Virus record (IMG/VR): IMGVR_UViG_3300017987_005500 | Reading direction: 5' to 3' (one strand) | Length of the DNA: 64,000 nucleotides | Source: a virus | Lineage: Duplodnaviria; Heunggongvirae; Uroviricota; Caudoviricetes | Shown: in pieces, positions 1-64,000 of the stretch | Numbering within the stretch: position 1 is the first letter of the stretch | Layout of the letters: each line of letters begins with the position of its first letter | Notes under the pieces: generated by a model | Seen by the model: the letters and a program-made list of their open reading frames with translations, nothing else | The model's database searches: none | What the model was told of the DNA's origin: nothing | Translations under genes and position numbers: made by a program

Positions 1-2
1 TA

Positions 3-1655
3 TATACACAAAACTTAAGAGAACCATGGGCATTCTTTACAAACGATAAAAGAGATCCTATTTATTACAATAGGAAAATTCAATCCCATAACACAAAGGA
101 ACTTATTGAATATATAACCACACAGAAAGATAGACTCTACATCCCAGGTATTCATGAGAATATAGACTTTAAAGTTGGGGATGACATTATTGTAGCTAAC
201 TGGGAAAACCCATATGAAATGACTATTATTCAAACTATCATTAGATTTGAATATAAAAATGACAGATTTACTGGAGATTTTCATGCAAATGTAGTATGTA
301 AAGATCATCAAGGTATTGAAAGATGGTATACAATTGTAGAGATATCCTTAACTGGACCAAAAGTAAATGTAGGACTTATAAGGAAAGCTTATAGGACATA
401 TGATGGAATTGTTGCCGGATCTAAGATCAGAGCGAAAGTTCCAAGACTTGGAATGTTCCCAAAGAAAGATGTAAATAAGATTGTTGCTTTTATCGAAACT
501 GGAGCAACTCCATTAATGATTTGTAGCAATTTATGTACCTTATGGGCAAATCAAGAAACATATGAAAAGTTTGACATTTTCCCACCGACTCATCCAAAGT
601 ATTATGGAATGAAAATAGCTCCATATGACACGAAGAAGATTAAACGACAATTTGGAGATTATATCTATCACAAAGAAGATGATAGATTGTATTACAATGT
701 CATGGAAAATAATCAATATTTGAGAGCTGTTCGAGTAGATCCTTCTTTTAGTGCAAATGATGAACTTTATAAAGGATCTGAGTTGGAAAACAAATTAGTA
801 TATTATGGTTTTCAACTTCCAAGAATCACTCCGACTGTAAGACAGACTCTTAATTACGAAGCACAATTTCAAACTATTTATGGACCACATATTGAAACAA
901 CGACAAGTATTGTTCCAACTTCAAGAATGATTCCAATGCCTTATGTAAATACGGAAAGGAATTTTGAATTAGAACTTGAAAGAACTGAAAATGAGATCAT
1001 TCAAGTAACTCAACCAACTCCACCAACTCAAGATATTGATGAGGTTGAGGATGAGGATTTTCCTGAAGAAGAATCTGAAAAGACTATGAATGATATTGAA
1101 CAGGTTGCTAGTGGAGCTTCTTCTCCGCCAGCTCCTGCAGGAAGATTTGATAGACTTAGAGAAAGACCTCAAATGACATGGACTAATACAGCAACATCTT
1201 CAGATTATTATAGAGAATATAATCAAGAGATTATGTTCAGACGATTACATGAACCTCAGGCATTTAGATCTTTTGACAATCCAGAGCAAACCGATGAGGA
1301 AATAGAGCAAGCTCAAGCATTACAAGAAGAAGCTCCAGAACAATCTGCTGAAGAAGCTGCTGATGAGATCTGGGAAGAAATGGAGGAAAGAGGGGAAGTT
1401 CAAGCAATACCTGCTCCAGACCGAGAAAATGCAGAAGACATAAATGAAAATCCTGACCGAGAGGAAATGGAAGAAAATGCTGCTGAAGAAACGACTAATG
1501 AAATGGCACAAGATGTATTTGAAGAAACAATAGTTAATGAAGATCCAGACATTGACCATGTTCAACAAGTTGTTGAAAATGACATTCAAATATCTATTGA
1601 GGATGCCCAACAAGCAATGCATGATGAAATGAGAATGAGAAATTTAGAATCATAA
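3..1655 (+). CDS. Large hypothetical protein, 5'-truncated by window edge, with acidic low-complexity C-terminal tail
   Basis: The frame of the 219..1655 ORF stays open back to nt 3 (YTQNLREPWAFF...NPYEM), so the true start lies upstream; the last ~230 aa are very E/D-rich. Confidence 0.75.
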   Translation, partial: YTQNLREPWAFFTNDKRDPIYYNRKIQSHNTKELIEYITTQKDRLYIPGIHENIDFKVGDDIIVANWENPYEMTIIQTIIRFEYKNDRFTGDFHANVVCKDHQGIERWYTIVEISLTGPKVNVGLIRKAYRTYDGIVAGSKIRAKVPRLGMFPKKDVNKIVAFIETGATPLMICSNLCTLWANQETYEKFDIFPPTHPKYYGMKIAPYDTKKIKRQFGDYIYHKEDDRLYYNVMENNQYLRAVRVDPSFSANDELYKGSELENKLVYYGFQLPRITPTVRQTLNYEAQFQTIYGPHIETTTSIVPTSRMIPMPYVNTERNFELELERTENEIIQVTQPTPPTQDIDEVEDEDFPEEESEKTMNDIEQVASGASSPPAPAGRFDRLRERPQMTWTNTATSSDYYREYNQEIMFRRLHEPQAFRSFDNPEQTDEEIEQAQALQEEAPEQSAEEAADEIWEEMEERGEVQAIPAPDRENAEDINENPDREEMEENAAEETTNEMAQDVFEETIVNEDPDIDHVQQVVENDIQISIEDAQQAMHDEMRMRNLES

Positions 1656-1667
1656 GGAGAAAATTAA

Positions 1668-2735
1668 ATGTTTCCAGTATATGTTAATGACGGAACCCAA
1701 GAAGTACCTGATGCAGATATATTTTACATAATTGGTAAAGATGGAATTTACTTAAGGAAAAAACTTGGAAGACTTGATGCAATTGTCCCGGTTGATAAAA
1801 TCTCAACACTTGGAGATGTTGAGACAATGGCGACATATGACTTACCTCCAATTCCTGCATTGCATTTTGCTAAAGTTGTCTCATTCTTTAAAGTAATATA
1901 TGAGATGCATAAGAGTGAGGCAATTGTATTGGTACATTTTGATGAGGAAAATGAAAAGTTTAAACTTCAATGTCCACATCAAAAAGTTACAAGAGCGGGA
2001 CTTGATTATATAAGAACTGTAACATTTCCTGGATATACAAAAGTATGTACTATTCATAGTCATTCGGATATGAGTGCTTTTCATTCAGGAACCGACGATA
2101 AAGATGAAGAAGACACAGATGGACTTCATATCACGGTAGGTCATTTAGACTGGGATGATGGAATGTTTGATTTATCAGTTTCTGTAGTCATCAATGGAAA
2201 AAGATTTATGGTTGAAGCGAGTGATTATATTGAGGGTCTTACACAAGTTGAAGTTGAAGAAACGAAACCTCATTATATAAGCACCTGGTTTAATTCATAT
2301 TTAAATGATGATTCAGATCCTGACGTTAAATCGGGTTATAAAATGGGTCTTCCTGATTCAAAAATGACATTCAATAAAAAATGGTTAGACTATGTGACCG
2401 TTGAGTCTGTAAGACGTGGTTATTATATGGGCAGTGTTCATTATGGAGGTGGTGGACATAGAGTCCATAGTGTTGGAAGTCCTCATTACAAAAATAACCA
2501 AAAGATAATCGAACATCATTTTGGTGCTGACAACAACGATGAAGATACACATGATTTCAATCCCTGTTTGAATTGTGTATTTTCTGAACATAAACTTCTT
2601 CAAGAAGTTGAAGATGAAGATATTGACCCTAATGATGTTGAGGGTTATGACATTGTTGGTGGAGATGAACACAATCACAGACCAATCACACATGAAAATC
2701 AATTATTAGACGGAGGTGATGAGCATGGAAATTAA
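1668..2735 (+). CDS. JAB/MPN+ metalloprotease (prokaryotic deubiquitinase-like, PRTRC protein A-like)
   Basis: E(AIVL)...IHSHSDMSAFHSGTDDKD matches the JAMM E-x(n)-HxH-x7-S-x2-D motif; RBS aggag. Confidence 0.85.
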   Translation: MFPVYVNDGTQEVPDADIFYIIGKDGIYLRKKLGRLDAIVPVDKISTLGDVETMATYDLPPIPALHFAKVVSFFKVIYEMHKSEAIVLVHFDEENEKFKLQCPHQKVTRAGLDYIRTVTFPGYTKVCTIHSHSDMSAFHSGTDDKDEEDTDGLHITVGHLDWDDGMFDLSVSVVINGKRFMVEASDYIEGLTQVEVEETKPHYISTWFNSYLNDDSDPDVKSGYKMGLPDSKMTFNKKWLDYVTVESVRRGYYMGSVHYGGGGHRVHSVGSPHYKNNQKIIEHHFGADNNDEDTHDFNPCLNCVFSEHKLLQEVEDEDIDPNDVEGYDIVGGDEHNHRPITHENQLLDGGDEHGN

Positions 2736-3417
2736 GAATATTAAGATAATTGGTCTTGGTGGAATTGGTTCAATTCTTACTGACAAAATTTGCAGATTTA
2801 TGTCATTTGGTAAATTTGCAAATGATGACTGGACAATCACTTTAATTGATGGTGATGACTACGAACCCAAAAACAGGGAAAGACAAGATTTTATATACTT
2901 AAAGAACAAAGCATTATCCAAACAAGAAGAGCTTAATGCCAAGTATGGTGTCAATACAGTTCAATATGTTGTTGAGTCTTATATTGATCAAGACAATGTA
3001 AAACAATATATTGGATCAGGCGATTTAGTCTTTATGTGTGTGGATAATCACCAATCCCGTAAATTGATATCCGACCATGCGGGAACGTTAGACGACGTTA
3101 TAATTGTTTCTGGAGGAAATGACTACATTGATGGAAATGTGCAAGTATACGGAAGAGAAAATGGAAAAGACATTTCCCCATCATTAACATCTTTTCATCC
3201 TGAAATAGACAGTCCTGATGATAAACACCCAAGCGATATGTCATGTGAAGAATTGGCAGACTCAGTTCCTCAATTATACTTTGCCAATTTGACTGCGGCA
3301 ACAGTTATGTGCTGGGTTTTATATGCTTTGATTCAGGAAAAATTTAACTTTGGAAAACCTGAAGTTTATTTTGACATCGAGATGATGTCAATTGTAGGCA
3401 AGATGAGAGCTGTTTAA
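2725..3417 (+). CDS. E1/ThiF-family ubiquitin-like activating enzyme
   Basis: IIGLGGIGS nucleotide-binding loop, DGDDYEPKNRERQ, CVDN, candidate catalytic Cys in DMSCEE; RBS ggaggt before ATG 2725. Confidence 0.9.
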   Translation: MEIKNIKIIGLGGIGSILTDKICRFMSFGKFANDDWTITLIDGDDYEPKNRERQDFIYLKNKALSKQEELNAKYGVNTVQYVVESYIDQDNVKQYIGSGDLVFMCVDNHQSRKLISDHAGTLDDVIIVSGGNDYIDGNVQVYGRENGKDISPSLTSFHPEIDSPDDKHPSDMSCEELADSVPQLYFANLTAATVMCWVLYALIQEKFNFGKPEVYFDIEMMSIVGKMRAV

Positions 3418-3449
3418 CGAAAAACTATTTAACGAAAAGGATTAAGAAA

Positions 3450-3977
3450 ATGGCATCAAAGTACACAAAAGAGAAACTGTCCAAACTTAACAATGTTGAA
3501 CTCCGAGAAATTTGCAAGAAAAAGAAAATTCCTGGAATGTCAAAGAAACGTAAAGATGTTATGGTTGACGCAATACTTCTTGCTCATGGCGGAACGAAAG
3601 CAAATGCCAAATCTTCCAAGAAAGCTAAGACTCTCGGAATTGGAAAAGATGGCGAACCAACTAAAAATGCTTCCGAAGCAAAGAAAGATGACAAACTTCA
3701 AGCTGCAACATTTACTCTTAGCAGTGTTTTGACAAAACCATCTGCAAAATATGGTGATCGAACAACCACGACAATTCGCGTATCATCCGGCGCAGCTGCA
3801 GGCGACTTCCCTGTAACAGGAAGAACAGTATCTTCTGTTAAATCATTCCTCTCTGAAGTTCTCAATATTTCCAAAATGTCTTCTCCAATCGTCAATGGAA
3901 AACAGGTTGAAGATAATTATGTAATCAAACAAGGTGATGAACTTGAGTTCTTGAAACCAGCAGGTCAGAAAGGGTAA
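3450..3977 (+). CDS. Ubiquitin-like (beta-grasp) protein with N-terminal Rho-N/HeH-like domain
   Basis: N-term LSKLNNVELREICKKKKIPGMSKKRKDVMVDAIL; C-term IVNGKQVEDNYVIKQGDELEFLKPAGQKG ends in Gly like ThiS/MoaD/PRTRC-C. Confidence 0.8.
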   Translation: MASKYTKEKLSKLNNVELREICKKKKIPGMSKKRKDVMVDAILLAHGGTKANAKSSKKAKTLGIGKDGEPTKNASEAKKDDKLQAATFTLSSVLTKPSAKYGDRTTTTIRVSSGAAAGDFPVTGRTVSSVKSFLSEVLNISKMSSPIVNGKQVEDNYVIKQGDELEFLKPAGQKG

Positions 3978-4010
3978 TTAATTTAATCAATAGACTTCTA
4001 TATATATAAT

Positions 4011-4057
4011 TATATGAGAAGGGGAATTTTTGTAATATAAAATTTCCCTCTCATATA
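4011..4057 (+). terminator. Stem-loop after the Ubl gene
   Basis: Imperfect inverted repeat tatatgagaagggg...tttccctctcatata. Confidence 0.5.
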
Positions 4058-4081
4058 AATTATTTAGGAGACTTTTTTATT

Positions 4082-4486
4082 ATGACCGTTAAAATCACAA
4101 AAGATTGTGGAGATGGAAAATTTATAGCAGAGAATGAAAAAGGACAATCATTTAAAATCTTTACAGTTGATAGAGCTAAAATTCAAAAAAGTCATGACGA
4201 CAGAGTTGCACAAGTTGCACAAGCAATAAATAAAGACGACATAGAAAGATTATTTTTAACAACTTTAGAATATTCAACTAAACCAATTGATATAGATCAT
4301 TGGAGAAAACTTGCTGAGGATTTAACTGTTTTCTTGAAAAGGTTATATACTCAAATTGGAAATCCTAATATTTTTCATCATTACATTAAAAATATTGATC
4401 CAGATTATTATGGTAAAGCTGATACATTTAGGAAGGAATGCAAATCTTTACATAAGATATGTATAGAGATTAAAAATAAACCTTGA
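4082..4486 (+). CDS. Hypothetical protein
   Basis: 134-aa ORF with RBS aggag. Confidence 0.7.
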   Translation: MTVKITKDCGDGKFIAENEKGQSFKIFTVDRAKIQKSHDDRVAQVAQAINKDDIERLFLTTLEYSTKPIDIDHWRKLAEDLTVFLKRLYTQIGNPNIFHHYIKNIDPDYYGKADTFRKECKSLHKICIEIKNKP

Positions 4487-4546
4487 CAATTTAAAGTACT
4501 AATACAATTATTATATGTAATTTAAAACGAAAGGTGGTGATAAACG

Positions 4547-4792
4547 TTGGCATATTCTGAGAAGGATGACAAACTTATAAAGTTATTTGAATTTGGAGAT
4601 GAGGATGCAGCACTACATTTTTCTATATTCTCATATGATGGAGGACCCAGGAAAATCCAAATGACAAGAATGTTTAAGAAGAAAGACAACACACAAGGTT
4701 ATGGTAAAGCAGGAAGAATGACTATCGAGGAAATGAAATATTTAAGAGATAATTTAGATGAAATCATTTCCGTAATGGAAGGAGAAAATTGA
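4547..4792 (+). CDS. PC4/YdbC-like ssDNA-binding protein
   Basis: SIFSYDGGPRKIQMTR...GKAGRMTIEEM resembles the PC4 fold signature; TTG start after aggtgg. Confidence 0.6.
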   Translation: MAYSEKDDKLIKLFEFGDEDAALHFSIFSYDGGPRKIQMTRMFKKKDNTQGYGKAGRMTIEEMKYLRDNLDEIISVMEGEN

Positions 4793-4823
4793 ACAAATTA
4801 AATTGTTAGGATAGGGGAGTAAC

Positions 4824-5696
4824 ATGCGTATTTGCGTTATTGGGTTGGGCACAATAGGTGGATTCTTTTCACAATTTATTTCTGACTTTAGAGATGTGAC
4901 TCATTTGACTATTATAGATTATGATAAAGTTGAAAAGAAAAATCTAAAAAATACTGTTTTCAAGAGAAAACATATTGGGATGTTAAAGATTGACGCAGTT
5001 GAAGAAATTATCAAAGAAACAAATGAAAAAATTACCCTATCGAAGTATGACATAGAGTTTAATGAAGACAAATTTGATTTAACGCCATATGATTATGTGG
5101 TTGATTGTAGGGACTTCACTTACAATCGAAGAAAAGTTAACATAAGACTTTATTTTTCAGGAAGACAATTAATTGTAGATTGCAGAAAGAAAGCGACCTA
5201 CGAAACTCCAATGGAAGGTTATTATACAACAAAGCTTACAAAAACAGATGTTATTGGAGCTGTTAATGCTGTTGCATTATTATTTAACAAAAAGATTGTG
5301 AATAAATTTATAGACGAAGAGATAGTATATCGTTATGAACTTGATGGATCGAATATCGAAGCATGTGAATATATTGATCAAAGATCAAAAACTCCTGATA
5401 TATTATATGAGTCCTGTGATGCGGAGACAAATAAAGGAGAAGACTCTCTAATTAATTTACATGAGAATCTCCAACCAATTTTGGATATGAATACAAAATC
5501 TGCTACGACATTATTCGTTGGACCAAAAGACTTTCCAACTATGGAAAAAGAATTTCCGGCTGGAACATTAACATCGTTTTCAGATGTTATAAAATCCCTT
5601 GTGAATGCTATTAATTTACCATTTGCATATAATTACTATGTAGTATCTTCAGGGAAAAATGTTATTGAGTTGATTCCTGATACAGGAGCTGCTTAG
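4824..5696 (+). CDS. Second ThiF/E1-like protein, possibly with a C-terminal Ubl-like domain
   Basis: VIGLGTIGG, IDYDKVEKKNL, GMLKIDA, VVDCRD; C-term GKNVIELIPDTGAA resembles the last MoaD/ThiS strand. Confidence 0.75.
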   Translation: MRICVIGLGTIGGFFSQFISDFRDVTHLTIIDYDKVEKKNLKNTVFKRKHIGMLKIDAVEEIIKETNEKITLSKYDIEFNEDKFDLTPYDYVVDCRDFTYNRRKVNIRLYFSGRQLIVDCRKKATYETPMEGYYTTKLTKTDVIGAVNAVALLFNKKIVNKFIDEEIVYRYELDGSNIEACEYIDQRSKTPDILYESCDAETNKGEDSLINLHENLQPILDMNTKSATTLFVGPKDFPTMEKEFPAGTLTSFSDVIKSLVNAINLPFAYNYYVVSSGKNVIELIPDTGAA

Positions 5697-5698
5697 AA

Positions 5699-6040
5699 AT
5701 GTTAAAAGAAAATTATTTGGTTAAGAGAAAGATAGTACCCAAAAGGGTATTTTACAGAGGTAGAGAGACAGAAATAGAGGAAATTGATGACCATTTAATT
5801 ATAGAGAAATATAGAGTTGTATTAATAGACGACAAAATTATGAAAATACTTTTAGTTGATTGTCGTCATCCGAATGCTGACCCGTATACCGGAGAATATT
5901 GCCTACCATACACTCTAAAAGGACTTAAGTTTACAAAAGAGAATCTTAAAAAGATAGACAAATCTCTTGAATTATATAACCTCTTAAATTGTTACGAAAT
6001 TCCATATGGACATTTCAAAGTTGTTGGAGGAAGATTATGA
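5699..6040 (+). CDS. E2/UBC-like ubiquitin-conjugating protein
   Basis: HPNADPYTGEYCL matches the UBC HPN-x(5-7)-G-x-[IY]CL active-site signature. Confidence 0.65.
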   Translation: MLKENYLVKRKIVPKRVFYRGRETEIEEIDDHLIIEKYRVVLIDDKIMKILLVDCRHPNADPYTGEYCLPYTLKGLKFTKENLKKIDKSLELYNLLNCYEIPYGHFKVVGGRL

Positions 6041-6240
6041 GTGATGAAAAACCTTCTGCAGAAGAGCTAACTAAACAAGAAATGCTCGGAGCAGTTGATG
6101 ACATTGATAGCGCATTTAAAAAAATAGGTAAACGTTTTATAACAATTGCCACTGGCGGACTTGAAGAAATTACTTCAAAGCTATGGAAACGTAATGTGTC
6201 AAAAGTAAAATCTTCAATTCAAGGAACTAAGGAGAGCTAA
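6037..6240 (+). CDS. Hypothetical protein
   Basis: ATGA overlap with the E2 stop and RBS ggagg; start MSDEKPS preferred over 5989. Confidence 0.6.
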   Translation: MSDEKPSAEELTKQEMLGAVDDIDSAFKKIGKRFITIATGGLEEITSKLWKRNVSKVKSSIQGTKES

Positions 6241-6241
6241 A

Positions 6242-6460
6242 ATGGAAGGAATCTTAGGAGAGCAAGTACGTAAAGAAATTGAAGCGATTATAGATGAAAA
6301 GATAAATGATAAAGAAAATAAACTGACAAAAGACGAACTCAATGAGATTGTCTCTTCTTTGATTCCTTCATTAGATGAACTTGTTGCTAAACAAGTAAAA
6401 CACCATATGGTTCTTATAGCACAGTATGTGATTGAACAACATGGAGGGAAATCAAATTAA
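6242..6460 (+). CDS. Hypothetical helical protein
   Basis: 72-aa ORF translationally coupled to the beta-prime gene (TAATG). Confidence 0.65.
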   Translation: MEGILGEQVRKEIEAIIDEKINDKENKLTKDELNEIVSSLIPSLDELVAKQVKHHMVLIAQYVIEQHGGKSN

Positions 6461-9156
6461 TGCCAAAACTACTGGATCAGAAAAAATTCTGTGAAGATCT
6501 TAAGGAAGTGACATCTCCTAAACCAATAATTAAGAGAAGATTTCATCCTGATGGACTCTTCTCTGAGCAAATCTTTGGTCCTATTAAGAATTACACATGT
6601 CAATGTGGTACGTATTATGGTGTTTCAAAATCTGGAGGAACTTGTCCAATATGCGAAGTTGACATTTTAAGTTCTGTGGAAAGAAGAAGAAGGTTTGCAA
6701 AAATCACTTTGCCAATTCCAGTTGTAAATCCTTTATTTTATGATTTACTTGTGAATTTAGGTGGAAGTGATTTAAAGAAAGTCATTGATGTTCTCATGAA
6801 AGATGAGAAAAGTATTTTGTATATGCATGAAGATGAATATGTTGCAACAACCGAAGCTTCTGTAATTCCAGAAGGAGCAGCAAGAATTGATCGAATTGAA
6901 GCTATTGAAGAATTAATTAAAACATTAGCTACTGGACTTTCAGCTGATGGAATTCCTGAATGGAAAATGGTACTTGATAATATTGATAAATTGCTTTTAC
7001 ATGAAATTGTAGTATTACCAGCTGATTTAAGACCTGCTTCAAGAGGAATTGATAGCGCACATCAAAAGGCAGATACCATTAATAGATATTATACGCAAAT
7101 TCTCACAAAACGAGAGATAATGCTTTCAACTATAATTGACATTAAGCAGGATAAATCAATATATTATCAATATTATACTCCTCTACAAAAAGATGTGAAT
7201 GAATTATATAATCACATCTTAGAAAAATTATCAAAGAAGGAAGGACTTATACGGGGAAATATATTAGGAAAGAGAATTGATTTCTCTGGCAGAGCAGTTA
7301 TAATTCCCGACCCGTTACTTAAACTTGATCATTGCTGTTTACCATATCTTATGGTACTTGAATTATTCAAAATTCAAATAGCAAAGAAGCTTATTGAAAA
7401 GAATAAATTCAAGATGATTAATCAAGCAGTTGACTTTATTGAAAAATGTATGGAACTCGACAGTCCCGTATTATTTGAAATTGCTAAGGAAGTGATTGAA
7501 GGTGAAGTATGTATGTTGAATAGACAACCTTCTTTACACAGACTTAGCATGACTGGATTTTATATTACAATATCTTTAGATAAAGTAATTAAAATTCACC
7601 CATTATCTTGCTCAGGATTTAATGCAGATTTTGATGGTGATCAAATGGCAGTTTATATTCCAATAACTGAAAAAGCAAAACAAGAAATCATTGAAAAATG
7701 TTTGATCACAAGAAATTTCATAAATCCATCAAATGGAAGTTTGGCACCAACACCCTCGCAAGATATAATATTAGGAATATATGCTTTAACCTCAAATGTT
7801 TTCCCCGACTTAAGAAATGAGGTTGAGTTTAAGGGCAAAATGATCACGGAAGGGAGGAAAATATTTAATGCCTGCCTTCCTGATGATTATCCGATTATTG
7901 ACGATGTAGTTATAAGCAAGAGACTTATTAGAATATTAAATGACGTAGAGTCAAAATATATATTCTCAGTTACTACAAAAGTTCTTGATCATATTAAAAG
8001 AGTTGGATTTAAATATTCAACTCTATTTGGAGCAACTATTTCCTTAGGTCAATGTAAGATTGATGGAGTTAGGAGTTTCAGAGATACGTTATACGAAAGT
8101 GATGAAGTTTCAACACAATTAGAGCAAGTTAATGGTTCTTTAGCTACAAATATGCTTAAAGAAAATTTTGCATATTCATATATGATAGAGTCAGGATCAC
8201 GAGGTTCTTGGGATCAAGCACGACAAATACTCCTTACGAGAGGGTTTATTTCAAATTTTAATTTGGAAATATTACCTGAACCAATTAAACATTCATTGAT
8301 TGAAGGGTTGACAAGAAGAGAATTCTTTCTTTCAACTTATGGATGTCGTAAAGGATTATTAGACGTTGCCTTGAATACCGGGACCTCAGGATACCTTTCT
8401 CGAAAACTGATTTTTGCATGTGTAAATGTAGAAATTGATCTTGAATTAGAAGATTGTGGTACTGAAGATTGTTTAGAAGTTTATGTTGATGATGCACCAA
8501 AAGCAATTCTTCTAATAGATAGATATTATGTAAAAGATGGTGAGTATATTAAGATAACAATGGATAATTTCAAAGATATAGTTGGAGAAGTTATCAAAAT
8601 AAGAAGTCCAATATTTTGTAAATCTCCTCAGATATGTCATAAGTGTTATGGGGATTTATGGAAAAAACTTCACAGCAGATATGTTGGAGTAATTGCTGCT
8701 CAATCATTAGGAGAATGTAATACTCAATTAGTTCTTAGGACATTTCATACGTCGGGTGTTGCAACTTCCAAAGGAGATATGCATCAAGATGATATTGTTG
8801 GGGATTTATCAAATGCCTCAAAGAGTCTTCATGATGTAAAGAATAGCAATTATAAAGATATTGTTGATAAGTTATTTAAGATTTACAATACAAATCGAAA
8901 AATTTACCATGTTCATTTTGAATGTGTAGTTTCACAGTTAATGTGGGCAGGGTATCGAAAATGGAGACTCCTTGAAAATAGAGATTCTGTGCCACCTGAG
9001 TATATCTCAGTTCAAACGGTACCGAGTAATGAGAGTTGGTTATTAGGACTCGCATTTTCAAGACCAAGGCAGCATATTGTAAGAGGATTATTCAAAGCTG
9101 GTAATTATCAAGGTGTTATGGATAAACTATTAACAGGAGAGGATATACATAGATGA
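6460..9156 (+). CDS. rpoC: DNA-directed RNA polymerase beta-prime-like subunit (phage-encoded, compact)
   Basis: GLFSEQIFGP, Zn-finger CQCG...CPIC, RIDFSGRAVI, LNRQPSLH, catalytic NADFDGD, TSGYLSRKL, AAQSLGE..TQLVLRTFH. Confidence 0.97.
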   Translation: MPKLLDQKKFCEDLKEVTSPKPIIKRRFHPDGLFSEQIFGPIKNYTCQCGTYYGVSKSGGTCPICEVDILSSVERRRRFAKITLPIPVVNPLFYDLLVNLGGSDLKKVIDVLMKDEKSILYMHEDEYVATTEASVIPEGAARIDRIEAIEELIKTLATGLSADGIPEWKMVLDNIDKLLLHEIVVLPADLRPASRGIDSAHQKADTINRYYTQILTKREIMLSTIIDIKQDKSIYYQYYTPLQKDVNELYNHILEKLSKKEGLIRGNILGKRIDFSGRAVIIPDPLLKLDHCCLPYLMVLELFKIQIAKKLIEKNKFKMINQAVDFIEKCMELDSPVLFEIAKEVIEGEVCMLNRQPSLHRLSMTGFYITISLDKVIKIHPLSCSGFNADFDGDQMAVYIPITEKAKQEIIEKCLITRNFINPSNGSLAPTPSQDIILGIYALTSNVFPDLRNEVEFKGKMITEGRKIFNACLPDDYPIIDDVVISKRLIRILNDVESKYIFSVTTKVLDHIKRVGFKYSTLFGATISLGQCKIDGVRSFRDTLYESDEVSTQLEQVNGSLATNMLKENFAYSYMIESGSRGSWDQARQILLTRGFISNFNLEILPEPIKHSLIEGLTRREFFLSTYGCRKGLLDVALNTGTSGYLSRKLIFACVNVEIDLELEDCGTEDCLEVYVDDAPKAILLIDRYYVKDGEYIKITMDNFKDIVGEVIKIRSPIFCKSPQICHKCYGDLWKKLHSRYVGVIAAQSLGECNTQLVLRTFHTSGVATSKGDMHQDDIVGDLSNASKSLHDVKNSNYKDIVDKLFKIYNTNRKIYHVHFECVVSQLMWAGYRKWRLLENRDSVPPEYISVQTVPSNESWLLGLAFSRPRQHIVRGLFKAGNYQGVMDKLLTGEDIHR

Positions 9157-12100
9157 AAGTGATTAACCCAAACTTTGTGCTTGATGAAGAAAATAATATT
9201 TTCAGGATTCGAGAAAATGAATTTGGGTCACTTGAGTCCACAATTCGGGAGATGCTAAAACCGGCCGAAGCGCTTGGATTTAGTGTCCCCGAGTTCGGGA
9301 TTCGTGATTCAAGGTTTTCGTCACGAGATCTTGCAAGAACAGTAAAACAGAAATTAGTTATTAAATTAGCTAAGGGAGAACATGTTTTAGATCTCTCAAT
9401 GGATATTCCAAAATTGATTGATGGAAATTATATCATCATAAATGGAAAACAGAAGATCCCTCAATTTCAATTATTTGATGTTCCAATTGTAACTCGTGGT
9501 AAAAATATAAAAATAAGAACAAATGTAGCAACTGTCGTAGTTGTCCCTAAGAAAGAAGAACCATATATTCATATTACTTTCTTAGGAAAAATGGTTCCTT
9601 TATCATTAATGTTATTTGCATATTTTGGAATTGAAGAAGTAAATAGAAAATTTAACTTAAGTTCTCAAACACCAGCTGACACAATTCCAACAAATATGTA
9701 TGATAAATTGATATCTGATTTAACAATGTTCTATGCTGAATCAGATGGTTATACTCAAGATGACTTTATCAAAGAAGTGGGAAGAATTTATTCTCAGTAT
9801 AACTCAAAATCAAAAGGTGAAGATGTTATGTACGCCTTAGATTTGATAATGGAAACTGATACAATATCAAAGAAACTCTTTATCACAGATACTATATTGG
9901 ATGAAGTTGTTTATGCAATTGAGCACCCTGACGATTTTGATGACACAGACTTTATCAATAAGAGAATAAGATGTTATGAATATATTCTTTTATCAAAAAT
10001 ATCCAAATATATATTTGACTTATGTATGTCAAATAGGACTGCGAGACAACCGAAATTTAATGTAAATTCAACAAAGATATTATCAGAGTGTAATGTATCT
10101 GACATTGTCCAATTTGATTTTTCAATAAATCCAGTTGAAGAACTTACAAGACTTTCAAGAACAAGTCTCATAGGTCCGGGTGGTTTTAAAAGAGAAAATG
10201 TTCCAGAGCATCTTAGAGATATTTCAAATAGTATGTTTGGCAGAGTTTGCTCAGTTGATACTCCTGATAGAGATAACTGTGGAATATTACAAAACTTAGT
10301 ACCAAATGTTAAACTTGATGAAAATTTGAAATTCACAGATGAAATATTAGAGAAGCAACCCATTTCAATTCCAGTTGCAATGGTACCTTTCTCAGAGCAT
10401 GATGATCAAACCAGACTTCAAATGGCATCATCTCAAATGAGACAATCTGTATTAACAAAAAGTTTTGATTCACCTGATGTATATTCTGGGAGTGAATGGT
10501 TATATTCAAAAGAAACCCAGTTTTTGAAAGCAGCAAAGAAAGATGGTGAAGTTGTTTATACAGATGATAATTATATAATTGTTGTCTATGATGATAATGA
10601 AGTTGATATAATCAATGTTTCTTATAGAAAGATATATGTAGGAAATATGGATTGGATGAAAATATATGTGAAGCAAGGAGATAAAGTTAAGAAAAATGAT
10701 ATTCTTGCTGAGAGTATGTTTATGAATGATGGTAAAATCAACTTTGGTCGAAAGTTGTTAACTGCTGTAATTCCTTATTTTGGATATAACTATGAGGACG
10801 GAATTGTTATATCTGATAGAATAGTTGAGGATGATGTTTTCACTTCAATGCATTATGTTGATTTATCATTTACAATTCCACCAAATAAAGTTTTATTAAG
10901 TTTATCTAATGATGGTGAATATAAACCATTACCTGAAGTTAAAGATCCTGGAGGAGGAAAACCTATAATTCATGATAGGATAGGAGTTGGAAAACCTTAT
11001 GCTATAATGAAAGATATTAATTCAGGTATACATTGTTATAGTGTATTTGATGAAGAAATTAAACTGACCGCTAAAAAACAAGTGTTAATCTCAGAGGTTA
11101 ATATTTACCCGAACACTTGGAACACTGAAATGCCTCAATATGACAAATGGGTTAAAGATAAAATTGAAAGTCAAAAGAAAAAGCAAAAAGACTTTCTTAA
11201 AATGTTAAAAGATTATATACCAAAATCTCAAATGAGTAAAATTATAAGAGAGGAAGGACTTAATAAATTCTCTCAAGTTGGAAAATATAGATATAAGAGA
11301 GAAGAGATAAATGGTATTCATATTGAGATGTATGGGATTTTTGAAAGAAAAATAAATCCTGGTGATAAGATTGCAAATCGACATGGTAATAAAGGTGTTA
11401 TTTCAAAGATAATGCCAAGAGAAAAAATGCCAAAACTTCCTGATGGGAGACACGTGGATATTTGTATCAACCCACTTGGTATTATAAGCAGGATGAATAT
11501 AGGACAAATATTTGAGTTGCATCTCTCAATGTCCGTAAATGATTTAAGACAAAAGATGTTAGAGTCATTGAAAAATGGCGGAAAAAGAGAAGACCTTATC
11601 AATTATTTCCTTGGTTATATCAAATGCATTGACAATACTGAGAATAATTGGTATACTACACAAATGGTGGAGAAGCTAAAAGATATTGAAATTGACGAAG
11701 ATTTCATCAATAACATATTTGTAATTCAACCTCCATTTGAATCAGTGACATTAGAGATGCTTGATCAGGCAATGCAATATACAAATACGGACTACGATTA
11801 TAAATTACTTGATCCAATGTCAAAAAGTGAAATATTCAATGATATCGCAGTCGGGTATATATATTTCTTTAAAATGGTCCATATTGCTGAAAACAGATTA
11901 GCAGCAAGAGGAATTGGATCTTACTCAAGAAAGACTTTGCAACCTCTTGGGGGAAGAAGGAATAAAGGTGGGCAGAGATCTGGAGAAATGGAAATGGCAT
12001 GTTTAATAGGTCATGACGCTGCCACAAACTTAAATGAATTTACGACTACGAAGTCAGACTGCATTGATAGGAAAAATAGATATATCAGAGCAGAGATTGA

Positions 12101-12209
12101 GTCTACAGAGTTTGACCCAGATAAAGATGATGATGGATGCAATATTGCTGAGTCAGTTCTCTTATTTGAATCATCTCTAATATGTGTAGGACTTGATCCA
12201 AAGGATTAA
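9153..12209 (+). CDS. rpoB: DNA-directed RNA polymerase beta-like subunit (phage-encoded)
   Basis: GRVCSVDTPD, GYNYEDG, GDKIANRHGNKGV, NPLGIISRMNIGQ, GGQRSGEME. Confidence 0.97.
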   Translation: MKVINPNFVLDEENNIFRIRENEFGSLESTIREMLKPAEALGFSVPEFGIRDSRFSSRDLARTVKQKLVIKLAKGEHVLDLSMDIPKLIDGNYIIINGKQKIPQFQLFDVPIVTRGKNIKIRTNVATVVVVPKKEEPYIHITFLGKMVPLSLMLFAYFGIEEVNRKFNLSSQTPADTIPTNMYDKLISDLTMFYAESDGYTQDDFIKEVGRIYSQYNSKSKGEDVMYALDLIMETDTISKKLFITDTILDEVVYAIEHPDDFDDTDFINKRIRCYEYILLSKISKYIFDLCMSNRTARQPKFNVNSTKILSECNVSDIVQFDFSINPVEELTRLSRTSLIGPGGFKRENVPEHLRDISNSMFGRVCSVDTPDRDNCGILQNLVPNVKLDENLKFTDEILEKQPISIPVAMVPFSEHDDQTRLQMASSQMRQSVLTKSFDSPDVYSGSEWLYSKETQFLKAAKKDGEVVYTDDNYIIVVYDDNEVDIINVSYRKIYVGNMDWMKIYVKQGDKVKKNDILAESMFMNDGKINFGRKLLTAVIPYFGYNYEDGIVISDRIVEDDVFTSMHYVDLSFTIPPNKVLLSLSNDGEYKPLPEVKDPGGGKPIIHDRIGVGKPYAIMKDINSGIHCYSVFDEEIKLTAKKQVLISEVNIYPNTWNTEMPQYDKWVKDKIESQKKKQKDFLKMLKDYIPKSQMSKIIREEGLNKFSQVGKYRYKREEINGIHIEMYGIFERKINPGDKIANRHGNKGVISKIMPREKMPKLPDGRHVDICINPLGIISRMNIGQIFELHLSMSVNDLRQKMLESLKNGGKREDLINYFLGYIKCIDNTENNWYTTQMVEKLKDIEIDEDFINNIFVIQPPFESVTLEMLDQAMQYTNTDYDYKLLDPMSKSEIFNDIAVGYIYFFKMVHIAENRLAARGIGSYSRKTLQPLGGRRNKGGQRSGEMEMACLIGHDAATNLNEFTTTKSDCIDRKNRYIRAEIESTEFDPDKDDDGCNIAESVLLFESSLICVGLDPKD

Positions 12210-12211
12210 AT

Positions 12212-12562
12212 ATGAAAAATGACGAGCTAATTATACAAGCCGAGAAAGATATACGATACATATATGAGCAGATGTTAAACATACTTAAGCGATATGAGCA
12301 AAAAGATGTTATTAATGAAATGACATTCTTTATAAATGATGATAATATTGCTTCAGGGTTTGTACGAAAAGGAAATATGACAGATACTTTATATCAACAA
12401 AATATTCAAGCAGTAGGTAAAGACTTAAAACCAAAAATAACAGTGATGGTGAGTAACGGACATATGTCTGTTGCTCACCATCCATCTAAATTAACTTCCG
12501 TTTTTGTTCAGAAAAATCCAGAAACTGATAAATCGTCGGAAGGGTGGGAGGAAATATGGTAG
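12212..12562 (+). CDS. Hypothetical protein
   Basis: 116-aa ORF tightly packed in the operon. Confidence 0.65.
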   Translation: MKNDELIIQAEKDIRYIYEQMLNILKRYEQKDVINEMTFFINDDNIASGFVRKGNMTDTLYQQNIQAVGKDLKPKITVMVSNGHMSVAHHPSKLTSVFVQKNPETDKSSEGWEEIW

Positions 12563-13431
12563 ATGAACTTCCTGATATTCAGGAAAGTAGACCAATGATC
12601 GAAATTCCAATACAACAAGTTGGAGTTGAAAATGTTGAAGTTCCATTTACTCTTCAATCCAGAGATGGATTGGCAGGACTTCATACTCTCAATGCAAATG
12701 TTTCAATGAGGACAGATATTGCTGAAGATGTCAAAGGTGTTTCAATGTCAAGATTTATTGGAACTCTTAGAGATTATTTAGGAAAACCTCTAAAACATAA
12801 AATGATTTATGACATATTAAAAGACATGAAAAAGAATATGGGAACTTCATCTGCATATATGAAATTTGATTTTAAATTTCCTAAGATAAGACAATCTCCA
12901 GCTTCTTTAAATTCATTTCCTTTATTTTATAAATGTAGTTTTGAAGGACAGGTGAGTGAAGTATATCTAGGTCCTGAATTTGTAGACAAATTTAAATTTT
13001 ATCAAGGGGTTACAGTTCAATATGCATCATATTGTCCATGTTCATCTGAATTATGTAATCATTTAAGAGACCAAGCTAAAACTGGGTTTCCTCATGCACA
13101 AAGATCATTTGCTCATGTATTGGTTGAAACTAAAGAACCTAATTATGTCTGGTTGGAAGATGTAATTGATACAGTTGAAAATTCAATTGCAACATTACCT
13201 TATCCAATTATTAAAAGACCTGATGAACAAAAGATTGCTGAAATCGCGGCAAATAATCCAATCTTTGTTGAAGATGCAATAAGACAGATAAGTCAAGCAT
13301 TAAATGACAATGATAAATATTATGATTGGATAGTGAAATGTGTTCATGAGGAAAGTATTCATACAAGTGAGGCAATTGCTATGAACTGGAAAGGAATTCT
13401 CAATGGATTCAACGGAAGCTTTTATCTCTAA
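12556..13431 (+). CDS. folE2: GTP cyclohydrolase IB (FolE2)
   Basis: LPDIQ, PIQQVGV, KGVSMSRF, CPCS, PHAQRS, KRPDE, FVEDAIR, EESIH; RBS ggagg before ATG 12556. Confidence 0.92.
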   Translation: MVDELPDIQESRPMIEIPIQQVGVENVEVPFTLQSRDGLAGLHTLNANVSMRTDIAEDVKGVSMSRFIGTLRDYLGKPLKHKMIYDILKDMKKNMGTSSAYMKFDFKFPKIRQSPASLNSFPLFYKCSFEGQVSEVYLGPEFVDKFKFYQGVTVQYASYCPCSSELCNHLRDQAKTGFPHAQRSFAHVLVETKEPNYVWLEDVIDTVENSIATLPYPIIKRPDEQKIAEIAANNPIFVEDAIRQISQALNDNDKYYDWIVKCVHEESIHTSEAIAMNWKGILNGFNGSFYL

Positions 13432-13771
13432 TTATAATACTAAAAAAGGATTTAGAAAGAAATTGTCAGAAGTTTTAGGGATGCCAAAAGTAAAACCATC
13501 GTCACCAATTCCTTTTAATAATATGCTTGAATGGGTTGAAAAGCAAAATATAATAATTGGTTTTAGTAACGATGGTATTACAATTTCTAAAAATAGAGTT
13601 ACTCATACATCGGGACAGTTTACATTAACTGAATTATTATACTTTATAGCTCATTATTTATATACTGAGATGGAGACTGTTTCAGATATGTTTAATGAAG
13701 TTGTAATAGAAGACATTATTGAAAAGATTCAAGAATTATCAGATGAACATCTTTCTGGGAGAACCTTATGA
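13403..13771 (+). CDS. Hypothetical protein
   Basis: 122-aa ORF in the operon. Confidence 0.6.
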   Translation: MDSTEAFISNYNTKKGFRKKLSEVLGMPKVKPSSPIPFNNMLEWVEKQNIIIGFSNDGITISKNRVTHTSGQFTLTELLYFIAHYLYTEMETVSDMFNEVVIEDIIEKIQELSDEHLSGRTL

Positions 13772-14136
13772 AAAGACCAACATGGGGAATTCCTTTAGGA
13801 AAAAAGATTAAAGGTATGTGGAATCCATATAATAGGATGAAAACCAAAAGTGATGGAATTGAATATACTAAGACTTATGAAATTGTTGACAGTGAAAAAA
13901 TGACATTGAGAAAAGGAGATGTATTTCAATTCAGAACTTCGATTCCTAATAAGTTTCCAAATTATGCAGTTGGAGAATTTGCAGTCATTCTTGAAAGATA
14001 TAAAATAACAAAATTTAAAAATCATACTTATAATGATTATGGTTCTGTGGTAATGATGTTAACAGGAAAAAAGAAAGGACATATATTCAAAGTCCAATCT
14101 GCAAAGATAAGTGTAAGTGAACGATTAACATTTTAA
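13768..14136 (+). CDS. Hypothetical protein
   Basis: 122-aa ORF, ATGA coupling. Confidence 0.6.
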   Translation: MKRPTWGIPLGKKIKGMWNPYNRMKTKSDGIEYTKTYEIVDSEKMTLRKGDVFQFRTSIPNKFPNYAVGEFAVILERYKITKFKNHTYNDYGSVVMMLTGKKKGHIFKVQSAKISVSERLTF

Positions 14137-14145
14137 GGAGAAAGA

Positions 14146-14496
14146 ATGGAATCTGATAAGGTGATAGAGCTATATTTAAAAGAAAGAGAATATCAAAAGC
14201 GAGTATTTGGAGATTATAAAAATATCTCAGTTTTAAATCTCGCTAGCTTTCTTTTATTACATAGAGAGTATGTTCAAAAAGCAGAAAATATGTATGCTCA
14301 ACAATGGGACAATGATTTACCACCATGGTTGGGAAACTGTAGAGAGCATGAAATACAAGGAACTGCTCCAGTTAAAACATATGAAGCAATTATTAAAAAC
14401 TTTGCTTTACATGGAGCTGCGATTGAAACATTTACTTCAATTAATCCAAGTATGTGGAGATTTGGAGAAGACATTAAACCAAAATGGAAGATTTAA
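14146..14496 (+). CDS. Hypothetical protein, possibly MazG-like all-alpha NTP pyrophosphohydrolase
   Basis: LKEREYQKRVFGD resembles the ERxRQxxKxG start of phage MazG-like proteins; weak. Confidence 0.4.
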   Translation: MESDKVIELYLKEREYQKRVFGDYKNISVLNLASFLLLHREYVQKAENMYAQQWDNDLPPWLGNCREHEIQGTAPVKTYEAIIKNFALHGAAIETFTSINPSMWRFGEDIKPKWKI

Positions 14497-14508
14497 GGAG
14501 GATTTACA

Positions 14509-14892
14509 TTGACTGAGGAAAAATCTGATAATGAAATTACAATTGCAGAAAAGACTGACAAAGAGACAATTTCTGGAAAATTTCAAACGACTGAAGAAGT
14601 TACTGCAAATAAACCATATGAAGATGATAAAGAACCTATTAAGGTTGCTGTGGTTGGAGACAACTCAAATGCAAGTATAATTAAAGAGGCAATGAAAGAC
14701 AAAAATATAAAGACTGTCGAAATGCCTTATGAAACCAACCTGGCAAACGAAGAACAAATAGCAAAGAATAAAGAAGATGTTTTACCTCCTATGGGTGCTA
14801 AGTTTATGATAGCAGGCAAAGAATATAAAGTCTGTTATATAAATGCTGGAAAGAAAAGATTTTCAGCAGAACCTTGTAAAGGTGGGTATTAA
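14509..14892 (+). CDS. Hypothetical protein
   Basis: TTG start after aggagg; 127 aa. Confidence 0.6.
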   Translation: MTEEKSDNEITIAEKTDKETISGKFQTTEEVTANKPYEDDKEPIKVAVVGDNSNASIIKEAMKDKNIKTVEMPYETNLANEEQIAKNKEDVLPPMGAKFMIAGKEYKVCYINAGKKRFSAEPCKGGY

Positions 14893-14925
14893 ACAAAACG
14901 CGAATCAATTAAAGGAGAAAAAAGA

Positions 14926-15693
14926 ATGAATGACAATTTGGCAGCAATGGTAACTGAGGATCCTGAAGCAAATGAAGCAGCAGCAATTCCTGAGGAAACA
15001 ACTGAGGAAACAGCTACTGAAGCTGGGGAAGAAACTCAACAACCAGACGAACAAGAAGCATCTTTTGACGTGACTGTAACTGCCTTATTTCCATGGTTTG
15101 TAGGTAATAAAGAAAACTTTGGAGATAATGTAACTCATGTCAAAGCAAAGATTAAAAGAGTAAATCCTGAAGAAGATCTTATCATCACAGTTCCTCATCC
15201 AGACGGAACCGTATCAATGGAAAATGATGTTGAAGTTCCTGATAGAAAAATAAGGATCTTTGATAAAGCAAATGAGATTTCAGTCCTCGATCTACCCGGC
15301 GTCGATATGAGTGTCTTTAATCATAACATATTCCGTATTATTTATGGAACTCCTGTTGAAGGAATTTTCATTAAATATTATGGAGTATCTTCCCGACACG
15401 TTGTATTTTGCAAAGAAGGTGATGATGTATTGATACCTTACGCAATCCAAAAACTTAAAAAGAATGATGAAGGTCTTGACATGATTCTTCCTCCTGATGA
15501 CCTTGATGAAAAACTTGCTGCTCAGGTTGCTATGGAAGATCTCATTCTTCGATATAAACAAATCGAAAAGTTTCAGGAAGGACTTGAGACAAATCTTGAT
15601 GTAATAAAATTCTTCCATGCAAAGATTGCAACTGTAGTCGATGTAAATCATTTACTTCAAATTGATAATGCAATAATCAGCTTAGTTGCATAA
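14926..15693 (+). CDS. Hypothetical acidic protein
   Basis: 255-aa ORF with RBS aggag. Confidence 0.7.
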   Translation: MNDNLAAMVTEDPEANEAAAIPEETTEETATEAGEETQQPDEQEASFDVTVTALFPWFVGNKENFGDNVTHVKAKIKRVNPEEDLIITVPHPDGTVSMENDVEVPDRKIRIFDKANEISVLDLPGVDMSVFNHNIFRIIYGTPVEGIFIKYYGVSSRHVVFCKEGDDVLIPYAIQKLKKNDEGLDMILPPDDLDEKLAAQVAMEDLILRYKQIEKFQEGLETNLDVIKFFHAKIATVVDVNHLLQIDNAIISLVA

Positions 15694-16416
15694 ATGAATA
15701 TAAATCCATCACTTGGGTTTCTTTTACGTGATGTGTATGTATATGATATTGAATCATGTCATTATACAATATTGAATAGTCTTGGATATGACGTCTCAGC
15801 AATCCCTGAGGATAAATTTGAAAGAAATAAATTCATTGGATTAATGATGAAAGATAATCCAAGACTTATTCAAATATTAAGACAAATAACGTCAGCAACT
15901 TTAGATGAATATATTTTAAGAAATAGAATAAAAGATGATGAAATTGTATTAAGACAGTATGATGGAATCATCACAACACGAAGATTAGTTGAAACGACTA
16001 CAAAATATATTCCCTTACCTTTAAGGAAGACTTATGAATATTTCCTATCATCTATAGATAGACACAGTTATCTTGCATATGATGGAAATAAAGCGACTAT
16101 AAAAGGAGTTGCTCATAGATATGATGAAATTGACTTAATGTTAAAGAAACTTATCAGATGTAATTTCTCAGATAGAGTTGCAACGTTTAAGGCATTACAA
16201 AGAATTAAAGATGAAATTGTTTTCTCTAAGAATTCAAATTTATTTTGTATTCCTGCAGGAAATAAAAATTATCTATTCTTAAAAGCTTATGGACAAATTG
16301 AAGTTTCTCCATCGTTTGCAAGAGTGATGGATGTTAATGACATTGATAGGCAAAAGTATTTTGATTATTATTTAATGCCTTTTACAAAGGCGATTGTATT
16401 TGAAATGACTAAATGA
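15694..16416 (+). CDS. Minimal family-B DNA polymerase-like palm protein
   Basis: VYVYDIESCHY (motif A-like), RQYDGII (motif C-like), downstream IKGV; no exonuclease domain. Confidence 0.55.
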   Translation: MNINPSLGFLLRDVYVYDIESCHYTILNSLGYDVSAIPEDKFERNKFIGLMMKDNPRLIQILRQITSATLDEYILRNRIKDDEIVLRQYDGIITTRRLVETTTKYIPLPLRKTYEYFLSSIDRHSYLAYDGNKATIKGVAHRYDEIDLMLKKLIRCNFSDRVATFKALQRIKDEIVFSKNSNLFCIPAGNKNYLFLKAYGQIEVSPSFARVMDVNDIDRQKYFDYYLMPFTKAIVFEMTK

Positions 16417-16583
16417 TAGATTGGCCAGCTGTATTTCAACTAGCAACCTGTGTATTGACCACTTTAGCGATAGTTTATCATAACCCTATCCTATTGGGTA
16501 TATCTATCGTGTTAACCTTTATATTATTCGTTTTGATACCTTATTATTACGGATATTACACAGAGGATGATGAAGATGTGTGA
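16413..16583 (+). CDS. Small membrane protein (56 aa, absent from the ORF track)
   Basis: MIDWPAVFQLATCVLTTLAIVYHNPILLGISIVLTFILFVLIPYYYGYYTEDDEDV; two hydrophobic segments; ATGA coupling; fills the gap. Confidence 0.55.
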   Translation: MIDWPAVFQLATCVLTTLAIVYHNPILLGISIVLTFILFVLIPYYYGYYTEDDEDV

Positions 16584-17145
16584 AGAAGAGAAAAAACCTA
16601 AAAAGATCTTAGAACTTGGAGCAGGAAAACATTGGAAAAAGTATTCTAAGAAAACAAAAGTATTAGCGACATGTGTTGATTCTTCATATGAGAGAGGACC
16701 TAGTTATATGTATGACAATATAACTCTCATAGGAAGAGATATATTTAAATTCCTTGAAAAATGCAATGAATCATTTGACGATATTATTGCTAACAGAGTA
16801 TTCGAGCATATTGACTATGATAAACTTCCTTACTTATTTTACTTATGCAAAGAAGTACTCAACACTAATGGGGAATTGACTTTTACAGTACCTGATTTCT
16901 CAAAGATACTTGAGAAGATCAATGAAATCGATCCAAATGGACCAGCGGCACAATTCAATCGAGATATGATTGATACACATACTGAACTTTTTAATACACC
17001 AAAAGATCCTCATAGATCAATATGGACAAAAACTCTGGTTAGATATTATGTCGAGCTTGAGGATTTCTGGAAATTTCAAGATGTTGCTCATGTGACATTG
17101 GATAACAGAGATTGGTATATGAGAGTAATTCTTAAGAAAAAATAA
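16567..17145 (+). CDS. Class I SAM-dependent methyltransferase
   Basis: ILELGAG motif I, FDDIIANRVFEHI, LNTNGEL. Confidence 0.8.
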   Translation: MMKMCEEEKKPKKILELGAGKHWKKYSKKTKVLATCVDSSYERGPSYMYDNITLIGRDIFKFLEKCNESFDDIIANRVFEHIDYDKLPYLFYLCKEVLNTNGELTFTVPDFSKILEKINEIDPNGPAAQFNRDMIDTHTELFNTPKDPHRSIWTKTLVRYYVELEDFWKFQDVAHVTLDNRDWYMRVILKKK

Positions 17146-17436
17146 TAATGGATTAATAGGAAGGAGGGGTACCTATTTGCTTGAGCTGATAAATTAATTA
17201 TATTAGATAACTTATAAAGAATACATTAGATTGTTTTATAGAAGTATTTAGATTATATATAATTTATAGAATGTATAACATTGTTTGCACATAGTTGAAA
17301 GCAGGGTGTTATAAATATACTTAAAAATAAATTATTTAGAGTTTTACAGGGACTCATTGTACAATGTTGAAAACAATGAGTCTCTTTTATAGATGGAATA
17401 ATATTAATAGAGAATAAACGAAAGGAACTTAATAAA

Positions 17437-18369
17437 ATGGAAACAAATTTCAGTGAAAATCATGAAGTAATGGGACTTAATGACGATGGAGATAATTGCT
17501 ACTCATACGTTGATCAGTATTCTGCAATTAAATATATGCAACTTGCAACCAAAAAAGATGGACACGACGTCCCTACATTTGCAATCTTTGTAAAACCTCT
17601 TGACGTTGATGTTGAGGAAGGCGATGTATTGGAAGGATATCGCTATATTGGAAACATCTCTGGGTCTTACCAATTCGTAGGTAATGACATTCTTGCACAG
17701 ACAATTCGCGACTCCATCTCTGCTGCCGGCCAAGCTGTATTTCGAGAATATCCCATTTTACTTCCTAATCTTACAGGTTTCATGACTGAAATGGTTATTG
17801 AACATCCGACCACAATGGAAAATGTTGGCACAGTTCGTCCACAGATAAACCTTTCAAATAGCTATAATGGAACTGCCAAAGCATGTGTTTCATTCGGATT
17901 CTCCATATATGAAGCTGGAGCAATTGAAAGTCGTAATGGTTTTGGTTTTGATAAAAAGATGATTACGTTAAAACAAGTCCATGTAAACAGTGCCCCGACA
18001 TTGATGACTGGAGCTGTTTCCGGATATGTTGATATCTTCTCTACCAACATTGGTCAAATGATTGAAGAGAACTTCAATTCAGTAATTCCTGAAGATGATG
18101 CTATGAAAGTTCTTGAAATGATTGAAAAGACCGGCGCCGGGAAAACAAGACATGCTATGATCTCTGAGTATTTTGAATCAATTCCAAATAAAACATCCTG
18201 GAATATATTTCATGCTCTTACCAGATTCTCCACAATGGAAACAAATCTCAATGCAAAGAAATTACTTGAGAATGTGGCAGAGTCCGTATTGACAGTTCCT
18301 GCACAGATGGTTGATGCAATTGAATCTTTCAATGGAACAATTGCTCAGCAATTGGAAGAGGCAGCTTAA
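17437..18369 (+). CDS. DUF932-like protein
   Basis: INLSNSYNGT and TSWNIFHALT motifs resemble DUF932/LGT-family phage proteins. Confidence 0.55.
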   Translation: METNFSENHEVMGLNDDGDNCYSYVDQYSAIKYMQLATKKDGHDVPTFAIFVKPLDVDVEEGDVLEGYRYIGNISGSYQFVGNDILAQTIRDSISAAGQAVFREYPILLPNLTGFMTEMVIEHPTTMENVGTVRPQINLSNSYNGTAKACVSFGFSIYEAGAIESRNGFGFDKKMITLKQVHVNSAPTLMTGAVSGYVDIFSTNIGQMIEENFNSVIPEDDAMKVLEMIEKTGAGKTRHAMISEYFESIPNKTSWNIFHALTRFSTMETNLNAKKLLENVAESVLTVPAQMVDAIESFNGTIAQQLEEAA

Positions 18370-18451
18370 ATTGAGTTATGTTAGCGATGTATGGCTTGAA
18401 ACAATGAGAAGACTTCATGTCCATACATCGCATAACAAAGAGGATAATAGA

Positions 18452-19003
18452 ATGAAATTCACAATTAAATTGACCAATGAACTTGGAAAAAGAATTATAG
18501 ATTATCCAATGGGAAATATTGGGTTAGATGCTGTTGATAATCTTCGACGAGATATCAATATGCCTGATCTTGACTTATCACTCATTGATGCCAGCATTTC
18601 ATGTCCTTCATGTACAATGTGTTTAACTTTAGAATTAACTGAAGATCAAGCAAGACAAGCAGGTATATTTAGAGGTCAAAAAGAAATCACAGTATATATT
18701 CCAGACTCTTATTTAGGAAGATACTTAACAATCGAACCTGACATTAAGAAAGAAAAAGTTTCTAGAGTTGTTCCAACATCTGATCATATTAAAAAGTTTT
18801 TTAAGATTATTGATGAAGTTAAAACATACACAAGAGAAATTCAAAAAGTTGGATTCAAATATGTTATATGCAAATCAAAGATCGTAGAAGACTGGTTAAA
18901 CGCTGGAGCTCCTGTTTATTGGGATTGTAAAAAAGTGACCAAAGAAGAGTTGGACGCTATTAAAAAGAAACAGGAAGAAGAGTTTGAATTCAGTGATATT
19001 TAA
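18452..19003 (+). CDS. Hypothetical protein
   Basis: Start MKFTIK after RBS gagga is more plausible than 18311. Confidence 0.6.
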   Translation: MKFTIKLTNELGKRIIDYPMGNIGLDAVDNLRRDINMPDLDLSLIDASISCPSCTMCLTLELTEDQARQAGIFRGQKEITVYIPDSYLGRYLTIEPDIKKEKVSRVVPTSDHIKKFFKIIDEVKTYTREIQKVGFKYVICKSKIVEDWLNAGAPVYWDCKKVTKEELDAIKKKQEEEFEFSDI

Positions 19004-19028
19004 TTATATCATAAGATAGATTGAAATG

Positions 19029-19060
19029 AGGTTCCTTCTTTAGGGAACCTTATTTTTTTT
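19029..19060 (+). terminator. Intrinsic terminator
   Basis: aggttcc-loop-ggaacct followed by a T-run. Confidence 0.75.
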
Positions 19061-19062
19061 GC

Positions 19063-19070
19063 AGAACAAA
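19063..19070 (+). promoter_or_regulatory. Putative late-promoter motif AGAACAAA
   Basis: Recurs 18-81 nt upstream of ten starts, mostly virion genes. Confidence 0.55.
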
Positions 19071-19092
19071 TAATAAAAGAGGAGTTATATTC

Positions 19093-20328
19093 ATGCCTGA
19101 GAATATTGGTGAAAGAGTCGTAACCCCAACAAGGGGATGGGACTTTCAATTGATAATTAAAAATAGAGATTATTCTGCTGACATATTTAGAGTCCGTATA
19201 GTTTCGTCTATTACGGTTCCTTATCAAACTATATTCTTTGATGTTTTCATAGATCAAAATGATATTATATTGGATAAGATGTATGGACAGGATAAGATAA
19301 AACTTCAGGTAAGATTATTAGAGCAAAACTCCGCAATGCCAAAAGAGGAAATTGATTTTGAATTAATGTATGTAACTTCGGATTATCCATTAACAATGAA
19401 AAAACAGAAATCGGAGGGTGTTGAGAAAGACAGAGTTCCTGTAAGTTTTGTAACAGTGCCAAGAGCTGCATTTAAATCAGCTACCTCAATTGTGAATAAA
19501 ATATATTTAAAGAAGACGGCAAAAGAGATTGTTGAAGATATTGTTAAGACATTTACAAATGCTAAAATTGAACATGACACTGATGGAGTAAATCCTTTAG
19601 TTATTGATCAAGTAATTATTCCTCCAAAACCATTAATGAAATCAATTAGATATATTGATGAAACATTTGGAATTTTTTCAGGTCCTGTAGTGCAATTTAT
19701 TGATAAAGATAATAAACTCTTTGTGATAAATTTAAACAAAAAATTTGATAAGAATCAAACATTCACAGTTTATCAATTAGCATTGGATGCTGTTGATGAT
19801 GATATTATAGATAAATGTAGTGATGGTAAAAACTTTTATACATACTCAGATTTCAAAAGTCATTATTCTGGGAACTCTAAATTTACAACATTGGGTAAAC
19901 AGCAACATTATATTGTAAAACCAAGAGATAGTTTATCTTATACAATTAATCATGACGTAACTAAAATTATGGCAGACAATGGATTGATATTTAAAAATCC
20001 AAAACCTTACATTGATAATGTTATTGATGATAGACATAGAGTATATAATAATCACACAGGTTACGATTATGATGAAGTTTTTGCAATAGCTGGAATGACT
20101 CCTTCTCTTTCTAATATGGCAGGACTTTCAATAGATTTAGAAAAAAATTTACCAATAATGAGATTGATGGAAGTTGGAAGAACTGTTAAAGTCAATTCTG
20201 GAAATCAAGAAATGGTTGATCTTACTGGGAAATATATTTTAAAATCAAGTGATCTTGTATTTCATAGAGAAGGTGAATGGCAATCAACTGCAAAAATAAA
20301 TTTAATTCGCTCAAATAAAACAATTTAG
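19093..20328 (+). CDS. Putative baseplate hub/tail protein
   Basis: 411 aa, beta-rich, C-term GKYILKSSDLVF...STAKINL like hub (gp27/gpD) proteins; late motif upstream. Confidence 0.45.
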   Translation: MPENIGERVVTPTRGWDFQLIIKNRDYSADIFRVRIVSSITVPYQTIFFDVFIDQNDIILDKMYGQDKIKLQVRLLEQNSAMPKEEIDFELMYVTSDYPLTMKKQKSEGVEKDRVPVSFVTVPRAAFKSATSIVNKIYLKKTAKEIVEDIVKTFTNAKIEHDTDGVNPLVIDQVIIPPKPLMKSIRYIDETFGIFSGPVVQFIDKDNKLFVINLNKKFDKNQTFTVYQLALDAVDDDIIDKCSDGKNFYTYSDFKSHYSGNSKFTTLGKQQHYIVKPRDSLSYTINHDVTKIMADNGLIFKNPKPYIDNVIDDRHRVYNNHTGYDYDEVFAIAGMTPSLSNMAGLSIDLEKNLPIMRLMEVGRTVKVNSGNQEMVDLTGKYILKSSDLVFHREGEWQSTAKINLIRSNKTI

Positions 20329-20521
20329 ATACAACAAAAATTTGTGCTGGGCAGCGCCCAACACCCCAATCATCCTGGTTAATGAGGATGACTAGGCATT
20401 TGCCATAACCTAATCCTCCTCTATACTACGGGGTTTCTTTTGATACTCGTACAACTTTTTAGTTGGTTTATTAGATAAACCATTATAGCGTCACCTCCTT
20501 CCAAAACTTTATGTGCATACG

Positions 20522-20860
20522 TTAGTCAAAAAACTTAGCTTGCGTCTTAAGTGCAGCTGAAAGTTTTCTACTTTTAGTTTCGTTCCTACCTGCACGGTTT
20601 CCTCCAAAGTCAATTAATACAGTTCGGTCGCATTTTGTACAGTGACCTTTGTCGCTAAATACGAATCGTTTTCCCACGATTCTGTCTGGAGTGATTAACC
20701 CATTACATTTTTCATATGGACAAATTGCAGTGTTTAATCCCGGTTCTAATTTGACTGTTTTTAAATTCGTGGTTTTTCTTGGTACTTCTTTTGAATCAGT
20801 TTCAGTCCACCTCCTTTTACTCTTATGTGTCCTTTCGGTAAATACAAGGACCTCGCTCAT
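20522..20860 (-). CDS. Zn-ribbon-containing hypothetical protein
   Basis: CPYEKC...CTKC; RBS ggagg; preceded by CTATATATATTAAT. Confidence 0.65.
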   Translation of the reverse strand: MSEVLVFTERTHKSKRRWTETDSKEVPRKTTNLKTVKLEPGLNTAICPYEKCNGLITPDRIVGKRFVFSDKGHCTKCDRTVLIDFGGNRAGRNETKSRKLSAALKTQAKFFD

Positions 20861-20935
20861 AAAACCTCCAAAAATTAGAGTTATTATTTATGTGAGTTGC
20901 TATTAAAAAATCAAACCAACTCACTCCTTCTATAA

Positions 20936-20949
20936 ATTAATATATATAG
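20936..20949 (-). promoter_or_regulatory. Putative early-promoter motif CTATATATATTAAT
   Basis: Same motif upstream of several small non-structural genes. Confidence 0.6.
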
Positions 20950-20977
20950 CATAAGAATCCATTCTAAATTTTTTTTT

Positions 20978-20985
20978 AGAACAAA
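20978..20985 (+). promoter_or_regulatory. Putative late-promoter motif AGAACAAA
   Basis: 26 nt upstream of the terminase start. Confidence 0.55.
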
Positions 20986-21011
20986 ATAAAAATCCGTAAT
21001 ATGGAGAGTGT

Positions 21012-22676
21012 ATGGCAGCGACAGCACAAGTAACTAAAATGCAACAATTTGTATTGGAGTATTATAAGTGTAAGAAATCCTTTGATTATTTTTGCAGTAA
21101 TTATATTTATATAGAAATGCCAGGTAAGGACGTTTTACTTAAACCATATGCACCACAAAAGAATCTTATTGATTTAATTACACAAGATAAAATGGTTTTA
21201 GTCCTTAAAAGTAGACAAATAGGGATCTCTACAATTGTCCAAGCATATTGTTGTTGGTTAGTTACCTTTTATAAGAACACAGTTGTTGGTATTATTTCAA
21301 AAGATGGAAGAGAAGCTACAGACTTTGCAAGAACAACAAGAGGAATGTTTGAAAAACTCCCATTATGGATGAAACCTAAAAATGGTGTTCAAGGTCCTGG
21401 ATTTGCAAAGAGAACTGAACAATCATTTATATTAACCAATGGATCAAAAGTATATGCTTCAACTGTAAATCCAAATGCTCCAGAGAAGACTCTTCGTGGT
21501 AAGGCAATTACATTCTTAATAATTGATGAGGCAGCTTTCGTCAATAAGGTTGATGATGCTTGGACTTCAATGGTACCTGCTTTATCAACAAATCAAATGC
21601 ATGCAAGAAAGAATAATGTTCCTTATGGCACAATTGTATTATCAACACCAAATAAAACAGTTGGAGTTGGTAAATGGTTTTTTGAGAGATATACAAAAGC
21701 TATAAATGGTGATGGCATTATGAAACCATTCACAATTCATTGGCAAGATGTTGCTGAGTTAGCTGATGATCCTGATTGGTATAAATTACAATGTGAGTTA
21801 TTTGATAATGACCCAAAGAAAATCCAACAAGAGCTTGAATTGAAATTCCTTGGTAGCAGTGGGTCTTTCTTTGAGGAAGATATAATTGAGAAATTACAAG
21901 AGTTAGCAATTGAACCAATTGAAAGACTTAAAATATTCAATGGAGAAATATGGAAATTTCAACAACCTATTCCAGGAAGATATTATATAATTGGAGTTGA
22001 TACAGCACCTGAACATGGACTTGATAAATCAGCAATTGCAGTTTATGATTATCAAACTATGGAGCAGGTATGGGAATATCAAGGTAAATGTAAAGTCTTA
22101 GATTTTGTTAAAGTTGTTAAAGTTGCATGTGCTCAATATCCAGGATTATGTGTAATTGAAAATAACTCATATGGAAACCAAGTTGTTGAACATATGAATG
22201 CTAGCGAATTTTCAACTATGGTTTATAAAGAGAAAAGAGGAAAGAACACAGTTGTTCCTGGACTCAGTACAAATTCAAAGACACGCCCATTAATGATCGA
22301 CTCATTATATTCATACATTACTGAGTTCACAGAAATTGTAAATTCAAAAAGATTAGCATTAGAGTTAGTTGGACTTGTGTCAAAATCAAGTGGAAGAGTT
22401 GAAGCAGATAGTGATTGTCATGATGATATTGTAATGGCAACTGCGTGTTGTACATATGTAAGAAAATATGACCCACCATTATTAATTGATACATCTGTAT
22501 CAACTCTTGTTCAGCAAGAATTTTCAAATATTATGGGTATGAATGATGACTTATCTTTAACTGAATTTAGTAATGCTAAATTGATAAAACATATTAAAGC
22601 TAACTTAGATGGTGAGAATTTAAATAGAGATGAACAAGGAGTCATTGACGTATTAGGAATGTACGGAATACATTAA
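21012..22676 (+). CDS. terL: Terminase large subunit (T4 gp17-like)
   Basis: Walker A LKSRQIGIST, Walker B LIIDEAAF, STP coupling motif, nuclease IGVDTA and HDDIVMA. Confidence 0.95.
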   Translation: MAATAQVTKMQQFVLEYYKCKKSFDYFCSNYIYIEMPGKDVLLKPYAPQKNLIDLITQDKMVLVLKSRQIGISTIVQAYCCWLVTFYKNTVVGIISKDGREATDFARTTRGMFEKLPLWMKPKNGVQGPGFAKRTEQSFILTNGSKVYASTVNPNAPEKTLRGKAITFLIIDEAAFVNKVDDAWTSMVPALSTNQMHARKNNVPYGTIVLSTPNKTVGVGKWFFERYTKAINGDGIMKPFTIHWQDVAELADDPDWYKLQCELFDNDPKKIQQELELKFLGSSGSFFEEDIIEKLQELAIEPIERLKIFNGEIWKFQQPIPGRYYIIGVDTAPEHGLDKSAIAVYDYQTMEQVWEYQGKCKVLDFVKVVKVACAQYPGLCVIENNSYGNQVVEHMNASEFSTMVYKEKRGKNTVVPGLSTNSKTRPLMIDSLYSYITEFTEIVNSKRLALELVGLVSKSSGRVEADSDCHDDIVMATACCTYVRKYDPPLLIDTSVSTLVQQEFSNIMGMNDDLSLTEFSNAKLIKHIKANLDGENLNRDEQGVIDVLGMYGIH

Positions 22677-22728
22677 TGAAAATTCCAAACAATAATTTAT
22701 TATTGTATTTAATATATATGGAGAAATT

Positions 22729-23637
22729 ATGGATAGATTAGGCGAAAATCAACAAACTTTGCAGGAATTTTTTGCTGCTCCAACAGGTCTCAAAAAGGTT
22801 GCATCTCTTGATGGAGAGGACTTATTTGGTTCACCTTCATTGAATTTATCATTCTTAAAATCTATGAGTGAATCTTCAAGAGCAAAACCATTGATGAAGA
22901 CAATGACTCGATTAGTTATGAATAAGAAACTTGTCCCATGTTGGATGAATAAAAATATACTAAAGTTTTATAAGTTTAAGATTTTCGGTCCAGCTCATAA
23001 GAAAATTGGAGCTGCATTTTATGCTCCTAAACATGGTAAAATATTTGTATTAATTGATAATAATATAAGCTCATTTGGATTTGCTTCAAATGATTGGTTA
23101 GCTGTATTAACTATTCATGAGATGTGTCATTTAATGGTTGGATTAAAACCAGCTCAATTTAAATCTTCATTTAAACCAATATATACAGAGTTTTATAAAA
23201 ATTATTTTGTTGATGCATTTAAGTTAACCAAACAACCAAGAGTTGATAAATTTACTAATTTTATTTATCAAAACTTTGATGTTAAATCTAAATTATCATA
23301 TGCTCTATTTAAAAAATATAGAGAACACCTTGATGAATTTAAATCCTTATCTGTATTAAAAGATAAAGAATTTGATATGATGGCAGATCTTATTGTAAAT
23401 GCTATACTTTTATCAGTAATTAATTTTAATATATTTTCAAATAATTATTATAAAAAGTATGCATCTGTAGTAAGACCAATAATTAATTCTTATAAAACAT
23501 TAGTAGGAAATAAGATTACAAATGTTAATAGTATGTTTTATCAAGAGTTATATATACCATCTGAAGTCATTGCAATTTTATCTGAAATACCTTCTTCATA
23601 TTCATCAAAAATATATTCAGGACTTTCAAAATTATAG
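22729..23637 (+). CDS. Putative zinc metallopeptidase
   Basis: AAFY...IHEMCH HExxH motif; late E in PSEVIA. Confidence 0.55.
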   Translation: MDRLGENQQTLQEFFAAPTGLKKVASLDGEDLFGSPSLNLSFLKSMSESSRAKPLMKTMTRLVMNKKLVPCWMNKNILKFYKFKIFGPAHKKIGAAFYAPKHGKIFVLIDNNISSFGFASNDWLAVLTIHEMCHLMVGLKPAQFKSSFKPIYTEFYKNYFVDAFKLTKQPRVDKFTNFIYQNFDVKSKLSYALFKKYREHLDEFKSLSVLKDKEFDMMADLIVNAILLSVINFNIFSNNYYKKYASVVRPIINSYKTLVGNKITNVNSMFYQELYIPSEVIAILSEIPSSYSSKIYSGLSKL

Positions 23638-23648
23638 GAGTTTGATTA

Positions 23649-26600
23649 ATGGCCGATTCGACTAATATAAATGATAAACCTGCATCTGAGTCTACAAAGT
23701 TAGAAGCAAAGCAGGCAAGTCAAGTTAGTTCTTTATCTTCATTTACTATGAAGATGCAAGAGCAAACTAAAAAAGATATTAAATCCATGGAAGATCGTAT
23801 AGACTCTGTCATGAGATTTCAAGCCATGTCTAAAAAAAGAGCAGAGTATGCAGCGAAAGCAATTGATTCAAGTACGAAATCAAATAAACAATTAGCATCC
23901 TCGACTTCTAAAATTCTTGGAAGCATGAATAATACAATAAAGCAATTAGCTGTTGGAACTCAAAAGATCACCACATCAACCGCAGTTGGTTCAAAAGATA
24001 TGTTGAAACAATATGGTAAAGCAATAAGCGAAGATGTGAATTACAATAAACAAAATATGGTAGCAACTGCTCTATCTCAATCAACTCCTATATTTGGATA
24101 CTTTGCAGCAAAATTCATGGAAACTGATGTATTTCAAGGTGCTGCAGATAGAATAAAACTTAGATTAGGAGATGCTGTTAAAGATGCATTTCAAGTTTCA
24201 AAAGGAATGTTAAGAACAGCTAAAGATAAAGTTTCAGATATATTTACACGCTCTGGAAAAGTTGAATATTCAGATGAGTCTAAAAGATATCTTGGGGATA
24301 CTGCAATTGCAGTTAAAGATGCTAAAGATAAAATTACTGGCAAATTTAAGAAACCTATACAAAAAGCTGCCAGAGGTGGTTATGTAGATGAGACTGGAGT
24401 TGTTAAAGTACATAAGGGAGAAGTTATAACTCCAATTGAAAAACTTCCTCAAATTGCTGAAGCAATGACAAGAATGAGGAGAGTTGCTGATACACCTACT
24501 GGAACATCTGTTCATGGGTTGATTAAAGTAATGGCAGATAATGCTGTATCAATGGAAGACTTCGTTGGTGAACAGCAAAAAATGAATAGATCTTTAACTA
24601 AAAGTTTTATAGCAGGATGGAAAGAAGCAAGATCTCCAAAGAAGAAATCATTTGAAAATCGTATGTTAAAGGCAACTCTTGAAATGAAAGTTGCAATGGT
24701 TGGAATGACATCTCGAATGAAAATCGCTTGGCAGAGAGTTTTAACAGAACATCCATTATTCAGAAATTTACTTGGAGTTTCTGAAATTTTAAAGACAAGT
24801 ATATTTACTCCAATACAATTCTTATTTGGAATGAGAGGTGGATATAGAAAATATCTTCCTAAAGGATTAAATAATTTTCAAAATATTAGTCAAATCTTAA
24901 ATATTACATTTGTTCAGCAAATGCAAAAATTAGATAAAATAATCTTTTATCTAAAAACTCTTACAGAAGGAACTGTTGGAGAATCTGGAGATGTATTATT
25001 ACAAAGATGGAAAGAAGAAGATAAAAAGAATCAAGATAAATGGAGTGTTGCATCAAGAATTAGAAATAAACTGAAGGGTGGACCAAAAGAAAAGAAAAGT
25101 CTTGGTGAACTTGGTCTTGCTAAATTAACTGCAAGATTAGGATTGGATAAAGAATCTCTTGATAAAGCAGGTATTACAACTTTATTGCATATATTATCAC
25201 CGAAAAAAGTTCTTAAAGGAATGGGTGTTAGTAAAGAAAGTACTCGAGATTATAGAACACAAGCTGGTCAGGCGGCAGAGAAAGCGAAATGGTACGCAGG
25301 TTATGGTGCTGATGAAGCTAGAATGTATGGCGAGATGGGTAAAGAAAAAATGAAGGACAAAGCTTCTGAAATGAATCGCAATCTCAAAAAGAAAGCAGAT
25401 AGAGCAAAATGGTATGCTGGATATGGTGCTGACGAAGCTAAGATGTATGGGGGAATGCTTAGAGATAAAATGCCATTTCTCGCAGATGGTGGATTATTAA
25501 AAAGGACTGGTCCAATATATGCTCATAAAGGAGAAATGGTATTACCAGCTGATAAGATGAATAGTCTTATTGATAGTTTTAATGAATCTGCTAAAATATT
25601 TAAAGATACTGCTAATCAGAAAAAAGAAAGAGCTAAATGGCGATATGGTTATGCAAAAGACGAAGCTAAGATGTATGGTGAATCTGTAAAAGAAAAAGCT
25701 GGAAAAGTAGGTGGATTATTTAGAAATATTGGAAGATTCTTTGGAATTGGATTAACATACGAAGAGAAGTTAGAACGTCAACAAAAGAAACATGATAAGG
25801 AGATGAGAAAGAAAAGAAAAAAATGGCATAAATTTGATAATAAATTCTTTACCGCAATGGAAAAGGATTATCAAAAACATCTTAAACGCTCAACAAAAAT
25901 AGCAACACGCATTGAAGGTTTTATAGAAAAGAGAACTACTAGGTTTACTAATTTTAAAACCAAATTAGCTGAGAAGCTTGAAAAAGGTATTGAAAAGATT
26001 AAAACAAAGGGTGAAAAGAATCGCCAAAGAACTTTAGATACAATCGCTAAAGATGGTATTAAAAAGAGAAAGAAGATAGAAGAATATTGGGATTCTAGAG
26101 CTCTCAAACATCAACAAAAACGATTATCTAAAATAAGAAAAGCTCAAGATAAAATATTTGGTAAACATAAAAATATAATGAAGTATTTCTTTAACAAGCA
26201 ACATCGTTTTGAAATGCAACAGGAGAGAAAAAGAAAGAAGATAGCAAAACAACAAGAGAAGGTTGAGAAAAAGAGAAATAAAGCTCTTAATAAAGTCAAA
26301 GATCTTAAATTAAAAATTGAAAAGAATAGAGAGAAATGGCAAACCAAATTAGAAGCTAAGAAGAAAAAGATGGAAGAGAGATTAGAAACTCGTAGAGCTA
26401 AATTAGAAGGAAGAGTTAAATTTCTCCAGCTAAAGAAACAAATGAAAGAAGATGAGCAAAAAGCAAAAATCCAAAGAATTAGAGATAAAGCTTTAATGAA
26501 GTTAGAGCAGAAAAAAGCTAAAGCAGAAATGAAAGTTAGAATGAAAGAAATGAAAGCAGAAACTGCTAAGTTAAAGAAACAAATGAAAGAAGAAAAAGCA

Positions 26601-28250
26601 AAATTGAAAGCTGAATTAAAGCAAGCAAGAAAAGATCAGTGGGAACAAAGAAAAATATTATTTAAAGAAAGACTTGACTATTTAAAAAATACTCCAAGAC
26701 GATTAGCTGAATTTAGAAAACAATTTGGAAAAGATACTAAAGAGAGAATTGAGTTAGCTAAACAACAATTATATAAACTCAATAAATTAGAAGGTGTTCT
26801 TCAAAGTACTAAAGATGCACTTTATAAAGGTTTTGGATTTATCAAGAAAATAACAACTGGAGCATTCAAATGGATTATGATAGCTGGTGCTTTTCTTAAA
26901 GATATTATATTTGGAGGATTTAAAACTTTTATAGTTCCTGCTATGGCAACTGCATTTGGTGCTGTAGTTGGTGGAGCAAAATCAGTAATTGCCACAATTG
27001 CCGGGAAAGCTGCATTGCAAGCAGGAGGAATGGGTGCTGGAGCAGCGGGTATTGCTGGAGTTGGAGTTGGCGGTTATATGGCAGTTAAAGATGCCATGGC
27101 AGCAAGAAAGAATGCTAAAGAATGGGGAACTTCAAAACTTGGAGCAACTCTCGGTGGAGCTTTGGGAGGAACTGAAGCAGGTGGGAAAGGAGCGAAAAGA
27201 GGTGCTTTAAAAGGCGCAGCACTCGGAGCAGGTATTGGGTCATTCATACCCGGAGTCGGTACATTAGTTGGTGGCGCAGTTGGAGCAATTGCCGGTGGAC
27301 TTATGGGAGCTCTTGGAGGAAAGAATATAGCAAAAGGAATGGACTTCATTGCACAGAGTATAAAGAAATTGGTAAAAGGAGTTTATAATTTTGTGACATT
27401 CCCAGTAAGATTTGCATGGAAAGTTATTAAGACAACTATATCTGATTTTAAAGAAGCTTATAAGAAAAAAGGTGGAATTGGATTAATAACAGAGATGGCA
27501 AAGAAAACATTGAAATTGGCATTATTTCCTATATATCTTCCTATTAAAATAATGACATCTCTTAGTGAAAAAATTAGAGATTTAGCTAAAGGTGCTGGAA
27601 AGAAAGCATGGGATAAAATTAAATTTGAAGTAATGATGCCATTCAAATGGGTAGGAAGTTTATTCACTAATTTATTTTCAACAATTAAAGAATTTTTAGT
27701 TGATAAATTAAGAGGAATACCATTTGTTGGAGAAAAGATAGCTAAATGGGCAGACGGTATGTCATCAACTCCAACTGAGGCAGCTGATAAAGTCAATGTT
27801 GAAGCATCAGCTGCAACAAAGACAAAACCTTGGACATCATATGATGCTTATCAATCTAAAATGTCTGGAGTTCCTCAAGCAGCAGTAGGAGGACTTGTAA
27901 CTAAGACAGGACTTGTTAAAGTTCATGCTGGAGAATTAATATCTCCAATTTCAGATGAAATTAAAGAAAGAATTGAAAATGCTGTAACTTCAGGTTCTGA
28001 CATTGCTAAAAAGGATGCTATAAGTGATACCGCTAAAACTAAATTTCTTATTCAAGAACAAGCAAAAGCTCAAAAAGAAGCAATGGATGATTTTGCTAAG
28101 ACGAACTCATTGACAACTGCCACAGTTATTAATAACATTACAAATTCAATGTCAAGCTCAATGCAATCAATTGCTAATAATATGGGCAATCAAGATAGAG
28201 GTCACTTTGACCCATTAGCTAAACAAATTTTAGAAGGAGATATAAACTAA
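23649..28250 (+). CDS. Tape measure-like protein
   Basis: 1533 aa, helical/coiled-coil, Gly-Ala-rich hydrophobic region, three AxGG(x)VxxTGxxxxHxGE motifs typical of tape measures. Confidence 0.75.
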   Translation: MADSTNINDKPASESTKLEAKQASQVSSLSSFTMKMQEQTKKDIKSMEDRIDSVMRFQAMSKKRAEYAAKAIDSSTKSNKQLASSTSKILGSMNNTIKQLAVGTQKITTSTAVGSKDMLKQYGKAISEDVNYNKQNMVATALSQSTPIFGYFAAKFMETDVFQGAADRIKLRLGDAVKDAFQVSKGMLRTAKDKVSDIFTRSGKVEYSDESKRYLGDTAIAVKDAKDKITGKFKKPIQKAARGGYVDETGVVKVHKGEVITPIEKLPQIAEAMTRMRRVADTPTGTSVHGLIKVMADNAVSMEDFVGEQQKMNRSLTKSFIAGWKEARSPKKKSFENRMLKATLEMKVAMVGMTSRMKIAWQRVLTEHPLFRNLLGVSEILKTSIFTPIQFLFGMRGGYRKYLPKGLNNFQNISQILNITFVQQMQKLDKIIFYLKTLTEGTVGESGDVLLQRWKEEDKKNQDKWSVASRIRNKLKGGPKEKKSLGELGLAKLTARLGLDKESLDKAGITTLLHILSPKKVLKGMGVSKESTRDYRTQAGQAAEKAKWYAGYGADEARMYGEMGKEKMKDKASEMNRNLKKKADRAKWYAGYGADEAKMYGGMLRDKMPFLADGGLLKRTGPIYAHKGEMVLPADKMNSLIDSFNESAKIFKDTANQKKERAKWRYGYAKDEAKMYGESVKEKAGKVGGLFRNIGRFFGIGLTYEEKLERQQKKHDKEMRKKRKKWHKFDNKFFTAMEKDYQKHLKRSTKIATRIEGFIEKRTTRFTNFKTKLAEKLEKGIEKIKTKGEKNRQRTLDTIAKDGIKKRKKIEEYWDSRALKHQQKRLSKIRKAQDKIFGKHKNIMKYFFNKQHRFEMQQERKRKKIAKQQEKVEKKRNKALNKVKDLKLKIEKNREKWQTKLEAKKKKMEERLETRRAKLEGRVKFLQLKKQMKEDEQKAKIQRIRDKALMKLEQKKAKAEMKVRMKEMKAETAKLKKQMKEEKAKLKAELKQARKDQWEQRKILFKERLDYLKNTPRRLAEFRKQFGKDTKERIELAKQQLYKLNKLEGVLQSTKDALYKGFGFIKKITTGAFKWIMIAGAFLKDIIFGGFKTFIVPAMATAFGAVVGGAKSVIATIAGKAALQAGGMGAGAAGIAGVGVGGYMAVKDAMAARKNAKEWGTSKLGATLGGALGGTEAGGKGAKRGALKGAALGAGIGSFIPGVGTLVGGAVGAIAGGLMGALGGKNIAKGMDFIAQSIKKLVKGVYNFVTFPVRFAWKVIKTTISDFKEAYKKKGGIGLITEMAKKTLKLALFPIYLPIKIMTSLSEKIRDLAKGAGKKAWDKIKFEVMMPFKWVGSLFTNLFSTIKEFLVDKLRGIPFVGEKIAKWADGMSSTPTEAADKVNVEASAATKTKPWTSYDAYQSKMSGVPQAAVGGLVTKTGLVKVHAGELISPISDEIKERIENAVTSGSDIAKKDAISDTAKTKFLIQEQAKAQKEAMDDFAKTNSLTTATVINNITNSMSSSMQSIANNMGNQDRGHFDPLAKQILEGDIN

Positions 28251-29581
28251 TGGCTTTACGAATGACACAGCTTCCTAAATACTTTGGAATGCCTCCTGAT
28301 ACATTAGTAAGTGAGAATGCTAAATTTAATTCAATGCCTGTACTTGAAATAGTTCCTCATTTACCTAAATTTCAAAGAGGTTTGAGTCTATTCAAACTTG
28401 ATAAAGCATGGGATGGAAATAATGGTTATAAAGCTCTTCTTGAAACATATGGTTATCAATTAGATTCAACTCCTATAAGACTTGCATTTTTAGCAGATAA
28501 TTTTCCAACAGATTCTTTTTCAAATGAATATTCTGATAGTTTTTTAAATAGAGTTACAGACGTTGCATCATCTGCAGCAGCTGAACTTGCTCAAATAACA
28601 GGATCTCGAAGTGCTGGAGAGGGAGCTGATAAAATAATTGCCGCCTTAAAAGAAGCAGGTGGAATGGCAGGAGCATTAGGAAGTGGAGTTTCAGCTGGAA
28701 AAGCAGGAGTTGAAAATGTAGGAAATGCTCTTGCAAATTCAATACCTTCTTTAAAAGGAGGAGGCGCTGTATTATCATCTATCATGGCAGGAGCAAGAGT
28801 CGACTTTCCACAAATTTGGAAAAATAGTGGGTTTCAACCATCTTATTCAATAACATGCCGATTATACAATCCTGCTCCAGGAAATGCTGAAGCAACTGAG
28901 AAATATATAATAGGTCCTATTGCTGCTATATTATGTCTTAATTTGCCTCAAACTAAAGATGGTCATACTTACAGCTGGCCATTTTTACATAAAATTAAAT
29001 GTCGAGGATTATTTGATTTAAGAGCTGCATTTATAAGCAACATCACTATAATCAAAGGTGGAGATCAACAACAAATTGCTTGGAATCAAAGACTTGGAAT
29101 TGTTGATATAAGAATTGACTTTGGTGGATTATATTCAAGTATGTTGGCAGGAGCTGATGATGGAAATCCAGATAAATCAACTTTGGAAGCTTATCTTGAT
29201 ATTTTAAGAGATGAAGATACAGCAAGAGATATGTATACAGATCCTAAGAATGGAGAACATCATGGACCTGGCAAATATGTACCAGGAATTAAGAGTCAAG
29301 CAGCTTTGGCCGCTAATGAAAGAAACTTAAATCTTAAACAAAATATTGCAGGACGAACTAGCGGTTATAAAATAGAAGGTCCTGGATATAAGGAAACTGT
29401 AACGAGCGCAACTTCAGCTGGTCAAGTAGTTCCTCCACAAAAACAATTTTCTCACACAATGGGTGGTGCTGAAAATGTAACTGACACTGAGAATTTTCAA
29501 ACTGAAGCGGGAGATCGTGTTAGTGCTGAGGATAAGGCAACATCTGATTATTTAGATAGTTTAATGCCTCAAATTGGTTAA
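28250..29581 (+). CDS. Putative tail tube initiator/baseplate protein
   Basis: Coupled to the tape measure; FPQIWKNS...YSITCRL...AFISNITI resembles tube-fold (gp48/gp54-like) proteins. Confidence 0.5.
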   Translation: MALRMTQLPKYFGMPPDTLVSENAKFNSMPVLEIVPHLPKFQRGLSLFKLDKAWDGNNGYKALLETYGYQLDSTPIRLAFLADNFPTDSFSNEYSDSFLNRVTDVASSAAAELAQITGSRSAGEGADKIIAALKEAGGMAGALGSGVSAGKAGVENVGNALANSIPSLKGGGAVLSSIMAGARVDFPQIWKNSGFQPSYSITCRLYNPAPGNAEATEKYIIGPIAAILCLNLPQTKDGHTYSWPFLHKIKCRGLFDLRAAFISNITIIKGGDQQQIAWNQRLGIVDIRIDFGGLYSSMLAGADDGNPDKSTLEAYLDILRDEDTARDMYTDPKNGEHHGPGKYVPGIKSQAALAANERNLNLKQNIAGRTSGYKIEGPGYKETVTSATSAGQVVPPQKQFSHTMGGAENVTDTENFQTEAGDRVSAEDKATSDYLDSLMPQIG

Positions 29582-30690
29582 CATAAATTGTTACGTAATA
29601 TCATTGTTACGTAATATGCAAGGAAGGTATTTATATTGAATTGACTTTGTGAAGTGAGTTTATTATATTTATCTTCATAATTAAGTTCTTTCAAAACTTT
29701 AACAAGAAGAACATTTACTTGTTGTTTGAAATATATTAATTCATTAGTTCGTTTAATAGACATTAATTTTTTAACATACGTAAAATATCTTTTTCCGCAT
29801 AATAAATTAACATTCTTTAAATCCTTAATAAACAGTCTATAAATTGATTTTAGATTATCTTGGTATTTAATATCTGTGATAGTTTTTGCAATTAAAATAG
29901 CAAGAGATGTTTTAATTTTAGAAAGTGTCTTTGCTTCAGTTAAAGCTTTATTATCTATAAATTTATAGACTGTGACCTTTTTAGAAATTTCATCAACTAA
30001 CCTATCACTTTTCTTTTCAGTTTCTAAATGATGAGCATTCGTATCATCCTCAAGTCCCTCATATGGAGATCTTATTCCAGTTCCTTCTTTGGAAGCTTTG
30101 TAATATAATGTAGCAAAGCTCTTAATACTTTGTGATAATCGAGTTCTTGATTCTTGAATAAAGTTTCCTATTTTCTCTTTATTATTTTCTAAGATGGCAG
30201 CTTTATATCTTGTTTTCATTTCTTTAGCTAAAAACAAAATAGCAGATGGAATTGTTTTCTCTCTAGCAAACAAATGAGTTTTATTTATATTATCTAATGT
30301 ATATTTGAATACATCATCATTGCAAAATTTCATTTGTCTGTGCATTAAGTTTGTATAAAATCTTATCATAAAAAATAATAATGTATATTCAAATGCTTTC
30401 TCTTCTTTCTCTTTTAAGAAATAATACATAATGAAAACTAATAACATTGTTATCTTATCTTTAGTTAATAAAAATTTTGCCCACTTTGTTCCCTTCCAAT
30501 ATCTTGATACAAATTCTCCTAAATCTTTTTCATTAATTCCAGTTAATCTAAATAATTCATATTGGTGTTTATGTATTTCAGGATAATAACATGGTTCAGA
30601 TAATTTCGTAAGCTCCTGAGCTGCAATTTTAACAATTGTAGACTTAAGTATATTTTTATTTATTTTTGCTTTATTAAGTAGCTCGTCCAT
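29578..30690 (-). CDS. Hypothetical protein (basic, helical)
   Basis: 370-aa ORF, last of the minus-strand structural operon. Confidence 0.7.
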   Translation of the reverse strand: MDELLNKAKINKNILKSTIVKIAAQELTKLSEPCYYPEIHKHQYELFRLTGINEKDLGEFVSRYWKGTKWAKFLLTKDKITMLLVFIMYYFLKEKEEKAFEYTLLFFMIRFYTNLMHRQMKFCNDDVFKYTLDNINKTHLFAREKTIPSAILFLAKEMKTRYKAAILENNKEKIGNFIQESRTRLSQSIKSFATLYYKASKEGTGIRSPYEGLEDDTNAHHLETEKKSDRLVDEISKKVTVYKFIDNKALTEAKTLSKIKTSLAILIAKTITDIKYQDNLKSIYRLFIKDLKNVNLLCGKRYFTYVKKLMSIKRTNELIYFKQQVNVLLVKVLKELNYEDKYNKLTSQSQFNINTFLAYYVTMILRNNLC

Positions 30691-30699
30691 TTATTTTCC

Positions 30700-33201
30700 C
30701 TATATGACTAAGATTGAAATAGTGTCTTCTGTAAAGTATACATACTCCGGACCATAATCTAACAACTCTTCATCTGTAAAGTCCTCTAATTTAAAATTAA
30801 AGAAAATACTTGACGCAGGCGCTGTGAGTCTAAGATGATCAACTCCAACAACCTCTTGAACAACATCTGTAATTTCAGATCTATAAATTGCAATGTTGGA
30901 TCCGAATCTATCTGAAAAGGATTCTATTAGAGCTGTTTTTATTGAGTTGGATAAGTCTGTATCAGTCCCTGAATAATCACTTCGTTTAAATACCTCAAGT
31001 TCTAATTGGAGAGGAATTGTATAAGTAGGAACTATCCAACCTGCTATTGCATAAATATATTTCATTCCTTTTCTTGTCACATATACCATATCATCTGTAA
31101 TTGGTCTTATAAAATACCATGTGACATTTGTTGCATCTGTACATTGCGCAATTTCGTGTTCATGCCCCTCAAAATCACCCGTTGCGTTTGTTCCTACTAT
31201 GTATCTATCACCTTTCTTTAAAGACGAAGGATAGACGGGAGGACTCGATATGATATCTATTACGGGAGGTTTTTGAGTTTCGTTTAATTGCATATTCCTC
31301 ATATAACCTGACGTATTCGTAAATTTAATATTTGCAAAGTCAGTTAACATTCTGTGTCCAGCAAATGATGTATTCTCCATCATCTTTTGAAGAACTAATA
31401 ATTCAAAATCATCTTGATTGATTGAGTCATAATAACTCTTTTTAACAACTGGAATATCATAAATGGTAGAAATATAAGCAGTTGAATCATCAACAACATT
31501 TGATAACATAAAATCATCAAGAGATTGTCTAAATATAAATCCAGCTGAATATGTACATACTTGCTGTGTTGTATTGCTTATGGTAAAGATAGCATTTATA
31601 TCATCTTCAATTAAAAGAGTATATGGATCAAATGTATATTCAAATCTTTTTTCAGTTGTATTATTTATCATTGTATATACTGACCCAGTTTCTAAGAAAC
31701 TCATTTCACAAGTTGTTGAAGCATAATCAGTCTCGTCAGTATAATAATTTAAATACATTACCGCAGTATCACCAACTCTTGTAACTGTAAATTTTGTAGC
31801 TGATATATTATAAACAATTCCATAACTCCTTACAAGAGTAGGAACTAAAACAATTTGATTCATTATATAATGATACATTGCTGATGAATTAATATGATCC
31901 AAAGTCATATCAAATAATGTAATAAAATCAACATTGTCTATAGGAATTACTGTAGACCTTGGTATATAAGTTTCATCAATAGGAACTTCATATGAAGCAT
32001 TTCTTGATGGAACAATATCATTATTGAAATCAAGTGAAGTGAATAATGATATTTCATTAACTTTAATATCTGATCTTTTAAGAACAGGAATTGAATTTGG
32101 TTGAATAGGAAAGTTTGGAATTATAACGTCAGTCGCTTGATAATCTCCCTCAGATACTAACCTATTAAGAGCTGTAAGACTCGTTATTGAATTTCGTCTA
32201 ACTTCTTCAATTCCTTCCTCGTCCTGCCCTCCAGTTGCTGGAGATGTATTATTGACATCATAATTTACAATTTGTGTGAGTCCTGTTACTGAGTTAACTA
32301 AATAAACTCTTGGACCATTTACAATTGTTCCGGCAATTACATTACCATTTTCTCCCTCAGTCTCTGTAATAGTAACTCTGACTGTAGAACCTGGTGCAGG
32401 TTGTACTCCAATAAGACCATTTCCGAAATATATCCTAACTCCATCAGCAGTACGTCTATATACATATCCATAGTCTAAATTCGACATAAGATACACACTA
32501 TCGAATTCCTCATATAATCGCCAAGATGTTTCTCCTGGTTCTCTCACCTCAACTTTAAGATCGGCAATTTTTGCATCAACAGGAACATCAACTACAACAA
32601 ATTGAAATTCTTGAGTATCTTCATCAATTTGAAATTCTTGAACAGATGTATCATATTGTCTTACTGGCAATAAGAATGAAAATTGTTCATCTCCAGTTGT
32701 ATCAATGCTTACAGGAAGATTATATATTTTATTTTCCTCTGTAACAACTACTGATACATAAGAGTTATTTGTAACAGTCACTTCGGTATTATAATATGTA
32801 GAGAAACTGAGTCCAGATGAAGTTGTAAATTCTGAATTCTCAGGAATTGTAAAATTTGCATTTGGATCATCAAATGTTAAGTCATAAGTAAGAAGAACAT
32901 TACTTGTTGCATATTCAGCTTCAGCAGGAGAATATCCTATAAAAGCTGCAAGATTTAAAATTGATTCAGGAAGTACTGCTTTGGTAAGAAAGAACTCTTT
33001 ATATACAGACGTATTATAAAATAAAAGGTTACTTGTTAGAGTTGATAATAAATTTATTAGGAATGAAAGAAATGAAGTTTTCGTAAGATCTACATTTTCA
33101 AGTTCTAAATATTTTTGCGTAAGCTCTATAATTTCAGTTCTTATTTGATCTCTTGATGAATAGATCTGACTCGAAATTGAAGTTTCTGGTGCATCTGCCA
33201 T
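30700..33201 (-). CDS. Baseplate wedge protein (T4 gp6/baseplate J-like)
   Basis: EFFLTKAVLPESILNLAAFIGY, IYFGNG..GVQP, ATGGQDEEGIEEVR, RLVSEGDY. Confidence 0.85.
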   Translation of the reverse strand: MADAPETSISSQIYSSRDQIRTEIIELTQKYLELENVDLTKTSFLSFLINLLSTLTSNLLFYNTSVYKEFFLTKAVLPESILNLAAFIGYSPAEAEYATSNVLLTYDLTFDDPNANFTIPENSEFTTSSGLSFSTYYNTEVTVTNNSYVSVVVTEENKIYNLPVSIDTTGDEQFSFLLPVRQYDTSVQEFQIDEDTQEFQFVVVDVPVDAKIADLKVEVREPGETSWRLYEEFDSVYLMSNLDYGYVYRRTADGVRIYFGNGLIGVQPAPGSTVRVTITETEGENGNVIAGTIVNGPRVYLVNSVTGLTQIVNYDVNNTSPATGGQDEEGIEEVRRNSITSLTALNRLVSEGDYQATDVIIPNFPIQPNSIPVLKRSDIKVNEISLFTSLDFNNDIVPSRNASYEVPIDETYIPRSTVIPIDNVDFITLFDMTLDHINSSAMYHYIMNQIVLVPTLVRSYGIVYNISATKFTVTRVGDTAVMYLNYYTDETDYASTTCEMSFLETGSVYTMINNTTEKRFEYTFDPYTLLIEDDINAIFTISNTTQQVCTYSAGFIFRQSLDDFMLSNVVDDSTAYISTIYDIPVVKKSYYDSINQDDFELLVLQKMMENTSFAGHRMLTDFANIKFTNTSGYMRNMQLNETQKPPVIDIISSPPVYPSSLKKGDRYIVGTNATGDFEGHEHEIAQCTDATNVTWYFIRPITDDMVYVTRKGMKYIYAIAGWIVPTYTIPLQLELEVFKRSDYSGTDTDLSNSIKTALIESFSDRFGSNIAIYRSEITDVVQEVVGVDHLRLTAPASSIFFNFKLEDFTDEELLDYGPEYVYFTEDTISILVI

Positions 33202-33213
33202 AGTTTACTTCCT

Positions 33214-33858
33214 TTAAATAAAGTATAATCCAGCGTTTTGGTTGAATAGGTTATTAGTTTGTAGAGATAATTTATGATTCTTCGAAACCATTTTAGCTAA
33301 AAATGTAGCATCATCATAAGTATATATTTTCTTTGTATAATCAAAGAAAACAAATAAATCAGATACTTGTTCGTCGACTTGATCTGTAGTCTTACTTTGA
33401 AATAACTCTACTTTTAGTTTATAAAATGTAATGTCTGTATTTACACTTTTTTCTTTTCCGGTAACCATAAATGTTGGATAAATATCATTTTGAGGTCTTA
33501 AATAATCTTGTTCCATTTTAACTATGTCACCCTCATAAGGAAGGATCCCATAGGTACTTGGAATAACTAACTCACAATTTCCTTCTTTAATTAATCCTAT
33601 CTCTGACCCATCATAAGCGGTTGAAACTTCTGTAATAAAGAATACAGGAAGCAAAAGATATTTATTAAATTTAATTCCTGTTAATTCTCCAACTCTCTCA
33701 TATGCTCCATCTAATAAGTCTTCATTATCCCAGACAGTATTTACTTTATCCAAATTATAATATGTAGTTAAAAAAGCAATCGCATGTTTTGAATAATAGC
33801 GATAAAGGAGATCCTGATAGTCTTGGATGTACCAGTACAGACGTTCGTATGACTGCAT
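33214..33858 (-). CDS. Putative virion structural protein (neck/baseplate)
   Basis: 214-aa ORF within the structural operon. Confidence 0.5.
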   Translation of the reverse strand: MQSYERLYWYIQDYQDLLYRYYSKHAIAFLTTYYNLDKVNTVWDNEDLLDGAYERVGELTGIKFNKYLLLPVFFITEVSTAYDGSEIGLIKEGNCELVIPSTYGILPYEGDIVKMEQDYLRPQNDIYPTFMVTGKEKSVNTDITFYKLKVELFQSKTTDQVDEQVSDLFVFFDYTKKIYTYDDATFLAKMVSKNHKLSLQTNNLFNQNAGLYFI

Positions 33859-34397
33859 TATATATCTCCTCGCATTCTTGCTTTTTTAGTTGCATATGAT
33901 AATTGCAATATTGCTTTATTTCTTTTATTTGTATACTCTTTAATTAATGGTAATAATCTTTTTCTACATTTACTTGGATCTTTAGAAGCGTCACAACCTT
34001 TATACTCTTTCTCTAATTTTTCTACAATATTTTTTAAAGCAGCAGTTTTACAATGTCTACTACATAAAGCTTTATTTTTAATTGTTTTATCATTTTGACA
34101 TTTTAATTCACATTTATAATTAAAATCTTTCAATAAATATTGAGAAGCTGCGTGTAATGCCATTCCACCAGGAAGTATAACAGCAGCAGTTACAAATCCA
34201 ATACTTAAAACTTTTTTAGCTGGACCGTCAGGAGTTGGAACTTCAGCATCTATTTCAACTTCATTTAAAACAATTTTTAAATCTTGCTCAGATAAAGATT
34301 TAACCCATTTGATCATACCAAGTTGTTCTTTAAATGATGTCTTGGATTTTATATATTCACTTTTAGCAATAAAGTTAATTAAAAATTGTTTGTCCAT
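33858..34397 (-). CDS. Cys-rich hydrophobic-segment protein (paralog family 1)
   Basis: KTSFKEQL, hydrophobic segment, CELKC...CSRHC...CDASKDPSKC. Confidence 0.65.
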   Translation of the reverse strand: MDKQFLINFIAKSEYIKSKTSFKEQLGMIKWVKSLSEQDLKIVLNEVEIDAEVPTPDGPAKKVLSIGFVTAAVILPGGMALHAASQYLLKDFNYKCELKCQNDKTIKNKALCSRHCKTAALKNIVEKLEKEYKGCDASKDPSKCRKRLLPLIKEYTNKRNKAILQLSYATKKARMRGDI

Positions 34398-35014
34398 TAC
34401 TCAGCTCCCTTTTTGCGGAGTTTAAGTCTTCTTGTAGCTTCCTTTTTAGCATACTCTTCTTTTGCCAACTCCAACTTCTCTTTATAATTTTCTCTCTTTT
34501 CTTGCCATTTAGAAAAAGTTTTATTTAATTGTTTCTCACATTTTAAAGGATTTACAGTATCATCACATTTTCCAATTTGGTTTTTAATATCTGACATTAT
34601 TGATTCACAACCTTTCATGTAGCAAATATATTTACATATATTCTTACTATCAGATGGTTGTTTTCGACATGCTTGCCAGCATGGGTCAGTTGCCTTTTTA
34701 AACATATAACCTAAAAGGGCACCTAACCCAAACCCGGCGACTTTTTTAGTACCAAATCGTGCTGCAGCAAACCCCCCAGCCACTGCAGCTAATCCTACCT
34801 TCAAGAGTCTTCCAAATCTTGACTCATAGTCCCTTACCCCTAACTCAAATACTAATTCAACTGATTCTTCATAACTTATTTTATCTATATACTCACAAAG
34901 GTTTACTTGCTCAACAAATGATAATTTATTACGTAAGGAAACACTTTCCATTACGGACTTTGTTAAGACCTTTTTACAGAAGTCATGTGATGCTTGTCTA
35001 AGAAAGTCGTCCAT
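34397..35014 (-). CDS. Cys-rich hydrophobic-segment protein (paralog family 1)
   Basis: KLSFVEQV, Gly/Ala hydrophobic segment, CWQAC...CKYIC...CDDTVNPLKC. Confidence 0.65.
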   Translation of the reverse strand: MDDFLRQASHDFCKKVLTKSVMESVSLRNKLSFVEQVNLCEYIDKISYEESVELVFELGVRDYESRFGRLLKVGLAAVAGGFAAARFGTKKVAGFGLGALLGYMFKKATDPCWQACRKQPSDSKNICKYICYMKGCESIMSDIKNQIGKCDDTVNPLKCEKQLNKTFSKWQEKRENYKEKLELAKEEYAKKEATRRLKLRKKGAE

Positions 35015-35016
35015 AA

Positions 35017-35445
35017 TTAATTTCCTAATATATTAAAAGTAGTTTTATCAATGACAGCTTGAATTTCCCCAGTTTGTCCACCATATTCAGCAATAATATT
35101 TATTGAAAAACCCTTTCGATTATTTAAAAATTCAACTGTAACTCCTTGAAGTTTCGCTCTGTTATCATATGTTCTTATTGCATATGTAACTTCATCAATT
35201 ATATCACGCATTGTTTCATTATCGGCGGGACTAAAGACGTATTTATATAAATCACATCCAAATTCAGGATCATGATCTACAGTACGAGTTGGAGTTATGA
35301 GAATTTTAAACCAGGACTTTAAGATAACATTTATATCAGTAATACGCGTAAAATCCCCGGATGGAGATATTACGTCGATAAAATCTGAATATCTAGTTTT
35401 TGAACCGACTACTGATTTTTGAAATCTATCAAGTATATTTGCCAT
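35017..35445 (-). CDS. Baseplate wedge subunit (T4 gp25-like)
   Basis: ILITPTRTVDHDPEFGCDLYKYVF...IRTYDNR. Confidence 0.85.
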   Translation of the reverse strand: MANILDRFQKSVVGSKTRYSDFIDVISPSGDFTRITDINVILKSWFKILITPTRTVDHDPEFGCDLYKYVFSPADNETMRDIIDEVTYAIRTYDNRAKLQGVTVEFLNNRKGFSINIIAEYGGQTGEIQAVIDKTTFNILGN

Positions 35446-35458
35446 AAGTCTCTACTAA

Positions 35459-35623
35459 TTATTTGATTGAGGCAAGTTCTTCTTCCATTGCTTTTTGCTT
35501 ATCTTCTTCTAACTTCGCTTTCCATTTAAGAAAACTATGAAAACGATTTATTGGCATTAACATGAGACTTGGATAATATTGTTGCTTAGTAAGTTCCATG
35601 CATGAAAACAAATTTTCGTCCAT
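35459..35623 (-). CDS. Small baseplate/tail assembly protein (gp51-like), possibly made as a +1 frameshift extension of the upstream gene
   Basis: MDENLFSCMELTKQQYYPSLMLMPINRFHSFLKWKAKLEEDKQKAMEEELASIK; fills the gap; frame is open upstream across the previous stop. Confidence 0.6.
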   Translation of the reverse strand: MDENLFSCMELTKQQYYPSLMLMPINRFHSFLKWKAKLEEDKQKAMEEELASIK

Positions 35624-35648
35624 AATTGTGCGATACTTAGTAATGCCA

Positions 35649-36437
35649 TCAAAGTCCGTACACCATACGAAAAAAGTTTTCCACGAGATCTATATTCATT
35701 AAATCTTCATTCCCACAATGTTTACAATGGGACATCATATTTAATGCAATCTCGTATTGACCAAACTCTTCTTTATATTTATCGTTTATTTTTCTCCTAT
35801 CAATAGGAGGCAAAGTCATATAAGCATTAACAATGTCAGACCTTTCGCTATAAACGTCAGGTTCAGTTTGCTTCTCAATATCTTGATGAAATTGTGCGAC
35901 AGCAAGAGCTTCGGTCAAAACATCTATTTTAGCACCCGGTTGAATAGACTGTCTCTGATACATTTCAAGTTCATCTTTAAGAGTGGGTTGTTTGATTAAT
36001 GCAGTAACCCCTTTTGTAACAGGAAGAGGAACCTCATGAGTCTTTCTGAGAATATCATCTTCAGGATATAAAGATGCAGAGAATGTGTCAGATGCTTTAA
36101 TAGTAATTGGATATTCTTTTCTACAAGAAGTACAGGTTACATCATAGTTCCTTATTTCTTCATAAGAAATATGATATAACCCGTACAATAATGCGTCGCG
36201 GTCCTTTGTCGTTACAAACTTTAAAAATGAGTCGAAGTCAGTTATTTCTTTTGGCTTCTTTACCAGAGATTCATAAATAATTTTATTTAAGTGCTCGGTA
36301 ATTTTTTGAGGACTCATGAAGCTGCCCTTCATTCTTTCCTCTTCAGCCACGTTAAGACTTCTCAAAGTGAAAGTTTGCTTTGTCTGAGGAGTCGTTACTT
36401 CATACTCAGGATATTTAGCGTTGAATCCTTTAAACAT
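35649..36437 (-). CDS. Baseplate hub assembly chaperone (T4 gp26-like)
   Basis: PEYEVTTP...LRSLNVAEE, CTSC and CKHC Zn pairs, ends ENFFR. Confidence 0.75.
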   Translation of the reverse strand: MFKGFNAKYPEYEVTTPQTKQTFTLRSLNVAEEERMKGSFMSPQKITEHLNKIIYESLVKKPKEITDFDSFLKFVTTKDRDALLYGLYHISYEEIRNYDVTCTSCRKEYPITIKASDTFSASLYPEDDILRKTHEVPLPVTKGVTALIKQPTLKDELEMYQRQSIQPGAKIDVLTEALAVAQFHQDIEKQTEPDVYSERSDIVNAYMTLPPIDRRKINDKYKEEFGQYEIALNMMSHCKHCGNEDLMNIDLVENFFRMVYGL

Positions 36438-36499
36438 TTTTGATCTCCTTATATTCGCATTTTAATTAAGTTGTTCATATATTATTTTAAATCAACTTA

Positions 36500-36922
36500 C
36501 TATTTTTTCTTTGCGTCAATTGCACTCTTTTTAGATTGAATTGCTGCTTTAACTTTAGCATTACAATCATTCATACATTTATTACGTTTGTCACCAATGT
36601 TGAAAGTTCCACATTTTTTGTTGCATTGATCAACTGCAGATCTTGCCCATCTATATAACGGCCAATATAGAGGACCTGCAAGGAAGATACCTAAAATACT
36701 TTTACCGGTTGAAGCTTCTTCTTTATAAACTTCAAAACGATCATTGGCAATTTGCTCAGATTGTTCATCAAGTTTTGCAATTTTACCATCCATAATAAAA
36801 ACTTTAACCTGAGGTGTTGATGCAGTTTTCAAAAATTCAAGCATTTGAAGTTTTGAAGCTTTTGAAAGTTTGCTTTCAACAACCACAGTGCCTGCATAAT
36901 GTTTGAGATCTTTATTTTCCAT
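36500..36922 (-). CDS. Cys-rich hydrophobic-segment protein (paralog family 1)
   Basis: ESKLSKASKLQ, ILGIFLAGPLYW, CNKKC...CMNDC. Confidence 0.6.
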   Translation of the reverse strand: MENKDLKHYAGTVVVESKLSKASKLQMLEFLKTASTPQVKVFIMDGKIAKLDEQSEQIANDRFEVYKEEASTGKSILGIFLAGPLYWPLYRWARSAVDQCNKKCGTFNIGDKRNKCMNDCNAKVKAAIQSKKSAIDAKKK

Positions 36923-36959
36923 TGTACTTTCTCCTCAATGAGTTTTACATAATTAGTTA

Positions 36960-37676
36960 TTAATATTTCTTACCATATTCCTCAACATTTGTATAACTTG
37001 CAGCAAATGAATCTGCATATGTCTGACATGTGCTAAGAACCCAAGGTTCATGCCATGCATAATCAACATTAAATTCAATCTCTACATCAAGTCTTCCTAC
37101 AGTTTCAACGTCACTTGTAAAAAGATCTTGAGGATCTTTTGTTGGAAATACGCCATCATAGCAGGCATAATATTCAACGGTTTTTCCATCTGGAGCAGTT
37201 GTCCAATAATACATAATGCAAGCATAAGTACTCTTAGAATATCCGCCTCCGTCACTGCCATCTTCAAGACCACTTATACCAGTTCGGTAATCTCTCATCA
37301 TTTTTACCCAACCGTGCATAATGTCTAATAAAGGAGTTTTATTAAATTCAAAGAATTTAACAGATACGGTATTACCGTAATCAATATTTCCTGGCACTGC
37401 CCATTTAATTCCACCTAAACCGGTAAATTCAACTTTATTTAAAGTTCCTCCTGGTGGAGTAACTGAAAGACATGTTGATGCCAATACTGTAGAAATATCT
37501 CCTGTACTTGAAATACCTGAGTTTCCTGTTACAACATACTCAGGTAATTTAACTGGAATTAAGTCAAACCATACATAATGATATCCAGTAACATAAGGAT
37601 CAGCAACTCCTATTTTTGTGCCACCAAAACGTCTTGTAGCAACATTTTGACTCATGCTAGCGAATGAAGTTTTCAT
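36960..37676 (-). CDS. Tail tube protein (gp19-like)
   Basis: SVTPPG, VPGNIDYGNTVSVKFFE, YDGVFP, IEFNVD; downstream of sheath. Confidence 0.8.
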   Translation of the reverse strand: MKTSFASMSQNVATRRFGGTKIGVADPYVTGYHYVWFDLIPVKLPEYVVTGNSGISSTGDISTVLASTCLSVTPPGGTLNKVEFTGLGGIKWAVPGNIDYGNTVSVKFFEFNKTPLLDIMHGWVKMMRDYRTGISGLEDGSDGGGYSKSTYACIMYYWTTAPDGKTVEYYACYDGVFPTKDPQDLFTSDVETVGRLDVEIEFNVDYAWHEPWVLSTCQTYADSFAASYTNVEEYGKKY

Positions 37677-37688
37677 TTAGTTATCCTC

Positions 37689-37871
37689 CTATTTAATTTC
37701 ATTCTGTTTAATTTCCTTTGATCGTAATTTATTCTCTTCTTCGCTTTTCTTTTTTTCATCTTTTCCATATATGACTGTATCTGAAGGCAATGTTCCTGAA
37801 TGGATAGAGTCCATAGGAAATATAGATTCTCTTTTCTGTAATTCATATAAGTATTTATCTATAATTGTCAT
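37689..37871 (-). CDS. Hypothetical protein
   Basis: 60 aa, RBS gaggtg, AGAACAAA motif upstream. Confidence 0.55.
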   Translation of the reverse strand: MTIIDKYLYELQKRESIFPMDSIHSGTLPSDTVIYGKDEKKKSEEENKLRSKEIKQNEIK

Positions 37872-37966
37872 GTAGCACCTCTAAAGTAAACCTAAAGGAT
37901 TTTAATTTTGTTCTGGTGCTTTACGTTAACTAGCAACTCTTATGGAGGATTTTTCACTTTTGTACA

Positions 37967-38009
37967 AAAAAATCCCTCAAGATAAATTTAATTATCTCAA
38001 GGGATTTTT
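37967..38009 (-). terminator. Intrinsic terminator
   Basis: aaaaatccct...agggattttt inverted repeat with an A-run on +. Confidence 0.65.
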
Positions 38010-38024
38010 AATGTATTTGAAAAT

Positions 38025-38282
38025 TTAATATGTTGAAGCAGGTGGTTCTTCTCCTGAAGCTGCATTTCTTTTCTGAACAGGTTTTGCTTTATCATTATCA
38101 ATTGATAATGATCTAAAGTCTTTAAGACCATTCGCCAATTTACTACTAAGTTTTCGAGCTTTAAGGGCGGATGTTTTGCTTCCTCGACCTTCTTTACCTT
38201 TTTCAGCTTCGTCCATAAAATCTTCAAATGTTTCTCTGAGTGTAGTAAGCATACCATCATATTGTTCATGAAGTTCGCTCAT
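38025..38282 (-). CDS. Histone H1-like Hc1-family protein
   Basis: AEKG...SKTSALKARKLSSKLANGLKDFRSLSI matches the GNKAAxxRARKxSxxLxxxxKxFRxxS pattern. Confidence 0.65.
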   Translation of the reverse strand: MSELHEQYDGMLTTLRETFEDFMDEAEKGKEGRGSKTSALKARKLSSKLANGLKDFRSLSIDNDKAKPVQKRNAASGEEPPASTY

Positions 38283-38378
38283 AATAATTTCCTCCTTGTT
38301 TAAATTAATTGTTCAAAATTCCCTTTTATATATTCTCAGGGTCAGTTATTTGTTCTTGTTACATATATAGTTTAGAAA

Positions 38379-38933
38379 TTAATTTAGATGTTTGAGTCTT
38401 CCAACTTTCACATTCCACTGTGTGCCTTTTTCATCCTGACCGAATTTCTTTAACATATCCAATTCTTGCTTTGCATCTGCTAACATTGCCTTTGCTTCAT
38501 TATGTTGTCTTTTAATAATAGAAAGACAATTTCTCTTATTTTTTTCTCTATCATCATATTGACTACAAATTTTATCAGCACTTGTTTTGTTTAAATAATT
38601 AACTATAAATTTTGAAAATTCATATCTGGCATTTAAAATACATATACCTTGTTTTGGATTTTCTTTAAATGTATCCACACTTATAGAATCAAAACTTCCA
38701 TCTTCTTTTCGGTTACCTGTAGGAATTGTAGCAGATGATCCAGAGTGAGGGAATAATCTCTTACAAGTTTCTATTTTTTTCAAATACATCTTTTTTGCTT
38801 GATTAATCTTTGGATCATCTGGAGCTCCACTTTCTACAACTGCTTTAACAAATGCCCATACCCCTAAAGCAATAAGTCCTCCAATTGCCCAAGCTTCTAT
38901 ACTTTCCTCAATAACTTCCATATCAGTTTTCAT
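38379..38933 (-). CDS. Cys-containing protein with N-terminal hydrophobic segment (distant member of family 1)
   Basis: WAIGGLIALGVWAFV; spaced Cys; late motif upstream. Confidence 0.55.
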   Translation of the reverse strand: MKTDMEVIEESIEAWAIGGLIALGVWAFVKAVVESGAPDDPKINQAKKMYLKKIETCKRLFPHSGSSATIPTGNRKEDGSFDSISVDTFKENPKQGICILNARYEFSKFIVNYLNKTSADKICSQYDDREKNKRNCLSIIKRQHNEAKAMLADAKQELDMLKKFGQDEKGTQWNVKVGRLKHLN

Positions 38934-38968
38934 TATTATCTCCTTTTTATATTTGTTCTTTACGACGG

Positions 38969-39006
38969 AAAAAACCCCATATCAGAGTTTCCTCCAATAT
39001 GGGGTT
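38969..39006 (-). terminator. Intrinsic terminator after the sheath gene
   Basis: aaccccatat...atatggggtt inverted repeat with an A-run on +. Confidence 0.7.
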
Positions 39007-39029
39007 ATTTTTAAAACATTCACCAATTA

Positions 39030-40988
39030 TTATTTGATGAAGAAATTCAATTCAATTTTCTCAACAACTCTTGTAGGTTCAAGAATAACATTTACATGAA
39101 ATGTTTTACGTTTTCTTTCATATTCAGTTGCTCCAACATCAACGCTAAAGCTATACAGACCTCTTTGTTGTTGAATTCTTTGGAGGAACTCAACAATTTC
39201 ACCTGATACTTTATTCCAAGTAACGGCGTCATTGAGTTCAAATATAAAGAATCTACAGAATTGCTCTAATGCTCTCTTGCAATAAAGAACAAGTCTAACA
39301 ATATTGAGATCTTGAAGAGCACTTGGTTTCGCTTGAGAAGTCAATTGTCCCCACATTACATAACCCTGGTTAAATCTTACAATTGGGTTAAGTTGTTTCA
39401 AGTACATTTGATCTCTTTGACCTTGCTTAGGATTGAATCGAAGTTCCTTAACTGACTCAATGGCGCCTCTATTAAATCCTGCTGCTGCCCACCAAATCTC
39501 TGCAACATTGTCATTTCTTGGAAGCAAGTATGACATATGATACAAGGGTGAAAACCATACGTCCTGACCGGTAAATGGGTCATATACTTTATTATACTCT
39601 TCATACAGAGCAGTAAAATAATTGTTATAAGTATGATATTGAAGACGTCTTGTCATTGCTGCATTAAATGTTGGGTTGTCTCCATTGTCCAATAATGCAA
39701 CACAATCTCTTCTTGTCTGAACAAGAGTTGAAATTTGTGTCTTAACGTCAGTTGGGTAACCAGCATCCCAGACAACTGTGAAATAAAAATTCTCAGAGTC
39801 AAGAATTGAATCATCAATAAGTCCTGCATATGCTTGAGCAAGAACCTGAGTTGCTTCAGCTGTATCAAGATCTCCAGAAGCATCAAGTAAAGATCCGTCA
39901 GAACCTTTTCTAAATGGAACAGGAGTTGATGAAGCAAATGCTGTGGCAATACTTGTGTCAGCTTTCTTAACAAGATATGTCGCATCTGCAGAATCATCAA
40001 AGTTTACAGTGTCACCTTCCCATCCTCTTGAAGCTGCGTCAAGGTCTCTGCCATTATAAATTTCAGCAACCTCTCCGTCAACTCCAGCAGCAAGTCCTAT
40101 CCAACCCCAAATCTTATTTCCTCGACTGTCTTTAGCTGAAATCATAAATTCAGCATTTCCAGTTGCAGGACTTGTTTGGTAATCAGTAAAGTCTTGTTTA
40201 TTATCTGCAATTTCTGCAGAACCGGGTGTTAAGTCAACAGTTGTAAGACCAATGTCTTTATCATAAATCTTTGCAACTAATTTATAACCATCTGTGTACT
40301 CTTCATTTGAAAGTTGCATTTGCCATTTAAGCAATCCTGAATAAAGATCAAGAACTTCTCCGATATAAATTGAAGAACCTGTATCATCCATTGCTTTTGG
40401 ATTGAATGAAACTTCAAATGATTCAATAATTTGATCATCACCGTCTGACTGTTTTTCATAAACATCAAGAACATAAACGTCACTGATCATTGGATTTGCC
40501 ACTTCAGTTAAACGAATACCCAATTTATTATAATACTGACCTCGGCCAATTGGATATAAGAAACCTAATGGATAAGTTGGCGCTGAAGATTCCAAGTTTG
40601 TAATAATTTCAGCTTCTGAATTTAGACTGTCAACATAAGTAAGTTCAATGGCACATGTTGCATCACTTGCGCCCATGACAGCGTCAATTCTTAAATTTGC
40701 ATATGCTGCATCATCAGGTAATGGACGCATTACATATATAGCGCCTGATTCTCCAAGGAAATTATAAGCTTCATATAGTCCTTGTCCATAACCTTTTCCA
40801 TACGTAGCAATGTTTGGTTCACCAAATTCAGATACAAGTTCTTGTCGAGAACCTATGAATTTTAGTTTATTGTCTTCACCTTTTTCAGCGAGAAAACAAA
40901 TACAACCAATTGTAGAAGGAACTTCAGCTACATATGCTGACAAGTCGATAATTTTAGTATAAACGCCCGGACTGATATTACTTCCCAT
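39030..40988 (-). CDS. Tail sheath protein (T4 gp18-like)
   Basis: SPGVY start, WWAAAGFNRG, LNPIVRF, WGQLT, LNIVRL, FIFELND. Confidence 0.95.
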   Translation of the reverse strand: MGSNISPGVYTKIIDLSAYVAEVPSTIGCICFLAEKGEDNKLKFIGSRQELVSEFGEPNIATYGKGYGQGLYEAYNFLGESGAIYVMRPLPDDAAYANLRIDAVMGASDATCAIELTYVDSLNSEAEIITNLESSAPTYPLGFLYPIGRGQYYNKLGIRLTEVANPMISDVYVLDVYEKQSDGDDQIIESFEVSFNPKAMDDTGSSIYIGEVLDLYSGLLKWQMQLSNEEYTDGYKLVAKIYDKDIGLTTVDLTPGSAEIADNKQDFTDYQTSPATGNAEFMISAKDSRGNKIWGWIGLAAGVDGEVAEIYNGRDLDAASRGWEGDTVNFDDSADATYLVKKADTSIATAFASSTPVPFRKGSDGSLLDASGDLDTAEATQVLAQAYAGLIDDSILDSENFYFTVVWDAGYPTDVKTQISTLVQTRRDCVALLDNGDNPTFNAAMTRRLQYHTYNNYFTALYEEYNKVYDPFTGQDVWFSPLYHMSYLLPRNDNVAEIWWAAAGFNRGAIESVKELRFNPKQGQRDQMYLKQLNPIVRFNQGYVMWGQLTSQAKPSALQDLNIVRLVLYCKRALEQFCRFFIFELNDAVTWNKVSGEIVEFLQRIQQQRGLYSFSVDVGATEYERKRKTFHVNVILEPTRVVEKIELNFFIK

Positions 40989-41116
40989 AATACTATTCTC
41001 CTAATATTTAAGTGTTAAAATGAGAGTCTCTATAAAATTTAGTATTTACTATTCTATCTATAGAGAATAGTACAGTTGACTTCCTTAAGTAAGTGAATTT
41101 GTCTTATAATTAATTT

Positions 41117-41977
41117 TTATACAATAGAAATAACTTTTTGTATAATCTCATTTATATTAGGAATATTATCTATAAACCTAATAACTTTCCAACCTTCATT
41201 TTCAATTAATAATTGTCTTTTCTTATCATATTGTTTATCTTGATGCCAATAACTATCATCATATTCAATTGCTATCATTTCACTTGGAATTGCAATATCA
41301 ATTGAAAAATTTAAACATGGATATTCTAGTTTAGTATCATTAAAATAATTAGAAATTATTTTAAATAATTTAAGTTGAGGTTTGGAAATTTTAGTAACTC
41401 CAGCTCTAGCAGCTAAAAATCCTCCATTTAACATATAATCTCTTTGGTTGTTTCTAAATTCACTTGTCTTTTGATAACAAGGTGTTCCATATTTCACCAT
41501 ACATGTATTTCGAGCCTTTAATAAACTTTCTTCACTATGCTTTTTTCCATAAAATGGATTTTTATCTCCTATTAATTTTTTCCCTCTCTTAGATAAATTA
41601 CTCTTTAATTTATTTGCTTTATCAAATCCAAATTGTTGTTCATATGTCTTCCCTTTATTAGGATGAACAGAATTTGGTTGATTCAACCAATGTTTATCTC
41701 CAAGTTTATTTTTTGAAGACTTGTCTTTGAACTTACTAGAATTACACATACATTTAACAGAGCAATATTTATGATGACCAACTACAAGATTAACCCATTT
41801 TGTATATTGGTTGCATCCTTTATAGTTTCCATAATTTAAACAAATATCATCACCATCATTCTTTATATATTTATCATAATATTCTTTTGATTTAATATTA
41901 TGAATTCTTAAATGACTTGTTAATGCTTTTAAACTTTTGAATTCTTTTCTGCAAATCTTGCATGTAATTATTTTCAT
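41117..41977 (-). CDS. Homing-type endonuclease (C2H2 finger + NUMOD3 + DUF559/Vsr-like nuclease)
   Basis: CKIC..HLRIH, NPFYGKKHSEES, IDIAI...IAIEYDDSYWH...GWKVIRF; start MKIIT after RBS ggag. Confidence 0.8.
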   Translation of the reverse strand: MKIITCKICRKEFKSLKALTSHLRIHNIKSKEYYDKYIKNDGDDICLNYGNYKGCNQYTKWVNLVVGHHKYCSVKCMCNSSKFKDKSSKNKLGDKHWLNQPNSVHPNKGKTYEQQFGFDKANKLKSNLSKRGKKLIGDKNPFYGKKHSEESLLKARNTCMVKYGTPCYQKTSEFRNNQRDYMLNGGFLAARAGVTKISKPQLKLFKIISNYFNDTKLEYPCLNFSIDIAIPSEMIAIEYDDSYWHQDKQYDKKRQLLIENEGWKVIRFIDNIPNINEIIQKVISIV

Positions 41978-42065
41978 TTTAATTTCTCCCGTTAGAAATA
42001 TTAAAAATGGGTAAGAGAAATAAAACGGGTATTTCTCAAGGTGGCCAGACCCTGTCCCCATTATT

Positions 42066-42761
42066 TTAAAAATATAAGTACCATACGAAGATAAGTTGCC
42101 TATTTGTATTCTTCACAATGGTTGGAAATGTGACTCTACTAAATAAATGAAACGGTCCTGAACTTCCTCCTGCTGTACTCGGAGATGTGAAAAGACCCGC
42201 TTCACTTAATTGATTTCCATTAGCATCCAAAGACCCAAGCGTAATTACGACTCTTGCAAGTAACCATGAATTTGAATTCTCAGGATCTTGCTCAAAAGTT
42301 ATATTGTCGAAGGGATGCTTATAATAATACCCATCATGAAAATCTGCACAAGTGGCGTCCGTCGCATTAATTCCTACTGCATCATCTAAATCTGTGTCTT
42401 CATTAGTGGGAGATACTGGATCAAAAGGATCCCCAGGAAGTGTTCCGCCAACTCCAACTCCAAACCAACTTATAAATTCATCATGTGTCGGAGTTATATT
42501 TCCATTTGCGGTTTTGGTTGCTCTAACTGCTAACCATTCTCTTCCTAAATATACCACTAAATTATGTTTACCAAGGAGCTTCATTTTATCATCATCAGTT
42601 GCTTCATATATTTCGACAAATCCTTGGGGTGTTTTTCCGGAAGGACTAGGTTCTCCGTTCAAAGGAACATGATCCATAAGACAATTGTCCCCATAACGTT
42701 CTTCAACGCTGACAACGAGATCCTTATCTCCCTGACAAAGTTCTTTTGTATTTTCATCCAT
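42066..42761 (-). CDS. Tail fibre/baseplate-attachment protein
   Basis: HNLVVYLG, FGVGVG, ANGNQLSEAGLF, LFSRVTFPTIVK...FVWYLYF. Confidence 0.65.
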   Translation of the reverse strand: MDENTKELCQGDKDLVVSVEERYGDNCLMDHVPLNGEPSPSGKTPQGFVEIYEATDDDKMKLLGKHNLVVYLGREWLAVRATKTANGNITPTHDEFISWFGVGVGGTLPGDPFDPVSPTNEDTDLDDAVGINATDATCADFHDGYYYKHPFDNITFEQDPENSNSWLLARVVITLGSLDANGNQLSEAGLFTSPSTAGGSSGPFHLFSRVTFPTIVKNTNRQLIFVWYLYF

Positions 42762-42802
42762 TGGTTAAACATCCTTATTACGGTAGATTATTATGTTTAT
42801 TA

Positions 42803-42810
42803 TTTGTTCT
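42803..42810 (-). promoter_or_regulatory. Putative late-promoter motif AGAACAAA
   Basis: 41 nt upstream of the 42761 start. Confidence 0.55.
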
Positions 42811-42857
42811 TAAAAAAAACTGAAAACGGTAAATATTTTTAATATAAAAAATATTAG

Positions 42858-42870
42858 TATATATATTAAT
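42858..42870 (+). promoter_or_regulatory. Putative early-promoter motif TATATATATTAAT upstream of the RAMP gene
   Basis: Identical core to motifs at 20936, 48497, 48955, 50065, 53908. Confidence 0.6.
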
Positions 42871-42985
42871 TATTAGTATAAGTATTATTATATAGTTTAT
42901 TTTTATTTATTTATTTTTTAAAAGTCTAAACTTATCAAAGCACATAGGTGCTAATAGGATTATTTGGACGAGAAAGGAGTCAATC

Positions 42986-43861
42986 GTGGCAAAAGCAGCA
43001 GATGAAAAGAAAACAGCAGCATCAAAGACAGCACCGAAACGTAAAACAAAAAGTGAACGTGAAAAAGAACTTGACAAAATGGTCAGGGGATTTAAACCTT
43101 ACTATGTTGATGTTACCGGTGAATACATTTCAACAATTTCGGGTTCCCGCCCTGAGGATACTGCTAAACTTATCAGTAAACCCTCAAAGACAGTCAATGA
43201 AGAGCTTCATAAAATTATGAAAGCTCAGGTTGAACTCTGCCTGCAAAAGGGAGATATTGAAGGAGCAACTGCGGCAGTAGATGCTTTCCAGAACTCTGGA
43301 AATGATTTTTCAAATCCCCTTCATGTTTTTCAACGGGATGAACAATGTGGCAGAAGACCTTTTCAAGGAGCTTATATGTTCTTTGGTGCCTTCCGAGATA
43401 CTATAAAGATGGCATATCCCAAAGACTTTAATATCTATATTAAGGTTAAAAATACATCCGGACCAAGTATAAAGCACTTAAGAAAGTCTGTGCGAGTTGC
43501 CCCGGATCATATTTTCCTCATGAAAGATGAGGATAATTACATGGAAGAAAGTGATATTGTTATTGAAAATCAGCACCCTGTTCCTCCAGACGTTAAGGGT
43601 TTCTCTCGTTTTGAGATTCTCCCAAAAGGAGCTATTGTGAAATACCGACTTGAAGTTCACAGCTGTACTCAATTCAATGCACTTGCTGATCTCGAGCTTG
43701 TTAAGAAAGTGATTATCCAAAGTGCCCTTCACGGAATTGGCTCACGACGAGCTTCCGGTTATGGCCAATGGAAAGTTAAAAAGATTGAATTCCATGAGAT
43801 GGCAGCAATGGAGGGAAGCGATGGACAAAAAGAGGATGAAGACGTCAGCAAGGCTGCGTAA
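42986..43861 (+). CDS. Stand-alone RAMP-superfamily (Cas7/Csm3-like) RNA-binding protein
   Basis: N-strand YVDVTGEYISTISG; RPFQGAYMFFGAFRD (cf. PxIPGSSxKGxxR); RFEILPKGAIVKYRL; C-terminal Gly-rich loop GIGSRRASGYGQWKV; GTG start after aaggag. Confidence 0.8.
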   Translation: MAKAADEKKTAASKTAPKRKTKSEREKELDKMVRGFKPYYVDVTGEYISTISGSRPEDTAKLISKPSKTVNEELHKIMKAQVELCLQKGDIEGATAAVDAFQNSGNDFSNPLHVFQRDEQCGRRPFQGAYMFFGAFRDTIKMAYPKDFNIYIKVKNTSGPSIKHLRKSVRVAPDHIFLMKDEDNYMEESDIVIENQHPVPPDVKGFSRFEILPKGAIVKYRLEVHSCTQFNALADLELVKKVIIQSALHGIGSRRASGYGQWKVKKIEFHEMAAMEGSDGQKEDEDVSKAA

Positions 43862-43886
43862 AACAGTAGCGAGAGGAGGAAATATT

Positions 43887-44102
43887 ATGGCAAAAGGAAT
43901 GGCCGATATGATGGTCGAAACTGCGGAGAAACTTCTTGATGGAGAGGTTCCTTTAAAGACTGGTGAAGTCGTTGCCAAAGTAGGTAATATACATCAGCTT
44001 GAACGCAAAAGAGATCATGATGCTCACGATCGTGGATTAAATGATGAAAATCTTAAAGGTTTTCAAAAGATTTGTAAACAATCTACGAAAAAGAAAAGAT
44101 AG
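43887..44102 (+). CDS. Small hypothetical protein co-transcribed with the RAMP (71 aa)
   Basis: RBS gaggagg then ATG 43887 (MAKGMADMMVETAEKLL...STKKKR). Confidence 0.7.
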   Translation: MAKGMADMMVETAEKLLDGEVPLKTGEVVAKVGNIHQLERKRDHDAHDRGLNDENLKGFQKICKQSTKKKR

Positions 44103-44112
44103 CAAATGGATA

Positions 44113-44139
44113 ATGGGGCGAGTTATGAGATCGCCCCAT
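44113..44139 (+). other. GC-rich hairpin at the 5' boundary of the repeat array
   Basis: atggggcga-9 nt-tcgccccat perfect 9-bp stem, no U-tract. Confidence 0.7.
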
Positions 44140-44184
44140 CCATGGAATATAGTTATATTTATTCCTCTTTCATGGTTTTCTTTT

Positions 44185-47100
44185 ATATTTAATAGAATGC
44201 ATAATATATCGAATCCGATCCTATGACATTCTATGTTGTATAATAGAATCCGACGCAATCACATTTTATTCACTAAAATGGGTTGAAGTTTAACCCATTT
44301 GCAATGTGAGCTATGATGCAACCGAATGAAATCATATTAAATAATCTAATAATTTAATTTAATTTGGTTAAATATTTTGTTTTGGTGTAGAATGTTATTC
44401 CATATTATTAATTTTAAATTCCTTACGTTATGATATAATTCAATTTTATTTGATTCGATTTACATATGTAATATTATTTTATGGGACAGCATCCATTTCA
44501 GTTGGATAAAATTCGATATACTATAAAACTTAATTGATTAGCACGTAATTCAATATAATTCCATCCGATCCATTTTTAAAGCAATTCGACACAGTACGAT
44601 CCGGTCGAATAAGTTGTAATTCAATCATATGCATTATTTTATTTAATGCTGTGAAGTATAATTGAATAAAATGGTATTCATAATTCAATGCGATGATAAA
44701 GAATGCGGTCCTGTCTCATTGAGTCGAATAGAATGGAATTACCTTTTAACTTAAACTTATTTCAACATGAACATATTCAATGCGATATAATGCACAATAT
44801 TATCTCATCCTATTCAGTGCGAAACTATTGAATAAGTTCCTATCCAATGAAATTCACAATTAAATAATGTATGGTAGCTTGTTTTGCTATGCGATTATAT
44901 TTCATCCATAAGTTTTACAATGCCAATAAATAAAATATGCAGTAAAATAGGCATTGAGAGCTTTTGATTTTATGTCATTTTAATCAGTTAAATCGAATGT
45001 CATTCATAAAAGAATATTATTCGTTATCGTATGGTGTGATTCAATTTAATGCTATGTTATCAGATTCACAATAATATACAATGCAAAGATTTCCTAAGAG
45101 ATCCAATATAATTCCGTAAATCGTAAGATTCTTTGCGACTCATTTTAATTCGTTATGGCGCCGTTGAATAACATAATATTCTCTATTCTATTTTACCGGT
45201 TACGTTCCTATTTGGTAAAATGGTATTTTATTTGATTCAATGATATTTACTTTGTAATACAATGCAAATATGTTCAATACTATGCGTTGCTATGCGATCC
45301 TATTCATTATACATTCAATTTAATACAATATTTTATAATTGAATAAGGTCTTATAAACTTTTTAATCTTACCCGTTCCTATTTAATACCATTTAATTCTA
45401 TAAATTATTCAACTGGTTAGTATGGGGTATTATGGTTTGTAATTACGTAAAATTGTATACATACGTAATATTGATCACTGTATAATTGGGTATAATACAA
45501 TACAATCTATATTTCACTGAATTGACTTTTAACGTATCATGCAGTATTATACAATTATGTTCAATTAAATAATGTTTTATGTATTATGATATGGAATAAA
45601 GTAATGTAGAAAGAAATCCTATCTGATAGCATTTTATACAATCTATATTTGAATTATATCCATTATAATACAGTTCAATGCGATACAATATAATTAAATT
45701 TCATTAATGATTCAATGTTACCGGTTTCGATACAATTTGTTAAATTATTATAAATAATTTGATCAGATCGAATTTAATCAAGCATTTCTTCTTAATATCT
45801 GATTGAATGCTATTCAATATATGATGGATGCGACGCCATTCCTTTGAATATTATGAAATAGTATATTATTCATTATTTAATTAGGTATAACAACTTTCAA
45901 TTTTATATTATATCATTCGATAAAATGAACGTTTTAATTGAATCTATTTCTATACGAAGCCGTTCCATGCTATTTTATGCGATGTCATAGATCTTTTAAT
46001 TAGATGCTATGCATTTCCATTGATTGGTACCGAATTCTTTACATTTCATTCCAATTCTATCGAATAAATATCTTATATATTTTATGTTAACTTTTTACTA
46101 AATTTAACTAAATAAATAAATAAGGAATATAATAAAATTAACTAAAAAATAACAAACCTTATTTAATATGTTTTCCAATGCAGTTGAGTAAAATTCTATT
46201 CATGATTAGATATAATAATTTTATGTTTAATACAATATGGTCAAATGTCTTAAGATACAATTTTATTTAATAAATGATTCGATTAATTTGAATTAGGTTC
46301 GATCCATTTACATAGTATTGTATGGAATAAAATACATAATTTGATGGGTTAGGATGTGATAGCTTATGGTATTATTGAATACAATTTTATTAATAATTTC
46401 ATATGATAAAACTCCATATTATTCTATTCTGTCGGGTTACATTCGATCAAATGTATAAAATATTCGTAATTGGATTCTTTGGGATTTATTAAGTTTCGAT
46501 CCTTTTACATCTCATTCTATTTAATAAATCTTTAATATGACTCTATTTGATTAGATGGAGTTCATTAGCACCCTTTTTAATCTAATAAAATATACTTTAT
46601 TTTATATTACTGTATGAGTTTGGGTAATATGAAATCAACAAATAAGGAATATAATAAAATTAAAATAAAAATATCAAACCTTATTTATAATACCATCCTA
46701 AAAGATGTAATTTTATAACATTCTATTTAATAAATCTCTATTAGGATTGAATCTGATATCATGCAGTTGGATAAGTTCCAATAAAATTGTGTTTTATATA
46801 TCATAGAATATTATTCATTGATATCCGTTATCTTATAATCCTGTGTCATATAATATCATAAACCATTAATACTTTATTATACTGTATTATATCTTATCCA
46901 ATTATATGAAATCTCATCCACATGGTATAAAATGTGATAGCTTATGGTATTATTGGATACAATTTCATTGATCATTGGATACTTTTGGATTCATTCCGAT
47001 GTCTTATGATCCTATTCAATGTTATTTATATTTTAATTACATCACATTGATTATGTTCCGATCCGTTAGAATTAAATTAAATGCGATTCATAAATAATAT

Positions 47101-47480
47101 GTGGTCATTTAGGATAATGTTTAAACAAATTAAATAATATATCATATACGTTTTAAACAACATTATATATTTCTGTATAAAATAAGGTCATATTTAATCC
47201 ATAATCCAATGCTATTTGATTTAATACAATAAAACACCATCATGTTCTATGGAATAATATTCTATTCACAATTTTAAATTGTATGTAATTCCATAATACG
47301 AAATCCAATTCCATAAAATACAATTCATAATTCTATAAAATTTTAATTATTATTATCCCATATTATGACATGACATCTCATCTTATTCATAATAATATTC
47401 TGTATCATTCCATGCTATTCAATATAATGATATAGCATTTACAATTTTAAAACCTATACTTTGATAATAAATGAGATTCA
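44185..47480 (+). repeat. 3.3-kb non-coding array of 5-nt-periodic units (NNATN)n in blocks delimited mostly by CA; candidate guide-RNA array
   Basis: No ORF of 60 aa or more in any frame from 44259 to 47567; e.g. 44681 taatt caatg cgatg ataaa gaatg cggtc ctgtc tcatt gagtc gaata gaatg gaatt; same register at 47328-47439. Confidence 0.85.
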
Positions 47481-47503
47481 ATGGGGTTAGATTTACCTAC
47501 CGG

Positions 47504-47542
47504 AAAAAGAGCTCCCACGATATTTATGGGAGCTCTTTTTTT
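47504..47542. terminator. Bidirectional intrinsic terminator closing the array
   Basis: aaaaagagctccca-loop-tgggagctcttttttt. Confidence 0.85.
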
Positions 47543-47567
47543 GTACACTTGTTATGCTAAAGATTAA

Positions 47568-48404
47568 TTATTGAATAAATGTTCCACAATTTTGACAAAA
47601 CTTTACATTAGACTTTGACTTAGTGCCACAAGATGGACAAGTTATTTTTGTTTTAACTGTAATTGGAGCTTCAACTTTAACTCCTGTGGACATTGTCCCT
47701 TTAAGTCTTATGATAATTGTCTGAGCTTCATCAGTCTCTCCAAAACTCACAGTGCGAAATCCTTGATGAGTTTCAGCACCCTTTACAGTAATTCCTTCAT
47801 CAAGAGCAGGTCCGTCATTTAAAGAATCTGTGACAACGCTATTATCACTTGATGCAACGGACTGAGAAGAATAAAGACAAGACCTTGGAGCTTCTCTTAG
47901 AGCGTCTCCTGTCCCTGCCATTTGTCCAGTAACTCCTAATCCTTTTGAAAATCCTCTTGGTCTTGGAGTCCCTGAACTTCCATAAATAGTATTATCATCA
48001 TTCCAATGATGATAAACATTATCATGGATGATTGTTCTTCTAAGGATTTCAGGTTTTGCTTTCTCGTAGGCAAATTCAACTCTTATAAAACCATCGTCTA
48101 CATTATCACCTCTGTGATCTGAGATTTCTTGAGTCTTTTGAATAAACCTGAAAGCATTACGGACTTCATTGTTTTCCATAAAACCTTTTAATTCAATTTC
48201 GGAATTTGGATTTACAATGAGGGAATGTCCATCAAGAACATCCTTGCTATCAATACTTATACTGACAGATGCTCTTCTTGACTCGAGATTTTTTAAAAGA
48301 ATTGAATAATCGGAACCGAAAGGGAGAGTGACAAGATCGTCTTGCTCTCTGAGGACTTTACCATTGACTTTTACGACTGCGATAAACTTTTGATTATACA
48401 CCAT
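47568..48404 (-). CDS. Conserved hypothetical protein with C-terminal Zn ribbon
   Basis: YSILLKNLESRRASVSISIDSKDV; CPSC...CQNC. Confidence 0.7.
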   Translation of the reverse strand: MVYNQKFIAVVKVNGKVLREQDDLVTLPFGSDYSILLKNLESRRASVSISIDSKDVLDGHSLIVNPNSEIELKGFMENNEVRNAFRFIQKTQEISDHRGDNVDDGFIRVEFAYEKAKPEILRRTIIHDNVYHHWNDDNTIYGSSGTPRPRGFSKGLGVTGQMAGTGDALREAPRSCLYSSQSVASSDNSVVTDSLNDGPALDEGITVKGAETHQGFRTVSFGETDEAQTIIIRLKGTMSTGVKVEAPITVKTKITCPSCGTKSKSNVKFCQNCGTFIQ

Positions 48405-48496
48405 TATTTCTCCTTACAGATCACAGACTAAGATCTGAAATTTTTAAAGTCTGTAGTTAAATAGCATAACAAGTTTTATTTTATATTTGTTCTTGT

Positions 48497-48521
48497 TATA
48501 TATATTAATTACTAGGTGGGA
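48497..48521 (+). promoter_or_regulatory. Early-type motif TATATATATTAAT plus downstream AGGTGGGA
   Basis: Repeated at 48955-48980 and 53908-53933; back-to-back with AGAACAAA (minus, 48486-48493). Confidence 0.6.
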
Positions 48522-48617
48522 CTTATTGTTTGAATAATATGTGGAGGTGTATTGTGATAACTCTATTTATGGCAAAGGTCCAATTTTAAATGTAATTTTT
48601 TAAGGAGGTGTTTAAGT

Positions 48618-48713
48618 ATGACAACTCTAATCGTCGCTAAGAGTCCAACTATATTAAGTATGGTTTGGACAGTATTTAAATTTACATTCACAACTGTAAT
48701 AATAATGATTTAA
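48618..48713 (+). CDS. Hydrophobic micro-protein (31 aa)
   Basis: RBS aggaggtg; MTTLIVAKSPTILSMVWTVFKFTFTTVIIMI. Confidence 0.5.
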   Translation: MTTLIVAKSPTILSMVWTVFKFTFTTVIIMI

Positions 48714-48739
48714 TAATTAATTTTTTAAGGAGATATATT

Positions 48740-48871
48740 ATGATAACAACATTAGTTGTTGGAGCATACCATTGGTGTGCATATGCAATAGGTGCTTATG
48801 GAGTTAAAACTGCTATTGTCGGAACTACGAAGTGGGTAGTTAATTATGGATGGTGGCTCGCCTTCGCATAA
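48740..48871 (+). CDS. Trp/Gly-rich micro-protein (43 aa)
   Basis: RBS aaggag; MITTLVVGAYHWCAYAIGAYGVKTAIVGTTKWVVNYGWWLAFA. Confidence 0.55.
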   Translation: MITTLVVGAYHWCAYAIGAYGVKTAIVGTTKWVVNYGWWLAFA

Positions 48872-48895
48872 AGTAATAAAGTAATAAAGTAAAAG

Positions 48896-48926
48896 AAATG
48901 AGGGTTCCTACCTACCTCATTTTTTT
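48896..48926 (+). terminator. Intrinsic terminator
   Basis: aaatgagg-gttcctaccta-cctcattt plus T-run. Confidence 0.75.
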
Positions 48927-48954
48927 GTAAAATTATATAATATAATTTGCATTG

Positions 48955-48980
48955 CTATATATATTAATTTACAGGTGGGA
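48955..48980 (+). promoter_or_regulatory. Early-type motif CTATATATATTAAT plus AGGTGGGA
   Basis: Upstream of the 49021 ORF. Confidence 0.6.
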
Positions 48981-49020
48981 ATAATTGTTTTAATTTTTTT
49001 AATGGAGGAAGTTTTACACT

Positions 49021-49980
49021 ATGAAACAAACTGGAAAGAATGAGACAACAGTAAAGGTAATTGGTTTTGCCAGCAAACTCAAGGAATCTGAAAAGTTTAT
49101 ATCAACTAGCAAAATGGTTGAGATGGGAGTTGCATCTGGTATTCCAAAAGGAACCATTGCATGGCAAATAAACAAACTTACAAATCTTAAAATTTTGGTC
49201 CGGTTGAAAAAAGCTCCGGAAGGTTATATAGGGAATCATCCAAAAAGCTGTTTTACCCTTTGTAACAATCCGCTTAAAGCTCTTGAGAGAAAAACCAAAG
49301 CTTCAGAATTAACCAAAAAGAAATCTGCCCCAAAGAAAACAGCAAAGAAGAAAGTTAAAGCTAAAACAAAAACAGCGACGAAGGGAGTCACCACAGGTAT
49401 ATTACTTGATCTTATAAAAGACCTCTCTGAATCAGGACCTTTCAAACTTAAAGCTTTATATAAACTTGCTGAAGCAAAAGGTATTACAAAACATGCCGTT
49501 GATTGGCAAATGAGAGTTAAATTAGTACCTTCTGGAGCTGTAAAGAATGTTCCATGTAAAGGTCCGGGAAAGATGTATATTGCTGCTGACGCAAAAACGA
49601 AAAGCACTCCAAAAGCTAAATCTGAAAATTCATTGCCAGGTAATACGAGAAGAATCTCATTTGCCGATATGGGAAGATCCATAAATGCTGCAATGAATGA
49701 GATGGAAACTAAGATGGCTGAATTAAAAGAGAAATATCTAAATGTGAAACACACTCTTAAAATTCAAACAGTACTTGCCAAAGAAACTGAGAAGTATAAA
49801 GATAGTGCTGAGAAAGCAAACAAACTCGTTGCTACTGCTAATGATGAAATCCAAAAACTTAAACTTCAAGTCACAGATTTGGAAAAAGCATTGGATGATA
49901 AAGCAGAAGAGACATTGGAAAAACGTCATAATGAATCTGTACCATTGTCGAAATTCAATTATAATAGTAAAAACCCATAG
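49021..49980 (+). CDS. Putative DNA-binding protein (two winged-helix-like repeats, Lys/Ala-rich linker, coiled coil)
   Basis: Internal repeat GIPKGTIAWQINKL / GITKHAVDWQMRVKL; KKKSAPKKTAKKKVKAK linker. Confidence 0.6.
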   Translation: MKQTGKNETTVKVIGFASKLKESEKFISTSKMVEMGVASGIPKGTIAWQINKLTNLKILVRLKKAPEGYIGNHPKSCFTLCNNPLKALERKTKASELTKKKSAPKKTAKKKVKAKTKTATKGVTTGILLDLIKDLSESGPFKLKALYKLAEAKGITKHAVDWQMRVKLVPSGAVKNVPCKGPGKMYIAADAKTKSTPKAKSENSLPGNTRRISFADMGRSINAAMNEMETKMAELKEKYLNVKHTLKIQTVLAKETEKYKDSAEKANKLVATANDEIQKLKLQVTDLEKALDDKAEETLEKRHNESVPLSKFNYNSKNP

Positions 49981-50007
49981 TAAATATGGGTAGAAAAAAC
50001 GTAGAAA

Positions 50008-50042
50008 AAAAGCAAGGACTCCTACCTACCTTGCTTTTTTTT
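50008..50042 (+). terminator. Intrinsic terminator
   Basis: agcaagg-actcctaccta-ccttgct plus T-run. Confidence 0.75.
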
Positions 50043-50064
50043 ACCTTCATTATAGAACTGCGTA

Positions 50065-50078
50065 CTATATATATTAAT
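50065..50078 (+). promoter_or_regulatory. Early-type motif CTATATATATTAAT
   Basis: Upstream of the small-gene cluster 50175-50805. Confidence 0.6.
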
Positions 50079-50174
50079 AATTGAGGATAAAGTATTACCC
50101 TCATTAAATTAGATATAAACACATCCGTGTTTAGATTTTTATATTATTTAACTTATAAATAAGTAGGAGGTTAT

Positions 50175-50282
50175 ATGACAATAATATTAATAATTGGAGG
50201 AAGTGTATTCTTAGGAATTGCATGTGACATTTTAATTAAAAGCAGTATATCAATATTACTATCAAATAAAAAAGGAGTTTAA
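50175..50282 (+). CDS. Hydrophobic micro-protein (35 aa)
   Basis: RBS aggagg; MTIILIIGGSVFLGIACDILIKSSISILLSNKKGV. Confidence 0.5.
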   Translation: MTIILIIGGSVFLGIACDILIKSSISILLSNKKGV

Positions 50283-50283
50283 C

Positions 50284-50493
50284 ATGGAAACTTTAATAAT
50301 GTGTTTATGTACAATGTTATTAGGACTTTATGTAGGTTGTAAAATATCATCTCGTTTTACAGATTGTTGTTGGGTAAATGCAGCAAAACATAATCATTTG
50401 ATTGACATTGGAAATGATACTTACAAAGTAATTGATGTTTGGGAAGAAAGAGTTGATAAGGTTGATGACATAATTAAAGACATTGAAGTCTAA
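50284..50493 (+). CDS. Small membrane-anchored hypothetical protein
   Basis: RBS aggag; hydrophobic N-terminus. Confidence 0.6.
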   Translation: METLIMCLCTMLLGLYVGCKISSRFTDCCWVNAAKHNHLIDIGNDTYKVIDVWEERVDKVDDIIKDIEV

Positions 50494-50505
50494 GGAGAAA
50501 CTTTA

Positions 50506-50805
50506 ATGAAGAAAATAACATTTATAGCAATCATACCAGCATTTATAATTGAAGAAGGTTTCAATTCAATGGAACAATTAACCACAAACGCCTTGGTAGG
50601 AATTACTGGGGCAGAGAGTGTCAGTTATCATACTGTTGAAGGCAATTGCGACTGCCTTGATTATTCAGTATTATGTGAAAAGTTTGAAAATCATGTGGTA
50701 TTCATAAATCCAACTATGAGTTTAATCGACATTAAGGAATCATTTTCAAATAACTTAGTTGATGGATGTGTGGCGTGGACTTGGTCATATACATACAAAT
50801 CCTAA
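50506..50805 (+). CDS. Hypothetical protein
   Basis: RBS aaggag; 99 aa. Confidence 0.6.
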   Translation: MKKITFIAIIPAFIIEEGFNSMEQLTTNALVGITGAESVSYHTVEGNCDCLDYSVLCEKFENHVVFINPTMSLIDIKESFSNNLVDGCVAWTWSYTYKS

Positions 50806-50852
50806 TAAGGATTTGGGGGGAGATTAACTTCTCCTTTTTGGTTTTATTTTTT

Positions 50853-52610
50853 TTACGGAACACTCTCAACTGTAATTTGAACAGTTTCCATTCCAGTGAT
50901 GCAATCAAATATTCCTGACTCATCAAAGAAAGACCACCCTCCATCTACCCACGCATATTCGACTTCAGACGATGAATCTAGGGTATATCCCGTTTGTTGT
51001 ATATTAGTATCCCAACCTTTTCTACAAATCAGTCTGGCGTCGTCTATCTCGTCCTGAATGTATATAAAACAATCTCTCTTATCAAACGAAGCTCCAATAT
51101 CATGATAAGATCCACAATCGTATGTATCTCTATTATAATAAGATTCAACAGGGACTTCAGGACAATGCATATCGGGATATGTACAACAAGGTTTTCCCCA
51201 GTTTATATAATCATCAAAATAAAGAGTGGGTTTTTCAATAACTTCATCATCAACTCTTATAGAATCAAGTAAAGGATTTTTTGTAACATACATTACTTCA
51301 ACTGCTGACATTCTTGCTCTATAAGGTTTAAAGAAATTAATTAATTGTTTAATATCTTGGACTAAATGAGAGTCAATACCCAATACAATTAATGAAAGAA
51401 AAGGAGCTCCAGCTGAAATATTTGCTTGAACCCAATAATCAAATTCTCTCATTAAATAACCGAGAGGTTCTTCCCCACGTCCTGTTGAGATATATGAATC
51501 AATTACATTCTTCAACTCGGGATATAATTGTTCAAGTGTTGTTCCGGCATCTCCAACAATTTGAAAAGGGTGAGTTTCTCTTGGTCTTGTAAATGTATCT
51601 TGATATTCAATGAGTCTGGAATCTCTTTCAGCTCTTGTTACAGGATTTACAACAATTCGATTATAATCATTGATCATCTCTGTATAAGTTGTTGCAGTTC
51701 CATCATAACAAATTATATTTGCATCATTTTGAGATCCAACTTCTCTTTGAAAAGTCTCATTAAAACTATAAACCATTGCAGTATATAATTCTAAAAATGA
51801 TACTACATAATTAAGACCACGTACTTTAATATCTCTTGTAAGAGTTCCGCCAGCTTTCCAATAAGCATAATCTTTTTGAACTTGCCAAGTTATAATTGAA
51901 AATACTTGATCAATAGAGCTTAAATCATATTTTGGTCTTAGAGCAAAGTAAGGAGATTTTGTAGGAAGACTAAATTGACTTCGTCTTACCATTTCCTCTG
52001 CTTGAGCTTCATTTAAAAACCAATGAGGATCTCCAGAAACCATTAAAGGATATTTAATATCATCAGTCCATTTACCTAAGATGATAGACCCAGTTCCTGT
52101 TACATATTCTCCTCTGAAAACTAAGTTTCCTTCATCTCCACGTCTTAACCAATATTCTCCAATATCAACTTCTTGAAATCCATAATATGTAAGGACTTTA
52201 ATAATTGATTCTGGAGTACCTTTTATTTTATATAAATTTACTAAGTCAAGAAAGAAACTTCTTTTATTTGTAAAGTATTGTAATAAGTCAGTAGGATATC
52301 CAAATCCAAAACTTCTAATCAACTCATCAACATGAGCATCTGGCAATGAAAATACATCGTTAGCTTGTTTACCTGATGTGACAATCGTTTTATGACTTGC
52401 ATACCAATCAATAAACTCTTGTCTTAATCTTGCGTAATCAGGTGAACTATGGGCGATTTGGTCTTGAACTCTTTCAAAGTAAGTACTTGTAGTCGCCTGT
52501 TCAGATTTTAATAAGGACTTAAGTTTTGGATCGAGTTCATCATCTGAATACTCTTCTCCTCTTAAGTATTTTATAAACTTAAAAAAATCATCAACACTAA
52601 AATTTGCCAT
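50853..52610 (-). CDS. Baseplate wedge protein (gp7/P2 gpI-like)
   Basis: LIRSFGF...LVNLYKIKGTPESIIKVL, INFFKPYRA. Confidence 0.65.
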   Translation of the reverse strand: MANFSVDDFFKFIKYLRGEEYSDDELDPKLKSLLKSEQATTSTYFERVQDQIAHSSPDYARLRQEFIDWYASHKTIVTSGKQANDVFSLPDAHVDELIRSFGFGYPTDLLQYFTNKRSFFLDLVNLYKIKGTPESIIKVLTYYGFQEVDIGEYWLRRGDEGNLVFRGEYVTGTGSIILGKWTDDIKYPLMVSGDPHWFLNEAQAEEMVRRSQFSLPTKSPYFALRPKYDLSSIDQVFSIITWQVQKDYAYWKAGGTLTRDIKVRGLNYVVSFLELYTAMVYSFNETFQREVGSQNDANIICYDGTATTYTEMINDYNRIVVNPVTRAERDSRLIEYQDTFTRPRETHPFQIVGDAGTTLEQLYPELKNVIDSYISTGRGEEPLGYLMREFDYWVQANISAGAPFLSLIVLGIDSHLVQDIKQLINFFKPYRARMSAVEVMYVTKNPLLDSIRVDDEVIEKPTLYFDDYINWGKPCCTYPDMHCPEVPVESYYNRDTYDCGSYHDIGASFDKRDCFIYIQDEIDDARLICRKGWDTNIQQTGYTLDSSSEVEYAWVDGGWSFFDESGIFDCITGMETVQITVESVP

Positions 52611-52627
52611 GAATTAATCTCCTTTGC

Positions 52628-53293
52628 CTACGTACCTCTGTCTGCAATAAATACAAACATCTTCTCAAGAACATAGGATTCATATGTGGACTCTAATACA
52701 CTATCTTTATCTGCAATCAATGTTGTATTATTATAATAGCTTATATCTTGATTGACTTCTAAATTAAGATATTGAAAAACTAATTTTGAAAATCGAGATA
52801 ACCTTTCATAATTTACAGTCAATACAGCAGTTGTATCAGCAGAAGTTGAATCAATAAAAATAGGATCTGTTACAGACGTTGAATCAATAACTATCAAGGA
52901 AGTTGCATCAGTAAGTCTATATTTTAATAAAGCATCTAATAAAACTAAATCATTATCAGAGAGGTTAAAAGCATTAATATTACATACTGCTGTACTATCA
53001 TCATCTGATTTATAATATTTAGATGACAAAGGATATACCATAGCTCTGTCTCTAATTATAGCTGGCCAACCCAAATTATTAGCGTCATCTCTATATAAGT
53101 ATCTATAAGAATTATATATCTTCGGCCAAACATCTTCAAATAAAAGTCGCAAGAATGAATTCTTATTCATAAACGAATGACATATTCTTACGGAATGTGA
53201 GATACCATTTTTATTTAATTGACCTTCTGAGATGAACTTCGTATAATAATTTTGAAGTTCAGGCACAATGATAGTACCATGAGCACATGTCAT
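52628..53293 (-). CDS. Hypothetical (probably virion) protein
   Basis: 221 aa; DST repeats shared with baseplate proteins. Confidence 0.6.
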   Translation of the reverse strand: MTCAHGTIIVPELQNYYTKFISEGQLNKNGISHSVRICHSFMNKNSFLRLLFEDVWPKIYNSYRYLYRDDANNLGWPAIIRDRAMVYPLSSKYYKSDDDSTAVCNINAFNLSDNDLVLLDALLKYRLTDATSLIVIDSTSVTDPIFIDSTSADTTAVLTVNYERLSRFSKLVFQYLNLEVNQDISYYNNTTLIADKDSVLESTYESYVLEKMFVFIADRGT

Positions 53294-53303
53294 TAATAAT
53301 CCC

Positions 53304-53858
53304 CTATTCTATTTTTAAACAATTCCTTGATGATAACATATCTAAAGTATGAAGAAATAATGTATAAGGATGAAAGTTCTTAAAATCAAAGTCTGTCCCT
53401 TTTGCATCAGCTGACCATTTACCTTGATGATATCTAACCATTTCAATTAAAATATCAACTTGTTCTTCAGAAAAATGTCTAATAAAAATATCTCTTTTTT
53501 CTTGAATTCTATTTGCTATAAGTCGGTCATGTGCATTATCACAAAACTTTCGATCATTATTATTTCCATACTTTACAATATCATGTATGGCAACACCAAT
53601 TAAAAGCAAATCACACTCTACTGTTTCCTTATTAATTCCAAACATTGCATATATTTTTGTAGCACTATAAATCATTTCATATGTATGTTCAGCAAGGGTT
53701 GGAACATAACCCCCTTTCTTATTGTGATATTTTCCAGTTGATGAAACAGGTTTATCCCAAACAGGAGGGATCTTTGAATTAATAGCTTTCCAAAATGCTA
53801 AACCTTTTTCAGTCATATGTTGTTCAAGTAATTCATTCATCGTTTCATAGTTCATCAT
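53304..53858 (-). CDS. HD-domain phosphohydrolase
   Basis: SSTGKYH...LAEHT...IHDIVKYG...YHQGKW...D. Confidence 0.85.
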   Translation of the reverse strand: MMNYETMNELLEQHMTEKGLAFWKAINSKIPPVWDKPVSSTGKYHNKKGGYVPTLAEHTYEMIYSATKIYAMFGINKETVECDLLLIGVAIHDIVKYGNNNDRKFCDNAHDRLIANRIQEKRDIFIRHFSEEQVDILIEMVRYHQGKWSADAKGTDFDFKNFHPYTLFLHTLDMLSSRNCLKIE

Positions 53859-53907
53859 TTAGCGATTCCTTTTATAGTTTGTTCTGTATTAAAGATGGAT
53901 CCATTGA

Positions 53908-53933
53908 CTATATATATTAATTACTAGGTAGGA
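53908..53933 (+). promoter_or_regulatory. Early-type motif CTATATATATTAAT plus AGGTAGGA
   Basis: Back-to-back with AGAACAAA (minus, 53878-53885). Confidence 0.6.
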
Positions 53934-53971
53934 AGAATTGTTTTAATTTATTTATATTTTAGGAGGTAACC

Positions 53972-54181
53972 ATGTGGGCAAATGTAGCTAAAGGATTTTT
54001 ACTGGCGGTAGGAGTCGACTTTGCTATCTGTAAAACTAAAGAAGAACAAACTGAAAGTTATGCAGAGACTGCAGTGAAGTGGGCATATCATAAAGTCAAG
54101 GACTTCAGGGAAGCAAAGAAAGAAGAAAAAGAGGATGACAAAAAGAAATCGACATCAAAATCTTCTTCCAAAAAGAAGTAA
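53972..54181 (+). CDS. Small hypothetical protein
   Basis: RBS aggagg; Lys/Ser-rich tail. Confidence 0.6.
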   Translation: MWANVAKGFLLAVGVDFAICKTKEEQTESYAETAVKWAYHKVKDFREAKKEEKEDDKKKSTSKSSSKKK

Positions 54182-54252
54182 CCTGTCCCTTCAAAAAGTT
54201 AAGTTTTAAAAAGGTGAGCACCAGAGGTACTCACTTTTTTGAGAAGTCAAAT

Positions 54253-54801
54253 TTATTTTTTTGTTGCCATTAATGATGTCTTATCAGAGCTTGATTTTGA
54301 AGATCCAAAGAAGTATTGAAGGACAACTCCAAAACCAGAAGCTAATGCACCAAATAACATAAAGACAACTTCATTAGATCCTTGTGGTAAAGGTTTACTC
54401 ATTAAGTAAAGACATAAGGCAAAGAATCCAAATACAACAGTCCATGCTAAAATATAAAGATTATAATCTTTCTTGCCAGTTATCTTTACTATTTCTAATT
54501 CTCTTGCTCTAGCATCTTGAGTATTTTGGACATGGAGTTTATCATTCTCAATACCTAACTCAATAAGTCTTTCCTTATGAGCATTTTCAAGATTTTTTAA
54601 TTCATTTAATTGATCAGGAGTTGCTCCAATAAGAGCTTTCTCAACTGAGATTGGATCATTATCACAACCTAAAACACTTGAAAGTAAAGATCCTGCAACT
54701 CCACCCGCTCCAGGAACAATGGCATTACCCAACACTGGAGCAACCTTTCCAACAATTCCTTTTACTGAATTCCAAACATCTTTAGTATCCATGTTATTCA
54801 C
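54253..54801 (-). CDS. Holin-like membrane protein (3TM holin family)
   Basis: VAPVLG...GGVAG, NTQDARARE, two C-terminal TM helices, QYFFGSS. Confidence 0.7.
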   Translation of the reverse strand: MNNMDTKDVWNSVKGIVGKVAPVLGNAIVPGAGGVAGSLLSSVLGCDNDPISVEKALIGATPDQLNELKNLENAHKERLIELGIENDKLHVQNTQDARARELEIVKITGKKDYNLYILAWTVVFGFFALCLYLMSKPLPQGSNEVVFMLFGALASGFGVVLQYFFGSSKSSSDKTSLMATKK

Positions 54802-56024
54802 CTTTCATTTTTTTGCTTATTAAGAGCTTCATCGAGTTGATCTTTTGTAATATATCCTTCTTCAATTAAATAAGCACCCAATTTTTTATTGGTTTGTTTA
54901 TTATCTTCAATAGTTTGTCTTAATGATTTTTCTACTCTACCTCTTTCTACCCAAGCACTTAAAATGTTAGCTGCCATTTTTAAAGCATTTATCTCGGGGT
55001 CTTGCCATATTCTTTTTTGTCTACATTCATCAAATCCAATAAAACCAACATATTTTTTATCTATAAAAATAGGGACTGCTAAAGTTGATTTGACATTTTG
55101 AGAGTTTAATAAATTGTGTTCAACTTTAGGAAAATCTTCAGTATGTCCATGTATAATATTTTTCGATTTTAATATTTTAACCCATCGACTAAAATTAATA
55201 GACATATCGAAACTCTGCATTTTTGGATTATCAATTTGAGGTTCAATTGTCCCATCAACCCATTCATGTTTATAATATACAATATCTTGTGAAATTACAT
55301 TAAAAATATATACTCTACTTACTTGAGCAGCTTTACCAATTTCAGTAATCATTTCATCAATTCTATGACCATTTGTTGGTTTAAAGTCTCTTAACATTTT
55401 TTCGGTTACTTTATTTATAGACGTTATGACAGAGTCCCTTATCTTCATTGTCATTTCAGCTTGAACTCTCTCAGTTATATCATAGAGTAATACAACATGA
55501 CCTGTTATATAATTATCATCATTCATAACTGGAGAATATGACATTGTGAAATGTCTGCCATCATCAATTTTTATACTCTGGAAACCTTCAGTGCAACCTG
55601 CATTATCATCTCGAACAGGGCAATAGTTCATGCAATTGCAAAATTTATTTCCTAATATATCTTTACAATCTCTACCGATTATAAACTTTTCATTGATTCC
55701 TATGTATTCAATAAAGGATTTATTAACTCTTGTAACTTTGTATTCAGGATCTAATAAAATTATAAAGCTTGGAATTGCATCAAATGTTGCCTTCCATATA
55801 TCTCTTTCTTGAGCTAAGGCAATCTGTGTAACTTCAGAATCTTCAGTTAAAGAACCTATAAGATCAAGAGTTGTTGATATTTTATCAACTCGACTCATTG
55901 CTTTTTTCTCAAGTTCTTTTAAATGATTAGTTACATCATCATAAGTCGTTAGAGTCTCTGGAGGTTTCTGAACTTCAACTTCGACTTTTTTGTCACCATT
56001 AAAATTCCATAATTTAAAATTCAT
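54798..56024 (-). CDS. PAS-GAF sensor protein with C-terminal MshEN-like (c-di-GMP-binding) motif, no output domain
   Basis: WKATFDAIP...IIGRDC...YDITERVQAE (PAS); VSRVYIF...LAVPIF..GFIGFDEC..RIW (GAF); KLGAYLIEEGYITKDQLDEALNKQ. Confidence 0.8.
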   Translation of the reverse strand: MNFKLWNFNGDKKVEVEVQKPPETLTTYDDVTNHLKELEKKAMSRVDKISTTLDLIGSLTEDSEVTQIALAQERDIWKATFDAIPSFIILLDPEYKVTRVNKSFIEYIGINEKFIIGRDCKDILGNKFCNCMNYCPVRDDNAGCTEGFQSIKIDDGRHFTMSYSPVMNDDNYITGHVVLLYDITERVQAEMTMKIRDSVITSINKVTEKMLRDFKPTNGHRIDEMITEIGKAAQVSRVYIFNVISQDIVYYKHEWVDGTIEPQIDNPKMQSFDMSINFSRWVKILKSKNIIHGHTEDFPKVEHNLLNSQNVKSTLAVPIFIDKKYVGFIGFDECRQKRIWQDPEINALKMAANILSAWVERGRVEKSLRQTIEDNKQTNKKLGAYLIEEGYITKDQLDEALNKQKNER

Positions 56025-56317
56025 TATCCAACTCCTGTTGTGGTTCCTAATTTAGAAATCCAATATAATATCATCCCTATTGCCAAAGTGATTGATGCAG
56101 GAATTGCTCCGCCAATTAGTCCCCACATTTTTGCTTGCTTCTTTTGATCTTCATCCATTGTTCTTAGACGTTCTTGGATTCTAATTATTTCCCCCCATAC
56201 TTTTAGAATCTCTGTATGATATTCTTTATTGAATTCTTTATAATCATTTTTAAGTTCGTTAACATACTCTCGTATCAGTTGAAGTGGATTTAATTCATCA
56301 GGCATAGACACGTCCAT
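56024..56317 (-). CDS. Small coiled-coil protein with C-terminal TM helix (XhlA/holin-like)
   Basis: Heptad N-terminus, WGLIGGAIPASITLAIGMILYWI. Confidence 0.6.
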   Translation of the reverse strand: MDVSMPDELNPLQLIREYVNELKNDYKEFNKEYHTEILKVWGEIIRIQERLRTMDEDQKKQAKMWGLIGGAIPASITLAIGMILYWISKLGTTTGVG

Positions 56318-56324
56318 TATTTCT

Positions 56325-57485
56325 TTATTGTTTAGAAGAACTTACTTTAACAAAGTCCTCGTAAGAAGATGGAGTTTTATCTGGAAGAATAAGTCGTTTA
56401 ACAGCATGATAAATCTCACCCGCATCTTCACTCCCCATCTTTTTGGCAACTTCAATTAATCTTTGTTGAGATGACTTTTTAGTCATACCCACCGATTCAA
56501 ATAGTCTTTTAACATCACTCTCTGTGATAACATCTCCTACTTGTTTGGGTATATATGTTTTCTTAGTTGTTTTAACAGATTCAGTTTTAGTCTTAGCTTT
56601 TTTCTTGTTTTGTAATTTCTCTTTTAGTTTTTCCTTCATTCGTTTTTTAAATCTTTGCTCTAATACTTTTTTCTCCTCTGGAGATTTATTTGTAGCATTT
56701 GCTCTCTCTAAGAATTTCTCAACTAAAGAATCCATTATTTTCAACTTTTTCTTGACTTGTTCTTCAACCTTATCATTTTTATCTTTAGCAGGTTCAATAA
56801 CAATTGACTTCTTTCCTCTTTTTCCCATAACTCCCTTATCAACATCAAGGTCGTCTATTTCACCATCTGGTGCGTCAGGTGTGTCCTTTGGCGGGGAATC
56901 TGGAGTTGGTTCTTCAGGTGGAGCATCATCTTTTGGTGGGTTGTCTTCTGGGTCAGCTATTTCTTCAGGAAGAAGAGTGGTTCCTTCTGGTATTGATAAT
57001 CTTTTAGAAACTAATTTTTCTAAAAGTTTAATCATTTGAGCAGTTTCATTTCCATCAGTTATATCTTCTTTGACAGAAACTTCTTTATCTTCAACAATTG
57101 GAGTCTCTTCTTCAATATCTTCTTTTAAAGTAACTTTTTTCGCTTTCACAGAAACAGGAGGAGGGTCCTCACTATAAACCATTCTTGCTTCAATTAAAGC
57201 TTCGCGTTTTAATTCAAATTGTCCTGTCCATGGTTTCATATAAAAACCTTCACCAAAGACATCCAATTGACATTCTACAGTTTCTCCGTCAATGAGTCCC
57301 TTCTTGATAACTTCATCAAGCGGAGGAACGTCAACTGACATATGATCTTTTAAAATATCAACAGGGAAACCATATTCAACTCCTTCTAACCTGAACTTTA
57401 CAGATCCTTGAAGTTGTTTATAGTCAACCCCTTGGATGCTGACATCAAAACGCATATTTTTTGGTTTTCCTGTGTTAATATACAT
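56325..57485 (-). CDS. Hypothetical protein with Pro/Asp-rich linker
   Basis: 386-aa ORF. Confidence 0.7.
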   Translation of the reverse strand: MYINTGKPKNMRFDVSIQGVDYKQLQGSVKFRLEGVEYGFPVDILKDHMSVDVPPLDEVIKKGLIDGETVECQLDVFGEGFYMKPWTGQFELKREALIEARMVYSEDPPPVSVKAKKVTLKEDIEEETPIVEDKEVSVKEDITDGNETAQMIKLLEKLVSKRLSIPEGTTLLPEEIADPEDNPPKDDAPPEEPTPDSPPKDTPDAPDGEIDDLDVDKGVMGKRGKKSIVIEPAKDKNDKVEEQVKKKLKIMDSLVEKFLERANATNKSPEEKKVLEQRFKKRMKEKLKEKLQNKKKAKTKTESVKTTKKTYIPKQVGDVITESDVKRLFESVGMTKKSSQQRLIEVAKKMGSEDAGEIYHAVKRLILPDKTPSSYEDFVKVSSSKQ

Positions 57486-57504
57486 TAGGGTAACTCCAAT
57501 TATT

Positions 57505-58446
<942 letters not shown>

Positions 58447-58449
58447 AGT

Positions 58450-59388
58450 TTATTCCTTATAATAAAAATTATAAATTTCATTAAATTTTTTAATTGGAAC
58501 TACATTTGTACCTGGAAGCATAACGACAAATTCAGAACACTTATTTGCAATTTTAGCTGAAGTAAGTGGGTTAATATCTAAAGATATGCATATTGCCATT
58601 ATAGCAATCACAGTATCTCCTGCTCCAGATACATTAAATACTTTTACAGGAGTTGATGAAATTTCAGTTCCATTCATAAATGGACTTAATACTTTATTAT
58701 CATATAAGACCATTCCATCTTTACCTTTTGTATGTAAAACATATTCACATACTTCCTCTGCTTCAGGACCGTGTAATGGATCAATCATTTTAAAATATTC
58801 ATCATTATTAGGAGTTAGCATATATACATTTTTGTATAAATGCACATTAATTGGTTTAGGATCTACAATAATTTTAATAGATACTTTGCTTAAGACATTC
58901 ATTATTTCTTCTGTTATAATTCCTTTAGCATAATCAGATACAATAATAATGTCAGGTTCTTTTTCAATTTCTTTTTTCAATGCTATAAGAATTTTATCAA
59001 GCACAATATCTTTACAAAGTTTTATTTTTTCTCTATCTATTCTTATCATTTGATAATTATTAGATATAACTCTTTCTTTTTGAATGGTTGGAATATCATC
59101 TATTGCTAAATAATGGGAAACTTTCAACTCATCCAATTTATTTGCTATTTCAATTCCAGCTTCATCAACTCCAACTCTTGAAATACAACTTACTTTAACT
59201 CCAAGAGAAGCTAAGTTACTGATCACATTACCACTTCCTCCTAATGTGGAGTATTCATTTTTAACACAAACAACACCAACAGGAGCTTCAGGACTTATCC
59301 TATCCACATTTCCAATAACATATTTGTCCAGCATTATATCGCCAATTACTAAAATATTTAAATCTTTAATTCTTTTCTTTATTTTCAT
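58450..59388 (-). CDS. hldE: D-glycero-D-manno-heptose-7-phosphate kinase (HldE/RfaE kinase domain, PfkB family)
   Basis: IGDIMLDKY..G.VDRISPEAPV, GGSGNV, SDYAKG, VDPK, TPN, VSGAGDTV. Confidence 0.9.
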   Translation of the reverse strand: MKIKKRIKDLNILVIGDIMLDKYVIGNVDRISPEAPVGVVCVKNEYSTLGGSGNVISNLASLGVKVSCISRVGVDEAGIEIANKLDELKVSHYLAIDDIPTIQKERVISNNYQMIRIDREKIKLCKDIVLDKILIALKKEIEKEPDIIIVSDYAKGIITEEIMNVLSKVSIKIIVDPKPINVHLYKNVYMLTPNNDEYFKMIDPLHGPEAEEVCEYVLHTKGKDGMVLYDNKVLSPFMNGTEISSTPVKVFNVSGAGDTVIAIMAICISLDINPLTSAKIANKCSEFVVMLPGTNVVPIKKFNEIYNFYYKE

Positions 59389-59620
59389 TATTCTCCCCAG
59401 TTATATCTTCAATAAATTTAACTTCGGTCACTTCAATAGTTCCTCGTAAGGATTCTCTGGTAGGGACGTCATCATCCTCTACATAAAATCTTTCAAGTTT
59501 GATAATTGGTTTGAAAATATCATCTTCTTTTCTTATAAATCCTGTATATTTGACATCAGTCGGACCAATTCCACAACAAGGTTTTATCATTCCTCTTGTT
59601 GCAAGAGCTAAAGCTGACAT
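59366..59620 (-). CDS. Hypothetical protein
   Basis: 84-aa ORF in the operon. Confidence 0.55.
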   Translation of the reverse strand: MSALALATRGMIKPCCGIGPTDVKYTGFIRKEDDIFKPIIKLERFYVEDDDVPTRESLRGTIEVTEVKFIEDITGENNENKEKN

Positions 59621-59628
59621 ATATTCAC

Positions 59629-60156
59629 CTATACCTTCTCTACTTTATAAGAAATCATTCGACAACTATCTGAATCATAGTCTGCTGTAACATTGTAAGT
59701 GGCAATTATTCCCTGATTGCCTCCGACAGGATAACCATCATCATATATTTTAATTTTGCTCGAAAGCATATTATTGTTATCGTCGTATACTGTATCGCTA
59801 ATATTAAAGTTCTCTTGAACAAGACCAAGGATTCTCTTAATAAGAATAACCATTGAATCAAAGTCTTGAGAGAATACTTGAATAGTTCCCGTCTTTCCCC
59901 AAGGAAAATATACAGGATGATAAACAGCAAGCATCCATACTCCAATAACATTTGGAGTAAATGTACTTCTATAATGACCAAAACCTAACTCGGTTATTGT
60001 AACAGGAACTGTGGAAGTTACTTCATCGCCATTTTCATTGAAGATATGATATGTGAAAGCAGTGCTGTCTATTCCGGGAACTAGTGTGTCATTGACATCT
60101 GTGACTGAAAAATCATCGTGAATAGGTTCCGAAAGTTTTCCTAATATCATCATCAA
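59629..60156 (-). CDS. Hypothetical (probably virion) protein
   Basis: VTITELGFGHYRSTFTP Ig-like segment; late motif at 60190-60197. Confidence 0.6.
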   Translation of the reverse strand: MMMILGKLSEPIHDDFSVTDVNDTLVPGIDSTAFTYHIFNENGDEVTSTVPVTITELGFGHYRSTFTPNVIGVWMLAVYHPVYFPWGKTGTIQVFSQDFDSMVILIKRILGLVQENFNISDTVYDDNNNMLSSKIKIYDDGYPVGGNQGIIATYNVTADYDSDSCRMISYKVEKV

Positions 60157-60202
60157 TTTCCTTTAACGATTACGTATTGTCATTTATAATTTGTTCTTTA
60201 TA

Positions 60203-60793
60203 TTAAATAGAACCTTCTCTGCGTCCAGGAATTATGATTTCTAAATCAGGATCTTTAGGAAACTTATCAGGCATTATCATTTTATCTTTAGGATAATTTA
60301 ATTTATGAATATGAGCAACAAATTCAGTACAATAAAAATTAGTATTTCCTGATTTAAAGTCATAGTCATATCTTATTTTATAATTTGGATCATTATTAGA
60401 TTTGTCTAATAAAAATCTTGCTTCTTTAATTGCTGCCTGAACAGACTCGGTTCCTTTTTTAGATCTCAATAAAGCTACATCATCACATCTTAAAAATGTA
60501 AGTATGTCTTCTTCAACAATTCCTTCTCCAAGCATATGAATTACATTATTAGGTCCTTCGTAATGAGCAGCATGTGTCCAATATCCTGGAATAAAATAAG
60601 ACCCAATGTAATGACCGTACATTCTTATTAAAATATCACCTGGCTGAATTTCATTAAGGATCTTTCTCATTAAAGGACCCTTGACTTTATAACTTGCCTC
60701 CCCAAACAATATAAAGCCAGGAAATGGATACAACTTAGTATTTGCAACAAAATCAACTAAAGTCTTTTTCAATTTATATATAGAATCGCTCAT
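60203..60793 (-). CDS. Permuted papain-like NlpC/P60 (YaeF/YiiX) enzyme
   Basis: IQPGDIL, YWTHAAHY, YDYDF...FYCTEFV (His before Cys). Confidence 0.85.
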   Translation of the reverse strand: MSDSIYKLKKTLVDFVANTKLYPFPGFILFGEASYKVKGPLMRKILNEIQPGDILIRMYGHYIGSYFIPGYWTHAAHYEGPNNVIHMLGEGIVEEDILTFLRCDDVALLRSKKGTESVQAAIKEARFLLDKSNNDPNYKIRYDYDFKSGNTNFYCTEFVAHIHKLNYPKDKMIMPDKFPKDPDLEIIIPGRREGSI

Positions 60794-60804
60794 TATGATT
60801 CTCC

Positions 60805-61680
60805 TTAGACGAATAAGAAATTTTTATCAAAGAATATATCTTTGCATTCTAATTGAGGATTTTGATCGAAACCTCTTCGATGTAAATTTTTATTAACTGC
60901 TTTAACCACACTTCTAAATTTCATTTTGTAATCATTTTTTTGAAGCATTTTAACAAGAGTGTAAGTTAAAGCTCCTTGATATCTTCCCCCAATCCACGCG
61001 TCAGCACTTGTTTGGTTTTCCTGACAACCTGAGATAAGAATGGCATTACCTTGTTTTATTGTATTGGTGAGAAATGAATTTCTTACAGTTTGTAAATCCT
61101 TTGGATTCGTCTTTGGCATTAAAAAACCAAGATGATCGTCTATGGATATCTTTGGATTTGAAAGTATATTTGATGGGGGAGGTGGACAAAATCTATTCAC
61201 CCAGTCATGTTGTTCAGACTCATACTCTGAAATATAACGAGGTGAATTCCTTAACCCAGATCCTGAATGACAGCAGTCTAATACAACAACTGCATTTACT
61301 CCAACAGGAACTGACCTGAAAATTCTATTTAAATCATTATCTCTCAATGGATCATCCCAGCTAAGATCAACAGGACAAAGTATTTCATCAAGACCATCTG
61401 CCTCAGTTGTATTTGACCAATCATTTACAACTACTTGAGATCCATGTCCACTGTAATGAAAATAAATAGTATCTCCAACTTTAACATTGGATGTTAATAA
61501 TTTGAGATTGCGTAGGATATTTTCTTTTGTGCACTCATGATCAGTAATAAGATTAATATTCTTTGTATCAAATCCAAACTTTTCAGAAAGGACTTTATAC
61601 ATCAAAACACAATCATTTACACAACCTCTCAGAGGAGTATCCGAATACTTATTAATTCCAACCAATAGAGCTTTTTTCAT
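60805..61680 (-). CDS. Metacaspase (peptidase C14)
   Basis: KKALLVGINKY, LRGCVND, HYSGHG, DCCHSG, SGCQENQTSAD, GALT. Confidence 0.93.
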   Translation of the reverse strand: MKKALLVGINKYSDTPLRGCVNDCVLMYKVLSEKFGFDTKNINLITDHECTKENILRNLKLLTSNVKVGDTIYFHYSGHGSQVVVNDWSNTTEADGLDEILCPVDLSWDDPLRDNDLNRIFRSVPVGVNAVVVLDCCHSGSGLRNSPRYISEYESEQHDWVNRFCPPPPSNILSNPKISIDDHLGFLMPKTNPKDLQTVRNSFLTNTIKQGNAILISGCQENQTSADAWIGGRYQGALTYTLVKMLQKNDYKMKFRSVVKAVNKNLHRRGFDQNPQLECKDIFFDKNFLFV

Positions 61681-61744
61681 ATAAAATATAATGTCCAGTC
61701 AACAAACTATTCTCAAGTATGTGAACTGGACATTTCCTTATATA

Positions 61745-61987
61745 TTAAGTCATTGCTTTATAAGCATCATACTCCGCCTGAGTGTATGTTCTGCCCATTG
61801 TATTTACAAAGGTTTCGGCATATCCTGTTTGAGGATCTGAAACTCTAACAACCTCAGGACCTGTTGCGTCAGCTTCTCTAAGAATAGTTCTTTTCATCTG
61901 ACCAGTTCCTTGACAATGTGCTCCAACACCAGGTGCTTCATTATTTATATTTGGACCAGTGGTTCTTTTTTCTCCTTCAAGTGACAT
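61745..61987 (-). CDS. Small protein, paralog family 2
   Basis: GVGAHCQGTGQ...PEV...TQAEYDAYKAM. Confidence 0.7.
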   Translation of the reverse strand: MSLEGEKRTTGPNINNEAPGVGAHCQGTGQMKRTILREADATGPEVVRVSDPQTGYAETFVNTMGRTYTQAEYDAYKAMT

Positions 61988-62026
61988 AATTATCTCCTTA
62001 ATTTTAAATTTTTAAAACATGCCTCT

Positions 62027-62311
62027 TTAAACAAGAGGTTGATACCAAGGATCCTGAGCTGGAATTGTTTTCATTGCAAGATATGCATCAATTTCAGCTT
62101 GAGTTAATACAAGGTCTCTTGCATCAATATCAGTATATTGATATTCTCCTGTATTAGGATCCTGAACGATAAATACTTCTGGTTGATTAATTGATTGATC
62201 ATATTTCAAAATAACTGTTTTCTTTAATTGACCAATACCTGTGCAATGATTTCCAACCGCTTGTCCGCCATTGTTGATCTTTGAATTTGTAAATAATTGT
62301 TTATCTGCCAT
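62027..62311 (-). CDS. Small protein, paralog family 2
   Basis: AVGNHCTGIGQ...PEV...TQAEIDAYLAM. Confidence 0.7.
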   Translation of the reverse strand: MADKQLFTNSKINNGGQAVGNHCTGIGQLKKTVILKYDQSINQPEVFIVQDPNTGEYQYTDIDARDLVLTQAEIDAYLAMKTIPAQDPWYQPLV

Positions 62312-62338
62312 TTTAATATTCTCCTTTAAAAATGGTTA

Positions 62339-62572
62339 TTACATTGCCATATAGGCATCCCATTCAGCTTGTGAAATTACAAGGTTGTGTGGGTTGATTT
62401 GGTTTGATACAACTCCACAATATTTGCATCTAAATTTCTTAACTTCAGGTTTGTTATTCGCTGCGTCATATTCAACAAGAATTTCGCCATTAACAAGTCC
62501 TAAATTGTCACAGTGCATACAAGAAGTTGAAACGCCTTTACTGTGTCCTGAATCACATCTATTTGTACTCAT
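62339..62572 (-). CDS. Small protein, paralog family 2 (keeps CxxC pairs)
   Basis: CMHC...PEV..RCKYC...SQAEWDAYMAM; start MSTNR after ggagg. Confidence 0.7.
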   Translation of the reverse strand: MSTNRCDSGHSKGVSTSCMHCDNLGLVNGEILVEYDAANNKPEVKKFRCKYCGVVSNQINPHNLVISQAEWDAYMAM

Positions 62573-62790
62573 GATATTTCCTCCATGGTTTATTGTTGTG
62601 TGCAAAGGTATTTATATTTTGTTCTTCTTAATTGATAAAGAAAAGGTTTTTATTTTAAGAAGTATGTTCTAAATATATTAATTAGTGATAATTGATCAGT
62701 TGGATCAATTTTTTACTTATTTGTCTTCCTCATTGAAGACGTTTATTAATTTTATTGCTCAACTTATTTTTGAGCGAAAGCGAGAGACTT

Positions 62791-63285
62791 ATGAAAAAGT
62801 TAGCTTCACGTAAAGTAATTCCGGATCCTGTTATTAATGCTTTATTACATGGCAGAAGGATGTGGGGTTGGGGTGCTCGATATGGCAGCGCCTGGATGGT
62901 TGATGAATTTCTTAAACAAGGTTATGCTTGTGTAGGATTTAATTTGACCGAAGTTCCTGAAATTGCAAATGCAATGATGGAAGTTAGAATGGGTGATATT
63001 ATATACCTAAAGGCATTTGGTCCGTCATCAACTTCAATTTGTGTTATGGCAGTAGGTTATGTAACAAATAACCTTAAATATGAAGATGACGATCTTGGAG
63101 TTGGAGTCCGTGTAAATTGGATTTTTGATGATGAGATTTATATTCCAAGCTCTATGGGTTTTGATAAATACAGGAATAATCGCCTGGGAACTATTTATCA
63201 AGAATTCTGCCCAAAAATTCAGAGATATATCCTGGATGTAATGTTGAATCCAAATAGATATATGCCTAAAAAGAAAGTAGCATAA
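62791..63285 (+). CDS. Hypothetical protein, possibly PUA/EVE-like (McrB N-terminal type) DNA-binding domain
   Basis: GYACVGF...VRMGDIIYLK...VMAVGYV...VRVNW; early-like motif atatattaat at 62673. Confidence 0.5.
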   Translation: MKKLASRKVIPDPVINALLHGRRMWGWGARYGSAWMVDEFLKQGYACVGFNLTEVPEIANAMMEVRMGDIIYLKAFGPSSTSICVMAVGYVTNNLKYEDDDLGVGVRVNWIFDDEIYIPSSMGFDKYRNNRLGTIYQEFCPKIQRYILDVMLNPNRYMPKKKVA

Positions 63286-63370
63286 TGTAATTAGATTGGG
63301 GAGAGCTAATGGGGGTGCCGGAGTCTAACTTAAGACTCCGGCGATCACACATGGTGGGATTACGGAGGGA

Positions 63371-64000
63371 TTATATTTTGATTTTTTTGATGACTTTATA
63401 TCCATTAAAAAATTTATTTTTAAGAGATTGGTAATGAAGACTTGAAGCTTTAATATTATTTTCTTTACACCACACAGAAAAAACTTTTGTTTTATGTATA
63501 TCACCGTTTTCATCAAGTATATGAAATATAGTCCTACTCATTTTTTCAAGTTGTTCTTTAGTATGACATTTTCCATAAAAACTATTATTTTTTCCTAATT
63601 GATTTTGCTTCATCAATTTTTTTGTATGTGTTGTTCTTTTTTGTCCTCTTACTCCATCTCCAATCTTTTTCTTGTGTTCTTCTGATATATTTTTTGGACC
63701 TTTTCCTTTTCTAGATTTGCTAATATTCAATTTGTGATCTTTAGTTAATTTCTTTCCTGTATGAAGATTCTTTATTCTATTTGAAAATTCTTTTTTATAT
63801 TCGTCTGATACATTTTTCCAAAATATCTTTGCATTTTTACTCATTCTTTCTATCTGATCTGGAGATCTCTTATATCCATGAGTTCCTTCTCCACCAAGAG
63901 TTAAGTTATAACCATTTGGAGATAAAGAATTATATTGTTTAATATAATGAAATTCCATTTCATCTAATTCTTCTTTACTATCACATTCACATAATATTTT
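63371..64000 (-). CDS. GIY-YIG/NUMOD3 homing endonuclease, 5' part beyond the window
   Basis: E.HYIKQYNS..PNGYNLTLGGEG and several NUMOD3 repeats (NSFYGKCHTKE); frame continues to the edge. Confidence 0.8.
   Translation of the reverse strand, partial: KILCECDSKEELDEMEFHYIKQYNSLSPNGYNLTLGGEGTHGYKRSPDQIERMSKNAKIFWKNVSDEYKKEFSNRIKNLHTGKKLTKDHKLNISKSRKGKGPKNISEEHKKKIGDGVRGQKRTTHTKKLMKQNQLGKNNSFYGKCHTKEQLEKMSRTIFHILDENGDIHKTKVFSVWCKENNIKASSLHYQSLKNKFFNGYKVIKKIKI

What the first reader, a model, noticed from the sequence alone, without database searches (positions are those of the whole stretch)
42858..47542. Stand-alone Cas7-like RAMP gene coupled to a 3.3-kb pentamer-periodic non-coding array: candidate phage RNA-guided system without CRISPR
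Seen: one + strand unit of early-type promoter motif (42858), RAMP gene (42986-43861; GIGSRRASGYG G-rich loop and other Cas7/Csm3-type motifs), 71-aa ORF, hairpin, 3.3 kb of ORF-free 5-nt-periodic DNA, and a strong terminator (47504). No cas1, cas5, cas6, cas8 or cas10 and no fixed-repeat CRISPR occur in the window, and the rest of the genome is densely coding. Established: Cas7-family RAMPs polymerise along guide RNA with a fixed nucleotide step per subunit. Inference: each pentamer is one subunit footprint, the constant triad (mostly AAT/TAT/GAT, sometimes GGT/AGT) is the protein handle, and the variable dinucleotide carries targeting information. From memory, and not verifiable here, this resembles recently described phage RAMP plus GGY-NN repeat (VIPR-type) systems, but with an AT-shifted triad and a very large array. 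Plausible roles are silencing competing phages, host defence genes or the phage's own genes.
Basis: partly seen in the sequence, partly recalled or inferred. Interest (0 to 1): 0.96.

Follow-up and report, generated by a model that had tools for sequence, protein, structure and literature searches.

The report
Jumbo-phage VIPR system with A/U-handle guides
An uncultured giant phage carries a removable 4.7-kb cassette with a lone Cas7-like protein, a small partner gene and about 50 short guide RNAs written in five-base units; it is a divergent, unannotated branch of the CRISPR-related VIPR systems first described in 2026, and its guides all read antisense to protein-coding sequence.

Summary
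Window 44140-47492 is ORF-free DNA with strong 5-nt periodicity and none at 3. It resolves into 48 abutting tracts (median 11 pentamers, 516 in all) of the form N-[A>G]-T-N-N, preceded by a 291-aa protein with a confident Cas7/RAMP fold and a 71-aa ORF, and closed by a strong terminator.

A 99%-identical phage fragment lacks exactly 42814-47534, so the set is one accessory cassette. All 10 relatives of the protein whose DNA could be read sit beside period-5 DNA with the same N-R-T register, and all have a candidate small partner gene (clear in several, weak in others).

The variable dinucleotides match the reverse complement of codon positions 1-2 (r 0.93; other frames 0.11-0.59). The same polarity holds in 6/6 relatives. 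It is not seen in the phiSUSP1 control.

This is a VIPR-type system (bioRxiv 10.64898/2026.04.26.720920), but a divergent clade:
- N-R-U handle instead of GGY
- no 3' tails, with 2-nt phase-break junctions instead
- uniform antisense polarity
- found only in metagenomes

Targets were not identified. One guide spells an Flp-prepilin-like motif, which is a lead only. This scan has already noted many VIPR variants on other DNA. Verdict: new variant of a known kind.

The parts
42814..47534 (+). Whole accessory cassette (leader, RAMP gene, small partner gene, hairpin, guide array, terminator)
   Evidence: The near-identical phage fragment G001/L003 aligns to 42060-42813 and 47535-48521 (97-99% identity) with only 66 bp between them, holding a different terminator hairpin.
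42814..42985 (+). AT-rich leader with 15-19-nt tandem repeats (42852-42915), a putative promoter region, and the GAAAGGAG ribosome-binding site before GTG 42986
   Evidence: Sequence, TRF, weak sigma-70-like matches. Promoter function is not shown; the phage has its own RNA polymerases according to earlier notes.
42986..43861 (+). Vipr-like stand-alone RAMP (Cas7-fold) protein of 291 aa: Lys-rich N-tail 1-36, helical insertion ~59-103, helix-1 GAYMFFGAFRD (128-138), G-loop GIGSRRASGYG (250-260)
   Evidence: Pfam RAMPs E 0.009, sub-threshold. 46 relatives found by exhaustive HMMER. AF2 with the alignment gave pLDDT 87.8. Foldseek and VIA top hits are Cmr4, Csm3, type VII Cas7, gRAMP and Csf2. 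Colinear but weak profile match to type II Vipr.
43887..44102 (+). Small partner gene of 71 aa (vap-like accessory, function unknown)
   Evidence: Candidate small ORFs were found by inspection in the 8 first loci plus L040 and L041, lying before or after the array. The match is significant in L005 (E 2e-8); L006-L010 give E 0.025-0.07; L040 shows the shared core; L004 and L011 have no significant match and the L041 assignment is tentative. The shared G..P..TA.EIH..GH..VM..(Y/F)AE core is degenerate in the window's own copy. No Pfam family. Unrelated to phiSUSP1 vap1.
44106..44143 (+). GC-rich hairpin between the partner gene and the array, with no U-tract: a possible 5' boundary or processing element
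   Evidence: dG -20.3 kcal/mol, z -3.9, 0 of 200 shuffles fold as well.
44140..47492 (+). Guide array: 48 in-phase tracts (median 11 pentamers, IQR 10-12; 516 pentamers) of N-[A .74/G .11]-T(.93)-N-N. Tracts abut through 2-nt 'A-Y' or 7-nt junctions. Non-periodic islands lie at 44740-74, 44909-62, 45508-34, 46066-46167, 46592-46685, 47091-47176 and 47439-69.
   Evidence: Autocorrelation, phase HMM, junction statistics with 27 of 40 short gaps equal to 2 mod 5, summary statistics, NN usage against codons, no Rfam family.
45248..45311 (+). One guide whose 10 canonical NN dinucleotides read, antisense with the wobble skipped, (D/E)GAAAV(D/E)YAV: an Flp/Tad prepilin-like motif (lead only)
   Evidence: Exact pattern hits: 15 in metagenomes, of which at least 8 (3 distinct sequences) are Flp-like N-termini in the predicted frame; Pfam Flp_Fap E 0.0013, sub-threshold. 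9 hits in reference genomes, 3 of them Flp-like and 6 unrelated GC-rich contexts. The 12-NN version gave no hit.
46110..46165 (+). Non-periodic island, copy 1 (second copy 46632-46687, 89% identical): part of a segmental duplication, possibly an internal promoter
   Evidence: the repeat finder families D1-D3. A sigma-70-like match lies at 46104-46133, which is not evidence of function.
47501..47543 (.). Strong bidirectional intrinsic-terminator-like hairpin closing the array and the convergent gene 47568-48404
   Evidence: dG -24.7, z -7.5. Most of it lies inside the cassette; the relative has a different hairpin at this spot.

Best explanation
This is a VIPR-type RNA-guided system carried as an accessory cassette by a jumbo phage.

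Proposed mechanism:
1. The + strand is transcribed from the AT-rich leader (and perhaps from internal islands) through the RAMP gene, the 71-aa partner gene and the 3.3-kb array, up to the terminator.
2. The array RNA yields about 50 guides of 8-14 pentamers each.
3. By analogy with the published Vipr filament, one RAMP protomer binds each pentamer and sequesters the constant N-R-U triad. The invariant G-loop Arg255 plays the part of SUSP1 R179 on the pyrimidine. The Asp that reads G1 is absent, which matches the free first base.
4. The protomer presents the two variable bases. The 2-nt 'A-Y' phase breaks between tracts stop filament propagation, and so define the guide ends in place of a structured 3' tail.
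5. The presented dinucleotides pair with two of every three target bases, skipping the codon wobble position.
6. In this clade all guides have one polarity, antisense to coding sequence. They would therefore bind the non-template DNA strand, or the mRNA, of genes from low- or moderate-GC rivals, the host or the phage itself, and silence them.

Shown here: the fold, the periodic array, its tract structure, gene-array-partner co-occurrence, the cassette indel, and the codon-derived and polar NN usage.

Inferred: transcription, processing, one protomer per pentamer, DNA versus RNA as the target, silencing, and the identity of the targets.
For: - Fold: pLDDT 87.8, pTM 0.80. The best structural matches are exclusively Cas7-family RAMPs, with Z up to 13.1.
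- Published system with the same logic: Vipr plus vap plus pentamer vrRNAs, 9-16 repeats, the 1-nt skip rule, 'staggered' tail-less arrays, and alternative consensus repeats NNNGG, YNNNG and NNNNG.
- Positive control: phiSUSP1 Vipr carries the published contact residues and YNNGG tracts on the gene strand.
- Colinear profile alignment to type II Vipr over 130 columns, covering a shared (F/Y)xxDxQxG motif, helix-1 and the G-loop (G-loop mapping).
- Family-wide linkage: period-5 DNA lies next to the gene, and only there, in 8 of 8 loci and then 2 more. Candidate small partner ORFs occur in the same loci; some are clearly related, others only weakly.
- The cassette is present or absent as one block between near-identical phages.
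- NN usage against the reverse complement of codon positions 1-2: r 0.93. After removing marginals, r 0.84. 42 of 48 tracts favour antisense (binomial p 1e-7).
- The same polarity holds in 6 of 6 relatives, while phiSUSP1 shows both strands.
- GNRA hairpins in L011 read only on the gene strand.
- In a duplicated guide, the handle's first base drifts (5 of 10 pentamers) while NN is mostly kept.
Against: - Sequence kinship to validated Vipr is statistically weak (hhalign E 0.003, probability 10%; a single sequence gives E 0.078). A separate origin from another Cas7 lineage is therefore not excluded.
- The handle has almost no G here (11% at position 2), unlike every published consensus.
- No conserved 3' tail or ribozyme was found.
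- No target was found in the window or its relative for any skip length.
- Seven guide patterns gave nothing significant in IMG/VR.
- The one decoded motif also hits unrelated GC-rich contexts.
- There are no expression data.
- The C-richness of N5 could partly reflect protein preference rather than targets.
Confidence: 0.78

Rival explanations
1. The components are the same, but the natural target is mRNA rather than double-stranded DNA. The guides are uniformly antisense because the RNP pairs with sense transcripts (2 paired, 1 skipped) and blocks translation or triggers cleavage, as type III/VII Cas7 effectors do.
For: There is a strong single polarity in the window (42 of 48 tracts; r 0.93 antisense against 0.31 sense) and in 6 of 6 relatives. 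The DNA-binding type II control shows both strands, and the paper reports targets on both strands and strand-independent silencing. The best structural matches are RNA-targeting Cas7s: Cmr4, Csm3, type VII and gRAMP.
Against: The polarity is equally explained by preferential binding to the non-template DNA strand, or by the unknown way guides are made. No catalytic residue was identified. The structural ranking among Cas7 types differs by only about 1-3 Z units. All characterised VIPRs bind DNA.
Confidence: 0.25
2. The cassette is a decaying or inactive relic: the array is real but no longer expressed or functional, kept only by chance in this phage lineage.
For: About 22% of pentamers lack the R-T handle. 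Several non-periodic islands and degenerate 7-nt junctions interrupt the array. A close relative does without the cassette.
Against: Both ORFs are intact and carry all family-invariant residues. T at handle position 3 is kept at 93% over 516 pentamers, and the NN usage still tracks codon usage at r 0.93, which neutral decay in a 25% GC region would erase. A strong terminator and a ribosome-binding site are in place.
Confidence: 0.07
3. The periodic region acts as DNA, not as RNA. It could be a phased array of A-T steps every half helical turn that serves as a protein-binding or bent-DNA element (origin, packaging or partition site), with the RAMP-like gene merely adjacent.
For: The AT core of the pentamer is palindromic, so periodicity alone does not name a strand. 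The region is the most AT-rich in the window.
Against: This does not explain why the two variable bases follow codon-position usage with one polarity, or why the same register flanks the RAMP gene in 10 of 10 relatives at 31-50% GC. It also fails to explain why tracts have guide-like lengths, and why L011 inserts GNRA hairpins that read on one strand only.
Confidence: 0.03

Closest known systems
Type II VIPR of Escherichia phage (phi)SUSP1 and the Pseudomonas fulva prophage (bioRxiv 10.64898/2026.04.26.720920; cryo-EM 10.64898/2026.04.26.720927)
   Same: Both are phage-encoded. Both have a lone minimal RAMP with a G-loop, a small accessory gene, and guides on the gene strand made of 9-16 pentamers with a constant triad and a variable dinucleotide. 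The variable bases fit a '2 read, 1 skipped' code against coding sequence. There is no CRISPR array and there are no other cas genes.
   Different: The protein is 291 aa against 195 aa, with a Lys-rich N-tail and a helical insertion. Similarity is only at profile level (E 0.003). The handle is N-R-U (A-U here) instead of G-G-Y, and the G1-reading Asp and G2-stacking Trp of the G-loop are replaced (S253, R254). There is no 3' tail or pseudoknot. About 48 guides stand in one array against 4. Guides have uniform antisense polarity against both strands. The partner protein is unrelated to vap1.
VIPR systems with alternative repeats (YNNNG, NNNGG, NNNNG) and 'staggered' tail-less vrRNA arrays (same preprint, methods and figs. 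S17-S18 as described in the text)
   Same: In the register N-G-Y-N-N, the published YNNNG class has the same conserved positions (2 and 3) as this family. Relatives at 45-49% GC have G at position 2 in 32-59% of pentamers. Abutting guides without tails match the 'staggered' description.
   Different: Position 2 is a purine whose identity follows genome GC, and it is A in 74% of pentamers here. The junction is a 2-nt insertion (phase +2), whereas the paper describes a 1-nt overlap. The figures and locus tables of the paper are not held, so I could not check whether this clade is among its seven types. The 10 family members I looked up are absent from NCBI, the database the census used.
Cas7 backbone subunits of type III, VII and IV CRISPR effectors (Csm3, Cmr4, gRAMP, Csf2)
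   Same: This is the best-matching fold (Z 11-13): RRM core, G-rich loop, and polymerisation along a guide with a fixed step.
   Different: There is no crRNA repeat handle, no Cas5, Cas6, Cas10 or Cas11 partners, and no CRISPR array. The step is 5 nt with three bases sequestered, rather than 6 nt with one base flipped.

Membership tests
VIPR (Vipr + vap + vrRNA) | Stand-alone minimal RAMP protein (RRM core, glycine-rich loop, thumb) outside any CRISPR-Cas locus | tested here: met
   AF2 pLDDT 87.8. Cas7-family hits only, Z up to 13.1. G-loop GIGSRRASGYG. No CRISPR array or cas neighbours. The thumb was not examined residue by residue.
VIPR (Vipr + vap + vrRNA) | Sequence or profile kinship to experimentally validated Vipr proteins | tested here: inconclusive
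   hhalign of the family profile against a 32-member type II Vipr profile: E 0.003, probability 10%, 130 colinear columns including helix-1 and the G-loop. tblastn against phage genomes found nothing. VIPR structures are not in the PDB copy searched.
VIPR (Vipr + vap + vrRNA) | Adjacent non-coding tandem pentamers with a conserved triad alternating with a hypervariable dinucleotide, on the gene strand | tested here: met
   for the window; for 10 relatives. Strand support comes from the GNRA hairpins of L011.
VIPR (Vipr + vap + vrRNA) | Triad consensus GGY, or a published G-containing variant (NNNGG, YNNNG, NNNNG) | tested here: not met
   In the window, position 2 is A .74/G .11 and position 1 is unconstrained. 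Relatives have A or G at position 2 (G .23-.59), so the family handle is N-R-U, closest to YNNNG.
VIPR (Vipr + vap + vrRNA) | 9-16 repeats per vrRNA | tested here: met
   48 tracts, median 11, IQR 10-12. Tract ends are inferred from phase breaks, not from RNA ends.
VIPR (Vipr + vap + vrRNA) | Conserved structured 3' tail after each repeat tract (type II), or a ribozyme or staggered alternative | tested here: not met
   Tracts abut through 2- or 7-nt junctions. No Rfam family, and so no hammerhead. This is compatible with the published 'staggered' architecture. Relative L011 does have a hairpin after each tract.
VIPR (Vipr + vap + vrRNA) | Accessory vap gene in the operon | tested here: inconclusive
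   A small ORF (62-79 aa in the aligned set) lies beside the RAMP gene in every locus examined. It is clearly related in L005 and L040 and only weakly or tentatively related in the others. It has no Pfam family and no similarity to SUSP1 vap1.
VIPR (Vipr + vap + vrRNA) | Noncontiguous recognition: NN pairs, one target base skipped | tested here: inconclusive
   Indirect support: NN usage equals the reverse complement of codon positions 1-2 (r 0.93), and one guide gives exact matches to a conserved prepilin-like motif at skip 1. No verified natural target was found, and local scans with skips 0-3 did not differ.
VIPR (Vipr + vap + vrRNA) | vrRNA expression and co-purification with Vipr; programmable repression | not testable with these tools
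   Needs sRNA-seq, pull-down and reporter assays.
CRISPR-Cas class 1 | CRISPR array of fixed repeats with unique spacers, plus Cas5, Cas6, a large subunit and adaptation genes | tested here: not met
   No such array by TRF or repeat search. Neighbouring genes are phage structural, homing-endonuclease and zinc-ribbon proteins. Not every ORF of the window was scanned.

The most novel reading that the evidence does not exclude
This metagenome-only clade may be a distinct VIPR type with three departures from the published systems.
- Its protein reads an N-R-U handle.
- Its guides are delimited purely by 2-nt phase breaks, with no tail, ribozyme or Cas6-like step.
- Its guides are all antisense to coding sequence because the RNP acts on transcripts or on the transcription bubble.

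That would make it an RNA- or R-loop-directed gapped-code silencer. A single jumbo phage would then deploy about 50 guides against host or rival genes, possibly including an Flp/Tad pilin gene.
Probability: 0.25. Interest if true: 0.78.

Novelty: new variant of a known kind. Interest (0 to 1): 0.6.

Why it matters
VIPR is months old, and its rules rest on two closely related type II systems. This clade adds four things.
- The constant triad can lose its guanines altogether: its second base follows genome GC, with matching changes in the G-loop. That helps define what the protein really reads.
- It offers a testable way of delimiting guides, by a break in the five-base phase rather than by a folded tail.
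- Its guides have a strict antisense polarity that the published systems lack. This raises the question of whether some VIPRs act on RNA or on the transcription bubble.
- The codon-usage test of the variable dinucleotides is a target-free way to recognise such arrays and to infer both their reading rule and the kind of genome they aim at.

For annotation, neither the clade's RAMP protein nor its small partner gene is recognised by the curated family libraries searched here, and the members looked up are absent from NCBI.

Tried and rejected
- A word-indexed protein search found only the protein itself, and tblastn against 50,697 phage genomes found nothing. Only the exhaustive HMMER search found relatives.
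- A single-sequence AF2 model was useless (pLDDT 36.5).
- A sequence search of the PDB gave only noise.
- Self-targeting: no guide matches the window or G001 better than shuffled guides, with skips of 0-3.
- Public target scans:
  - Seven gapped patterns in IMG/VR gave no hit, or three chance-level hits that did not extend.
  - The 12-dinucleotide version of the Flp-like guide gave no hit in 185,579 reference genomes.
  - A guide resembling methyltransferase motif I by eye gave no hit.
- The small partner shows no Pfam, PHROG or PADLOC family and no likeness to vap1.
- Rfam found no ribozyme or known RNA in the array.
- The sigma-70 promoter scan is uninformative in DNA this AT-rich.
- The window's own genome is not held, so the remaining roughly 100-240 kb of the phage could not be searched for targets.
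- I considered and rejected coding DNA in another genetic code, because there is no period 3, and a DNA-level phased element (see rivals).

Full report
**What is in the sequence.** About 3.4 kb without any real ORF follows, up to a strong hairpin at 47501-47543, after which a convergent − strand gene ends at 47568. GC falls to 0.23-0.28 in this stretch.

**Periodicity.** Autocorrelation of 44185-47480 peaks at lag 5 (0.42 against 0.317 expected) and at its multiples. There is no peak at 3, and smaller peaks occur at lags equal to 2 mod 5. The signal is unique in the 64-kb window:

| Region | Period-5 excess | Range |
|---|---|---|
| Inside the array | +0.125 | min 0.071 |
| Rest of the window | −0.012 ± 0.026 | max 0.07 |

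**Array anatomy.** A five-phase hidden Markov segmentation and summary counts give 48 in-phase tracts holding 516 pentamers, with a median of 11 per tract (IQR 10-12).
- The pentamer is N-[A .74, T .15, G .11]-[T .93]-N-N. Positions 1, 4 and 5 are close to maximal entropy.
- Tracts abut. Of 40 short junctions, 17 are a 2-nt insert (nearly always A-T or A-C) and 10 are 7 nt. In all, 27 of 40 shift the phase by +2, which explains the secondary autocorrelation peaks.
- Seven non-periodic islands interrupt the array. Two of them (46110-46165 and 46632-46687) are 89% identical and belong to a segmental duplication.
- In the guide duplicated with them, five of ten pentamers differ at handle position 1 but only two differ in the NN bases.
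- Rfam finds no ribozyme or known RNA in the array.

**The protein.** Pfam gives only a sub-threshold RAMPs match (E 0.009), and PADLOC gives sub-threshold G-loop matches to Cas7, Cmr6 and Cas6 models.
- A word-indexed search of 5.8 billion proteins found only the protein itself. An exhaustive HMMER search of 1.84 billion representatives found 46 relatives, 42 of them below 1e-10.
- With their alignment (A1), AlphaFold2 gives pLDDT 87.8 and pTM 0.80; the single-sequence model was useless.
- Foldseek and VIA-align then return only Cas7-family RAMPs at the top: Cmr4, Csm3, gRAMP, Csf2 and type VII Cas7, with Z up to 13.1 (rmsd 3.4 Å, 159 residues).
- The family conserves GAFRD in helix-1, PSxKHLRK, HIF, QQP, V(K/R)GFxxYEV, and the G-loop G(L/I)GxRRxAGYGxW.
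- No NCBIfam model captures the clade (1 of 39 members, weakly).
- The ten members I looked up occur only in ENA, Logan and JGI metagenomes, not in NCBI or UniRef.

**One unit, gained or lost as a block.** A phage fragment with 94-99% nucleotide identity (G001, locus L003) aligns to 42060-42813 and to 47535-48521. Only 66 bp lie between these, carrying a different terminator hairpin. The leader, both genes, the array and the terminator (42814-47534) are therefore one accessory cassette, inserted on the strand opposite to its neighbours.

**Linkage across the family.** In eight homolog loci (L004-L011), period-5 DNA lies directly beside the RAMP gene and nowhere else, including across the 16.7 kb of L007. 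Two further loci (L040, L041) show the same.
- The register is always N-R-T-N-N on the gene strand.
- The purine follows genome GC: A .74-.83 at 31-32% GC, A about .5 and G about .33 at 45% GC, and G .59 at 49% GC.
- Every one of these loci has a candidate small partner ORF, before or after the array.
  - The match to the window's 71-aa protein is significant in L005 (E 2e-8).
  - It is weak in L006-L010 (E 0.025-0.07), and L004 and L011 show no significant match.
  - L040 has the shared G..P..TA.EIH..GH..VM..(Y/F)AE core; the L041 assignment is tentative.
  - That core is degenerate in the window's own copy.
  - The partner has no known family and is unrelated to phiSUSP1 vap1.
- In L011, each tract is followed by a GCCC-GNRA-GGGN hairpin that reads as such only on the gene strand. 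This supports transcription of that strand.
- Relatives' arrays hold 64-145 pentamers, against 516 here.

**What the variable bases say.** The usage of the 16 N4N5 dinucleotides correlates with the reverse complement of codon positions 1-2 of this phage's own genes.

| Comparison | r |
|---|---|
| Antisense, codon positions 1-2 | 0.93 |
| Sense, codon positions 1-2 | 0.31 |
| All other frames and strands | 0.11-0.59 |
| Plain dinucleotide backgrounds | about 0.52 |

- After removing the single-base marginals, the correlation is still 0.84.
- The ranking follows amino-acid usage: the D/E, N/K, I/M and F/L boxes are highest, and the C/W and R boxes lowest.
- Individually, 42 of 48 tracts favour the antisense reading (binomial p 1e-7).
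- The usage fits low- and moderate-GC phage genes (r 0.79-0.94) and not GC-rich bacterial genes (r 0.15).
- In six of six relatives' arrays, antisense also beats sense (0.82, 0.65, 0.45, 0.54, 0.77, 0.18 against at most 0.18). The phiSUSP1 control shows both (0.46 antisense, 0.62 sense), as published.
- This is what a code that reads two bases and skips the wobble base would leave behind. It also adds a feature not reported for type II VIPR: a single polarity.

**Comparison with VIPR.** Two 2026 preprints describe phage-encoded Vipr RAMPs with vap genes and with vrRNAs of 9-16 GGY/NN pentamers.
- One protomer binds each pentamer.
- The NN bases pair with dsDNA while every third target base is skipped.
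- There are seven types, alternative repeats (NNNGG, YNNNG, NNNNG) and tail-less 'staggered' arrays.

As a positive control, I located the phiSUSP1 locus (KT454805, 28031-29061, − strand). The 195-aa protein carries H17, E71, M72, R138, C173, D177, W178 and R179 as published, though position 175 reads V rather than the published T. YNNGG tracts flank it on the gene strand.

A profile of 32 type II Viprs aligns colinearly with my family over 130 columns. These cover a shared (F/Y)xxDxQxG motif, helix-1 and the G-loop, but only at E 0.003 and probability 10%.

In that alignment the SUSP1 G-loop residues map as follows:

| SUSP1 residue | Published role | Residue here |
|---|---|---|
| D177 | reads G1 | S253 |
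| W178 | stacks on G2 | R254 |
| R179 | holds the pyrimidine | R255 (invariant) |

This fits a handle whose first base is free, whose second is any purine and whose third is U. It remains an inference from a weak alignment.

**Targets.** No guide matches the window or G001 better than shuffled guides, for skips 0-3. Seven gapped patterns in IMG/VR gave nothing, or chance-level hits that did not extend.

The ten canonical dinucleotides of tract 45248-45311 decode to (D/E)GAAAV(D/E)YAV.
- They gave 15 exact metagenome hits. At least 8 of these (3 distinct sequences) are N-termini of small hydrophobic proteins in the predicted antisense frame.
- One of those proteins hits Pfam Flp_Fap at E 0.0013, which is below the family cutoff.
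- They gave 9 hits in reference genomes. Three are again Flp-like (two Planctomycetota and one Nitriliruptoraceae MAG), and six lie in unrelated Ala/Gly-rich contexts.
- All hits are in GC-rich DNA, and the 12-dinucleotide version finds nothing.

I treat an Flp/Tad pilin target as a lead only. The rest of the phage genome is not held.

**Verdict.**
- This is a VIPR-type system, but I cannot place it in a published type. It also fails the literal GGY (or G-containing) consensus and the 3'-tail feature.
- I class it as a new variant of a known kind. Its distinctive features are the N-R-U handle, phase-break junctions, uniform antisense polarity, an unusually long array and a conserved small partner of unknown function.
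- Earlier notes of this scan (unchecked AI leads) list 219 VIPR-type findings in at least 169 genomes.
  - These include other handle variants and another jumbo phage with 80-90 guides.
  - So neither a variant handle nor a large array is unique within the scan.
- Confidence that it is a VIPR-type RNA-guided system: 0.78.
- Whether it acts on DNA or RNA, and on what, is open.

Noticed in passing
window 41117-42061 (-): A homing-endonuclease-like gene (C2H2 zinc finger, NUMOD3, DUF559/REase C-terminus) lies two genes left of the cassette. The near-identical fragment G001 also differs in this stretch: the BLAST alignment breaks between window 41400 and 42060.
   Followed up: partly
window 46110-46403 and 46632-46981: There is a segmental duplication inside the array: one non-periodic island plus at least one guide, 83-89% identical. 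The duplicated guide keeps most NN bases while handle position 1 drifts, which suggests that arrays grow by duplication and divergence. How a 3-nt target period is rewritten into a 5-nt guide period is unexplained.
   Followed up: partly
L011:1232-1563 (+): In one relative, each pentamer tract is followed by a GCCC-GNRA-GGGN hairpin. There are six copies, 57-71 nt apart, readable on the gene strand only. This tail-bearing architecture sits within the same protein family as the tail-less arrays.
   Followed up: partly
L007:~9455-9470 and L010:~3675-3690: A conserved short element, 'ccgatgtaagc', lies between the end of the array and the ribosome-binding site of the small partner gene in two relatives.
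   Followed up: no
window 47568-48404 (-): The flanking 278-aa protein has a C-terminal zinc ribbon (Pfam Zn_ribbon_3/DZR, sub-threshold) and no other family. The other flank, 42066-42761, matches PHROG virion structural protein families.
   Followed up: no
window 42852-42915: AT-rich 15-19-nt tandem repeats (TATTAGTATA...) lie in the cassette leader and are absent from the relative that lacks the cassette. They are a candidate promoter or regulatory element for one of the phage's own RNA polymerases.
   Followed up: no
contig of P0012 (no DNA available): One family member lies a few genes upstream of two TAGT-family (PF20691) genes and a radical-SAM gene, with no obvious uncalled gap after the RAMP gene. 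The small ORFs called there may be spurious calls over an array.
   Followed up: no

What the first reader, a model, noticed from the sequence alone, without database searches (positions are those of the whole stretch)
44582..47441. Array grammar: blocks of 9-13 pentamers punctuated by a 2-nt CA spacer
Seen: the 5-nt register repeatedly jumps by exactly 2 nt, usually at CA. CA lies at 44632, 44679, 44793, 44855, 44907, 45005, 45067, 45305, 47200, 47267, 47326 and 47388 (variants ac 44741, cc 45114, ct 45181, ta 47440). Clean blocks: 44634-44678 (9 pentamers), 44681-44740 (12), 44743-44792 (10), 44795-44854 (12), 44857-44906 (10), 45007-45066 (12), 47202-47266 (13), 47328-47387 (12), 47390-47439 (10). 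The same punctuation at both ends of the array argues for selected structure rather than a decayed satellite. Inference: each ~50-65-nt block is one processed guide, CA marks a cleavage or boundary site, and the array holds on the order of 50 guides. Some blocks are degenerate with 1-nt slips.
Basis: partly seen in the sequence, partly recalled or inferred. Interest (0 to 1): 0.88.

Follow-up and report, generated by a model that had tools for sequence, protein, structure and literature searches.

The report
Phage guide array aimed at defence
A large uncultured phage carries a variant of the recently described VIPR RNA-guided silencers: about 50 short guides, each a reverse copy of a target gene with two fixed letters inserted after every three bases and separated by a two-letter comma, and the two guides we could decode point at a restriction-modification gene and at a small gene found beside anti-phage defence genes.

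Summary
The grammar is real: 50 blocks in 44578-47440 (47 have 9-16 pentamers), and 31 of 50 register jumps are +2. The conserved comma is AY (27/31), not CA (12/31). Units read xAT-nn. The array follows a lone Cas7-like RAMP gene and a conserved 71-aa gene; the whole cassette is absent from a 96-99% identical virus. Blocks are guides: two of eight tested decode, antisense and block end to block end, to conserved motifs. One is type I hsdM (22/22 nt); the other is a small defence-associated gene, phrog_12550 (26/26 nt). Unlike published VIPR (GGY/NN, skipped base not encoded), the first base of each unit carries the complement of the target's wobble base (stop codons depleted, 33 vs 60, family-wide). 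Each guide is therefore a contiguous target copy with AT inserted every three bases, which implies templated acquisition or three-base pairing. Eleven related loci share the design with lineage-specific commas. Cleavage at the comma, the transcribed strand and silencing are inferred, not shown. This scan has already noted comma-punctuated VIPR arrays, an hsdM-aimed guide and the three-free-bases hint on other phages. Verdict: new variant of VIPR.

The parts
42852..42915 (+). AT-rich leader at the left edge of the cassette; probable promoter. It shares a 12-nt AT core with repeated intergenic motifs at 48497 and 48957 (inference)
   Evidence: sequence; cassette boundary at 42813
42986..43861 (+). 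Stand-alone RAMP (Cas7/Csm3-like fold, helical insert after strand 1, G-loop); Vipr-like effector, 291 aa
   Evidence: PF03787 weak, E 0.009; model pLDDT 88; Z 13 to Cmr/Csm3/gRAMP; 45 homologs
43887..44102 (+). 71-aa three-helix accessory gene (vap-like)
   Evidence: homologs in 10 of 11 related loci; no family hit; model
44106..44143 (+). GC-rich hairpin between the accessory gene and the array
   Evidence: -20.3 kcal/mol, z -4.1
44146..44576 (+). Degenerate 5' part of the pentamer array, about 7-8 blocks with irregular junctions
44578..47440 (+). Guide array: 50 blocks of xAT-nn units, joined mostly by a 2-nt AY insert
44578..44632 (+). 11-unit guide antisense to codons about 18-28 of type I R-M hsdM
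45184..45248 (+). 13-unit guide antisense to the 3' end of a 56-aa defence-associated gene (phrog_12550)
46338..46392 (+). Guide whose decoded peptide equals that of 46921-46970 but with synonymous codons
47501..47543 (.). Strong hairpin with A-run before and T-run after: bidirectional terminator closing the cassette
   Evidence: -24.7 kcal/mol, z -7.5; the empty site in G001 has a different hairpin here

Best explanation
A VIPR-like RNA-guided silencing cassette of a large phage. SHOWN (sequence level): each block is the reverse complement of a 27-48-nt stretch of a protein-coding gene, phased to codons, with a fixed dinucleotide (AT; less often TT, GT, AC) inserted between the wobble complement and the other two bases of each codon. 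An extra AY separates one target copy from the next. INFERRED: one + strand transcript runs through RAMP, accessory gene and array to the terminator at 47501. RAMP protomers coat it, one per pentamer, gripping the R-Y dinucleotide. The extra AY breaks the 5-nt register, so a filament cannot continue across it; this sets guide length and leaves a bare AU site that a nuclease may or may not cut. Guides pair with the coding strand of target genes, stringently at the two nn bases and weakly or not at all at the wobble base, and repress them as SUSP1 VIPR does. At least some targets are anti-phage defence or defence-island genes, so the array works as a programmable counter-defence library; others are probably genes of rival elements.
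For: Array statistics. nn composition fits antisense codon positions 1-2 (r 0.86 window, 0.84 homologs; sense 0.38 and 0.11). Block 44578: inner 9 units queried, and 15 of 19 hits extend over both unqueried end units, all in frame in hsdM. Block 45184: 8 of 8 hits in one family, all extending by two unqueried units; the full 26-nt pattern occurs in 27 metagenome contigs, all that family, and none continues into the nn of the neighbouring blocks. That gene lies beside a Bub ubiquitin-like operon, WYL regulators or a restriction nuclease in 4 of 5 plasmids viewed. Wobble base encoded: interior stop codons 7 vs 15.6 (window, p 0.001) and 26 vs 43.5 (homologs, p 0.0003), while the wrong-unit control gives 54 vs 59.9. 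Both guides translate to the natural peptides at all 10 informative positions (P 0.13 x 0.009). RAMP fold, conserved accessory gene, the same array type at 11 loci, cassette absent from a near-identical virus.
Against: Six of eight guides tested gave no credible target (exact-match scans only). The matched genes are family members from unrelated organisms, not the true host's alleles; the host is unknown. The hsdM match alone is only moderately improbable (roughly 0.01 per chance family). Profile similarity to the SUSP1 Vipr family is limited to the G-loop (probability 5.6%). AT is palindromic, so the motif does not fix the strand. There are no RNA or functional data. About 12 of 47 blocks fit sense better than antisense.
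Confidence: 0.75

Rival explanations
1. Same system, but the comma is a true cleavage signal read by a nuclease (the RAMP, the 71-aa protein or a host RNase such as RNase E). This is a sub-hypothesis compatible with the best explanation.
For: Staggered vrRNA arrays are described as yielding individual vrRNAs (10.64898/2026.04.26.720920, fig. S18 legend). The AU at the junction resembles the RNase E preference (own knowledge). Commas are conserved within each locus.
Against: The comma differs between loci (AT in L012, an 8-nt motif in L013, (C)AA in L016, longer spacers in L011), and here it equals the ordinary fixed dinucleotide. No Cas6-like gene and no junction hairpins were seen.
Confidence: 0.4
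2. All three free bases pair with the target: contiguous recognition with a 2-nt guide bulge per 3 bp, a code different from the published skip rule.
For: Wobble base encoded. The G-loop Asp that reads G1 in SUSP1 Vipr (D177) is Gly/Ala/Ser here, while the Arg that holds Y3 is invariant.
Against: Guides are phased so that this base falls on the wobble position, which only makes sense if it tolerates mismatch; copying during acquisition explains the signal equally well.
Confidence: 0.3
3. The guides act on mRNA (antisense RNA targeting, as type III Cas7 does) rather than on DNA.
For: Strong antisense bias, 35 of 47 blocks and most homolog arrays; best PDB folds are type III/VII Cas7; SUSP1 Vipr can bind RNA.
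Against: Vipr structures were not in the fold library. A Vipr-like helical insert with a conserved Lys is present. No conserved Asp at the place where Csm3 has its catalytic one (position from own knowledge). Coding-strand bias also fits transcriptional roadblocks.
Confidence: 0.15
4. The array is transcribed from the minus strand, so guides read AT-x-nn in the sense of the target.
For: AT is palindromic; in SUSP1 the third triplet base lies opposite the skipped base; the hairpin at 44106 could end a minus-strand RNA.
Against: Genes and arrays are co-oriented at all 12 loci, upstream arrays included. L013 reads xGT on the + strand, matching the published YNNNG. The terminator at 47501 blocks read-through from the right.
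Confidence: 0.12
5. Decayed satellite, origin or chance periodicity.
For: AT-rich and degenerate; some segments are duplicated.
Against: Codon-structured variable bases, two exact decodes, linkage to the RAMP at 12 loci.
Confidence: 0.01

Closest known systems
VIPR systems (Vipr + vap + vrRNA), type II of Escherichia phage SUSP1, PDB 36pp; bioRxiv 10.64898/2026.04.26.720920 and .720927
   Same: Phage-borne lone RAMP plus small accessory gene; guides of 9-16 pentamers; two variable bases per unit match the target in a 3-nt step, with the odd base on the codon wobble; no CRISPR repeats.
   Different: Fixed part is xAT, not GGY; the first base is free and encodes the skipped base; no structured 3' tail; about 50-58 guides instead of 4; the 291-aa RAMP aligns to the SUSP1 family only at the G-loop; decoded targets are defence-type genes rather than a satellite recombinase.
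VIPR variants with YNNNG/NNNGG repeats and staggered arrays (same paper, methods and fig. S18); non-canonical WGT/NN, TGH/NN, GAC/NN, CAC/NN arrays (10.64898/2026.10.21.760802)
   Same: Degenerate first triplet position; tail-less abutting guides with a register shift.
   Different: Purine is mostly A (74%); the shift is +2 by an inserted AY rather than a 1-nt overlap; the passages I read do not decode the freed base or report host-defence targets.
Class 1 CRISPR Cas7 (Csm3/Cmr4, type VII, IV-B)
   Same: RAMP fold with G-loop (Z 11-13).
   Different: No repeat-spacer array and no cas genes in the locus; 5-nt rather than 6-nt period; discontinuous guide.

Membership tests
VIPR | Stand-alone RAMP-fold protein with G-loop | tested here: met
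VIPR | Sequence kinship with described Vipr proteins | tested here: inconclusive
   A1 vs SUSP1-family profile: 55 columns, probability 5.6%, G-loop only; other VIPR types were not available
VIPR | Minimal locus (vipr + vap) in a virus, no CRISPR array | tested here: met
VIPR | Guides of 9-16 pentamer repeats | tested here: met
   47 of 50 blocks
VIPR (canonical) | Constant GGY triplet | tested here: not met
   position 2 is A 74%, G 10%; position 1 is free. The paper admits related consensus such as YNNNG, which homolog L013 approaches
VIPR | NN pairs match the target in 3-nt steps, odd base at the wobble | tested here: met
   here the odd base is also written in the guide
VIPR type II | Structured invariant 3' tail on each guide | tested here: not met
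   blocks abut with 1-4 nt between them; no Rfam hit
VIPR staggered arrays | Guides overlap by 1 nt | tested here: inconclusive
   dominant shift is +2; the figure itself is not held
VIPR | Guide RNA expressed, processed and bound by Vipr; target repression | not testable with these tools
Class 1 CRISPR-Cas | Repeat-spacer array and cas operon | tested here: not met

The most novel reading that the evidence does not exclude
A distinct Vipr-like lineage writes new guides by templated copying of target genes, inserting a fixed dinucleotide after every third base and an extra one between targets. This would be an adaptive acquisition mechanism without Cas1-Cas2. The phage uses the resulting 50-guide library to silence bacterial defence operons, possibly reading the target contiguously (AT/NNN, no skip).
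Probability: 0.35. Interest if true: 0.9.

Novelty: new variant of a known kind. Interest (0 to 1): 0.7.

Why it matters
The VIPR papers I read do not say how guides are made or how tail-less arrays are divided. Here the supposedly skipped base is preserved in the guide, so every guide converts to an exact 27-48-nt DNA sequence. That makes acquisition and host identity directly testable and argues that guides are copied from targets. The decoded targets suggest RNA-programmed counter-defence, which would widen VIPR biology beyond virus-versus-virus conflict. A guide format with only two fixed bases and a 2-nt comma would also be a very compact multiplex array.

Tried and rejected
CA as the signal: rejected. 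Self-targets in the window, in G001-G003 and in homolog loci, with skips 0-2: none above shuffles. Exact-match scans negative or chance-level for blocks 44682, 44796, 45251, 45647, 46276 and 47203; these chance hits did not extend to the unqueried units and serve as the null. Dipeptide-neighbour signal: none, low power. Dinucleotide residuals fit all codon frames and do not discriminate. Host identification from FolE2 and PAS/GAF genes: uninformative. No homolog of the RAMP in cultured phages. RAMP-accessory complex prediction: no verdict. The accessory model was too weak to search. Vipr chains were not in the fold libraries, so their absence means nothing.

Full report
OBSERVATION. Five-base periodicity is found only at 44001-47500, and the autocorrelation shifts by 2 after about 45 nt and by 4 after about 100 nt. 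An HMM trained without priors gives one strongly A and one strongly T column and three weak ones, so the unit is xAT-nn. A segmentation blind to the inserted bases yields 50 blocks in 44578-47440, 47 of them with 9-16 units, and 31 of 50 jumps are +2. The insert is AT or AC in 27 of 31, and 44 of all 50 inserts start with A. CA occurs at 12 of 31 and its C is not enriched (p 0.13). The A-Y lies in neither flanking register, so it is not an artefact of where the jump is placed. The array extends, more degenerate, back to about 44146.

LOCUS. Upstream on the same strand are a 291-aa gene and a 71-aa gene. The first folds (pLDDT 88) like Cas7/Csm3/Cmr RAMPs, Z about 13, and has 45 homologs, none in cultured phages. 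The neighbours are tail sheath, baseplate, terminase and RNA polymerase genes. A hairpin precedes the array and a bidirectional terminator closes it. A virus record 96-99% identical on both flanks lacks all of 42813-47535, so this is an accessory cassette. All 11 homologous loci retrieved carry pentamer arrays with R-T at positions 2-3, cut into blocks of similar length by locus-specific short junctions. L012 independently uses AT (+2), and L013 uses a constant 8-nt junction. Ten of the 11 have the small gene.

WHAT THE BLOCKS SAY. The nn pairs have the composition of codon positions 1-2 read antisense (r 0.86 here, 0.84 in homologs), as the VIPR skip rule with wobble phasing predicts. I scanned eight blocks by exact pattern, leaving end units unqueried as an internal test. 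Block 44578 hit the N-terminal motif of type I hsdM: 15 of 19 hits extended over both end units, 22/22 nt. Block 45184 hit one family in 8 of 8 cases, with extension. Its full 26-nt pattern occurs in 27 metagenome contigs, all in that gene, and none continues into the nn of the adjacent blocks. The chance expectation for that pattern is below 0.001 per 1e12 positions. The gene is phrog_12550. In five plasmids viewed it sits after a Bub-type operon, opposite WYL regulators (twice), near a restriction nuclease, or at a terminase moron site; Bub and WYL are linked to anti-phage immunity in PMC11601596. Six blocks gave nothing or chance hits that did not extend. So a block is one guide, first and last units included. 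The matched genes are family members, not the true targets.

THE THIRD BASE. Deleting positions 2-3 of each unit and reverse-complementing turns both guides into the exact natural peptides, resolving all 10 ambiguous codons correctly (P about 0.001). One guide is 36/39 identical to a natural gene (10 of 13 wobble bases, L084). Across interior units, stop codons number 7 vs 15.6 expected here and 26 vs 43.5 in homologs; pairing each nn with the next unit's x removes the effect (54 vs 59.9). End units show no such depletion (7 vs 6.4). Two blocks (46338, 46921) give the same peptide with synonymous codons, including two different Leu codons, which looks like two copies from two alleles. A guide is thus AY-N-(AT-NNN)k-AT-NN: a contiguous reverse copy of whole codons with a fixed dinucleotide after every third base, and the comma is one extra such dinucleotide between targets. 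Either x pairs, or it is a relic of templated copying. Wobble phasing favours weak or no reading of x. In the weak G-loop alignment, the SUSP1 Asp that reads G1 is Gly/Ala/Ser in all 39 proteins and the Arg holding Y3 is invariant, which fits a free first position; this mapping is inference.

MECHANISM. Inferred by analogy with SUSP1 VIPR: one + strand transcript, one protomer per pentamer, the register break limiting each filament to one guide, cleavage at the bare AU possible but unshown, pairing to the coding strand, and repression. The strand is favoured, not proven: co-orientation at 12 loci, xGT in L013, and the terminator.

COMPARISON. It works like VIPR. It fails the canonical GGY and tail criteria, and kinship to described Vipr proteins is inconclusive, so I file it as a VIPR-like variant near the published YNNNG and staggered forms. 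Other agents in this scan noted similar commas, an hsdM-aimed guide and a three-free-bases hint on other phages; I did not check those and do not count them as support. I found the hsdM match and the wobble encoding before reading the corresponding notes. What this locus adds is a controlled test of the third base, two end-to-end decodes, a defence-associated second target, an empty site in a sister virus, and a family of 12 loci.

VERDICT. Observation partly confirmed (AY, not CA); interpretation partly supported; new variant of a known kind; interest 0.7.

Noticed in passing
window 42813-47535 vs G001:7189-7122: A 96-99% identical virus record lacks the whole 4.7-kb cassette; only about 67 bp with another terminator hairpin lie there. 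No target-site duplication or mobility gene was seen.
   Followed up: partly
window 48497-48535, 48950-49001, 53909-53949; core also near 42858: Repeated intergenic motif, probably a phage promoter; the 422 bp between the first two copies are missing in G001.
   Followed up: no
window 46110-46165 / 46632-46687 and 46513-46562 / 46719-46768: Duplicated array segments (89% and 78%) that span junctions: recombination inside the array.
   Followed up: partly
window 44796-44855 and 45070-45119: Blocks decode to a TGT/DpdA-like motif (DSGGFQ) and a methyltransferase motif-I-like peptide. The first gave no exact target; the second was not scanned. The phage itself encodes FolE2 (12544-13431).
   Followed up: partly
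L006, L012, L016 arrays: Homolog guides decode to recognisable motifs (from my own knowledge, not tool-checked): helicase Walker A, patatin/CapV-like DGG motif, NPPF methyltransferase motif, HExxH peptidase, tyrosine-recombinase RHSF.
   Followed up: no
L013:7780-8470: Homolog array with xGT units and a constant 8-nt junction; L011 has longer spacers between blocks.
   Followed up: partly
window 1668-5696 and 6460-12209: Prok-JAB and ThiF genes, and two RNA polymerase beta-like genes, consistent with a jumbo phage.
   Followed up: no
window 54798-56024: PAS/GAF sensor-like gene in the virion module.
   Followed up: partly
L001-L003: Three other assemblies are identical to the window across the parts of the array they cover (L001 covers all of it); no guide turnover was seen.
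   Followed up: yes
window 57509-57552: Fifteen-copy trinucleotide repeat in an intergenic gap.
   Followed up: no

What the first reader, a model, noticed from the sequence alone, without database searches (positions are those of the whole stretch)
44681..44740. Variable dinucleotides look information-rich and could spell a gapped 2-of-3 target
Seen: in this block the triad positions are nearly fixed (T in 11 of 12, preceded by A or G in 12 of 12). The dinucleotides between triads read TC GC GA AG GC CC CT TG CG AG GG, far more GC-rich than the phage background. Inference: they derive from or match foreign (host or competitor) sequence. If each dinucleotide pairs and one target base is skipped (TCnGCnGAnAGn...), recognition could ignore codon wobble positions and resist synonymous escape. 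I could not search for targets.
Basis: inference. Interest (0 to 1): 0.75.

Follow-up and report, generated by a model that had tools for sequence, protein, structure and literature searches.

The report
VIPR-type gapped guide RNA array

Summary
Block 44681-44740 has 12 near-fixed triads (n-R-T) and 11 variable dinucleotides. It lies in a 3.3-kb ORF-free array (44139-47495) of about 54 blocks, each 9-13 pentamers NNN-R-T, separated mostly by a 2-nt register slip.

Just upstream lie a lone Cas7-fold RAMP gene (42986-43861) and a small conserved ORF. A 96-99% identical relative lacks all three parts as one 4.7-kb indel. Four distant homologues of the RAMP on other contigs are also followed by N-R-T pentamer arrays.

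This matches the VIPR systems published in 2026: a Vipr RAMP, a vap gene and pentamer vrRNAs that read DNA as NN-skip-NN.

The block's 11 dinucleotides with a 1-nt skip match tRNA-Gly(GCC) and tRNA-Val(GAC) genes 22/22. The block with R-T removed is 31/33 identical to the tRNA-Val gene, and both mismatches fall on skipped positions.

A neighbouring guide (44575-44635) matches 15 viral contigs exactly and in frame, in type I restriction methylase (hsdM) genes whose wobble bases vary. A backwards control found none.

Verdict: the reading is supported. This is a variant of a known kind, with an R-U scaffold, no tails and an unusually large array. This scan has already found VIPR systems on other DNA.

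The parts
42814..47534 (+). Whole cassette (RAMP gene, small ORF, array); it is an indel relative to a close relative
   Evidence: Relative L004 (96-99% identical flanks) joins window 42813 to 47535 with about 66 nt in between. Relatives L005, L006 and L008 carry other ORFs in the same slot.
42986..43861 (+). vipr-like gene: lone Cas7-fold RAMP, 291 aa, with a G-rich loop near the C-terminus
   Evidence: Pfam RAMPs, weak (E 0.009; 7 of 38 homologues hit). AF2 model built on 38 homologues has pLDDT 88. Foldseek E about 1e-7 to type VII Cas7, Csm3, Cmr4 and Csf2. VIA Z 12.6. 46 representative homologues, all metagenomic. Atlas neighbour clusters are 92-96% viral.
43887..44102 (+). Small accessory ORF (71 aa), in the position of a vap gene
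   Evidence: Homologous small ORFs follow the RAMP gene in L038, L039, L040 and L043 (alignment A2). No Pfam family. No similarity to SUSP1 vap1. No small ORF is called between the RAMP gene and the array in L037.
44113..44138 (+). GC hairpin between the small ORF and the array
   Evidence: Read from the sequence. A comparable hairpin precedes the array in L040. Its function was not tested.
44139..47495 (+). Array of about 54 guide blocks; the unit is NNN-R-T, equivalent to scaffold n-R-U plus NN
   Evidence: 574 pentamers. Units per block peak at 12 (range 9-13). The slip between blocks is mostly +2 nt, with junction consensus AT-WMAYNAT. No Rfam family.
44681..44741 (+). The block of the finding: an 11-unit guide matching tRNA-Val(GAC) and tRNA-Gly(GCC) genes
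   Evidence: 22/22 NN with 1-nt skip in L048/L049 (tRNA-Gly) and L079 (tRNA-Val). With R-T removed, identity is 31/33 and 28/33, and every mismatch is at a skipped position. The match ends at the block's borders.
44575..44635 (+). Guide antisense to a conserved N-terminal motif of type I R-M methyltransferase HsdM
   Evidence: 15 exact hits in IMG/VR, all in codon frame with the skip at position 3. The proteins carry Pfam HsdM_N + N6_Mtase and PADLOC MTase_I. The backwards control gave 0 hits.
47504..47542 (.). Two-way terminator hairpin closing the array; it also serves the minus-strand gene 47568-48404
   Evidence: Read from the sequence: a 13-bp stem and an 11-nt loop, with an A run before it and a T run after it. 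The scan tool missed it because it only accepts loops of 3-8 nt.
46066..46163 (+). Non-periodic insert inside the array; a second copy lies at 46636-46685
   Evidence: HMM background segments. A 56-nt repeat, 89% identical (D8). Part of a higher-order duplication of about 520-580 nt. Function unknown.

Best explanation
The block is one guide (vrRNA-like unit) of a phage-borne VIPR-type RNA-guided system. Inferred by analogy with the SUSP1 system: the array is transcribed on the + strand together with the RAMP gene. One RAMP protomer binds each pentamer and sequesters the scaffold bases (n-R-U here, G-G-Y in SUSP1). The two following bases (NN) are left exposed. A filament of about 11-12 protomers then reads double-stranded DNA as NN-skip-NN-skip and blocks transcription. 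Shown here: the anatomy, the conserved link between this RAMP family and N-R-T pentamer arrays, and natural sequences that fit the 1-nt skip rule for two guides. This block fits tRNA-Val(GAC)/tRNA-Gly(GCC) genes; guide 44575-44635 fits the 5' end of hsdM genes of type I restriction-modification systems. The likely role is control of host or rival-element genes, including anti-restriction. Expression, processing, binding and silencing were not tested.
For: (1) Cas7-fold lone RAMP. (2) RAMP gene, small ORF and array form one 4.7-kb indel cassette. (3) Four distinct homologues at 36-44% identity on other contigs (GC 41-50%), on six loci L037-L042, are each followed by an N-R-T pentamer array. (4) Units per block peak at 12, as in the published vrRNAs of 9-16 units and 12 Vipr protomers (10.64898/2026.04.26.720920...720927). 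(5) This block: exact 22/22 skip-1 matches to tRNA genes; 31/33 with the third bases included; 17 of 121 genomes of that order match with 3 or fewer mismatches against 0 for the backwards control. (6) hsdM guide: 15 exact in-frame hits with varying wobble bases against 0 for the control. (7) The NN spectrum matches the antisense of codon positions 1-2 (r 0.93, bootstrap 0.81-0.95) far better than other frames (0.23-0.69) or genome dinucleotides (0.64).
Against: No sequence similarity to SUSP1 Vipr or vap1 was detected (hhalign probability under 1%; tblastn against phage records found nothing). The scaffold is not GGY, and only two positions (R, U) are conserved across the family. There is no conserved 3' tail or pseudoknot. 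Only 2 of the 5 guides scanned for external targets gave one; the DSGGFQ, DGDVDRPQDAA and LDIGSGSAVF guides gave none. Skip sizes 0, 2 and 3 could not be scanned on the large collections. The hsdM hits lie in contigs of 56-68% GC, and the tRNA hits in genomes whose link to this 31% GC phage is unproven. The hsdM pattern was not found in 51 genomes of the order that carries the tRNA matches.
Confidence: 0.85

Rival explanations
1. Same system, different code: in this R-U-scaffold clade all three variable bases (NNN) pair with three contiguous target bases and only R-U is flipped out. The target would then be ungapped, and mismatches at every third base would merely be tolerated.
For: Across the family only positions 4-5 are conserved and position 3 is free. 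The complement of position 3 behaves like the wobble base of the adjoining codon: codon-usage likelihood z=3.05, P=0.001; stops 13 against 19±3.2; neighbouring-pentamer controls null. Position 3 agrees with the tRNA-Val gene at 9 of 11 sites. The discovery paper lists NNNGG, YNNNG and NNNNG repeat types.
Against: The signal matches only about 40% true wobble bases in simulation. Third bases agree with the hsdM hits at just 3-6 of 11. tRNA-Gly matches all NN but only 6 of 11 third bases. So pairing of the third base is not required for the matches seen; it could equally be a relic of how guides arise.
Confidence: 0.2
2. The filament targets RNA (mRNA), like the type III and VII Cas7 effectors it resembles, rather than double-stranded DNA.
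For: Guide orientation is strongly biased. A mixture fit gives 99% antisense to coding sequence, and 43 of 54 blocks favour antisense. The published VIPR targets lie on both strands. The nearest solved folds are RNA-targeting Csm3, Cmr4 and type VII Cas7.
Against: The block of the finding has the same sense as the tRNA, so it could pair with the gene's template strand but not with the tRNA itself. No catalytic residues were examined. The bias may simply reflect a preference for one DNA strand.
Confidence: 0.12
3. The array is a protein-binding scaffold with no guide function. It could be an RNA sponge for a ring or filament protein (TRAP-like, 11-12 sites per ring), or DNA with half-turn periodic binding sites; the variable bases would be neutral filler.
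For: Blocks of 11-12 units plus a 2-nt slip fit a ring of 11-12 subunits; 62 bp is also about six helical turns. This was my first working idea.
Against: Neutral filler would not reproduce 31 of 33 bases of a tRNA gene, nor spell a conserved HsdM motif in frame in 15 contigs. Nor would it carry a codon position 1-2 spectrum. The small ORF shows no Pfam family, TRAP included.
Confidence: 0.03

Closest known systems
VIPR systems (Viral Interference Programmable Repeat); type II of Escherichia phage SUSP1 is the experimental example (bioRxiv 10.64898/2026.04.26.720920, 10.64898/2026.04.26.720927, 10.64898/2026.10.15.759431)
   Same: A lone RAMP gene plus a small accessory gene plus same-strand pentamer repeats in a phage. 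About 12 units per guide. Three scaffold positions followed by a variable NN. Natural targets fit the NN-skip-NN rule, with the skip on codon position 3. The locus is an accessory cassette that close relatives lack. I located the SUSP1 locus myself for comparison.
   Different: The scaffold is n-R-U (mostly A-A-U) instead of G-G-Y. The protein is 291 aa against 195 aa, with no detectable sequence similarity. There is no pseudoknot tail. There are 54 guides in 3.3 kb against four vrRNAs. The guides are almost all antisense to coding sequence. One guide matches a tRNA gene.
Non-canonical VIPR arrays: NNNGG, YNNNG and NNNNG repeats and 'staggered' tail-less arrays (10.64898/2026.04.26.720920, methods and fig. 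S17-S18 legends); GAC/NN, CAC/NN, WGT/NN and TGH/NN units (10.64898/2026.10.21.760802)
   Same: Period 5 with a relaxed or altered scaffold next to a Vipr-like fold. Guides abut one another without tails. U-NNN-R is formally a YNNNG-like unit, and W-G-T/NN is close to n-R-T/NN.
   Different: None of the listed consensus units has A as the dominant purine. The figures and tables of those papers are not held, so I could not check whether this clade is among their 667 loci or 21 clusters. All homologues found here are metagenomic, with no NCBI accession.
Cas7 backbone subunits of class 1 CRISPR-Cas (Csm3, Cmr4, type VII Cas7, Csf2)
   Same: RRM core, G-rich loop and thumb-type fold (Foldseek E about 1e-7, VIA Z up to 12.6). 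One protomer per short RNA segment.
   Different: No CRISPR repeat-spacer array, and no other gene in the 4.7-kb cassette. Period 5 with a sequence-specific scaffold instead of period 6 without sequence preference.

Membership tests
VIPR system | Lone RAMP-fold (Vipr) gene without other cas genes | tested here: met
   Cas7-type fold. The indel cassette holds only this gene, a 71-aa ORF and the array. Pfam and PHROG scans of ten ORFs between 38379 and 52610 (those flanking the cassette among them) show tail and homing-endonuclease genes and no Cas family; the rest of the window was not scanned.
VIPR system | Adjacent tandem 5-nt repeats alternating fixed and variable positions, 9-16 units per vrRNA | tested here: met
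   574 pentamers in 54 blocks, with a mode of 12 units. The same is seen next to four homologues on other contigs.
VIPR system | Canonical scaffold G-G-Y | tested here: not met
   The scaffold is n-R-U. In the window: A 40%, then A 73%/G 10%, then T 92%. In homologous arrays: position 3 free, R 79-89%, T 83-95%. The papers do allow 'a related consensus'.
VIPR system | Targets obey the 1-nt skip rule (NN-x-NN) | tested here: met
   Two guides: tRNA genes 22/22 and hsdM in 15 contigs 22/22 in frame, with the control at 0. Three other guides scanned on the large collections gave nothing. Other skip sizes were not scanned there.
VIPR system | Conserved structured 3' tail (pseudoknot) capping each vrRNA (type II) | tested here: not met
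   Blocks abut one another with a 2-nt slip (junction AT-WMAYNAT) and no conserved tail. This resembles the published 'staggered' arrays.
VIPR system | Homology of the protein to described Vipr proteins | tested here: inconclusive
   hhalign of the family profile against SUSP1 Vipr gives probability 0.4%, and tblastn against phage records finds nothing. RAMPs are known to lack sequence similarity. SUSP1 Vipr is in the PDB sequence copy (36pp) but did not appear among the listed fold hits. No phylogeny was made.
VIPR system | vap accessory gene | tested here: inconclusive
   A small ORF is conserved in five loci. It has no Pfam family and no similarity to vap1. The sequences of vap2-6 are not available to me.
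VIPR system | vrRNA expression, RNP formation, dsDNA binding and silencing | not testable with these tools
   Needs small-RNA sequencing, pull-down and binding or reporter assays.
CRISPR-Cas class 1 (type III/IV/VII) | Repeat-spacer CRISPR array and further cas genes (Cas5, Cas10/Cas8, Cas6, Cas11) | tested here: not met
   No long direct repeats in 44000-47600. The cassette has two ORFs only.
TRAP-like RNA-binding ring with triplet repeats | Small beta-sandwich subunit (Pfam TrpBP) and (G/U)AG triplets spaced by 2-3 nt | tested here: not met
   No Pfam family in the small ORFs. The triads are n-R-U. The variable bases carry target information.

The most novel reading that the evidence does not exclude
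This metagenome-only Vipr-like clade uses a two-base R-U scaffold, and its guides are built as antisense copies of target codons with R-U inserted between the third base of one codon and the second base of the next. The retained third-base memory and the near-total antisense orientation would then point to one of two things: a copy-based way of making new guides, or a pairing mode (contiguous triplets, or mRNA targeting) that differs from the published GGY/NN dsDNA code. With 54 guides, the array would be a broad panel against host functions (tRNA genes, type I restriction) rather than against rival phages only.
Probability: 0.2. Interest if true: 0.8.

Novelty: new variant of a known kind. 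Interest (0 to 1): 0.5.

Why it matters
VIPR was described only in 2026 and its natural diversity is barely charted. This locus adds four things.

- A Vipr-like protein family known only from metagenomes.
- A scaffold reduced to purine-U in an AT-rich phage.
- A tail-less array of 54 guides, against the four vrRNAs of SUSP1.
- Two concrete natural matches: a tRNA gene and the 5' end of type I restriction methylase genes.

The hsdM match suggests RNA-guided anti-restriction. The tRNA match is a target class that I did not see in the parts of the VIPR papers I read.

The third-base memory and the antisense bias are testable clues to how such guides arise and which strand, or which nucleic acid, they read.

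Tried and rejected
- **TRAP-like ring or DNA half-turn binding array.** This was my first idea. I dropped it once the variable bases proved to carry target sequence.
- **Rfam and tRNA scans of the window.** Nothing found.
- **BLAST of the array and its flanks against phage records.** No match.
- **Single-sequence AF2 of the RAMP.** Useless, pLDDT 36.
- **Period-5 scan of 33 sheath-gene relatives.** No arrays.
- **Target scans of all 54 guides.** I scanned the rest of the window and 348 kb of related phages with NN at skip 0-3 and NNN at skip 0-2. Real guides equalled shuffled guides everywhere. This shows no self-targeting and no target in those fragments.
- **Nine-unit core of the block in IMG/VR.** One hit, out of codon frame, with flanks matching 2 of 4; taken as chance.
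- **DSGGFQVAEGRI guide.** 0 hits in IMG/VR, 0 in metagenomes (12 and 10 units), 0 in 121 genomes with up to 3 mismatches.
- **DGDVDRPQDAA and LDIGSGSAVF guides.** 0 hits in IMG/VR.
- **hsdM guide.** Not found in 51 genomes of the order with the tRNA matches.
- **The other 53 guides.** None matches the tRNA loci of genome G032.
- **Comparing skip sizes on the hit loci.** Biased, because those loci were picked by skip-1 hits; I do not use it as evidence.
- **Whole genome of the window and the 163-kb contig.** Neither could be searched.
- **Array variation between samples.** Copies from other samples are identical, so guide turnover could not be studied.

Full report
**Observation.** Read in register, 44681-44740 is a run of pentamers. 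The last base is T in 11 of 12 triads and the base before it is A or G in 12 of 12.

The block is not isolated. The ORF-free stretch 44139-47495 is pentamer-periodic throughout. Windows with at least 9 of 12 R-T at period 5 number 116 inside it and 6 in the other 60 kb; periods 3, 4, 6 and 7 give none inside.

An HMM puts 90% of 44101-47600 in register. Position 4 is A 74%/G 10% and position 5 is T 91%; positions 1-3 are variable.

The register slips about every 12 units, mostly by +2 nt at a junction of the form AT-WMAYNAT. This yields 54 blocks of mostly 9-13 pentamers, with autocorrelation peaks at 57 and 62 nt. The finding's block has the most GC-rich dinucleotides of all blocks: 73% against a mean of 39.5%.

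**Context.** On the same strand, directly upstream, lie a 291-aa ORF (42986-43861), a 71-aa ORF (43887-44102) and a GC hairpin. A two-way terminator hairpin (47504-47542) closes the array.

A relative with 96-99% identical flanks (L004) lacks window 42814-47534 entirely. More distant relatives carry unrelated ORFs in that slot. The two ORFs and the array are therefore one accessory cassette.

The 291-aa protein gives only a weak Pfam RAMP hit. An exhaustive HMMER search found 46 representative homologues. All ten that were looked up come from metagenomes, without NCBI accessions. Their nearest Atlas clusters are 92-96% viral.

With these homologues as alignment, AlphaFold gives pLDDT 88. The model matches Cas7-family subunits: type VII Cas7, Csm3, Cmr4 and Csf2, with Foldseek E about 1e-7 and VIA Z up to 12.6.

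Four distinct homologues (36-44% identity, from contigs of 41-50% GC, on six loci L037-L042) are each followed by an array of N-R-T pentamers. In those arrays only positions 4 (R 79-89%) and 5 (T 83-95%) are conserved. A homologous small ORF follows the RAMP gene in four other loci. The link between protein and array is thus conserved across the family.

**What is known.** A literature search led to the VIPR systems. These comprise a lone RAMP (Vipr), a vap gene, and vrRNAs of 9-16 pentamers G-G-Y-N-N.

- One Vipr protomer binds each repeat and sequesters G-G-Y.
- The NN bases pair with double-stranded DNA, and every third target base is skipped.
- Targets often have the skipped base on the codon wobble position.
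- The effect is transcriptional silencing of rival elements.

These points come from 10.64898/2026.04.26.720920...720927 and 10.64898/2026.10.15.759431.

Non-canonical units are also in print: NNNGG, YNNNG and NNNNG, and GAC, CAC, WGT and TGH scaffolds. So are tail-less 'staggered' arrays.

Mapped onto it, the unit here is [n-R-U]-N-N. U sits where Y sits and R where the second G sits.

**Test on this block.** The eleven dinucleotides joined by single wildcards (22 specified bases) gave one exact hit among the species genomes. It lies in a tRNA-Gly(GCC) gene.

In 121 genomes of that genome's order, 17 carry a match with 3 or fewer mismatches. One of these is a second exact match, in a tRNA-Val(GAC) gene. 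The backwards control found none.

With the R-T bases removed, the block (33 nt) is 31/33 identical to tRNA-Val positions 12-44 and 28/33 to tRNA-Gly. Every mismatch falls on a skipped position, and the match ends at the block's borders.

This is far beyond chance. None of the other 53 guides matches the tRNA loci of that genome.

**Test on the array.** The spectrum of the 574 NN dinucleotides correlates r=0.93 (bootstrap 0.81-0.95) with the reverse complement of codon positions 1-2 of the phage's own ORFs. Other frames give 0.23-0.69 and genome dinucleotides 0.64. A mixture fit puts 99% of guides antisense to coding sequence.

An earlier first-reader note suggested that guide 44575-44635 spells an HsdM motif, so I scanned it. 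The skip-1 pattern (22 specified bases) has 15 exact hits in IMG/VR.

- All 15 are in codon frame with the skip on position 3.
- All lie in the N-terminal peptide W-x-A-C-D-T-F-R-G-V-V-D-A of type I R-M methyltransferases (Pfam HsdM_N + N6_Mtase, PADLOC MTase_I).
- Their wobble bases differ from hit to hit.
- The same pattern read backwards has none.

This is the 'resist synonymous escape' logic in a natural example.

**Limits.** Three other guides (DSGGFQ..., DGDVDRPQDAA, LDIGSGSAVF) gave no exact hit. No guide matches the rest of the window or 348 kb of related phages better than shuffled guides, at any skip size.

The host is unknown. The hsdM hits come from contigs of 56-68% GC, and the hsdM site was not found in 51 genomes of the order with the tRNA matches.

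No sequence similarity to SUSP1 Vipr or vap1 is detectable. Membership in the Vipr clade therefore rests on fold, locus architecture and code.

**Beyond the known.** The complement of position 3 of the preceding pentamer behaves like the wobble base of the codon spelled by the next NN. Codon-usage likelihood gives z=3.05, P=0.001, and stops are depleted (13 against 19±3.2). Controls with the same or the next pentamer are null. In simulation this corresponds to about 40% true wobble bases. Position 3 also agrees with tRNA-Val at 9 of 11 sites.

Read antisense, the array is codons with A-Y inserted between positions 2 and 3. Either guides arise as copies of targets and the third base then decays, or the third base can pair. 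Together with the antisense bias, this leaves room for a code or target type that differs from SUSP1's. I rate that at about 20%.

**Verdict.** This is a VIPR-type system and hence a known kind. It is a distinct variant: an R-U scaffold, no tails, 54 guides, a metagenome-only protein family, and tRNA and hsdM matches. The scan has already reported VIPR systems on other DNA.

Noticed in passing
window 44139-47495 (position 3 of each pentamer): The first scaffold position keeps a statistical memory of the target's wobble base (z=3.05; stop depletion 13 against 19). Read antisense, the array is codon positions 1-2, then A-Y, then position 3.
   Followed up: partly
window 44139-47495: Guide orientation is almost entirely antisense to coding sequence (mixture fit 99%; 43 of 54 blocks). 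The published VIPR targets lie on both strands.
   Followed up: partly
L079 1512-1544 and L049 1501-1533: The same guide matches two different tRNAs, Val(GAC) and Gly(GCC). The middle anticodon base and the other differences between the two fall on skipped positions.
   Followed up: partly
window 46110-46165 and 46632-46687; 46337-46393 and 46921-46971: A non-periodic 56-nt element occurs twice inside the array (89% identical). It is part of a duplication of about 520-580 nt that also duplicated a guide (decoded ...NVQIMLTLP... in both copies).
   Followed up: no
window 41117-42061 (-) and the slot 42814-47534: A C2H2 zinc-finger / NUMOD3 / DUF559 homing-endonuclease-like gene sits beside the cassette. 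Relatives L005, L006 and L008 carry 2-3.5 kb of unrelated ORFs in the same slot, so it is a cargo hotspot between the sheath-side genes and the zinc-ribbon gene.
   Followed up: partly
window 48201-48416: All 39 substitutions and the 1 indel between the window and contig L001 (15.4 kb otherwise identical) cluster in the 5' part of the zinc-ribbon protein gene 47568-48404. This is a mosaic patch.
   Followed up: no
L039 91-504 and 1654-2440; L037 2130-2210: In two homologous loci pentamer arrays lie on both sides of the RAMP gene, as SUSP1 has one vrRNA upstream and three downstream.
   Followed up: no
L048 3073-3147: ARAGORN calls a tRNA-like gene with a four-base anticodon (aacg) about 0.9 kb from the matched tRNA-Gly, in a MAG labelled 'uncultured Bifidobacterium' although local GC is only 38-52%.
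   Followed up: no
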